Assembly: GCF_009914755.1 (NCBI RefSeq)
Contig: NC_060927.1
DNA length: 64,000 nucleotides
Strand: one strand, 5' to 3'
Origin: the human T2T-CHM13v2.0 reference genome, Homo sapiens
Part shown: in pieces, positions 1-64,000 of the stretch
How the letters are laid out: each line of letters begins with the position of its first letter
Position numbering within the stretch: the stretch's first letter is position 1
The notes under the pieces: generated by a model
The model's input: the letters and a program-made list of their open reading frames with translations, nothing else
Databases searched by the model: none
Told to the model about the DNA's origin: nothing
Program-made: the position numbers and the translations under genes

Positions 1-1833
1 AGGCCAATTTTGATTATATCCCTCATTCCTGAAACTAAAATCTCTTGACTCTACAGCATAGAGAGAAATCTTTCATCAAGGAGGTTACAAGAGAGTCTTG
101 GAAACAAGACACAAAAAATGGTTTTGACATCAGACACCCCAACTTTACCACTTACTACTTCCTAAGTATACAATGTCAAGAATTCTCTTTACTCCTATAA
201 ACCTGTATTTCCTCATTTCCAAAATGCAGAGAATAATTCCTTACCCATTCTAAAATATTATCTTGAGAATCAAAAAAACTAAGTTGGTTCAAATACAAAA
301 GAAAAATAAAATGTATGATTATTATACACACAAAATAATTTGTATATGAAAAGGAGATATTAAGTGATGACGGTGAGAGAGAATCAAGAGGCATTATAAG
401 GATCAATGCAGAACTCCAGTGCTTATATAAGGATCAATGAACAATAATTGTAACTAGAGGTATTTCTTGAGTATATTCTTGTGTTAGGCATTGTGTCAGG
501 TATTTTACCTACATTATATCATTTAACATTCTAAATATCACTAAAGTAACTTTTTAAACCCATTTTTGATTAGGCTTAGAGAACATAAAATACTTTTTAA
601 GTTAAAGTACTAACTGGCAGAGGCCAAATAAAGACCTAAATCTGGACCACTGAAACTAGTGCACACTTCTAAGTTAGATGGAAGGCATGAAGCAAACACT
701 TTGGAAATTAAAATTCAGTTATAAAAACCATCACAACACAATTAATTTAGCAACTACATTCCTTTATACATAATTGTGCCGAGTGCATCTAACTCATTAA
801 GATGTAGAATGTTTATGCTGTCATATAATATTATCACATGGTAATAAATGAAGTTGCACTATATCTCTAAACATCTGGATTTCAGAGCCAATTTTACACA
901 TTTAATTCAGCTATTTGGTGTCTTAAACACATAGCAAAAATACACAAGGAAAAAATGATTGTACATCTGGCATCAAGATGGCTCCAAGAATTGGACTGCC
1001 AATGAGGAAGTCAGGTTTTTCTAGCCTATATCCTCTGGAGGATAAATACCCAAAATAGTACTGTTTCCAAAGTAACCAAAATCAAGAAAGGAGACTCCAC
1101 AAAGGAAACAAGAATGAAAAAGACAGGCCTAGCCCTTTTCAAAAGCTGAGCCTTCCCTCCCAGGATCCAAGGTACTTAGGGTTTCTCATACCTGACAACC
1201 TATAAACGAGAAAGAGTATCACTTGTTTGTCCTTCCATTTCTCATTTTCCAGCTTTGGTGCTTATCAGGTTCTCCAGAGGTAGCAAATTTGTAAGACATT
1301 TCATCTATTTAGATTTTCATTTATTCATCCATCCTTTCAGTTACTCAGTGATGACTTCTATCTGCTGAGCCCTGCACTAATGATCCAAAATTCCCAATCT
1401 TCCTGCCTAGGAGAGATAGGGAGAGGTAGGGAATATGGCTTCTCCATTTTCTCCTTTTCCTTTAGTAACCAACCTCTACTGGAATTAATCCTTTGAGTTC
1501 AGCTGGGCCTTGAGATCCAACATGATTTGTTTTAAAAATCAAGGCAACTATTAATGTAAAAACAAAACAATACAAGTATTAGGAGAAAACATGAGAGAAT
1601 TTCTGTACAACTAGATGTGGGGAAAGCCTTTCTAACTATAACTCAAATCCAAATGCAAAAAAAAAAGAAAAAAAAAAGATTGAGAATTTCAATTACCTGA
1701 AATTTTTTAAAATTTGCATAGCAAAAAATACCATAAGCAAAAATAAAAAATTAAGTGCATGATAGGAGAAAATATTTATAAAATATATCACAGATTAAGC
1801 TCCAATCACCCTAATATATATTTTAAAATTCTT

Positions 1834-2128
1834 GGCCAGGCGCAGTGGCTCACGCCTGTACTTCCTAGCACTTTGGGAGGCTGAGGTGGGTGGATCACAA
1901 GGTCAGGAGTTCAAGACCAGCCTGGCCAAGATGGTGAAACCCCATCTCTACTAAAAATACAAAAATCAGCCAGGCACGGTGGCAGGCGCCTGTAATCCCA
2001 GCTACTCAGGAGGCTGAGGCAGAGAATTGCTTGAACCCGGGAGGCGGAGGTTGCAGTGAGCTGAGATCACACCACTGCACTCCAGCCTGAGCAACAGAAC
2101 GAGACTTGGTCTAAAAAAAAAAAAAAAA
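1834..2128 (+). mobile_element. Alu (AluSg-like)
   Basis: GGCCAGGCGCAGTGGCTCACGCC start, dimeric body, poly(A); TSD AAAATTCTT at 1825-1833 and 2129-2137. Confidence 0.97.
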
Positions 2129-2271
2129 AAAATTCTTAAAACCCATTTTTAGAATAAGAAAAATAGAAAAACAAGTAGTTCACAGATGATATAGGAATTG
2201 CCCTTAAACATATGAAAATATGCTTAATTTTACTTATAATAAGAGAAAAGCAAATTAAAACTACACTAAGA

Positions 2272-2405
2272 ATTATAACCATATTACTCTAACATAAGAG
2301 GTTATCAATAGGAGAACCTGGGTGTGGTGTACACAGGAACCCTTTACTATCTTCACAGCTTTTCTGCAAACCGAAAACTCTTCTTAACAAAAAAGTTGAT
2401 CCAAA
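2272..2405 (+). mobile_element. 5'-truncated L1M 3' end nested in an older L1M
   Basis: L1MC/MD-like 3' terminus (TACTATCTTCACAGCTTTTCTGCAAACCGAAAACT...AAAAAAGTT) flanked by diverged TSD AAAACTACACTAAGA / AAAAGTACATTGAGA. Confidence 0.55.
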
Positions 2406-3080
2406 AAAAGTACATTGAGATACTATTTCTTGCCTATGAGATTGTCAAAAGTTGAAAAACTTGACAATATACTCTATTAGCAAACAGAGTGTAGAGCAAC
2501 AGTTCCTCTCAGGCATTGCTAGTTAGAGTGCAAAAGGGTATAACCTGTGTAAAGGGAAATTTGGCATTAGTTAACAAACTATGTGTCTATTTCCTTTTCT
2601 ATCTTTCTACATACCTATCTATATATTTACTTACCAGCAATGTCAGTTACAGCATTCACCCTGAACATACACCTTCAACTGTATGAAAAAACGTGGACAT
2701 AAAATTATTCACTGTAGTGTTATTTCCAGTAAAAAATACTGGAAAGAATCTAAATGCCATCCATAGATACAATCAATAGTAGTCCTTTGTGTGAACAACC
2801 AATATACACATAGAACTACTATTCAACTGTAATAAGGAATGAGGAGGATCTTTATAAAATTATATGAAATAATTGCCAGGATAAAAAAGCAAGGTGAAAG
2901 AGTATACATAGCATGCTAACTTCTGTATAAAAAGGAAGCGTATGTATATTTGCTTCTTTTTATAATGAAGACATGAAGGATAAACCAGAAACTAATGAAA
3001 ATATTTTCAAAGAGCGTGAGTAAAAATGGAGCTGGAAGGGTAGGGATGGAGTGGGACTTTCTTGAACAATTTTTTTTTCT

Positions 3081-3143
3081 AGTTTTGACTTGAACCAGGT
3101 AAGTTTTGACTTGAACCAGGTAAGTTTTGACTTGAACCATGTA
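3081..3143. repeat. 21-bp tandem triplication
   Basis: AGTTTTGACTTGAACCAGGTA x2 followed by AGTTTTGACTTGAACCATGTA. Confidence 0.97.
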
Positions 3144-3569
3144 AAGTTTTACATATTCGAAATAAAAAATTTAAAAAGGATTTATAAAGCAAAACCTAAA
3201 CTTGCATACAGGCAGGACATAAATGGATCTAATGATATATCACATCAACGTAAATAATCACAGAGGAAAAAAATAAATTCAAATAATTTCTGAAGACAGT
3301 ATTCTGAATGTATATCCTTAGTGGAATATTAGGAAAAAAAGAAGTCCAAATAAATCTTGAACTTTACTTAATAGATTGATTGTCAGGAGGGGTATTGATA
3401 TAGTAATTCTGAAACTATTTTCCGTGTACTATAGGATAGAGCAAATGAATCGATACATTAGGATCTCACTGTGGAATAAAGGAGATACAAATATGAAATG
3501 AGGGAAAGTGCGGAAGAATCCTGTGATGTTGAATTTGAATGGTTGAGTTGTACATGGTAACATACATGC

Positions 3570-3622
3570 ATCTACCTATCTGTCTACTTATCTACCTATC
3601 TAATCTATCTAATCTACCTATC
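3570..3622. repeat. Degenerate (TCTA/CCTA)n microsatellite
   Basis: ATCTACCTATCTGTCTACTTATCTACCTATCTAATCTATCT... Confidence 0.75.
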
Positions 3623-4964
3623 GCCTAGCGGCAATGGCACCCCAGTAGCAATGAACCCACCTAGCGGCCAAAACTTTCTTTCTAAATTCCATTCTCCAGT
3701 AAAGGGAGACAGGGCTTGACTGATTCTTGATTGGGGTAGGGAAAATGTAAGGTAAGGTTGATACATCTTTTTTTACTCCAGGACATACTCAAAGACTGAT
3801 GGAGATATGTCAAAACGACATAGGAACTAGCATCAGGGGATCCCACTGGCTAAATGACAGACAATTTGAGCCTCACAAAAGAATAAGGAGCTAAGTATAG
3901 TTATATCATTTTGTGGAACTTCATTGAGCTGTGTGCTTATAATTTGTGTATTTTTTTGTAGGTATGCTATATTTCAATATGAAATGTAGTGTCTTTTTTT
4001 AAGAAAGCTGTGATACAAGCAGCAAATAAGACATATAATTTACTTTAGCAGAAAGGAAGACCGTGCTCTATGAATAAATTGTTCTGATTACACTGATGGT
4101 CATCCATCCTACTATGGAAACAGAGGTGGAGACCTCTTTTGGTAAGAAACAACGTCAGCCCAGAAATGTATAATAATACAAAGAGAAAAACATCATTAGG
4201 CACAAATCATCGATGGACAATAGAACCCATGAGTGAAAGGTTCTTGGGACACAAAATAGTTACCCAGTCTCAAAGTATCACCCCACAGATACTAATTTCA
4301 AGGCAAAACAAAACACAAAACAAAAAAAAACCTTAAAAATGGAGTGACCTGAAGAATATCCAAGATGAAACAGCATCACCAAAACTGGCACAAACAAATT
4401 ATATGACTCTGCTGTGATCCACTGTGAAGCAGGCAACATTACCTAGATAGTACTTTGGCCTACAATGAGGAACAATTGGACAGATCCACATTGTGTGGTA
4501 TTCCACAATCACTGGGTCGGAATCTTCAAAAATACAGACTCATGAAAGAGAAATAAAAGGCAGGAGAATATTCTAGATTAAGAGGGTCCAAAGAGACAAA
4601 ATAACTAAGTGAAATGTGTAATCCTTGATTGTATTCTAAAAAGAAAATGGAAATAAGGAAAAAGAGACATTACAAGGTATGAGGGACATTAATGGAAACA
4701 TTTGAATATATTAGATTACATATCAATGTTAAATTTCATGTGGAGAGTGATAACAGTATTATGATTACATATTCATCTTAGGAGGTATAAGGTGAAATGT
4801 CAGGGGGTAATATGATATCTATGACTGAAATGCAAATGATTTTTTAAAGTATAATAAATGAGAGAAAAAAAGCCAATGAACAATTACAACAAAATGTTAA
4901 TAACTGGATCCTCAAGGGGGAAGAGTAATTGGGATAGACTGTACAAAAATTAATCAAAGATAAC

Positions 4965-5200
4965 TAGCATATTTTGAATGCTCACTGTTGTCAGGCCCTA
5001 TTTAGAGAGGTTTGCAATACTAACTCATTTAATCCTTGCAATAACTCTATGTGATTGATACCACATATATCCATTTTACAGACAAAATGGAAACCTATAG
5101 AAGTAAAATAACTTGCCCAGGCTAGTAAGTGGAGTAGCTGGAATTTGAAGTTAATAAATTTAGAGTCAAAGTTTATTATCATATCCACAATACTACTCTG
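4965..5200 (-). mobile_element. MIR
   Basis: MIR core in antisense: AACTCATTTAATCCTTGCAATAACTCTATG...CCATTTTACAGACAAAATGGAAACCT...AACTTGCCCAGG. Confidence 0.75.
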
Positions 5201-6263
5201 CCCTTCAAATAAATAAGTCTGTTTAGAGGAGCAAACACATTAATCACACCAATCTTATGATTACATGCAACTGATATCTCCTGTGTGCCTAATGCAGAAT
5301 TCTGGAGGGTTCAATTGGTTCCAATTAGTTCTTTTTCCTGTACCAGAAAAGAAGATCAGCAATAACTGGAATTCTGGGGTGGCATGGAGTGGGGGTGTTA
5401 AATTTTACAAACACAGCATCCAAAAATAGTATGTTCAGTCATGAGTATTATCTTTAAAATAGAGAATATAAAGAAAGTCTGAAGATCAACATTTAAATCA
5501 AAGAAAAAAGAACAAAAGTACAGGTGCTTTGAGGTTTAGACTATGCTGAAAATGCCATTATAGAGCAGTCCATTTCCTCAGTAGGTAGCCCCAAAAGACC
5601 CCTGACACAGTAGAAATTATATCATTATACAATTAATCAGTTTTCTTTCACAATGGCACAATGGGGTGCCCTCTTTAACTCAACAGAGTAACCAGCTCAC
5701 CAACAGTATCTAGAAAAGAGGAAAGTCACAGAATGGAAAAATAGACACAAAAAGCTATGGAGAAGAGAGACTGAAACAGACAAAGGCGGTTGTACTATAA
5801 AAGAAAGCGAGAAATGGAAAGGGAAATGTCAGCAATCTAAGGTTAAAAGAGAAAAGATCAGGATATAAAAAGATGTAGAAGTCTCTTATGAAAAAAAAAA
5901 AAAAAAGGGAGGGGACCAGTGAAGAGATAGAAATCATGACCAGAGTCGAAGCTTGAAAACGCAGGGCAACACACAAAGAGAAGCTGTAATAGCAGAGCCA
6001 TTCACTCAATCATTCATTTCACTCATTCATTTAATGCCTAACATATGAAGGGTACTTTGTGGAGCTTTGAGAGACACAAAAATGACTAAGACAGGACCCC
6101 TGCCCTCAAAGAGCCCAGCTGTTCCAAATATTCTCATTTTGGTATGCTCCAATTTTTAATGTAATTTTAATTATTGTTGTCACACCTTAGCTAATATTTT
6201 CATACTCAACATGTACTTCCAGAAATTGCAGCAACTATACCATCTATAAAAGAGGGTAATCTT

Positions 6264-6702
<439 letters not shown>

Positions 6703-7229
6703 CTATACTTTTTTTGGATACAGCACACTCCACATCATTCTATTTTATTTTTATCATCCCATTCCAGAGAGGAGGCAAAGGACAAGGAAGTCTAAAGGAT
6801 GTGGAAAGACAAATAAGGAAGTTAAAAAACAGGTTTTCATTTTCTTTACAATTTCCCAGAGGGCTTCTATGACAAAAAGCTGTACTGAACAACGGAATGC
6901 GTATTTGTCATAGAGTAGCTGAGAGTGAATTCTAGGTAAACATACAAGGGAGAGGCTCCTAGACAGATACCATTGCCTAGTACCTTTCATTTAAAAGATA
7001 CCTAGTGATATATGACTTGGGAAAACCAGAAATTGACCTCCCAGCCTGCCTCAGTATATGGTCTTTGCTCTTACCAAGGTTGGCTTGCTCCCTGAAAAGA
7101 CCTGAAAATTCAAGTTTGAAAAGGTGTTTCATATACCTAATTTAGAACACACCCCTCCTAGATCTATAAGAGTAGGTGAGAAGCATAGAAATGAACACCT
7201 ATTATTTTGAATGCTCATCTTCTGATTCC

Positions 7230-8150
<921 letters not shown>

Positions 8151-8546
8151 GAAACCGGAGATTTTAAAGATAGAAATAAAGTCATGGCTCGTAACTTGCT
8201 GGCAGGAAAAAATGAGAACCAATGCTGTTTTTGACTTTCAGAGTATCTATCATAAGCTATCATTTTGTTTTTGTCCGCATTTCAGTATGTGGTTTAAAAG
8301 GAAGTTCCAACATCATATTTGTAACTAGTTATAAGGAACCGGCAGGGAACAGCCTCCAGACATTTTTCAAATATATTTTTCCTTTAACTGGCTATAAAGG
8401 ACAATAAGGATTAAGTTGGCACCACAAAAAGTCGCATTTAATGATACCCTTTTGTGTGTTACCCATTTACCAAACATGGATTTTTATTTCTGCATTCTAT
8501 AGAATACTTATTCGCCACTGAGAGTTCCATTTAAATTCTTTGCATG

Positions 8547-8547
<1 letters not shown>

Positions 8548-8579
<32 letters not shown>

Positions 8580-8615
8580 CCACCACCACTACCACCACCA
8601 TCATTTTCATCATCA
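8548..8615. repeat. (CA)n microsatellite followed by (CCA)n/(CAT)n
   Basis: About 14 CA units, then CACCACCACTACCACCACCATCAT. Confidence 0.95.
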
Positions 8616-9215
8616 TGTGATTTCAGAAGAGCAGTCATGTCTACAGTAAAGGTATTTGAGAGCTAAACAAAGCCTCCTGGCTAGAGATCCTGGTATCTTC
8701 CTTTAAACCCAGATCATTCATGGTATGGGTTCCCTGCAGAGCACTGGTTGTGGCCCCACCAAGCACTGCCATTTCCAGCACTGTCAGTTTCTTTAACCTT
8801 CAAGAGAACACAGAAGAGTCATTCAAAGCCAGCAAGTGAAGAGATGTCCTGGCAGTCTAATTTCAAACAGGCCTCATACCAGAGTCTTTTTTATGGTTTT
8901 TAAAAGAAGTATTTTATGCTGCTCTGATGAAAACCTCTAACAGTAGTAGCTTCTGTCTGACAAATACCATAGAGAATGAAACAATAAGTCTGAAGCAAAG
9001 GGAGGGGGTAAAATTATTTTTGTTTCAATAGCCAACACACAATGAAAACAAGAAACTATAGAGGTTTAAAGAATAACCGATATTTATTCTGGTAAAGACT
9101 TTTCTCATATCAGCACTTTACCACTGTAAGATGCTGACAATAATTATGTGAATGTTGCTATAAAAAAATTAAATCTCCCATCTCATGGGTTTAAAGGTGT
9201 TTCCGCCTCTGCCTT

Positions 9216-9260
9216 ACACACACACACACATACACACACACACACACACGTACACACACA
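9216..9260. repeat. Interrupted (CA)n microsatellite
   Basis: ACACACACACACACATACACACACACACACACACGTACACACACA. Confidence 0.95.
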
Positions 9261-9639
9261 TATTTCAGGTACCTCTGTCAGGATCTCCCAACTCAATTAT
9301 ACTGCATGGAGGAAAAATATGTATACTACTACTACTAGAATAAGAATAAACTAGTAAACAAACAAATAGAATACAATGTAAGCTGCAGTACATGTAATCT
9401 GAAGGCCTGAAGCTCATGTGTGCTAGGTTTTTGATTGAGCAGTGGTGGGGGTAAACGTGGCACAGCAGTTATCAGCCTGGACTGTGGAATCCGATCATAC
9501 CGGGAAATGAATCCTGGCTTACTCATTGAGTAACCTGGTAACTGAACCTCCCTGAGGCCCAGGTTATTCATCAACAAACTGATGTCAGTTATCCCATGGG
9601 GTTATTATAGGGACTAAGTGAGAAAATGTTATATAAAGG

Positions 9640-10191
9640 TGAGGAGTGGCAGAATATGCCACCCCAAAATATGCCACTTTGGCATGAGGATTATTTTGAG
9701 CTGAAGGCAGTTGAGAAGAAGCAGATATGAGAGAAGCTCTCTGTCTTCCCCCTATTTGCCACAAAACAGGATATAAATTTATAAAGGTGCCCTCCCCACC
9801 TATCAGGAAAGAAAAAGTTAATCATCAGAGATAACTCTAGATATTCACTAGCCAGAAGAGACACCAGAGGAATCTATGTAACAAGCTTTACTAACTAGCC
9901 CTTCCATTAGTTCCCCCATATATTTACCTTCTCACAATCTGCAGAAACTCAAAGTCCTTTCCTTTGTCTTACCATTTCTCTAAAAATTTATTGCTCTTTT
10001 TTAAAAAGCTATATAAGGTCACATTTTAATCACCCCTTTGAGTCACTCATCACTGGGTACTTCCATGTGTATGTGCAAGTACATGTTAATAAACTTCTGT
10101 TTTTTCTTATGTTAATCTGTCATTTTTCACTCTACTTTAGAGGGCCACAGCTGGAGAACCTAGGAGGGTAGAGGGAAATAGATTTAGTACA
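9640..10191 (+). mobile_element. Solo ERV1 LTR, MER34/MER39-like, inserted into a MIR
   Basis: TG...CA termini; CAGAATATGCCACCCCAAAATATGCCACTTTGGCAT 5' motif; TATATAA and AATAAA internally; MIR sequence resumes on both sides. Confidence 0.8.
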
Positions 10192-10543
10192 AAGAGCTTA
10201 GTGCAGAGCCTGTTTCACAATGAAGCACTCTGTAGGTGAAAGCATTGCCATGATTAATGATTGCCACAAAGCATCCATGTTGGTTAAACAGACACCATGC
10301 CTAAGGGCATATAATGACTCTGAGGAAAGCTAGACTTGAAGAAAACACGACTTGCCCAGCCAAGTACCTTGGTCAAAACACATATTTGTTTGACTCTATA
10401 GTGTTGAGACTTGAGTATCTAATATACAGATGAATGAGCCAGTACAGAATTTGAAATTTCAACAAAAAGGCAAGTATAATCTGCCTGATAGTAATAAGCA
10501 ACTTGTAAATCTTTGAATGGATGGGCTTGCCTGTTTTCACCCA

Positions 10544-10703
10544 TGCTACTCAAACTGTGAACCACAGAACAGAACATCAGTTTCACCTGGGGACTTCATA
10601 GAAATGCTGAGTCTTAGGTCTCACCCTAGACCTTCTGTATTCCAGAATTATAATAAGATCTCCAGATGATTTGTAGGCATATTAAAGTCTGAAAAGCACT
10701 GCT
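10544..10703. mobile_element. MER5A-like hAT MITE
   Basis: CTACTCAAACTGTG...CATCAGTTTCACCTGGG...AGAAATGC...ATTAAAGTCTGAAAAGCACTG. Confidence 0.75.
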
Positions 10704-10746
10704 GTGGACCACAAAATTTAATGTACTGCTTATCCCACTTTGGGTG

Positions 10747-11282
10747 TGTTTCTGTGATCTTTACAACTTAATAAACCACCCCCAAAAGTTAGTGACTTTA
10801 AACAACAATTTATTTGTCCTGCTTCTTCAATATTGGCAGGGCTCAGTGAGACGGCTCATCTCTGCTCCATATGGTGTTGACTGGGGTAGTTCAACACAGA
10901 CTGCAAGATGCAAGCTGGCTTCCCTTCATTCACATGCCCTTGGCTGACCTGGCTGGGACAGTTGGGGGCTGGCTGGGCCTCTCTCCATGTCTTTGTTGTT
11001 CTTCAGGACCTCTTTCCAAATGGAGTGGTCTCTCTCCTGCAGCATGATCAGACTTCTTTAAGTGATGGCACCAGGCTCCAAGACAGTGAAGTCAGCCATC
11101 TTAAAGTCTAAATCTGGAACTGGCACTGTGCATTTCTGCCATTTTCTGTTGATCGAATTGAGTCAAAAGGCAAACAAATGTCAAGGGGAGAAAAAAGACT
11201 TTATTTCTTGACGGGAGAAGAGGTCTGCACAGACAGTGTGGAAGGATTTGTTAGCAACAGTTTTTGCAGACAAGCTACCACA
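10747..11282 (-). mobile_element. MLT1 (F/G/H-type) solo LTR
   Basis: AAACCACCCCCAAAAGTTAGTGACTTTAAACAAC...GGGCTCAG...CTCTGCTCCA; ends CTACCACA, the reverse complement of the MLT1 start TGTGGTAG. Confidence 0.75.
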
Positions 11283-13029
11283 GAGTATCTGTTACTTTTC
11301 ACTTTCTTCATCTCTCTGTTCTCCTGATTGGTCAAACAGCCACTTCATTTCAATTACACAACTATATGCGAGGTCCCATTGGGAGCATAAGGAATTTTAA
11401 GACATGATATCTCCCATCAAGGAGCTTGTTATAATACAATTGGTAAAATAAGGAATACATATCTTGAAATTTTAATAACAATAAAATACTGTAATAATAA
11501 AATATTTAAGTAGCAGTGCCAGATAATAACAGAAATGATGTCCTAAGGCCATGAACCATTTATTTAATTAATCGTGCACACAATAACCATCCTGAGTGTT
11601 CAGAAGAGAGAATGGAAGGGGAGGAGAATGGCCATGGAAGGACGGTTGTGCAGTGAGTAAGACTTGCATAGGAAAATGAGTAAGGTTTTCAAAAAAAAAA
11701 AAGGTCCAATGAAATACACACAAAGGATACAACAGAATCAAGGAGCCAAGGGAATGGGGTCATAGGGACACAAGGCCATGAATGAGTATCTGCATGTTCT
11801 TCAATGATGATTATCAATTCAATGTTCCTGAAAGAATTTCCTGCCTCATAACGTCCACCTTTACTTCTCCCTTTAGATATGTTCATAAGCTATTTGTGGA
11901 ATCCCCACCAGCAATATAACCTTGTATTAATAATGAAGGGTTTTTATGAACCTTATAAATTTTACTATACCTTGTAGAGAGGGTGGGGGAACAAACAAAC
12001 AGAAATGTAGGCATTGCCAAATGGCAACTTGTAAACTTCACTATTCATTGTGTAGGAACTAACACTTTTGGTATTGTTAAGTAGCCTTGTAAATTTCACT
12101 CTCCCTTAGAAAATAAAAATGGAATGAAAGGTGCTGCTTAGAAGAAACGTATAAATTTCAATCTCCACTGCAGGAAAATAAGCTCTGATTACACTACATA
12201 GTTCATACACCTCAATGTTCCGAACACTTGTTTTTTTACAGATTCATGTATAATGACTTGGTTTTCCAACAACAGAGAATGAAATTTACAAGTTGTTATT
12301 TAACTTTTTTAGGAGTGTATTTTTCTTCCATGTCTTTTTTTTCTTCTTTGCCCCTACTCACGCCAGAAACCTAATATGAGCAATGGGATTTCTGAATAGT
12401 ACCATACATTAATTCCTTCAATAACAATGATTAAAACATTTTAAACATTGTTCTCAGGGCCTCCTGATACCACATATAAAAGTGGGGAATGACACAGCTT
12501 TTGGCCACACAGTTCAAAAAATTGCTCTTTACCTTGTTGGGGAAGAAGAGGGCTTATTAAAAGTTTATAATAAGCAGTATTACTAGTATTTAACTTCTAT
12601 TTGTTGTTGAAAAGAACTGAGCCTATAATTTCAGAGGCTTCCGAGCATTTTCATAAATATACCCATTAGATATTCAATAGCCAGTGGATTTGAATGATTT
12701 TGCCATTTATTCGAACAGATAGCTGTCCTGGACAGGAAGGATAGAAGCATTGGAAGAAAGTGTTAGAACTACATTTCCATAAAGTCATGACAAGAAATAA
12801 AGAAAGAAGGGGAGTCACCACCTCAATACTAGAAGTGTCAGCACAATGATATCCTCATAAAAGGTGTTCTAAAAGAAACTTTTAGGTGTTCTAAAATAAA
12901 GTTATAAATGCCATACCAAGAAATACTGTCAAAACAAAAGTCAAGTACAATACAGCCCAGAAAGAACCAAATACATCTTTACATCAGGGAGTAAAAATAT
13001 ACATAGATATAATATCCACAATTGTCTTA

Positions 13030-13560
13030 ATTTATAGCTTTTAAATAGATAATATACATACAAAGTGAAAAATTGAAACCACACCAAAGTACGTTGAAAA
13101 ATGTCTTCCCACTCATGCTGTTAATGATCTCTGTACCCTCTTCAACATATGCATATGTGAACATATACACACATTTTAAATTTCCATGACTACACATAAT
13201 GGCATATTCTAACCCATTTTTCACTTAAAAATGTCATAGAGATGGTTCTGTATAGACCCATTTTTGTGATGGTCTAATTTTATTACAAAGATTATAAAGT
13301 ATAGATATTCCATAATTTATTTACAGATTCTCCTATTGCTTGGACACTTAAGCTGTTTTTAATCATTTGTTGTTAAATGCAATGCCATGGCGAATATTTT
13401 TGTACATAGAATTTTGTGCACCTGCATGACTATAGTTCTAAAATAAATTACTAGAAATGGAACTGCTAGGTCAAAAGGTATATATGCATTCTATTTTGAT
13501 AGTTAGAGCCAAATAGCTTTCCAAAGACAATATAACAATTCATGCTTCTATTCATGATAC
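13030..13560 (-). mobile_element. L1ME fragment
   Basis: CCATAATTTATTTAC...TGGACACTTAAGCTGTTT...TAGAAATGGAACTGCTAGGTCAAAAGGTAT, typical antisense L1M. Confidence 0.7.
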
Positions 13561-14429
13561 CAATACATCTTGCATTGAAGGAATTCCAAAACAACCAAAA
13601 GTTCATCATTTTTCTGCCAACTGATCCTTTCTCTCTTAAAAAGAGTCGGGGTAAAAATCACCCATTTTTGCTTATAACCATAGGCAGTTATAATCATTAT
13701 TGCCCAAGATTCAAGGCCATTTCATTACCCACTGCATCACCATCCTCACTGTGGTATAATTCTAACTGGTCAGAGAGACCTTTAATTTGCAGACCTTCTC
13801 AGAAGACAGATTATCTGCATTCTGCAGACATCTGCAGAAAGCCATCCACAAGTGCATATTTCATGGCTGAATATTTTTACATAACATCAGCTGGAACCCA
13901 TCGTTCCAGCATTCTCGCCAAGTGTCACAACCTGCTCTATTATATCAATAAGCAGTTTCAATTAGTCATTTTCTTCCCATGGTGACGACAGCTATAATAG
14001 CATGCAGTAGTCTGATGAAGTTTGTAATATAAAGTGGAGATGGGAGTATTAAAAGGAAGAGAATACAGAATTAGAATCGCATAAAAAAATCCATCTCCCA
14101 AATAGTCATTTGGGGAAATGACAACATTTTTGAAACAGTGTTCAAGAATGAATACAAAAATGCAATTACTTTTGAAAAGTCAGATAAATAAATTTGCCAT
14201 GGGAACACATTCTTGCCCCAGATAGAACCCTAGTTTTTACTGGCTAATTAGTCATTAAGCACCATCTCAAAAACAACTGTATATGAAAGAATATTGGGTA
14301 AATAGAAATAAAACTTAAGGCTTAACAGAATTGTAAAATGAAAATAAATGCCAACAGAGAATACTACTTTGAAAGCATTGGATAGTAGTAAATAAATTAG
14401 AAGGAATGACACAGTTGCTCTGCCCTCAA

Positions 14430-15050
14430 AATTTATCCCTAATCTGTTACTACTTCCTACTTTGTGTGCTAAGATTACCAGGCTCCAAACCATGCTTGCC
14501 TTCCCTGGCACACAGCCAGAGCCTTCTGACTGGCCACCTGCCTCTCTTCTTGTCCCCTTCAGCCTCTTCTTTACACAGCAGCTGAAATGATTTTCTAAAA
14601 AATATAAATCAGATCACATCATTTCCTTCTTTTCAGCCCTCTACTGGTTTTGCTCATAATTAAAATCTAAAATCTTTGCCATGGCTGGCAAGGCCACATA
14701 TGGAATCCATCTACCACTTCTTTCTCCTCCCTACACTGGCCTCTATCAAGCACATTCCCAACTCAGACCCTCAGGTCTTGCTGCTTCCAGCTAAAAGGCT
14801 AGACCCCCAAATATTCAGATGTTTTTCCTCCTTCACTTTATTCAGGTATGTCCTCAAATGTCACCTCATCACAAAGGATTATTTGACCACCCTATCTAAA
14901 AAATAACCCAAAACTCTTTATCAAATGCATGCAGATTTACTTTCCTTATATCATTTAACTCCACTCGACATTATATGATGTAGTTAGATGTATATCTGTT
15001 CATTCTGTATATCCCCTACTAGAATGTAACTTCAATGAAGATGAGAAGAA
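14430..15050 (+). mobile_element. L2 fragment
   Basis: AAATCAGATCACATCATTTCC...CTCAAATGTCACCTC...CCCCTACTAGAATGTAA, an L2 3' region. Confidence 0.7.
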
Positions 15051-15115
15051 GCAAAGATAAAAAAGTGCATCCCAACCAGACAGAAAAACATACTATGACT
15101 GTGAACTACACCCAT

Positions 15116-15466
15116 TGATATGGTTTGGTTGTGTGCCCACCTAAATCTCATCTTGAATTGTAACTCTTATAATTCCCACATGTCAAAGGCAGGGCTAGGT
15201 GGAGATAATTGAATCATGGGGGCACTTCCACCCATACTGTTCTCGTGGTAGTAATTAAGTTTCACAATATTTGATGGTTTTATAAATGGGAGTTCCCCTG
15301 CGCAAGCTCTCTTGCCTGCAGCCATGTAAGACATGCCTTTCTCCTCCTTTGCCTTGCACCATGATTGTGAGGCTTCCCCAGCCAGGTGAAACTGTGAGTC
15401 CATTAAACCTCTTTTTCTTTATAAATTAGCCAGTCTTTACTAGCAGTGTGAGAACTGACTAATACA
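15116..15466 (+). mobile_element. THE1 (C/D-like) solo LTR
   Basis: TGATATGGTTTGG...ACTAATACA termini; exact 5-bp TSD CCCAT at 15111-15115 and 15467-15471. Confidence 0.93.
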
Positions 15467-16930
15467 CCCATAGTTGAGAAAACAGCATCTACCTGACTTT
15501 GGTTAAATTCATTCAACTCAGCAAACATTTACTAAACTCTTATTAGATAAGAAATTCCAGAAACATAGGTCCCAGTGTCTATCTGTTATATAGTTTAGAG
15601 ACAAAAACTTGCATATAATTTGGGAGGCAAGACATGAAATATAAACTACTGAAATGACAACTAAAAAGAGTTAATGATCAAAAGCCAACATGAGTAGGGC
15701 AGGCAATAAGTGTCAGAGAGTTCTGAGGAGGAGAGATTTGTGTAGGCTGAGAGGGTGAAGGAATGGTTCAAAAAGAAGGCTGGAGAAGATCTGGGAAAGG
15801 AAACCAGGAGGAAGAAGGCATTTGGGGTGAGAGCACAGCAGGGGCAGACACATAGATTATACCAGTGTTCCCCAAACATCAAAGCATGGAACCTTGGTGT
15901 TACATGGTCCACTGACAGGACAAACCAAAGAATAATAAAGTTATATCTCTTTCCATTTGATTTTAATCTTTCTAATACATGCAATGAAAAAGTATTAATT
16001 CAGCATTAATTGTTAAACACCTTAGTAACACTTGCCAATCTGAATGGCATTATTTTACTTTTTATTTTTTGTACTTCTCTTTAAACTTTTACTCCCTATT
16101 TATGATAAGGGCTTTTATTTATGGAATAACATATAATTTTATTCATATGTAAACTTCTATGGGTAAAAAAAAGGGAGTTGCTTTAATGGCAGTCAATCAT
16201 GGACTAAATATCTGGGTCACTACCTACCCAGACACAAAGCAGAGTCAACCTTTAAAGTAAGCAAAGAGGGCTCAGTGGAAAAGAGAAGAAAGTTAAGCTC
16301 TTGTCAAGATGATGCAGGGGGCCTCATGTCAGGCTAAGGATTCTGGAAAATATTCTGTAGGACTGTGGTTTCCCAATTTGCAACAAGGTCAAATTCCTTG
16401 AAAACACACGCGTTATATTTGAGTGTGGCATGCTTCTTATTTTCAAGACAGCAAGAAATATGGCAATCTTCAATTCCATTATACCATTTCATTATACAAA
16501 CTTAAACACAAAGTGGAAAGAAGTAAATACAACTTTATACTATATGTGAATTACAAAAGCACAATCACAACCACAGTTTTTTTTTTTTTTTAAAGCTGTC
16601 TATATCTATTATGATATGGGCAAGAAACAGATGACTCACAAAATACTCAAATAGGGTAATCTGCAGAAATGCTTAGAAAGTGTATTCATGGTGTGGAGAA
16701 ACCAAGGATTAATGCAATACCCAGGGACAAGGCGGGAGCCTACTTATAGAGTTCACAGAGAACTGCCCAAGCAAAGAGCAAAGCAGAGAGTGGGTAGGAA
16801 AGGATAAATTGAAGATAACCAATATACAAACAAGGCTATTTTCACATATTTCAAATACTTACCAGGTCTTCGAATACTTTACCTGTCTAATCACGAGCTG
16901 TATATTTTTTATAGGGAATAAGAGTGCATA

Positions 16931-17410
<480 letters not shown>

Positions 17411-20404
17411 TATGCATGCTTTGGGAAAATGGGGGAGGGTCATGTGAGCTGCCAAAATAGTGAAGAGAAATTTATGAGAGAAAAGCTTAAGATTGCAGAA
17501 ATTATCAATTTAAATTGCATTAGCTTAGTATTTCATATGAGTTGTCCAAAACATCCCATATTATTCAACTATTCCATTTCATTGATAAAATACTTCAAAG
17601 GCATACAAAGAAGGAAAATAGTCTAGATCGGTAGAGGCAGGTGGGGTTATAGTGGTGGTGATCAGTGGTAGTGACAGGGAATAGGCAGTAAAGGCCTCCT
17701 TCAGAAGGTAATATTTAAAATAAGACCAACTGAAACATAAAAGGAGTTAACTAAGTGAGGTGAAAAGTGCCCCAAGCAGAGGAAACCCAACATGCCAAGG
17801 ACCTGGGGAAGAGGAAACCTCCTGGATTCAACATATTCCACGATCAACATGTGGAAGAGTAAACAAGGCGTGGGGAGAACTGCAGCTGGAGCGGTAGAAC
17901 CTTTTCAGTCATGTTTAAAGAATTTAAATTACATTTATCCCAAGGGTAATGAGAAGCCTTTGAAAGACTTTCAAGCAGGAAAAAGGCATGATCCCATGAT
18001 CGGATTATCATCATTAGAAAACCACTACTAAAGAGAACAGGGAGGCATTAGAGAGTTTTGAGTTAAGGACTGAACAAGAAAAATAATGTTTCAAATTTCA
18101 TTTTTATTATTTTATTGTTTACAAAAATTGTAAACTGCCGCAGACGATTTCTCTGAGGGCTAACTGTATAAGTATAGGTTCATTTGGTAACTCACTCATT
18201 CCGTAAGATATTTATTAAGCACCTAATGCATACACCGGAACTGTGCATAGATAGGGGACGGAGGAGAAAACTCACAAATAAGCAGTCTAAAAAGTGCTAA
18301 GACTTGAAAGGCAAACGACACTTCTGAGTGGTGGGTAAAATTCCAAAGGTGGACCAGGCAGTGTCTTTGCTAAAACATTTTTCGGTATGGCTGAACCATA
18401 AAATGCATGGGCCGTATTGAACCACTCCTTTCACAAGAATTTACTGAGCACTGACTATATGCTGGTATTGTATAGCTTTGGTGACATGGTGGTGTATGAG
18501 AAATCACTTAAAATATAATAGCAATAACTTTTTTATTGTAAATAAGGCTGGGTTGATTATCAAGAGTGCATGAGAAAGAAAAACAGAGAAGTGAAGAACA
18601 GTGCCTTCACTTAAGGAGGGTTCGAATGGCAATAAAATACTTTTAATTAAAACTTCTCTGCTGAGAATAGACAGCCTTTGAAAGCTTGTGTAAACATAAA
18701 TGAACTACATGTAAATATATTCATGATATTATAGCTTTTTAAATAACATTATAACTTTTAAAATGTCAAATCCTTTGAATATGAAATGCCATCCCCTCTC
18801 CCCAAAAACATGACCACCATGAATTATCCAGTTGATCTTAAATCAAAAGCCACTTACTTAAAAGTGAAATGTTCATTCCTTACACTTACTAGAAAACTGC
18901 TTCAAATATGATCAGACCTTCCCTTTGTCTTCAGAGAATTCCGCTGCTGAAACAGACCCAACAAGCCAGCCAAGGTCCATCTGGGGCAGCTTAGGGAAGG
19001 GGCAAGACATGTTCCCTGCCCAACACTATCTTTTCCAACTTAGCCCCTGATCATGCCAAGACATCACAGTGTAATAATAGTAATTTAATAATGTAGTCGG
19101 CCAGGCTCTGCCCACAGTAGAAAGCATGAGAAAATAAATGAGGCTTGAAAGCTAAACAGAGAGAAACTTCTCCAGGCACTGCCTGCAGCAGGGAGATACC
19201 TGGTAATGAAATACCCACTGATCTCCATTCATTACACAGGAGGCAAACCTTAAAAGAGAGTCTAGAAAGGTGGATCTCTCAAAATAGAAATAAATAAATA
19301 AGCTCACCTGCCATGGTGGGGTCTCTGAAAATGACTTGGAAGGACTGCCTATAGAATTTTTGTGGGGATGCAGCAAAGTTTTGTCAGATGTCAAGGGAGG
19401 TAATTATTCCCGACTTGCTTGGGCACATTTGCTGGATAAATTGGCCTCTTTACCTTCATCTCCCCATGCGGGCACCAGATAAAGAAACCGTGTTTAAACT
19501 CTACAGTGTTCTCTCTTGCTTTTACCATGAAAAAGAAATAAAAATGCATCCTGGGTGCTTGGCAAATCAGCCCAGTGTCAGATGGGGACCCATTATCTTT
19601 GACCTTCACATATGTGCCCCTTGGGACTCACAGAAAATCCTCAAAAACTCTTTTGGGTAAAGATATATGATGTCTAGGAGGTACCCACCTTCAGGAGAAA
19701 GAAATTGCCTTTGCAATATAAAAGTTGCAAAAGTTGAAGTTAGTGATTTCTTTATTTTTTATTTCCATTTTTGTCTATCTGCTCAAATTTTTAAAATTTA
19801 CCTACAAATGCTGGAAGCCTTGTTTACTCAACCATGTTATCAACATGTTAAGCTATCAGCCATTTCTCTCCCTTCCCTGCTTTCCTCTCCAATCACCAAG
19901 ACAACACTAACATTTCTCCATCTTACCTTCTTTAAAGAAAAATTCTGACAGTTAACTGTCTGCCATCTACTACCACTTCCAGAACCAGTAATGAAATGTC
20001 AGAGGAGGAACAGTTAATTAAAATTGTGGAATCCTACTTTGCATCCTCTCACAGTCAATACATGTACAATTAGAGATGCCTTTCAGCATGTGGTATAACT
20101 AGTATAAGTTAAACTTTGAATAACACTTGATCATTAAAAATAAAAAATCATTAATGTTAAGCAAATACGCAGTAAACATCTTGCTTCATTGGCCATAAAA
20201 CTCCTTTAGCTCAGCTCAACTAGTGTGGTAGATTTAATATTGGGATTCACTTAGATGGTGCTTTTTAGTAAGAAACCAAGGAACATGTCTACAATCTGCA
20301 AGTGGTTTATGGGAATAAAAACTGTGCCTAATTATCCCACATGGGTTTACCTAAGTTGTCATTTTTTTACAAAATTTCTCAAGTTTCTCCACAAACGTTT
20401 AGGG

Positions 20405-20670
20405 AAGAAATGACATAGAATGGTGGTTAAGGGTTCAGACTCTGGAGTCAAATGTTGTGTGTGTTTCATCCCTGCCTCTGCTACTTGCTAAACATGACAC
20501 TGCCATAACCATTTTTCTTCATTTCTCAGAGCCTCCATTTCCCTGTAGGTAATATGAAGAAAACACTATTCATTCACAGGGCTACTGTGAGGATGAAATG
20601 AGATAATGTACACAAAGCATTTTAAATAGTGACCAGAACCTTGTAAAGATTAAGTAAATGCAAGCTGGTC
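20405..20670 (+). mobile_element. MIR
   Basis: TGGTGGTTAAGGGTTCAGACTCTGGAGTCA...GTGAGGATGAAATGAGATAATGTACACAAAGC. Confidence 0.8.
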
Positions 20671-21099
20671 CTCCTAATTGATACCTTATTCATTCAATAA
20701 TTATACTTCCTAAAAGAGTCTGGTAATTATGTATTTAAAACATATTCACGAGGTGGAGCCAAGATGGCCGAATAGGAACAGCTCCAGTCTACAGCTCCCA
20801 GAGTAAGCAATGCAGAAGACGGGTGATTTCTGCATTTCCAACTGAGGTACCAGGTTCATCTCACTGGGGAGTGTCGGACAGTGGGTGCAGGATAGTGGGT
20901 GCAGCACACTGAGCATGAGCCAAAGCAGGGCAAGGCATCATCTCACCCGAGAAGCACAAGGGGTCAGAGAATTCCCTTTCCTAGTCAAAGAAAGGGGTGA
21001 CAGACGGCACCTGGAAAATCGGGTCACTCCCACCCTAATACTGTGCTTTTCCAATGGTCTTAGCAAACGGCACATCAGGAGATTATATCCTGCACCTGG

Positions 21100-21201
21100 C
21101 TAGGAGGGTCCTACGCCCATGGAGCCTCCCTCATTGCTAGGAAAGCAGCCTGAGATCAAAGTGTAAGGCGGCAGCGAGGCTTGGGGAGGGGCCCCTGCCA
21201 T
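21100..21201 (-). pseudogene. L1 ORF0 remnant (33 codons, premature stop)
   Basis: MAGAPPQASLPPYTLISGCFPSNEGGSMGVGPS* matches the N-terminus of primate L1 antisense ORF0. Confidence 0.8.
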
Positions 21202-21776
21202 TGCCGAGGCTTGAGTAGGTAAACAAAGCGGCCTGGAAGCTCGAACTCGGTGGAGCCCACCACAGCTCAAGGAGGCCTGCCTGCCTCTGTAGACTCCACC
21301 TCTGGGGGCAGGGCATAGACAAACAAAAGGCAGCAAAAACCTCTGCAGACTTAAATGTCCCTGTCTGACAGCTTTGAAGAGAGTAGTGATTCTCCCAGCA
21401 TGCAGCTTGAGATCTAAGAACGGACAAAATGCCTCCTCAAGTGGGTCCCTGACCCCCGAGTAGCCTAACTGGCAGGCACCCCCCAGTAGGGGCAGACTGA
21501 CACCTCACACGGCCGGGTACTCTTCTGAGACAAAACTTCCAGAGGAACAATCAGTCAGGAACATTTGCTGTTCACCAATATCCGCTGTTCTGCAGCCTCT
21601 GCTGGTGAAACACAGGCAAACAGGGTCTAGAGTGGGCCTGCAGCAAACTCTAACAGACCTGCAGCTGAGAGTCCTGACTGTTAGAAGGAAAACTAACAAA
21701 CAGAAAGGACATCCACACCAAAACCCCATCTGTACGTCACCATCATCAAAGACCAAAGGTAGATAAAACCACAAAG

Positions 21777-22795
21777 ATGGGGAAAAAACAGAGCAGAAAA
21801 ACTGGAAACTCTAAAAATCAGAGCGCCTCTCCTCCTCGAAAGGAACGCAGCTCCTCACAAGCAACGGAACAAAGCTGGACGGAGAATGACTTTGACGAGT
21901 TGAGAGAAGAAGGCTTCAGACGATCAAACTACTCCGACCTAAAGGAGGAAGTTTGAACCCATGGCAAAGAAGTAAAAAACCTTGAAAAAAAAATTAGACG
22001 AATGGCTAACTAGAATAACCAATGCAGAGAAGTCCTTAAAGGACCTGATGGAGCTGAAAACCACGGCACCAGAACTACGTGACGAATACACAAGTCTCAG
22101 TAGCCGATTCGATCAACTGGAAGAAAGGGTATCAGTGATGGAAGATCAAAAGAATGAAATGAAGCAAGAAGGGAAGTTTAGAGAAAAAAGAATAAAAAGA
22201 AATGAACAAAGCCTACAAGAAATATGGGACTATGTGAAAAGACCAAATCTACATCTGACTGATGTACCTGAAAGTGACGGGGAGAATGGAACCAACTTGC
22301 AAAACACTCTGCAAGATATTATCCAGGAGAACTTCCCCAATCTAGCAAGGACGGCCAACATTCAAATTCAGGAAATACAGAGAACACCACAAAGATACTC
22401 CTCGAGAAGAGCAACTCCAAGACACATAATTGTCAGATTCAACAAAGTTGAAATGAAGGAAAAAATGTTAATGGCAGCCAGAGAGAAAGGTCGGGTTACC
22501 CACAAAGGGAAGCCCATTCAGACTAACAGCAGATCTCTCAGCAGAAACCCTAGAAGCCAGAAGAGAGTGGAGGCCAATATTCAACATTCTTAAAGAAAAG
22601 AATTTTCAACCCAGAATTTCATATCTAGCCAAACTAAGCTTCATAAGTGAAGGAGAAATAAAATACTTAACAGACAAGCAAATGCTGAGAGATTTTGTCA
22701 CCACCAGGCCTGCCTTACAAGAGCTCCTGAAGGAAGCACTAAACATGGAAAGGAACAACTGGTACCAGCCACTGCAGAAATATACCAAATTGTAA
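21777..22795 (+). pseudogene. L1 ORF1p, disrupted
   Basis: ATGGGGAAAAAACAG start; in-frame TGA at 21954-21956; frameshifts; ORF-track fragment ...EQSLQEIWDYVKRPNL... Confidence 0.93.
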
Positions 22796-23826
22796 AGCCC
22801 ATCGAGGCTAGGAAGAAACTGCATCAACTAATGAGCAAAATAACCAGCTAACATCATAATGACAGGATCAAATTCACACATAACAATATTAACCTTAAAT
22901 GTAAATGGGCTAAATGCTCCAATTAAAAGACACAGACTGGCAAATTGGATAAAGAGTCAAGACCCATCAGTGTGCTGTATTCAGACCCATCTCACATGCA
23001 GAGACACACATAGGCTCAAAATAAATGGATGGAAGAAGATCTACCAAGCAAATGGAAAACAAAAAAAGCAGGGGTTGCAATCCTAGTCTCTGATAAACAG
23101 ACTTTAAACCAACAAAGATCAAAAGAGACAAAGAAGGCCATTACATAATGGTAAAGGGATCAATTCAACAAGAAAAGCTAACTACCCTAAATATATATGC
23201 ACCCAATACAGGAGCACCCAGATTCATAAAGCAAGTCCTTAGAGACCTACAAAGAGACTTAGACTCCCACACAATAATAATGGGAGACTTTAACAACCCA
23301 CTGTCAACATTAGACAGATCAACGAGACAGAAAGTTAACAAGGATATCCAGGAATTGAACTCAGCTCTGCACCAAGTGGACCTAACAGACATCTACAGAA
23401 CTCTCCACCCCAAATCAACAGAATATACATTCTTTTCAGCACCACACCACACCTATTCCAAAATTGACTACATAGTTGGAAGTAAAGCACTCCTCAGCAA
23501 ATGTAAAATAACAGAAATTATAACAAACTATCTCTCAGATCACAGTGCAATCAAACTAGAACTCAGGATTAAGAAACTCACTCGAAACCACACAACTACA
23601 TGGAAACTGAACAACCTGCTCCTGAATGACTACTGGGTACGTCGCGAAATGAAGACAGAAATAAAGACGTTCTTTGAAACCAATGAGAACAAAGACACAA
23701 CATACCAGAATCTGTGGGACACATTCAAAGCAGTGTGTAGAGGGAAATTTATAGCACTAAATGCCCACAAGAGAAATCAGGAAAGATCTAAAATTGACAC
23801 TCTAACATCACAATTAAAAGAACTAG

Positions 23827-26360
<2,534 letters not shown>

Positions 26361-26363
26361 TGA

Positions 26364-27461
<1,098 letters not shown>

Positions 27462-27464
27462 TAG

Positions 27465-27761
<297 letters not shown>

Positions 27762-29489
27762 TGAAGCCAAAAGACACATGAAAAAATGCTCATCATCACT
27801 GGCCATCAGAGACATGCAAATCAAAACCACAATGAGATACCATCTCACACCAGTTAGAATGGCGATCATTAAAAAGTCAGGAAACAACAGGTGCTGGAGA
27901 GGATGTGGAGAAATAGGAACACTTTTACACTGTTGGTGGGACTGTAAACTAGTTCAACCATTGTGGAAGTCAGTGTGGTGATTCCTCAAGGATCTAGAAC
28001 TAGAAATACCATTTGACCCAGCCATCCCATTACTGGGTATATACCCAAAGATTATGAATCATGCTGCTATAAAGACACATGCACACGTGTGTTTATTGCG
28101 GCACTATTTACAATAGCAAAGACTTGGAACCGACCCAAATGTCCAACAATGATAGACTGGATTAAGAAAATGTGGCACATATACACCATGGAATACTATG
28201 CAGCCATAAAAATTGATGAGTTCATGTCCTTTGTAGGGACATGGATGAAGCTGGAAACCATCATTCTCAGCAAACTATCGCAAGGAGAAAAAACCAAACA
28301 CTGCATGTTGTCACTCATAGCTGGGAATTGAACAATGAGAACACATGGACACAGGAAGGGGAACATCAAACACCGGGGCCTGTTGTGGGGTGGGGGGAGT
28401 GGGGAGGGATAGCGTTAGGAGATATACCTAATGCTAAATGATGAGTTAATGGGTGCAGCACACCAACATGGCACATGTATACATATGTAACAAACCTGCA
28501 CGTTGTGCACATGTACCCTAAAACTTACAGTATAATTTAAAAAAATAATAAAAATAAAACATATTCACATATTTACGTATTCATGTATTTAAAATATATT
28601 CATTTATTTTACACTATGTGCAACTCATTTTTCTACTTAAGAATTAGAGAGATGACATTTCGGAGGCCCCTAATTCCAAATGCTGCCGCCTGTTTTTAGT
28701 ACAGATCTGTGTTAAGCAAAGGAAAATGAAGCGGTCAAATCGCCTCAGAAGCTTCCGGCTTCCACCCCTGTTTGTAAACGAAACTCCATATTAGTCAAAC
28801 TACACTCCCCAGGGAGCACCTGTAAAAGTCCCTGATTTACAGAAGTATTTACTTTAGGGTATGGAGTTTGTTTTTTCAGGTTTATCTCTGGGAGAGCTTG
28901 GTGAAGCTGACAGTCCAGCAATTTTATTAAACTGTTCAATTTCAGCATTTTTTAAAGAGCATATATAAAGAACACCGGCAGTAGCTATTTAAATTTCCCA
29001 GTGGATGCTAGAAATAATAAAAGGACACTTAAATGACCATTTTTGAGCAGAGCCAACAGCATGTGTCCTAATTATCCAACTATGTGAAAAATTCTGTGGA
29101 TTTTTACCAGAGCACAAGGGTGTGATATGCACAATTCAGAACACTAACGGCTACCTCACTAGGGTGTAGAGAACTTTTCAAGTCTAAATATAAGGTCCCA
29201 GTCTGCCAGGGTAAGTTTTTCTGCTACTTTCCCTCTTGATGAACTTGTTAGACATGATAAATGGACAACATGGTAAGAAGTTGATATGGTCCACTGATAA
29301 GCCTCTGATGAAGAACAAGTAAATAAAAAACCGTTGTGCTAAGTGCTCTCCTTCATTTATTCTCACGATCACATTCTGAGGTAGGTATTACTATGCACAT
29401 TTTACAGGTCAGGAAAGCAAAGCTCACACAGGATAAGTGCCTTATCCTACAGTTTAAGTATCCAAGCTGGTGTTCTGATTTTCCTCCAC

Positions 29490-29980
29490 TCACCTCTTCC
29501 TATCTCTTCTCCACCCACCTCTTCCTATCTCTTCTCCACCCTTCTCTGCGCTGCTGGTGGTCTCTTCCTTACTGATCTCTACAGACTCATCTCCCGTGCC
29601 CTTTGGTTTCTATAGGGCTAAGACAATGGCAGGCAGCATTAAGGGATCAGAGAATTGGAGGAAAGAGTCTGGGGGTATCTATTCCCCATTTCCTCTCTCC
29701 TCCCCTCACACTGCACAACTGAGACTTTTGACAAGTGCCCACATTTTTCTAGCTTTGACTATAATTTCTGTCAGTGGCCCTTTTTCCCTAGTTCCTAGCT
29801 AGGGCTCTCATTGGATTCTTGTAATTCTGTTCTCTGTCTTTGCTCCTTCAGACTTTCCATAGTTGCTTCACCATCTTTTTTGGTTCCCTTAAATCTACCC
29901 ACACCTCTGTCAATCTTCTGTTCATTAAACTCTCTTCCAACCTCTCAGTTTTGGTGTCATCCACTTTCTGCTGGAGAAAG
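29490..29980 (+). mobile_element. LTR33-like ERVL LTR
   Basis: GATCAGAGAATTGGAGGAAAGAGTCTGGGGGTATCTATTCCCC and TTCATTAAACTCTCTTCC resemble LTR33. Confidence 0.6.
29491..29540. repeat. Perfect 25-bp tandem duplication
   Basis: CACCTCTTCCTATCTCTTCTCCACC x2. Confidence 0.95.
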
Positions 29981-30414
29981 GAGGGTAGCCCCTAGCAGTT
30001 GGTACCTCCTTCTCTCTAGCTTCCCTTTCATCTACCCACAACCAACCACTCACCCTTCCCTTGTAGCCAGTCACACCACAAGCAAGTCTGTGACTCAGCA
30101 AACTGGCTTCCAGAAACAAACCCTAGGAGCATAATTGAAGATGAACCCAAAGATACAGTTATAAGTATGCTCGTGGAGAATTTGTAATTTTTTAAAAAAT
30201 GGTAGTTATCTAAGAGGACTTGATTAATCAATGAAGGGACATTCATAAAATGAAAAATTATAAATGATTAAAAATAATACCATAACTTATATTTCATGAC
30301 ATGAACATATTCTCAATATATTAACTTCAAAAGGGAAGATACAAAGTTGTGTGTAGAATAACTCAGTTTTTCTTTGTAAAAATTTTGTATACATGAGGAG
30401 AAAATGGTCCAAAA

Positions 30415-30726
30415 GAGACCATCCAATAGAAATACAGTACAAGGCACATAAGTAATGTTAGTGTCAGTAGTTACGTTTTAAAAAGTTAAAAGAAACCAGT
30501 GAAATTCATTTAGTGATATATTTTAGTCCCACATATGCAAAATAACATTTAATCATGTAAGCAACAGAAATTAATAATGTGATATATTGAATTCTTCTTT
30601 TGCATATGAAGTCTTAGAACTCCGGTGTGTAGTTGACACTCAGAGCACATGTCAACTCAGTCTTGCTACATTTTAAAAGCTCAAGAGCCACATGAGGATA
30701 GTGACTACCAGATTGGACAGCTCAGG
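30415..30726. mobile_element. MER33-like hAT MITE
   Basis: TCCAATAGAAATAC...AAAAGAAACCAGTGAAATT...GCCACATGAGGATAGTGACTACCAGATTGGACAGC. Confidence 0.75.
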
Positions 30727-33700
30727 TAAGCCTCAAAAGCGGGTGTGTAGAGTAGGAAGTTGAATGTTCTTCACTTTCTTATTATTTTTCTCCTTTTTTA
30801 CCATTACCATTTACTATTGATGCATGTCACCTCTGCAATTAGAAAAACAAATTATTTTTAAACACTAAGAGCAAGGCTTTTTTCTTCTGTCTCTGGAACA
30901 CTTTTTGGCTCATGTCCTTTGCAATTCACAGACTACACACTTACTAGTATAGAAAGGTGCCCTCCTTTCTTCCCCTCCCTTTACATTTTCTTTGGATAGC
31001 TACCTATCTTCAGCCCTCAGGCATAAGAGTAAGAATCAAATGTTGATTTTCTTCAGAGTGGCTGCTGAGCCAGCTCCCACTCTCCAGTGGTGTGACCCGG
31101 AATCTATCAGGCCTCACACCACTGTTTTAGCAGCTCTGAATGGCTTGTGGAAGGGCATGGAATGGGGCCAGAAACTGCTTAATTTGAGGTTAATTAAATA
31201 GTGATGACAAGCCTTAATCTCCAACTTGTCATCAGATTGTAAACACTGATTGCAGCTGCAGCAATCTGCAATAAACCTATTGAGAGGAATCTTGACCAGA
31301 ATGAAATAAGTACGTTGGTTACCCAGATGAGGCTGGGAGAGGTGAGATCAGAGAAATCTAGGCTTTTGCAGTACCAGGAGAAATGGAGACCTGAAAAGAG
31401 GGAAATTCATGGGCGAATGTGTCAATTCTGATTCCTGTACAGCCCTATCAAAAAAAAGAAAAAAAGAAAAGAAAAAATAACTGGATCCCATGCACCTGGA
31501 AATTGGAAAGAACAAGGACAGAAATATAAAACCACTAAACTAAGGACCTGGAAAAAGCTGAAATAGCTTTACATCTATTAGCCATTGATGAGGTTTCCAT
31601 GAAAAAATATGTCTGAGCCACTGCATGTCCTGAGGCCGCTGGAGAGATGGTTATACCACCAGAGTGAGCTACAGCAGTGGCTTTCTAGAGTGCAGGCAAG
31701 GATGACAGTTACAGTGTGTTAGGTCTCTACTGTGTCTCAAGCACATCACATGTAACGTATATGATAATTCTCAAAAGTACTTTATGAGGTAGCTATTATT
31801 TTCTCCATTTTAAAGAGGAGAATGCTAAATCTCAAAGGAGTATCCTACCTTGCTTAAGTACATGTAACAAATGGGTTGAACCCAGACTGTCTAATGCCCT
31901 AATGCAAATTCTAAATCACAAGAATCTCTGCCTCCAGCTTTGAGGCAATGTTGAAGTGGGAAAGGGGAAAGAATAGTCAAGTTCCTGAAGAAGATGGGAA
32001 AAAATGAGTCAAAAATCTCCAAAGAATAGGGAAGCACAAAGGGCCAAGGTAAAAAATGCCAGATGAGTAAACATGTTCATAACACTGCACCCCGGAAAGT
32101 GCCCCTCCTGGCTCCATTTTCATGGAGAATGCTTTCTCATTCTTCAAGATCCAGCACAAGGCCAATTTTCACCTCTTCTGTGAAGCCTTCCCCAAACCTC
32201 CTAGTGAGAGAGGCACTTTAAAAAAATATGTGAGATGCATTGAGAGACAGATGGACACCATAAAAGCTGAACTCAATATTACATGTGAAGAAAATTTACA
32301 AAAAAATCTTAATCTGAGTGTCAGAAAAATTGGAGTAGTGAAAGAACCATTACAGTTATTGTCAAATAGTTAATTAACTATTATGTAGGTTTAAATCCAT
32401 GTATTCTTCCTTAAAACCTTTTGGAACAAGATAAATCATTCTCATCCATTCATTTATTCATTCCCTAGCACTGTGATAACACTAGAGAAATAACAATGAC
32501 CAAAAACAGACACAATTCCACTCTCGAGGTACACATGTTTAAAAGGGAAAACAGAGTAATGATACAAAAATCACACAAATAAATGGACAATTATGACATG
32601 TGTTCCAAATAAGAGGTAAATGAGATATTATTATTTTATCCAGGATACAGGACTGGAATCATTAAAGAGAATACGCAGGGAAATAAGCTGCAGTTCATTA
32701 TTTGGAAAAAGTTTCAAACAATCCACACAGAAATGGCCCCACACATGAGCCTGCTCTCTTCTGGGCATTGGATGTGTCCCGGCTGAGGCAGGGAAGACAA
32801 GGGTGCATCCGTCGATAACTTCTCAAGTCTCTTCTGACTCTAAGAAACTGTGACCCTATCATTCCAAACAAAATATTTTCTCAGATAAGAATTAGAATTG
32901 GCTAGGTTGAATTTCCAGGAGACTTAGGAAATATGTACAGAGAATAATCACTTCCTAAATAGAGAGGGGAGTCAAGCAAAACTGAGTCTTCTAAACTGCT
33001 CGGTAGCATTCTCCTTCTCTTCGCACATGGACACACTTCTGCTTTATGCACTGCCCTGACAGCTTCCTGAGGACAGAGGCTGATGGTCTTGCTCATCACT
33101 GAATCATCAATGCGTGGCACATATTAAATATTTGTTAAGTGAGTAAATGAATATGGTACTAAAATGTGCATACTGACAGAAACTTTTTTCTGTTGTGGCC
33201 CTTGTAAGTGAACTTCCTTGAATAATTAATGAACATGAAAGTCAGTCAATCACTCACCTCCTGATTAATAGTCAGGGTCCCTTGTCCAAACAGCCACTTA
33301 GTCCATTAAAAATTAATAATTTTCTACAGAATAAATATATGCTGTACATGGTACATCAAGGGTTCCACTTTTAATACGCAATTAAGTAATGCAGAAAGAC
33401 TAGGAATCTATTAACTAAGAAAGAGCTCCATGAACTTGCCCTCCAAGTCATCATTCATTTACTATCCATTTCTCTTCCAATTTTAAAAAATTATTTAGCC
33501 AGAAAAAAAGTAGTTCTGAAAACAGAGTAAATAACAACATGTTGTCATATTTTGGCTAACATTTGCAGGCCGACACAATGTGTTTTTGTTAAAGATTTGA
33601 GATATGCTATTCCTTCTGTGAAATGACGAATACATTAGGGCAGATCAATACAAAACTGAAGCTCTATATGTAAAATGTTAAGGGTCTATTCATTGAAAAA

Positions 33701-34610
33701 TTATGAGCCATGTTATAGAACTTAGGTCAGAGTTAAATTATTGATCTACATTCATTTTTCCCCTTTCCATGTGACTATCTTTTGATTTTTTATAACATAC
33801 ATTATTGCCTATGTAGAAAATGAATCCTCTTCTTCTAGAGCTAGTGTGTCTGGTGACTGACAATTTTCTAAAATTAACTGTTGTGTTGGTAGCATTTAGA
33901 TTTGTAAATTGAACTCCCCTTGCATAAACATTTAAACATTCAAAATAAAATCTGTAAACTTTGGTAGCATGAACTCAAAGGGAAAAGAGGATAATTTTCA
34001 TTTTTTAATACAAAGAAAGCAAAGAAAAAAAGGAAAGGTTATTTTTCTTAACATCATTCTACAACTTTATGGTTCTTGATACATTTCATTGATGAGGCCA
34101 AATTGTATTCAGTTGACTTTTTACAAATGACTAAACTGTATTGCTAAGCAAAGGGATGTAATCAACACTTTGTGAGCTGAAGTCTTCTCAATTTTCAGAC
34201 CTAAAGCTTACTCAAGATGTATAACCTCAAATTCTGTAAGCAGGTTAGATGTCTTGAAATACAAAGACTCTCATCCCCTATCAGCCCCCAGAGTGACAAA
34301 GGAATGTGTCTTCAATGAAGATTTTCTCTCATCTGCTGAAAAGGGAAAATGTGCAAATATTTCAAAGAAATGTAGATTCCACAGACCCACGTTAATTCAT
34401 GAAAAAGGAAGCTAATGTAAGAGTTCTTAGTAGGAATGATCTTTGATTTGGCGCTGTATTTGGTCAGTAACTTTTGCCTACTAGGAGAATATTTTCTCTT
34501 TAACGAAGTAGTATCAGACACAGAGGGCTCTTCATTTTCTCTAATGGAGATACAATCATTTAGATTCGTGCTCCAAATGAGGCAGAAATTACCCCTAATG
34601 TGTAGTTTGA

Positions 34611-35038
<428 letters not shown>

Positions 35039-36529
35039 CCTCTGCTACTTTTCTTCACATTGTCACTGCAGGAATCAGCTGGCTCTAGGGGGATATCCCA
35101 CAGTCTCACATAAATACCAATCCCTGTCGCTGGAACAAGGGGGTCCCAGCCTCACAGAAGCCCTGAGGGACTCTGTTTCTCTACAGGTCAGCTCCAAAGC
35201 AGAGGGCCCTTTGCACCATAAATCAATGTCATCCACAGAAAACTCCAGGAGAAAGTTAAATACCAGCAGCAAACAATGTCTCTTGTGTAGCAGTCTCTCA
35301 CCACTGTTTCTGCTAGGTGACAAAAGCAGTGAGAAAAGCAGAGGAAGCAAGGGCTGAAGACAGAAAAGTCAAAGAATTGCAGAACTTGAGAGTTGGAAAG
35401 GGGCAGAGTCCAAATAGGAAAAGACTTAAGCTTCCTACTGTGTTGTGCTATGTAGAATGCTGTATGAGGAAGGGCAGCAGGCTTTCTCCCCAGAAGCCCA
35501 GCTGAAAGTCATCCACACTTTACATGGTCCCCTATACCAGGCTTCAGCCCCCTTGGCCTTGGTTTTCTCAACACACAGTATGGAATCCATTTCTCATGAG
35601 ATGGACTTCATTAAACACACTCATGAGACCAACATATAAAACCAGAATGTCAAAGTAGTAGTCTACGATTTGCAGTATAGCTGTTGCACAGATGTCAGAA
35701 AGACCAATACATTCATTCCCTTCCTGTAAATGTCTTCCCTGCAAAACCAAATCCTAATCAGGCAGCAATCTGACATGTAAGGAATCTGAACAAGAGGAGT
35801 TCATCTGATGAACTGAATGTTAAACAGCGTCAGGGGAGATGGAGTCACCAATGGGAAAGAATACCCAATGTCCCTTGGCTGCAGCTCTCTACATCCATTG
35901 CCGTAACAGAAATGGCCTTGCCAATAGAAAAACAATTCTCCAAGTTTCTCACAGGAGGTCCCGTCCCCTCCAAAGAGAGCTACATGTGTATTCTTTGTGT
36001 ATTTTTATCATTGAGAAACATAATTTGAATGGGAAAGCCTTTCTTTCGTTCTAAAAACCCTGCATCATTTTTCTCATTGCAGGTTAAAATATGTTCATTG
36101 TAAATAATGAACATACGGAAAAGGGTAAAAGTTATTCTATTTCTTCCGCCCAGAAAACTATAGGTGGATAATCTTTCAGTCTGTTTCTATGTATACATCT
36201 TAGGTTGCCCATATAAAATTACCATTTTGCAGATAAAAAGCAGTCAATTAGGTGCAATTCTACATGGTCCAATCTCATATACATACGCACATTACATTAA
36301 AGTCAAATGACACCTTAACTTCTACTTTGTTGCTTTTCTTTGAATTAACTAGGGCTCATATACAGTTTTCCATGTTACTCGGTAATACCATAATTGATTC
36401 TCTTGCACGCACTTGTTTACCAAAACTTCTCATTATTTCCTTAGGGAATATTCACAGACATAGAAGTGCTTGGTTAAAGGATTTGCACACACACCCATTC
36501 ATGCATATACTGTCTAAGGTTGCTCTCAT

Positions 36530-36630
36530 CATTAACAGCAGAGTTGAGTAGTTGTGACCATACTACCAAAAAACCTGCAATATTTACCCTTTAGTCCTTT
36601 ACAGAAAAAGGTTGCCAACCCTGACCTAGA
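36530..36630. mobile_element. MER58-like hAT fragment
   Basis: GCAGAGTTGAGTAGTTGTGAC...TTTACAGAAAAAGGTTGCCAACCCTG. Confidence 0.7.
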
Positions 36631-38099
36631 ATCCATAATTAACTAGATACAGAATCCAGACATCCATTCAACAATAGGACACAGACTTCCTATTTTTAAA
36701 AAATTCACCGTGACTACAAGCAGATCTGCATTTAAAATATTTTATTCCCATTAGTATTTTTAATTGGTCCAAATGCTCTATGTGATATAACTTCACTATC
36801 ATTAGAATAGTATTAAAGAATACTATTAGAAAAATGTAGCTCCATTATTTTTACTACAGAAATTATTATAACCGAAGACATAAATGCGAACCAAATAAAA
36901 CAAAATAAGTTGTAAAAATTCCTTTCTTCAACAATTGCATAATAATCTATAATACACATAGATATACATGTTCTTAAATATTTCATGTAAAAATTGGTTA
37001 CTATTTAATAATTAATTTTAGAAACATTAAAAGAAATTTAACTTCTGGGTCTTTGATTTGAAACAGCTAAGAATTTTAGACTGGTTTCCATTTTTAATCA
37101 TGATCAAGACTCAGAAACGTAGCTAAGAAAAATCATATTGTACTTTTTATTGAAAAGGAATCACACAGACCATGTCTGAATTATTATAAAGGCTTTATTA
37201 ATTAGATTTTAATCTACATGACTATACCATATGCTAAAAAACCATCCAAACAAACTCTATGAAACGGTTTTACTGCTATTACTTAAAGAGCCATTTAAAA
37301 GAATTTCTACGGGATAAAGACTGGGTGATTTATCATAGTTTTATGCTCCTTTAATCTGCTCCATCTTCCCATTGTAAAATAAATATTGGTTTTAAAATAA
37401 ATGGTTCTGCCCAGGTTTTGATGAGAAAAATTGCCCTGTAAATCACAAGCTCACGTGTGCCAAACTCTAAGTCCAATGTTAACTAGCCTATTCTGAAGAA
37501 AAATAAGTCAATTTTATAGAACAAAATCTAAAGAAGACAATTACTTAAGTGTATTTTCAAAGCTGCAATGTAATTAATCTGAGATATGAGCTTCTGTACC
37601 CCAAGTTTTTTAATTCTCAAAATAAGAACTAGTGGATATCAAACTGGTCCTCCAACTGGATTTTTTAAAAATGGGTTCTGTACTATAGTTTTTATTATAT
37701 TCTTTCCGAATCCAATATACAAGTTATGTAACTGAAAATAAATACAATGAGGGTTATATGATAATGTCTGAGGGTTATATGATGACATCTTTATCAATCA
37801 CTTTTTTCATACACAGAGAGCCAAATCAATTTAATAGTCAGGTTCTTAGAATATTTCATAGTGTTCTGAAAAATTGACCTTACAGTATACATATTTTCCT
37901 ATAATAAGCATAGTGGTTAAAATGCTCTGGAAGTTATGAATGGTTTAAAGCAGTGCTTCACAAACTATTTAGGATGTAAAACTAGTTGACTATATTTTTC
38001 ACTCCAATATGTTGTGGGTTGGTGATACTTTTATAAAATACAATAAAAATTGCACTTGGATTTAGTGGTAGTGTCAAACTGCTATGACAGTCTCTAAAC

Positions 38100-38411
38100 C
38101 AGCACTGTCCAACAGAAATATCATAGGAGCCACATGTCTGATTTTAAGCTTTCTAGTAGCCACATTAAAAATGTAAAAAGAAACAGTTGAAATTAATTTT
38201 AATAATATTTTATGTAGTCCAATAGATCCACAACCTTATTTCAATATGTAATCAGTATACAAATATAATGGAGATATTTAACTTTTTAAAAAAATTAAGT
38301 CATCAAAATCCAGCATGTATATTCCACTTACAGCATGTCCCCATTCAGACTGGCCACATTTCAAGTACTCAACAGTCACATGTAGCTAGTGGCTGTTGTG
38401 TGGGAAAGTGC
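38100..38411. mobile_element. MER33-like MITE, apparently nested in another hAT element (about 37950-38490)
   Basis: CAGCACTGTCCAACAGAAATAT...CTAGTAGCCACATTAAAAA...CACATGTAGCTAGTGGCT. Confidence 0.8.
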
Positions 38412-39167
38412 CATTTTAAACCATTACTCCCAAACTCTGCACCTCCCTCTTCATGAACTGGTCCACATACAACACTTTGAGTAGTACTGTCTAAACTACT
38501 GCTCCCTTAAAAATGGCACCTTCATTTCTCTTCTATAATTTTCTACTCTGTGTTTTAAATTGAGGGCTCCATTCCAGATAAGTCCAACACTTAAACAAAG
38601 AAATTAACAAACTCATGATTGCAGCTAACTTTATACATCCTTTCAGGAAAGGAATTTGCATTTATAAGGGATGGATACGGAGGTCCCCTCTGCTCTCCCT
38701 TCTCTAGAAGCAATCACTATTCTGAATGATATTGGTTTCTTTCTTTCCTATCCATGTTTTTATACTTTTTCTACTGACTATGTTCTTAGGATTTAAATAA
38801 AGCAAAGAGAAAATTTGTTTGCACATTGCTGAGATATATGAATTTAATGCGTTTAGCTCATACAAATCCTGACCATATTCCATGGCAACCACTGAAACCG
38901 AATCACACACCTTTCTACGTTTGCACCCTCTGATCCCCTATTCGTCCTTCATACCACACTGCTTTGATATATCATTTTCTTTCTGCTCTGTATTTAGACT
39001 CTGTTCCACCTTCTAGCCTGGATAATTTCTACCCATTGAGATCAAAGCTTAAATATCACTTCTTCAAGTAACCTTTGTTGATCTGCCCTTTGCCCTGGTA
39101 AAATTAGGTTCCCTGTCAAACACTCTCACTTTTCCTATACTGCACTTACCAAAATTGTAAATAGTTT

Positions 39168-39380
39168 CTGTTGTTGTTGTTGTTTTTGAGATGGAGTCTT
39201 GCACTGTCGCCCAGGCTGGTACAATGGCACAATTGGCTCGCTGCAACCTCCACCTCCTGGGTTCAGGCAATTCTCCTGCCTCAGCCTCCCGAGTAGCTGG
39301 ATTATAGGTGCCCACCGCCATGCCTGGCTAATTTTTGTATTTTTTAGTAGAGACAAGGTTTCACCATGTTGGCCAGGCTG
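39168..39380 (-). mobile_element. 5'-truncated AluS with (TTG)n tail
   Basis: Right arm plus part of the left arm, ending at GGCCAGGCTG. Confidence 0.93.
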
Positions 39381-39599
39381 AAGTAGTTATTTTTTTTACT
39401 GATTTGTTTAATGTCTCTCTCATTCATAAAAATATGTTAGCACCAGCATAATTAAAAGTATACAGTAGGTATCCACAAATATTAATTGAGTGAATGAATG
39501 AATTTTCATTCTCAGAAGCCAGACTTAACCTGGTCATTATGTTTCTCAATCTCTAGTCATGACACTAGCTTACAATGTGTATATCATAGATATATATAC

Positions 39600-40850
39600 A
39601 TAGGGTATCCCTGTTAATTAGAAGGTATATTTTCAAGAGTATGGCCATAAAGAAGTTATTCATGGTATATTCTTTTGACCTTCTATTTTCAATTGTCTCT
39701 ATATTTAGCTCCCATTTTTCATTTCTAATACTGTTTGTATTTCTCTCTCTCTCTCTCTCTTTGTTCTTCTCTCTTTGTAGTTGATCAAGTTTGACAAGTG
39801 AGAATGTGCTGTTTTAGTCTTTAAAATAATCATTTTTTGCTCGGTTGATCTTCTCTACTGTTTCTTTGTATTCTATTTCATTTTTGGTAATATTTTTGTA
39901 TTATTCCTTCCCTCTACTGTATTTGGGTTTACTCTGCTATTTTATTTATACCTTTTTAATTGAATCCTTAATTCCCTAACAATGTCTCCTTCCGTTTCTA
40001 ACGTATACATTTATAAGTCTATAAATTTCCCTCTATATACCTCTTTGTGTCCCACAAGACTTAAAGTATGTACTAATTTCTATCATCATTTTTCTTTGAC
40101 TCACAAATTATTGACAGGTACAGTTTTGAGTTTCCAAATGTATAAAGTTTTGAAAAGTATCAGTTTCTAATCTCCTGCTTTTTTCCTCTGAAATAAAGAA
40201 TTAGTAAATATAATTTTTATTCATCAGCATTAAGACTTTCTATGTGTGTATATTATCTGTTAGTGGAGTTTGAAGTTCTATATATGTCTATTTGTCCAAG
40301 CTAACCGGTTATGTGGTTTAAATATTCTTTATCTTTTCTAAGCTTCTTAGCTTGTTTGATTTATCAGTGTCTGAGAGAAAAATGGTTAAAACTCTCAGAT
40401 TATGATTATATGGGTTTTCAATACTTCTTGGCGACTGTGTCAATTTTTACTTTCTATATTTTTAAAAGGATGCTACTAGGTAATGTAGGCTCAGGATTAA
40501 CTCTTCCTGGTGAATTGTTCTTTTATCATTAAATAATAACTCTTTATCTGTAATAATATTTTTGCTTTTAAAGTATATTTTGTCCGATATTAATAGTGTC
40601 ACCAGCTTTCATTTGAATGATATTTATATGATGTATTATGTCAATTTCATCTATTTTCTCTTAATCTTCCCATGCTATTATCCTTAATTGGGTTGTTCCT
40701 TGTAAACAGTTAAAGAGAGTATAGCTGTTCTCTCTATCCAACTTAAGAATCTTTGCCTGCAGACAGATAGGTTTAATCATTTGTATATTGGCTTTGATTA
40801 CTGATTATTTGGCCTCATTTCAACTAATTAATCTACAGCTTCCTAAAAGT
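39600..40850 (-). mobile_element. Old L1M ORF2-region fragments
   Basis: T-rich strand with TATAAATTTCCCTCT, GTTGATCTTCTCTACTG and CACCAGCTTTC motifs of antisense L1. Confidence 0.65.
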
Positions 40851-41989
40851 CAGTAATTATGGCCTCTCACTGAACCAAGTACTGCATACCATAGCAAGCA
40901 TTGCTGTATCTATCTTACACTCATAATTTAGCTGTTCTCAATAAATAATTTAGACACATTGGCAAATAATATTCTCTTAAAGCTTCAAGCTCATAAGTAC
41001 TTATATATATAACACAGAAAATCCCCAACTAAGATGGCTAATCCACTACTACTCTTATTTCTTTACCTATAACATGAAAATAAGTGAATCCACTTGTCAT
41101 CTACCTCCAATGTTGCTGTACTTTCCTCTTCAACCTCCTCATTTTTAAAAATTTCTATCGGGAACAGCTCTCATTCTGTCTCTTCTACCTTTCTTCTTCC
41201 CTATCCCAGTCTCTCACCTGTTACCTTGACAATTGAATTAGTATCTTTTCTCTCCCTGCCTTCATCCTACCACCTAACAATCCAATGTTTCCTCCAGTTA
41301 AATGAGGGTCGCATAGTATAAGTTAAGAAATTTGAACTTTACCCTACAGCTCAGTGTTTCTCAAACTGAACCCAAAGGCACAGTATCATAGCTCCAAACA
41401 TTCTATGAGAATATGCTTTAGGTTTTTATGGTTTTATTCCAATTAATGTCCTGAAGAATCTAAATGACAACCTGATAATTGAGCTATGCTTTCCAAAAGC
41501 AGTGTCTGAGTTTGTCTTTTTTTTTTTTCCTCCATCAACTCTGTTCTGTTCTCAGTATCACTGGAACCAAACAATCACTTTAAATGACAGCTTTTAACTT
41601 TCAGTGTGTCAGTGAGCACATCTGGCTGCTAGGTTGGCATGTCCTAATGCTAAAATTGTCCCATGTCTGCTATTGTGCTCTTCTTGAAGATAATTTGCAA
41701 TGGAAAGATAGTGTCATGGAATAAGACTTTAATTTATTAAGTTATTTAATTAATGGAGACTTTGATATGACATCATAAAAACTCATAGTGTGGCAGAGTA
41801 ATGGTCTATTTTAATTGTTATGGGCTAATGAGAAAAGAACAAAGGCAGAATTAACATGTAAATGATGCGTTTATATCAAATGAAAGCCAAATGATATTAT
41901 GGGACAGTGCAAAAGGAAGTTTCCCAATTTTTCAAATAGAGAAAAGTGGTGAGAAAATTGAGTCATCATGTGGCTCTGAGTAGTAGAGG

Positions 41990-43450
41990 CATGCCAAATT
42001 AAGAGTCTTTGCCATAGTAGTCAGCACACTTTATTGATGAAACATTAATTTATCAAATATATGTTAAATACTTCATCAACAAACAGTGAGTGTTAAACAC
42101 TGTTCTAGGCACTAAGGATACAGAAGTCATAAGATAGTCAACTCTCCAGTGTCACGGAAGTTATATTCTGACAATAAAAAGATGAACATGAATTTATAAT
42201 ACAACATCAGGGAGTCGTAAGTCTTGTGAAGGAAAACGAAGCAGGGCAAAGAGATGGAGGATGATGAGGGAGGAGGAAAGCTACAGTAGGCAAGATGATC
42301 AAGGGAGGATTCTCTGAGAAGATGACATTTGAGCAGACACCTAAGTGCAACAGGAGGCAAAGGCATACAAATATCTCGGGGAGAAGATTTCCAAACAAAA
42401 GCAAGAGCAAATACAAAGATGTTGAGAAGAACAGCAAGAAAACCAATGTCAACAGACTGCAGGGAGAAAGGAGAGTGGTATGAGACTAGGTAAAAAGAAG
42501 AGGGCTGAATCTTGAAGAGCCTTGAGGTCATAGCAAAAAGCCTGAATTTAATTCTAAGGATGATGGGGAGTTACTACAGGTTTTTTGTTTTGCTTTGATA
42601 CAGAGTCTCGCTCTGTCACCCACACTGGAGTGCAGTGGTGCAATCTTGGCTCACTGCAACCTCTGCCTCCTGGGTTCGAGTGATTCTCCAGCCTCAGCCA
42701 CCTGAGTAGCTGGGATTACAGGCATCCATCACCATGCCCTGCTTATTTTTTGTATATTTAGTAGAGGCAGGGTTTTGCCATGTTGGCCAAGCTGGTCTCA
42801 AACTCCTGACATCAAGTGATCCACCCGCCTCAGCCTCCCTATTACAGGGTTTATACAGTTCATGCAGAATACCAGAAAGGGAGATGGGGACTGTGGGGAT
42901 GGATACAGGTAGGCTTGTAGATTTGCTAGAGAAAATAAGGTAGTTTCTTCTGATTGTTTCTCTTTCTCCAGTGAAATAAGAAGTGAGACAATCAACTGAT
43001 TGGGAGAGCTGGGGATGGCCATTGGAGAGTTGAGGTACAGGTGAAGATATAAAATAGTTTTCTCAGAAAGTAGAAGTATTAGGTAAACAATGCAGGATCA
43101 CCGTGTAGAACAGAGGATCCACTGCAGTCAGCATAGTTGTGTGTCCTCCATCCATCCACACTCAGGCCCAAAGTAGGTGGAAAGCTGAATGAGGGTCATA
43201 GTTTTGCCAGATAAGAATGACAGAGAAAGATGAGCAAAGGAGTTCAGTGTGCATGTAAAGAAGAGATGAACCATAGCATCTGAGCTGAGCAAGGAGGAAA
43301 GTGAGGATACAGGAGGATGACGGATTGTACATAAATCCTGTAAGTCAACAGATTGGAGGCCCCACAGGATCAAAGAACTGTTGGAGTAGAGATGCTAATG
43401 TCACCTGAGGCAGCAGCCCTGAAAAGATAGGAAGTGGTGGTCAGAGAGTG
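41990..43450 (-). mobile_element. L2 (long fragment), interrupted by an Alu
   Basis: CACTGTTCTAGGCACT...GATGACATTTGAGCAGACACCT...; purine-rich antisense L2 pattern. Confidence 0.7.
42581..42839 (-). mobile_element. Slightly 5'-truncated AluS
   Basis: Antisense Alu; approximate TSD TACTACAGG / TATTACAGG. Confidence 0.93.
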
Positions 43451-43480
43451 GGATGCTGTGAAACATACTTTGAAGGTTAG

Positions 43481-43665
43481 CATGGCATTTCATAACAAGG
43501 GCACTATTGGCATTTGGGGAAAACAATTCTTCATCGTGCATAACAGTCTCATGTACTGAATGACATTTAGCATCCTTAACTTCTGCCCTCTAAATACCAG
43601 TAGCACTCCTTACATTTGCAATTACTCCCTAGGAGAGTGGTACTTCCTAGATTGTGAACCATTGG
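43481..43665. mobile_element. MER20-like hAT MITE
   Basis: GGCACTATTGGCATTTGGG...AATTCTT...TTTAGCATCC...CCAGTAGCAC...GAACCATTG. Confidence 0.7.
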
Positions 43666-44012
43666 CCTGGGGTATGACTATGAGGTAGGGAGAGATATTT
43701 GCAAGTGAGAAACTCAGGGACCTGATAGACCAGGTATGAGTATTCTCTGTGGATGTTTTTACTGAGAATGATGAGTATAAAGACAGGGCGCTGAGGGGAA
43801 CGTCTTCAATAAATACAGAGGAGTAGGCTGTAGAAGAGTTTTATGGCATGTGCTTTAAAAGCCTCTGCAGAGGAAGAGAAAAGGAACTGTCTAGAAGTGA
43901 CAATGAACAATACCAGAAGACACCAACTCCACTGTCAGACACTGAGAAAAAAACAGACACCCCTGGAGAGGGTGATGGGGAAGCCTCCTTAAGAGTTTGC
44001 CAAGAGTATCAA

Positions 44013-44214
44013 GCAGCTATCCAAAAGAACTTTCTGTGATGATGGCAATGTTGATATCTACGCCATCCTATAAGATAGACAATAGGCACATGTACTTCTT
44101 AGCCCTTGAAACGAGGCCAGTGTGTCTGAGGATCTGAATTTTTTACTCTGATTTGAACGAATTTAAATGTAAACAGTCAGATGTGGCTACTGGCTAACAA
44201 ATTGGATGGGGCAG
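44013..44214. mobile_element. MER3-like hAT MITE
   Basis: TCCAAAAGAACTTTCTGTGATGATGGCAATGTT...ATGTGGCTACTGGCTA. Confidence 0.75.
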
Positions 44215-47127
44215 AACAGTAAAAGGTGAAGGAAGCATTCAGAAGACAAAATTCTTCTTAATCTCTGAGTCTTGAGGAAAAGGGCAAGGGCAGGTATGAG
44301 TCTAGGGAAGTTTGTACATTTGTAGCAGGAAGAGGTGAGGAGCATCTAATAGCACAATAGCATCAGCATTTCCAATAAGCAGGATTCCAAAAATTCATTT
44401 TAATTTATTTCAGCCTCCTCTCAGACTAAATTCTATACCATATTGTTGTGGAAGACCCTTAAAAAAAACCCTCAAATATTTAAAATATCACCATCATGTA
44501 AGAATTATTTCTTCTCCTAAGAAGCATCTGGTATTAATAGACTATGACTATCGCGTGTTTTCTAAGATCTAAGTGTCCCTTCCCTCCAAAGACTGGCTAT
44601 CTATATCTAACAAAGGAAAATGTAACATTTGAAAATTCCCTGTTAAAAGATTTTGTTGTCATTTGGAAATCATATTTCTTGCTGTTTGCATTTCTATTAA
44701 AAATATAAAGAAATTTGTTCTTTGGTATCCCAAATGAAGTAAAAGTATTCTAATTGGTTGCATTCACAAGTCTACAATTTGCGGCTTAACAAAATTATTT
44801 TTGAAAAGGTCATAACCTGTACCCACATGCCCACCCAACCACACACACAGACATCCAGAATGGTCTTGTGATCATGTCTTCAGAAGTTTGGCTGCAAAGT
44901 TACAAGCAACAACTGTCCATCTGCACCCACCAACCTAGTGAACAATGCCAGTCTGGGACCCAAGGACTATTTACTCAACAGAAGAATTCCAACTTCAGGC
45001 AGGGGATAGGCGAAGTCCAGATAACATCTAGATATTTCTTGACATTGCATTTGATTGGAAATAAAGGAAAAGTAAAGCATTTCTGGTTAGTTTCTGTTTC
45101 TTAGTGTCTCTAGTTCCCATTTTATTTCAATCAAAATATCAAAATACTCTTTAGCCCATAGAGGGGACAGAGTTCCTAGTTTAATAAACCCTAAAATATA
45201 TAATTAAGATAAAGCCTCTGTAGGGTTACTCAGCACAACACTATAATTGCTCAGATTCCCTAGTGGATTCTCCAGTCAATTTCTCTGCATCCTTGAGGCA
45301 AAATCTTTTCCTTAATTGTCCTCACTTAGACCAGGTGCTAGGTGTCCTTCCTAGCCTGCAGGTCTTACAGGCCCATTCATCCCTAAGGGGGTCTTATATA
45401 TTAACCTTGCTTCTGAACTCTAAGCACTGGCAAGTCAGGCAGAAGGCCCAAAGGACCTAACAGCCCATAGGTAACTACAATGTTGGTAAGGTGGATTCTG
45501 CCAGATGCCAGCCTTGGATCCATTTTGGGTCCCTACAGATTTATGCTTCTACTATAATGAATTTCATAATTTCTAGTATGTGACCCAGGGTTGAACTAAG
45601 AAGTTATTCTTGCTTTCCCCTTTAGTTTTCCCTAATGGGACTTTGATCAACATGAAAACTAAAAATATCCTGGTGCTAGACCATTAACACTAGTTAACTA
45701 TTCCAGACTGTGGCCACTGTCAAAGACAGCCATCTTGTAATTGAATTCCACTGGGGACAAGAAGACTCAAAACAGAGTAGGTGAATGGATTGCTTAAAGT
45801 CCATCTCAGCTACTAAGGAGAATGAAGAGCAGCAGAAACTGAATTATTAATTCCCAACTCTATTCACAAGCCCCCTCTGGTGGAGGAAGTATTAGTAATG
45901 AAACAGCTATAACAATAACCAAAATTTTTTTAAAAGAGAAAAGGCAATCCACAACAAAACAATCAGCCCCTGCAGAAATGAGAGTCAAGTGTAGTGATTA
46001 GCAAATATGAGCTGCAACCTGAAAACCACTTACAGATGAAGCAGTATGATGAATGATTTACCAAAAGGTCAACACCGCTCTTTTGTCTTCATCACCCATC
46101 AGTTTTCCATCGCCCTCAATTTGTCTGGCACATAACAGAAAGCAGGGCATAAAATATTCCCCATAAAAATTAACCTTACTTTGCAACATTAAAAAAAAAA
46201 ACTTATAGTTGTATATAGTTGAAGCGTAGGGGCCAGCTTCTCAATTAGTACTCCTAGCATACAGTAGAAAAAGCGTTGACACTTAAAGCCCTATTACAAG
46301 AGGTAATGTTCTTAGCAAGTTCCGGAACTCTCTGCCCTATTCTTGCCTTGCTGACCCACTATTCTCAAGCGAAGGAAGGGGTCAGTAATCCCCCTACCAA
46401 ATACCACACCAATGGTGGCAGGAGGGGAGCATGTGACAGCATTTCCCCTTTTACTCTCCTGGAGGCCAAACTTCTTTGCAATCTCTGCTTTTAGCTAGCG
46501 TGGATGCCAGCCTTTCAACCTTGCTATGCCTGCAATACTTTCTGACAGATGAGCTATGAGATGTACCACCTTCCCACTCCCATTTGACAACCTTTGTACA
46601 AAAAGAAACACAACGCCAAGGGAAAGTATATTTTTAGGCATGAGGGATTCTGAAAATGAACATATCTGCAAACTTCTAGATCCCCTTAACCAGACCTGAA
46701 AAAGACATTAATCTATTTTAACTAAACTGATTAAATTGATTTAATCAGAAAGCGGGTCACTTCCCTCCTCCCTATCCTGTCGCTGAATTTACTAATTGTT
46801 TCTCCGGCTTTGCCCAATCAATAAGATATTTTGCATCTTGCAGATATAATGTAAGTTATCAGTTATTAAAAATTCCTCTTCCCGGTCTCTGGTTAAAGTG
46901 GGTACCTAAATATCTGCTTATTTATTTACGTCGTTGTTATTTGCAGATTTCTTTTTTAAAAAAAGCAGAATTAAAATGAAAGAAAAGGTCAAAAGAGTTT
47001 GGAAAAAAAGCTATCTACAGGGATGTTCATCACTGCATCATTTATAATAGTAAAACTTGGAAATCTTAAATTTCCAAGCAAAAGAAGACTGTTCAAATTA
47101 ATTATGGTATAGCCATAAAGTGGAATA

Positions 47128-47396
47128 CAGTCATGCATCACATAATGAAGTTTTGATCAATGACAGACCACATATATGATATCGATCCCATAAGATTATA
47201 ATGGAGCTAAAAAATTCCTACTGCTTAGTGACGTTGTAGTTGTCATAAAGTCATTGTGCATGCATTACCTTTTCTATGTTTAGATATGCAACTACTTACC
47301 TTTGTGTTACAGTTGCCTATAGTATTCAGTAAAGTGATGCTCACAAGAGTATGAAATTGTCTAATGACACAGTTTTCATTAAGTGAGGCATGACTA
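47128..47396. mobile_element. Tigger3/MER47-family MITE inserted at a TA within an L1ME fragment
   Basis: CAGTCATGC...GCATGACT terminal inverted repeats; CCCATAAGATTATAATGGAGCT internal motif; L1M sequence continues on both sides. Confidence 0.75.
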
Positions 47397-47655
47397 CACT
47401 ATGCAGACATTGAAAATTAAGTGGTGGAATATTTAATAACAAAAAAAGATTTGTGGTACTATTAAGGGGGGAAACACATTGCAAAACAGTAGATACTGTA
47501 ATATCATATTTATTGAGAGCTGTTATCTTTGTATACCATTGGTTTGACAAACATTCATTGGTCAGCCATCTTCCATTCATAACCTCTTCTCTCCAGCATT
47601 CCTTGCACTTGGGAATTGTTCTATAAAATAAAATATTAAAGAAGAAGGCTGCTAG

Positions 47656-48012
<357 letters not shown>

Positions 48013-49069
48013 TAGGGCTTTTCTTCTTGTCTGATTAAAAGGAGCGGATTTATCTAACAGGTCTCTTTTTGTATTTATCCTTTATCTTTCCAATCTAAAC
48101 ATAACGTCTGGAGGAACAGCAGCTTCATTGTGACCATGAAGACAAAAAAATAACACGCTAAGAACAGTAGAAGAGAAATGCCAAAACATCAGCTCTAGAT
48201 TATCCTCTAAAGACTTGGAGAAAGTCACTATTGGTTGGATTTTCTTTATTTTGCAGCTGAACACATTCCTGATACACAGGAGATTCTGTTTTTGTTTTTT
48301 GCTTATCTGTGGCTTTTATATTTTCTACCATAGTATGTACTGTTTTATCATAAGAAAAAAATACTGGATACAAGAAAAAGGGTCTTTTGTATTCTTCAAG
48401 AGAAATCTAGAGGCTGTGAGTTGGAGTCTCAAATCATCCAAGGAACAAAAGCACAGGCAAAGAAGACATGCCAATAATAAAATTCTTAGAGCTGCTTAAC
48501 ATTATTAATATTTTCATTCCCTTCAACAGAAACTGTTTACAGCTATTAGTATTACTGTTTTTCGAGTCATGGAACACTTAAGATCTACTATGGTGTCAGG
48601 TGCTACTTAAGGCACCAAGTATCCAAACAATAAGGCAGCCCATGACCAAAAGGAACCGTAACAAGCAAACGAAGAGGAAAAACCTAGCAGGGTAAAACAC
48701 ACTGCCTAACATTGCTCAGCTGGTTAATGGTGAAGCCAGGACTGGAATGCAGGTCTCTTGACACCTAACGACCTTCATCACCCTATCATATGCTTAACCC
48801 ACTTACCATTTAGAAGAAAGAAGTGCAGCTTGCTACCAGCACAACGCTCTCGGAGCAAACGGGAAATGGGTTAAGCATTAATATCTGGCTAAAAGATGTA
48901 AGAAAAACTCTGGTGAGAGTATTTAAGGAGAATGATCTAGATGGGGGTCAAAAAACATCAGAGACAGACCTTGTTCTTCATTAACTAGTATTTATAGTTA
49001 TAGCAGGATTGTTTTCCCTAAATAAAGGGAAAGGTCTCTTTGAGTGGGGCAGAAAGGATTCCACTTTTT

Positions 49070-49377
49070 GGCTGGGTGCAGTGGCTGATGCCTGGAGTCC
49101 CAGCACTTTGGGAGGCCAAGGCGAGTGGATCACCTGAGGTCAGGAGTTCAAGACCAGCCTGGTTAACATGGTGAAACCCCATCTCTACTAAAAATACAAA
49201 AATTAGCTGGGCATGGTGGCGGGCACCTGTAATCCCAGCTACTCGGGAGGCTGAGGCAGGAGAATTGCTTAAACCTGGGAGGCAGAGGTTGGTGAGCTGA
49301 GATCATGCCATTGCACTCCAGCCTGGGAGACAAGAGCAAAACTCCGTCCTCCCCACCCCACCCCCAAAAAAAAAAAA
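49070..49377 (+). mobile_element. AluS (Sq-like) with a C-rich tail
   Basis: Full dimer; TSD GATTCCACTTTTT at 49057-49069 and 49380-49392. Confidence 0.96.
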
Positions 49378-49723
49378 GAGATTCCACTTTTTATCTATCT
49401 ATACCACACCGAATCAGTTGATCAATCCACTGACCACAGATTGTAATCTCGGCCAACCACTATAGTGGGGAAAGAAAACATAGCAGTGCAATCAGCTGTT
49501 GGATACCACAGGCAACTTGACAAGTCAGTGACAACTTGGCCTATTTATTCATCTTTTAACCGTTTGTTCTGGTGTCTGTGTAGTCACAATCAAAGAATAG
49601 TCCCTAGGAATCCATGGAGTTTCATTGAAATGGAGTTAGGGCTTTGGATCATATGCAGAATCTCAGTACTATTCCACGAGAAGGGCAGCCACATTGCCTC
49701 TGAATGGCCAAAACATAGGGTAG

Positions 49724-50249
49724 TGAAGAGTGGGAGAATATGCCAGCCCGAAATATGCCACTTTAGCCTAAGGATTATGTGGAGCTAAAGGCACATTAAA
49801 ATACAAAACAAAACCCAGCAGGTGCAAGAAGTGTTCTCTAACCCTCCCCTTTTTCTTCCTGAAAACAGGAAACAAAACCCCCATATAGAAGACGTCCAGC
49901 TATACCAGAAGGAAAGTCTCATTCTTATCATCAAGGATGGGAAAATGAGACTAGGAAAAGTCTGTACAAACAGATCTTGTTAAAATAATTCTTATCTTCC
50001 TTTAGCCTTTCCACACAGTTGAGTTACTTTTCCACAACTGCCTCTCTTTGTTCAACCTAATATAAAACCATCTAGGTTTTGCCACTTCTTTGAGTCTTCA
50101 TTTCCTTATGAGGTATCTCATGTCACATAAAACTTATATTAAATAAATGTGTGTGCTTTTCTCCCATTAATCTATCTTATATTCATTTAAGTCTTAGGCC
50201 CAGCTGAAAAGAAAACCCTAAAAGAGTGTACAATTTTGCCTCCTCTACA
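49724..50249 (+). mobile_element. Solo ERV1 LTR, MER34/MER39-like
   Basis: TG...CA termini; GAATATGCCAGCCCGAAATATGCCACTTTAGCC 5' motif related to the LTR at 9640; TATAAAA and AATAAA present. Confidence 0.8.
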
Positions 50250-53200
50250 GTATCCATCTTGAAAGCTGAAAGTTCACTCTCAATATGCCTTAAGAATAAG
50301 AACAAGTGGGGGCATGTTTTTTAGCCATAGTTATTCGTAACCCAAACAAACAAGTAAAGGATAATATAAGTGCCAAAAATATAAATGTTGTCTGGATTCA
50401 CACATATCTTATTTGAGTGACTGTCATTTTATACTGTCGTAATCTGTTTGCATGTCTGTCTTTCCACTAAACTATATGCTCCCTAAACGCAAGGACGATT
50501 TCCTTTCATCTTTGCTAAGAATGTCCAAGCCTTCCTCCTTCCAAGGCTCGAACTGGATTCCAACTATAAAAGTCTATAAAATATGACAGCTATTTGGACC
50601 GAAATCCTTCATTCCAAACTATCCTACTTAAAAAAAAAAGTCAACTTTTTAACATTTCCAAAATATCCTGAAGGGAGGGAAAAATCACACATTAAATTCT
50701 GTCAAGTAACATTTACCTCCTCAAGCCCTGACTAATCGGAAATGACTGGACTTGGCAGCTCCTTTTATCACGTGGTCTATCAGCTAAATTTAGCTCCTGT
50801 TGTGCCAATTGAAAAATGCCAACATCCCTTCCCATCTCATACAACATCCCAACCCGCCAATGACTCTAGGGTCTCTCTGGCAATCTGGTGTGACCACTCC
50901 TCATCAGATCAAAATATAAATTACAAACCAAACTTAAAGTGTCCAAGTAGCCCCATCCAGAAGAGCAATGATGAAGTTAGAAGAGACGAAGACGAGAAGG
51001 GTGCCAGATTCATTACTATTGATTCCCTGCTGGTCTTTCAATGTCACGGAAAGATGTCCATTATAGTTCTATGAAGAGCATTTGGCTCAGTTTAAACTCT
51101 TTTGTTTTCAGTTCCTTTAAAAACAAAAATCAACCACGAAGGATAAACAACTAGAAATTAATGGAGCCCAAAGGGTTTCTGCAGAATGAGAAGCCTTCAT
51201 CACTGCACCCTAATTATGTAAATCTGCTCCTGCAGAGTCCAGTACATTTATTTATTAAGTCTCACCACTGCCATCCTGGTAACCCAGAGAAGAAGCCAAT
51301 CTATAATGACTCAAGCCACATTTCAAAATAGACTCCAAAGGACACATGATGTCATTTGCTAAAATGACTCAATCCAGATGGAAAGCATTCTGACCTATAC
51401 ATAATTGATTGACCTTTGCTATGCTTTCCCCAGTTATTTATATACTATCATATGCATGAATGTATATCAGTGGTATTTACACTTGGCAGCTACTTTTAAG
51501 AACACATTATTCAATTGGGATTTGAAGCTTTTTACGACCATTTCCTGACCAAACATTCATAAATGACGAACAAGGAAAGATGTTATCTTAAAAATAATGT
51601 TTAATAGGCTCTGGAGAGTTTAGAGAAGCTTTGCTACTCTAGTTATTTTAAATTACAGGGGACAAGATCTATGTACATAAAGCTGAGTTCAAACCCTGAA
51701 ACTGAGGATACCAAAGGACATTTTATTTACTTTCCAGTTTGGAGCTCAATAATGATAGTAAAATATGCTGTACAGAAGGCATGGAATGTTTTAGATACAT
51801 GTGAGAAGAGCATCAACTGTGGTGAAGGTAGTTAGAGACAATAACAAATTATCAGAATCTAACCATGGATTTCATTTTCCAAAAGAGGTTAGCTGCAAAT
51901 TGGATAATACCCAGATAATCAAGATAGTTTCAAGATGATCATAGAAGGGGAGGCAGATAGATTAGGGAAGGCAAATATGAAGCAAGCATGTCTTTACTCC
52001 CATTAGGAATACCCAAGGCAGACATCCATAACTGATTACTGAATTCTTAACCACAGAGCCCTCACTTGGCTCAAAATACTTTTCCAATAGTACTCCAGGC
52101 AAACACCATCAACCAAACAGACTTGTCCTAATAACATAAACAGAGAAAGTTGTATCTTATTTACTGATCAAATTAATTCTATTTATTGTTACCATATACT
52201 CCAAGATTCAATCTAAAACTAAACAGGTTTTTAAATTCAAAATTTAAAGTCACATCTCTGAATCCTAAGAAAACGTTAAGTCAAATCTAGTAGTTTTCCA
52301 TACTTCATGGTAGGCTAGAATGACCCTTAATGTAAATGAAAAGCAAGCAGGAAAGCTAAACAGGAGAAGATGAAAATGCTTATATGTTCACATAGGAATA
52401 TTATATAGCAGTGAAAAGGAAGGAACTACGGCCACATGCAACCACAGGAATAAATCTTAGAAACAGAAATCCAAGTGGAAATAGCACATGGAGAAGACTA
52501 CATACAGCAGTGCTTTCCAAGTAGTGTGCCTCAGTAAGTGGGTTACAAGTGTTCCCAATCCCCTTAGTTCTGGGGTGAATAGTACCTGGAGTAGCCAAAG
52601 TCTTGTGTCAAGCCAGAGCATTTATATCAGGAGGTTCTAGAATATTTTCAAGTTCTATGTATGCCATGATGGAAGAAGTTAGGAAGCACTGACATACAAT
52701 AATTCTTTCCAGAGATTAAACCATTATAAAACCATTTTATAATACTTAAAAACTAAAATGTATCTGCTTAGGCATATATATACATATATATATACACACA
52801 CACACATATATACATGTGACAAATTTATTTCAAAATGATAAAAGAAAAGCAAGGAAAACATGAATGGATACTTCATCCAGTACATCCATTCATTCAGTAT
52901 AATGGTTACTGTTGGAAACAATAGGCAGGAGATGAGTTAGGTACAAAAACACTTCAGTAGATGGTAATGTTACAGTTCTTAAGGTAGATGGTGGTTCATG
53001 GGTGTTTAGTTTATTATACTCCAAGCATATTATTTTATAAATACAACATGTTATATACTACTTTTCTCAAAACATCAAGGTTAAGAAGGAAGGAAACTTT
53101 TTAGCTGATTCTGAGTCAATTTTTCACAGTTGAATCTCAATATGGCAATTCAAGAATAGATACAACTACTTTTGGAAGACTGAAACTCAGAGGTCAAGAT

Positions 53201-54310
53201 TTTGTCCTCATGCAACTAGAATAGTCCAAAGGTTTCTAACAGTCAACTCATGTACCCTATTTAATGATTACAAGATTTTGTTCTAATCCAAATAGAGTAT
53301 TAATGAAAAATTGTTGTAAACCTAAAGTTACATTTCCCTACTGAAACAAAAACATCACAAAACCCATATGTAAGCCTCTTAGTTAAGATCCATTTAGTTA
53401 TAAAAAACAAAACCCAACCTGAAGTGTTCAAGTAAAAGGATTCTGGATGAGGAATTAGAGGTATCCTACAGCACATAGGATAGCAAGTACAGCCAGGCCT
53501 TATGAAGAACCAGAGCCAGGGTGTAGGCAGCCTTTCAGATCCGAGGTTGAAACATTCTCTCTCTCTTGGGCTGCAGGTTCTTGTGTCTCTACTTCTTTCT
53601 GGAACCTTTACTTTATTGTCCCTACCTTTAGCTGTGCTTTTTCTGCTTTGGCATCGACATGACCAAATATTTGTATCTCTTGTGATTTAAGTTTAAACCA
53701 AGTAGTGCCCTGAAGACAATTTCAAAATGCCCAGAGGGGAAAAAGAATCTAATTAACCCAACCAAGGTCAAAATCTGTCTACACCGGGTTTAATCAGACA
53801 CAGCTGTACATAAGGAGTTACCAATTCCAACAACTACAGGGGCCAGGCAGGTAATTAAAAGTATGATGCTGACCAGGTGTAAAACCAGAAGCTGGAAGAA
53901 AAGGGTCTTACAACAAAGAGAACTCATGCTGCCTCTCCACTTTGGATATGTAATAATAGAAATCCAGATTTTCATTGAAATTTCTTGATTTTTAAAATAC
54001 ATCTGTATACGTTAGGCCACAGGCTTCTACTGTCAGCGTCCTACAAAAAATGAATTGTGAATATTTCAGTTTCGGGGGGTCACACTGGGCAAACCTGACT
54101 TAGATACCAGCCCTTTGGGTAGAAGAGCAGGTCTCACAGAAGGGCTCATGGTCAGGCAGTACTGCAACAAAGCCTGGATTATGCACTACTTTACACACCC
54201 TCCCCATGAAATACACACATCAGCTAAACTTCTAAAAATATCTTGTTCAAAATCAGATACTAAGCCGGGCAGAGATAATCATCATGTAGCTTTGTATGGG
54301 TTCATAGTAA

Positions 54311-54696
<386 letters not shown>

Positions 54697-56018
54697 CATC
54701 TTCTTTTCTGTCCACAGCCAAAACATCCTGCCACAAAAGGACCATTTGTTACAAAACAACTGCATATTCTTTTTTCAGTTAACTGAAGGTAACACAGGCC
54801 CTCCTGTGTCAATTTCTTCACCATACAAAACTGGGAGACACAGAAGTCATAGCTTAAGTAAGTGTCACTTCCTCTCGGAAGCCCAGCCTGAGTCCCTGAT
54901 CTTGTATAAGGCAAATGTCCCTTTACAAAGCACCTGTTTCCCTTGCTGTGGTGCCTAACCACAGCACAACTGATATTGTATATGCACAACTGTCTATTTA
55001 TCTCTTCCACATAGGTGAGCTTCTGGAAAGCACAGATACTGTCTAATCCTCCTTCTCTGTTCTTAACACCTGTTTGTTAAATAAATACATTCTGTAGTCA
55101 GACATGTCAAAAATTTTATTTTTTAATTTTTAGCAGCTAATTTTAAAAATGCTGAATTTAGACTAGATTCCTCCTTATTCTTTTGTACGCACTTAAAAAT
55201 TTTCAACAAAACACTTAAAATCTTTTACTCAGAAAAGAACTACACATATCACTCTGAATTACTACAGACTCAATATCACATTGTTGTGGGGCTTTCAAGA
55301 ATCTGTGCTTATATTTAAGCTAAAAATCCTTCACAGCACCTCCTGTCAGTTTGTAGATACGCATAGATTTTCTCAATATACCTGTATTGATATAGATATA
55401 AATATACCTGGTATAGAATAAGGCACGGTAAAATTCTCTACCTAGACATAAAACCCATATATTTAAACTTATGAGAAATCTGGAGAAGTACAGTATATAC
55501 ATGTCCAGCAAGACTTATGTTCCATTTTAAAGAAATGAGCCTTGGCAAATTTCCCTAGCACTGAGAACTGTTTAGCAAGAATTAATTTTTAAATGAAATA
55601 AGCTAAAAATAAAATAGATGTAGTATTATTTATACTTAAGTCTTGTTCTTTAGCAATTATTAAAGGTTACACTGGTATGTTTTATCATTGGTAACTGGAC
55701 TCAAGTTTGACCAAATGTTTCTCTTTACCCATGAAAAATAGTTGCAATGTTCCAATTTTGACTGCCATTCCAGGTCTTTGGTGGCCCTTCATCAAGTGCA
55801 ATTTGGTAGCCTAAATGATATGGGAGGGACAGAGCATAATTTCATGGCAGTAAGTATAGCTGAGACAGAAAGGTTAAACAAGGTCCATGTCTTTGGACAC
55901 TTGACCCTAAGTTATGACAGATTAACTTTAAAAGACAATGTTTTATCTTGAACAGAGGGGAGTTTTGTCTTCTCCTTCCAGCTAGGTGGAAGTATTTGGC
56001 AAATGTCTTCTTTGGAAA

Positions 56019-56073
56019 GAATTATTTAGCAATGGAATTATAATCGGAATTATTTAGCAATGGAATTATAATC
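56019..56073. repeat. 28-bp-period tandem duplication
   Basis: GAATTATTTAGCAATGGAATTATAATC x2, separated by one G. Confidence 0.95.
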
Positions 56074-57812
56074 AATGTAGTAAGGACAGAAAAAGCAAAC
56101 TAAGGACAAAGGAATAAATGAAGAAATGACAGCCACACTTGCCAAGGTGAATTCCATTCAGGGAATTTGCCAAATGAAAAGGATATTAACATTAACTTAA
56201 GCAGGTTTCCTTACTTCAGGAATTGTCTGTCTTTAATATTCATAATGGTCCTCATGAATTTTCCAAAGGATAGAGTATGCAGCATTTATGATTATTTAAA
56301 GGCTTTATAAATGTAACTGCTCTTGGGCATAGTGGTGCTATCAGGCAGACCTAGGTTGAAATTCTGGCTCTGTCAGCGGCTGTGATTTCATGTGCTAATT
56401 TCTTAACTCTTATGAGCCTCAATTACCTTGTCTGAAAAATCAGCCCTTTCATTTATATTTCAACAGAACTTCTGCCCTTGATGTCCCTTTGAAGTTATTT
56501 CCCATAATTAGTCACAGATCATAGCATCATCAGCTGCAATCATCTTATCTCCATTCTATTAACAAATTTACATACATTCTTTTGTATGTTCAACAAACAG
56601 CATATGCCAAGCTGAGCTGGCAACTGGACAAAAACATATTATATGTGGTTTCTGAACACCCAGAGCTCACTATCTTGTTGGGGAGAAAGGCAGTGAGGAA
56701 ATAGTAATGCAGAGCAGTGACAGGTGCCCATAAGGGGTTCGCCTAGTTTGGAGAGGAGAAAACATTTGAGTTGAAATCTGAAGAGAGAAAATGAAGCCAC
56801 TGGAGATGAAGAAAACAAACTTCCATGGGGCTGAGGGAACAAGAATGTGCAAATGCTCTGTGGGAGGCAGAAAGAAAGAGATTTTGAGGAGGAAAAAGGG
56901 CAGTGTAGTTTGCGTGCAAAAACCAGGTGAGCAAGATGGGAGAATCAGGAGAGGCTTTTTCTTTTTTTTTTTTTTTTTAATGTCAACACTGTTTGGTGTT
57001 TATTTGGTGAGCCTGAGGGCAATTTTCATTCTCATTTCTTTTTCTTATTGATTATTTCCAACCCTTTCAACAGTGAACATGCGTTGCTTTTGCAATTACA
57101 ACAACAACAAGAATCCCTATAGACAAAGCAAAAAATATATACTTTGTAATGTTTTTAAAAAACAAAGATTAAACTACACTAAAATATAAGGTGATTATCT
57201 CTGAATGATAAGTTTTGGGGCAGTTTTTTTTTTACCCTCATCACTGCTTTCCGAATTCCAAAGATAAAAAGATACTACTTGAATAAGAAGAAAAATAAAG
57301 AGAGTTGTGTTTCAAGCTTTCCCTCTTCCCTTCTTCCCACCCTATCTAACACTTGGAATATCCCATGAGGGTCTCCAACGTCAGCAGGAACTAAGAGCCA
57401 AGAGTCGACTGAGAGATGACTTTCTTTCTCTTTCTTTTTTGTTGTGTGGTGAAGAAAGAAATCATAATCTGACGTCTAAAGAGCACTTCACTGTTGCTCT
57501 TGGTTGGACTCTAAATCACATTGGGAAAATTAAAACTACAATGAGAAACATCTTACACCAGTCATGATGACTATTATTTTTTCAATTTTATTTTTATTAC
57601 ACTTTAAGTTCTAGGGTACATGTGCACAACGTGCAGGTTTGTTACATATGTATACATGTGCCATGTTAGTGTGCTGCACCCATTAACTCATCATTTACAT
57701 TAGGTATATTTCCTAATGCTATCCGTCCCTCCTCCCCCCACCCCACAACAGGCCCCGGTGTGTGGCCCCGGTGTGTGATGTTCTCCATCCTGTGTCTATG
57801 TGTTCTCATTGT

Positions 57813-61633
<3,821 letters not shown>

Positions 61634-61696
61634 TTTGATGTTAGCTGGTTATTTCGCCCATTAGTTGGTGCAGTTTCTTCCTAGCATCAATGGTGT

Positions 61697-62719
61697 TTAC
61701 AATTTGGCATGTTTTTGCAGTGGCTGTTACTGGTTGTTCCTTTCCATGTTTAATGCTTCCTTCAGGAGCTCTTGTAAGGCAGGCCTGGTGGTGACAAAGT
61801 CTCTCAGCATTTGCTTGTCTGTAAAGGATTTTATTTCTCCTTCACTTCTGAAGCTTAGTTTGGCTGGATATGAAATTCTGGGTTGAAAATTCTTGTCTTT
61901 AAGAATGTTGAATTGGCCCCCATTCTCTTCTGGCTTGTAGAGTTTCTGCCAAGAGATCTGTTGTTAGTCTGATGGGCTTCCCTTTGTGGGTAACCTGACC
62001 TTTCTCTCTGGCTGCTCTTAACATTTTTTCCTTCATTTCAACTTTGGTGAATCTGACAATTATGTGTCTTGGAGTTGCTCTTCTTGAGGAGTATCTTTGT
62101 GGTTGTCTCTGTATTTCCTGAATTTGAATGTTGGCCTGCCTTGCTAGGTTTGGGAAGTTCTCCTGGATAATATCCTGCAGAGTGTTTTCCAACTTGGTTC
62201 CATTCTCCTCATCACTTTCAGGTACACCAAGCAGACGTAGATTTGGTCTTTTCACATAGTCCCATATTTCCTGGAGGCTTTGTTCATTTCTTTTTTCTCT
62301 TTTTTCTCTAAACTTCTCTTCCGGCTTCATTTCATTCATTTGTTCTTCAATCACTGATATTCTTTCTTCCACTTGATCGAATTGGCTACTGAAGCTTGTG
62401 CATGCATCACGTAGTTCTCATGCCATGGTTTTCAGCTCCATCAGGTCATTTAAGTTCTTCTCTACACTGATTATTCTAGTTAGCGATTCGTCTAATCTTT
62501 TTTCAAGGTTTTTAGCTTCTTTGCGATGGGTTCGAACATCCTCCTTTAGCTTGGAGAAGTTTGTTATTCTGATCTTCTGAAGCCTTCTTCACTCAACTTG
62601 TCAAAGTCATTCTCCATCCAGCTTTGTTCCCTTGCTGGCGAGGAGCTAGGTTCCTTTGTAGGAGAAGAGGCACTCTGATTTTTAGAATTTTCAGCTTTTC
62701 TGCTCTGGTTTCTCCCCAT
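61697..62719 (-). pseudogene. L1 ORF1p, disrupted
   Basis: ATG at 62719-62717; ORF1 fragment 61899-62372 (EQSLQEIWDYVKRPNLRL...); stops and frameshifts. Confidence 0.93.
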
Positions 62720-63745
62720 CTTTGTGGTTTTATCTATCTTTGGTCTTTGATGATGGTGACGTACACATGGGGTTTTGGTGTGGATGTCCTTTCTGTTTGT
62801 TAGTTTTCCTTCTAACAGTCAGGACCCTGAGCTGCAGGTCTGTTGGAGTTTGCTGGAGGTCCACTCCAGACCCTGTTTGCCTGTGTATCACCAGCGGAGG
62901 CTGCAGAACAGCAAATATTGCAGAATGGCAAATGTTGCTGCCTGATCCTTCCTCTGAAAGCTTTGTCTCAGAGGGGTACCTGGCTGTGTGAGGTGTCAGT
63001 CGGCCCCTACTGGGAGGTATCTCCCAGTTAGGCTACTTGGGTCTCAGGGACCCACTTGAGGAGGCATTCTGTCCGTTCTCAGATCTCAAACTCCGTGCTG
63101 GGAGAACCACTACTCTCTTCAAAGCTGTCAGATAGGGACGTTTAAGTCTGCAGAAGTTTCTGCTGCCTTTTTTTCAGCTATGCCCTGACCCTAGAGGTGG
63201 AGTCTACAGAGGCAGGCAGGCCTCCTTGAGCTGCGGTGGGCTCCACCCATTTCGAGCTTCTAGGCCGCTTTGTTTACCCACTCAAGCCTCAGCAATTGCG
63301 GACACCCCTCCCCCAGCCTCACTGCCACCTTGTGGTTCGAACTCAGACTGCTGTGCTAGCAGAGAGTGAAGCCCCGTGGGCATGGAACCCTCCGAGCCAG
63401 GCACCAGATATTATCTCCTGGTGTGCCCTTTGCTAAGACAGTTGGAAAAGCACAGTATTAGTGTGGGAGTGTCCCGATTTTCCAGGTACCGTCTCTCACG
63501 GCTTCTCTTGACTAGGAAAGGGAATTCCCCAACCCCTTGCACTTCCCAGGTGAGGCGATGTCCCGCCCTGCTTTGGCTCATGCTCCGTGGGCTGCACCCA
63601 CTGTCCGACAAGCCCCAGTGAGATGAACCGGGTACCTCAATTGGAAATGCAGAAATCACCCATCTTCTGCACTGCTCACGCTGGGAGCTGTAGAATGGCG
63701 CTGTTCCTATTCAGCCATCTTGGAACCTCCTCCCATGATGACTAT

Positions 63746-64000
63746 AAGGGAGGCTTTTAAATGGTGGAAATGAATGGTTTCCACCAGGACAGTGGCAAGA
63801 TTCAATTATCATTTTAAAAATCTCTGTCAAGCTACAGTGTGGAAAATGGATTGGAAGGAGACAATAATGGCTGCAAGGGTATCAATTAAGAGGCTACTGT
63901 AGCAATGATGATAATTTAAACTGCAATTGGAACAGAAGATATGGTAAAATGTGACAAATCTGAGAGATATTTAGGTTGGTAATTAATTGGGTAAGAGAAC
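63746..64000 (-). mobile_element. L2 fragment
   Basis: GCTACAGTGTGGAAAATGGATTGGAAGGAG...TTAAGAGGCTACTGTAG, antisense L2 pattern. Confidence 0.65.

What the first reader, a model, noticed from the sequence alone, without database searches (positions are those of the whole stretch)
28057..28213. Gene-conversion tract 2 near the ORF2 C-terminus
Seen: 28057-28213 pairs with 57928-58084 with only three mismatches (28099 and 28132 at CpG, plus 28186). Both copies share three alleles that differ from the recalled consensus: A>G 28089/58052 (CGTGTG for CGTATG), C>T 28109/58032 and A>T 28213/57928. The very next base (T vs G) still differs, marking a possible tract end. Inference: a second, probably older, conversion event between the same two L1s, implying recurrence.
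Basis: partly seen in the sequence, partly recalled or inferred. Interest (0 to 1): 0.7.

Follow-up and report, generated by a model that had tools for sequence, protein, structure and literature searches.

The report
Gene conversion between two neighbouring L1s
Two old, broken LINE-1 copies facing each other 29 kb apart in an intron of FHIT share a short run of rare letters, likely because one copy served as a repair template for the other; this is a known and ordinary kind of event, and whether it happened separately from the neighbouring tract is unresolved.

Summary
In detail: 28057-28213 matches 57928-58084 (reverse strand) with 3 mismatches, and both copies carry G28089, T28109 and T28213. 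Identity alone is not significant (P=0.47). The shared alleles are: each occurs in 1.1-1.4% of 12,567 L1 copies, and an exact search finds all three only in these two copies. A looser search finds one more, a distant unlinked copy, so no sub-lineage explains them. Both L1s are independent full-length insertions with intact target-site duplications, so there was no duplication or net inversion. Tract 1 (26914-27052) is independently confirmed. Verdict: likely real non-crossover gene conversion (about 0.85), weakly left copy to right copy. Corrections: 28132 is a CpG gain, not a decay. T28213 may be coincidence, because it would need the tract to end exactly before the unconverted 28214; the firm core is about 28057-28185. 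'Older' and 'second event' are not statistically established (Fisher p=0.25; Bayes factor about 1). This is a new example of a known process, in dead repeats, with no evident function.

The parts
20750..28554 (+). Copy A: full-length L1 (L1PA4-like; label recalled, from no call), likely donor; interrupted by an SVA-like insertion
   Evidence: derived alleles at 29 of 1591 polarised sites outside the tracts
20736..20749 (+). 5' target-site duplication of copy A (14 bp)
28555..28568 (+). 3' target-site duplication of copy A, identical to its own 5' copy
57575..63733 (-). Copy B: full-length L1 of an older type (L1PA5-like; label recalled), likely acceptor; inverted relative to A, 3' ends facing, 29 kb apart
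   Evidence: derived alleles at 62 of 1591 sites
63734..63745 (-). 5' target-site duplication of copy B (12 bp)
57563..57574 (-). 3' target-site duplication of copy B
28057..28213 (+). Tract 2 in copy A, maximal extent; firm core about 28057-28185 with G28089 and T28109; T28213 less certain
57928..58084 (-). Tract 2 in copy B (matching stretch)
26914..27052 (+). Tract 1 in copy A: 139 bp identical, five shared rare alleles, all T>C (26965, 26981, 27010, 27035, 27046)
59084..59222 (-). Tract 1 in copy B
27053..28056 (+). Unconverted, unswapped 1-kb interval between the two tracts (15 A-only and 45 B-only derived alleles; subfamily markers in place)

Best explanation
Two independently inserted, inverted full-length L1 copies share rare alleles over a stretch of at most 157 bp, likely because a break in one copy was repaired off the other without crossover (non-allelic gene conversion), more likely left into right, and probably as an event separate from tract 1. 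Shown: two separate insertions with intact target-site duplications; shared alleles that are rare genome-wide; too few private changes inside the tract; unconverted flanks. Inferred: strand invasion of the 92-93% similar neighbour, synthesis of about 75-157 bases and release; three or fewer later point changes. Odds: conversion at all about 0.85; A as donor about 0.7; separate event rather than one patchy event about 2:1; tract really reaching 28213 about 0.25.
For: Alleles at 1.39%, 1.31% and 1.15% of 12,567 copies. The exact triple is in 2 copies, A and B; independence gives 2e-6 per named partner. After a look-elsewhere factor of 152 this is 3e-4 to 7e-3, depending on the assumed rate. B has 1 private change at the 156 polarised tract sites against 6.1 expected (P=0.016, boundaries chosen after the fact). 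Neither copy shares a cluster of 3 rare alleles with any of 77 unlinked copies (the three selected sites were excluded there). The same pair has a second, stronger tract: its five-allele pattern matches only A and B even with 2 mismatches. Direction: B has the A-type letter at 28146, found in only 10 of the first 100 rows of 850 B-type copies. A rough model gives a likelihood ratio of 1,200-28,000 for conversion over none, before priors for position and left end.
Against: Identity alone is not significant (P=0.47). One unlinked, more diverged copy on C11 carries all three alleles, so parallel mutation can produce the triple. Double carriers number 10 against 6 expected (P=0.085), so rates vary with age, and B is a heavily mutated copy. 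T28213 is next to the unconverted 28214 and so adds little weight. The direction marker weakens to 10 of 29 in the subset closest to B, and 312 copies natively combine it with B-type flanks. Ages of the two tracts do not differ significantly. No ape or population data could be examined.
Confidence: 0.58

Rival explanations
1. Tracts 1 and 2 are two patches of one discontinuous repair event (template switching or patchy heteroduplex repair) between the same pair, so there is no recurrence.
For: The tracts lie 1 kb apart within a 6-kb homology. Post-conversion divergence is compatible with one age (Fisher p=0.25; span-based p=0.22; Bayes factor 0.9-1.3). A shorter tract 2 would leave only 1-2 later changes.
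Against: The 1-kb gap keeps 60 private differences plus 4 subfamily markers. Discontinuous tracts are described as low-frequency in experiments (PMC3924818, passage). If the ages differ, tract 2 is the older with probability about 0.9.
Confidence: 0.27
2. No conversion at tract 2: three parallel point mutations and a chance low-divergence window.
For: The low-divergence window is common by chance. One unlinked triple carrier exists. B mutated about twice as much as A. The third allele abuts an unconverted site.
Against: Corrected probability 3e-4 to 7e-3; deficit of B-private changes; tract 1 shows that this pair does exchange.
Confidence: 0.1
3. Both copies descend from an L1 sub-lineage or source element that carried the three alleles, or from a local duplication.
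For: Both are close in age class and share some older-type markers (27671, 27989).
Against: No group of carriers exists; pair counts are near independence. The copies have different target-site duplications and different markers at 27235, 27492, 27970, 28214, 28268, 28289 and 28521, and 90-92% overall identity.
Confidence: 0.02
4. Assembly or polishing artefact: reads of one copy altered the other in this assembly.
For: Repeats are prone to mis-mapping (general knowledge).
Against: The copies differ at 7-10% and three differences persist inside the tract. Not tested against a second assembly.
Confidence: 0.02
5. An inversion between the two inverted L1s and a later reversion, with crossovers at tracts 1 and 2.
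For: Inverted L1 pairs mediate inversions (PMC2603318, PMC9675761; passages).
Against: That would swap the interval between the tracts. It is not swapped: A-only 15, B-only 45, and each copy keeps its own markers. Each element has its own pair of target-site duplications.
Confidence: 0.01

Closest known systems
Non-allelic gene conversion between neighbouring Alu elements (Aleshin and Zhi 2010, seen only as cited in PMC6598467; passages)
   Same: Short homogenised stretches between nearby copies of one retrotransposon family; mosaic subfamily markers; rate tied to distance and identity.
   Different: L1 rather than Alu; 29 kb apart rather than under 10 kb; a single identified pair with two tracts.
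Ectopic gene conversion among human Y-chromosome LTRs (PMC4921805; passages)
   Same: Clusters of derived alleles that match one donor; tract sizes 3-86 bp minimum and 14-450 bp maximum; several tracts in one element from the same donor.
   Different: Those were polarised on a human phylogeny and required 100% donor identity. Here the events look fixed or old, are autosomal, and have no phylogeny.
Homology-driven LINE-1 rearrangements and L1-mediated inversions (PMC9675761, PMC2603318; passages)
   Same: Inverted L1 pair; identity (92% in the 3' part) close to the 93.5% median reported for homology-driven LINE-1 events.
   Different: No crossover product here: no inversion, deletion or chimeric element.

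Membership tests
Non-allelic gene conversion tract | Two paralogues of independent origin, not a recent duplication | tested here: met
   Distinct target-site duplications and subfamily markers; 90-92% identity
Non-allelic gene conversion tract | Cluster of shared derived alleles beyond chance | tested here: met
   corrected P 3e-4 to 7e-3; one unlinked carrier found
Non-allelic gene conversion tract | Local identity significantly above the pair's background | tested here: not met
   P=0.47 by permutation for tract 2; met for tract 1 (P=0.009). A short or aged tract is expected to fail this test, so it lowers certainty without excluding conversion.
Non-allelic gene conversion tract | Non-reciprocal, flanks not exchanged | tested here: met
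   flanks and target-site duplications unswapped
Non-allelic gene conversion tract | Donor and acceptor identified | tested here: inconclusive
   Marker 28146 favours A to B by about 3:1 to 9:1 (one search shows native carriers)
Non-allelic gene conversion tract | Unconverted ancestral state seen in an orthologue or another haplotype | not testable with these tools
   No ape or population assemblies held (no relatives)
Recurrent conversion (two separate events) | Tracts of different age or on different branches | tested here: inconclusive
   Fisher p=0.25; Bayes factor about 1
L1 sub-lineage haplotype | Several dispersed copies carry the three alleles together | tested here: not met
   2 exact carriers, plus 1 distant copy with one mismatch allowed
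L1-mediated inversion | Chimeric elements with swapped target-site duplications or swapped interval | tested here: not met

The most novel reading that the evidence does not exclude
This inverted L1 pair inside the FHIT fragile region is a recurrent germline repair partner: it has converted at least twice, millions of years apart, despite 7% divergence and 29 kb distance, and tract 1's five shared changes, all T>C, record a strand-specific clustered mutation process or GC-biased, two-way homogenisation. Such tracts would serve as datable fossils of germline breaks at fragile sites.
Probability: 0.2. Interest if true: 0.55.

Novelty: new member of a known kind. Interest (0 to 1): 0.3.

Why it matters
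Taken alone it matters little: both copies are dead repeats deep in an intron, and conversion between transposon copies is documented. Its value is as a worked, datable example for L1, where such cases seem less catalogued than for Alu or LTRs (the phrase 'gene conversion between L1' with 'LINE-1' gave 0 papers; no paper naming this locus surfaced; subscription papers are mostly not held). If ape and pangenome data show two separate events, it would indicate that 93%-identical L1 neighbours keep recombining in the germline at FHIT, a gene named among the peaks of an oocyte mutation process (PMC9217108, passage). The allele-counting test used here could be scaled to all neighbouring L1 pairs.

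Tried and rejected
Identity permutation: not significant for tract 2. Allele frequencies from the top similarity hits (10/28, 9/28, 3/28) were dropped as biased by the query and replaced by whole-genome pattern counts. The site list was faulty (gaps counted as majority) and was redone. Mutation load as a direction test is nearly uninformative (expected 2.8 from A or 6.1 from B against 4 seen). Search for a third tract in 22944-26597 with only two outgroup copies found 8 scattered shared sites in 1,998, five of them in CpG-type contexts, and no convincing cluster; 20750-22943 could not be tested this way. Sub-lineage, duplication and inversion-reversion were rejected. Pfam scan of the 90-residue reading across the tract: 0 families, so 'ORF2 C-terminus' rests on position just upstream of the 3' UTR and on recall. 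Searches of supplements for a known inversion here found nothing: PMC9675761 (one PDF unreadable, coordinate format may not have matched) and PMC12350158 (main file cut when stored). PMC2603318 has no 'FHIT' or 'chr3' in its main text (supplements not searched). PMC6315858 passages held nothing relevant. Two papers sought by id were not held. RNA editing as the source of tract 1's T>C changes was considered: only speculation, and it does not explain why both DNA copies carry them.

Full report
Observation. The two 157-bp stretches differ at 28099, 28132 and 28186; both carry G28089, T28109 and T28213; the next base, 28214, differs. One detail is wrong: at 28132 the ancestral letter is A in nearly all sampled copies, so the left copy gained a CpG there and the mismatch is not a simple CpG decay.

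Anatomy. Self-comparison shows two long inverted alignments at 90.0% and 92.2% identity. Copy A runs 20750-28554 on +, copy B 63733-57575 on -, with 3' ends facing 29 kb apart. Each has its own target-site duplication at both ends (14 and 12 bp), so they are separate insertions and no net inversion has occurred. A carries younger-type and B older-type letters at 27235, 27492, 27970, 28214, 28268, 28289 and 28521. The labels L1PA4-like and L1PA5-like are recalled, not from a call. Outside the tracts A has 29 and B 62 derived alleles in 1,591 polarised sites (70 reference loci after dropping 6 duplicated siblings and 7 distant copies from 83). A holds a 1.65-kb SVA-like insertion and a one-base deletion just before the tract, so it is not a working copy.

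Is the tract more than chance? By identity alone, no. With a background of 282 differences in 4,063 sites, 47% of 5,000 permutations contain a 157-bp window with at most 3 differences. By shared alleles, probably yes. A pattern with both states allowed at the three sites matches 12,567 copies. G28089 is in 175, T28109 in 164, T28213 in 144, the first two together in 4 including A and B (2.2 others expected), and all three in 2, namely A and B. These counts cover only copies with the context intact. Allowing one mismatch gave 13 matches: A, B, ten double carriers (6 expected, P=0.085) and one further triple carrier on C11. That copy differs from A and B at many other sites and is of an older type, so it is a parallel case and neither a donor nor a sub-lineage, but it shows that coincidence can occur. 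The chance that a named partner shares all three is 2e-6 under independence, or about 5e-5 if the C11 case is taken as the rate over an assumed 22,000 copies (denominator not counted). A look-elsewhere factor of 152 gives 3e-4 to 7e-3. B also has 1 private change in the tract where 6.1 are expected (CpG site 28099 was not among the polarised sites, and boundaries are post hoc).

Support from tract 1. The same pair is identical over 26914-27052 (P=0.009) and shares five rare alleles there. A pattern of those five matches only A and B genome-wide even with two mismatches. So these two copies have exchanged sequence, which raises the prior for tract 2.

Extent. For T28213 to be converted while 28214 was not, the tract must end at exactly that step. 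A rough model (A to B, geometric tract length of 100 or 250, my assumptions) puts 15-34% on that, 48-64% on an end between 28132 and 28185, and gives a likelihood ratio of 1,200-28,000 for conversion over none, before priors for position and left end. I therefore take 157 bp as the maximum and 28057 to about 28185 as the likely core.

Direction. At 28146 B has the letter typical of A's group. Among 850 copies with B's markers at 28214 and 28268, 10 of the first 100 rows have it. In a closer subset it is 10 of the 29 rows with B's 28214 letter, out of 70 rows (counted by eye), and 312 copies combine it natively with B-type flanks. This favours A as donor by only about 3:1 to 9:1.

Older, and a second event? 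Not shown. 0/139 against 3/157 gives p=0.25; counted over the spans of shared alleles, p=0.22. The Bayes factor for one age against two is 0.9-1.3; if two, tract 2 is older with probability about 0.9 and dates to 0.06-0.70 of the donor copy's age. The kilobase between the tracts is fully unconverted and unswapped (15 A-only, 45 B-only), which rules out inversion with reversion. Together with the low frequency of discontinuous tracts in experiments (PMC3924818, passage), this tips me to separate events at about 2:1. No third tract was seen in 22944-26597, but with only two outgroups.

Mechanism. Shown: independent inverted insertions, rare shared alleles in two short patches, no exchange of flanks. 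Inferred from established double-strand-break repair: a broken end in one copy invaded its nearby homeologue, copied about 100 bases and returned without crossover. Nothing here indicates a function.

Comparison. Conversion among transposon copies is reviewed in PMC6598467 (part 1 of 4 and passages read), with higher rates for Alus within 10 kb. Human LTR tracts of 14-450 bp maximum length are in PMC4921805 (passages). Homology-driven LINE-1 rearrangements involve pairs of median 93.5% similarity (PMC9675761, passages). FHIT is one of five long fragile genes under peaks of an oocyte mutation process (PMC9217108, passages); a link to this tract is speculation. Ten literature searches (listings only unless stated) showed no paper on this pair. 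Inversion tables in supplements that were cut, unreadable or unsearched could bear on whether an inversion allele is known.

Verdict. A likely real gene-conversion tract and a new example of a known process, with the claims of greater age and recurrence left open. Interest 0.3.

Noticed in passing
window 26914-27052 / 59084-59222: All five alleles shared in tract 1 are T>C on the L1 sense strand. T>C is 11.7% of 1,818 private changes in unlinked copies; the chance that five changes fall in any one class is about 5e-4. Unexplained: a clustered mutation event in the donor, GC-biased repair, or chance.
   Followed up: partly
window 24131-25778: SVA-like insertion (label recalled) inside copy A: hexamer-like start, antisense Alu-like part, short 37-40 bp VNTR, poly-A, then a further Alu fragment, a TAAA repeat and a second A-tail that look like a 3' transduction; 9-bp target-site duplication at 24122-24130 and 25779-25787.
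   Followed up: partly
L090 (G000:C11:112438770-112439020): An unlinked, older-type L1 copy carries all three tract-2 alleles, apparently by parallel mutation.
   Followed up: yes
window 28039-28056 / 58085-58103: Five differences (four substitutions and a one-base gap) within 18 bp immediately left of tract 2; a plausible barrier to strand exchange.
   Followed up: no
window 24004-24130: Low A-B divergence just upstream of the SVA-like insertion (69-bp identical run; three shared letters, all in CpG-type contexts). Not enough to call a tract.
   Followed up: partly
window 57760-57775: Copy B has a short tandem duplication (about 11 bp) in its 3' UTR relative to A, and a 3-bp deletion at A position 28259-28261.
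   Followed up: no
L089:1260-2196: The comparison copy on C1 has its 5' part inverted, as in a twin-primed L1 insertion.
   Followed up: no
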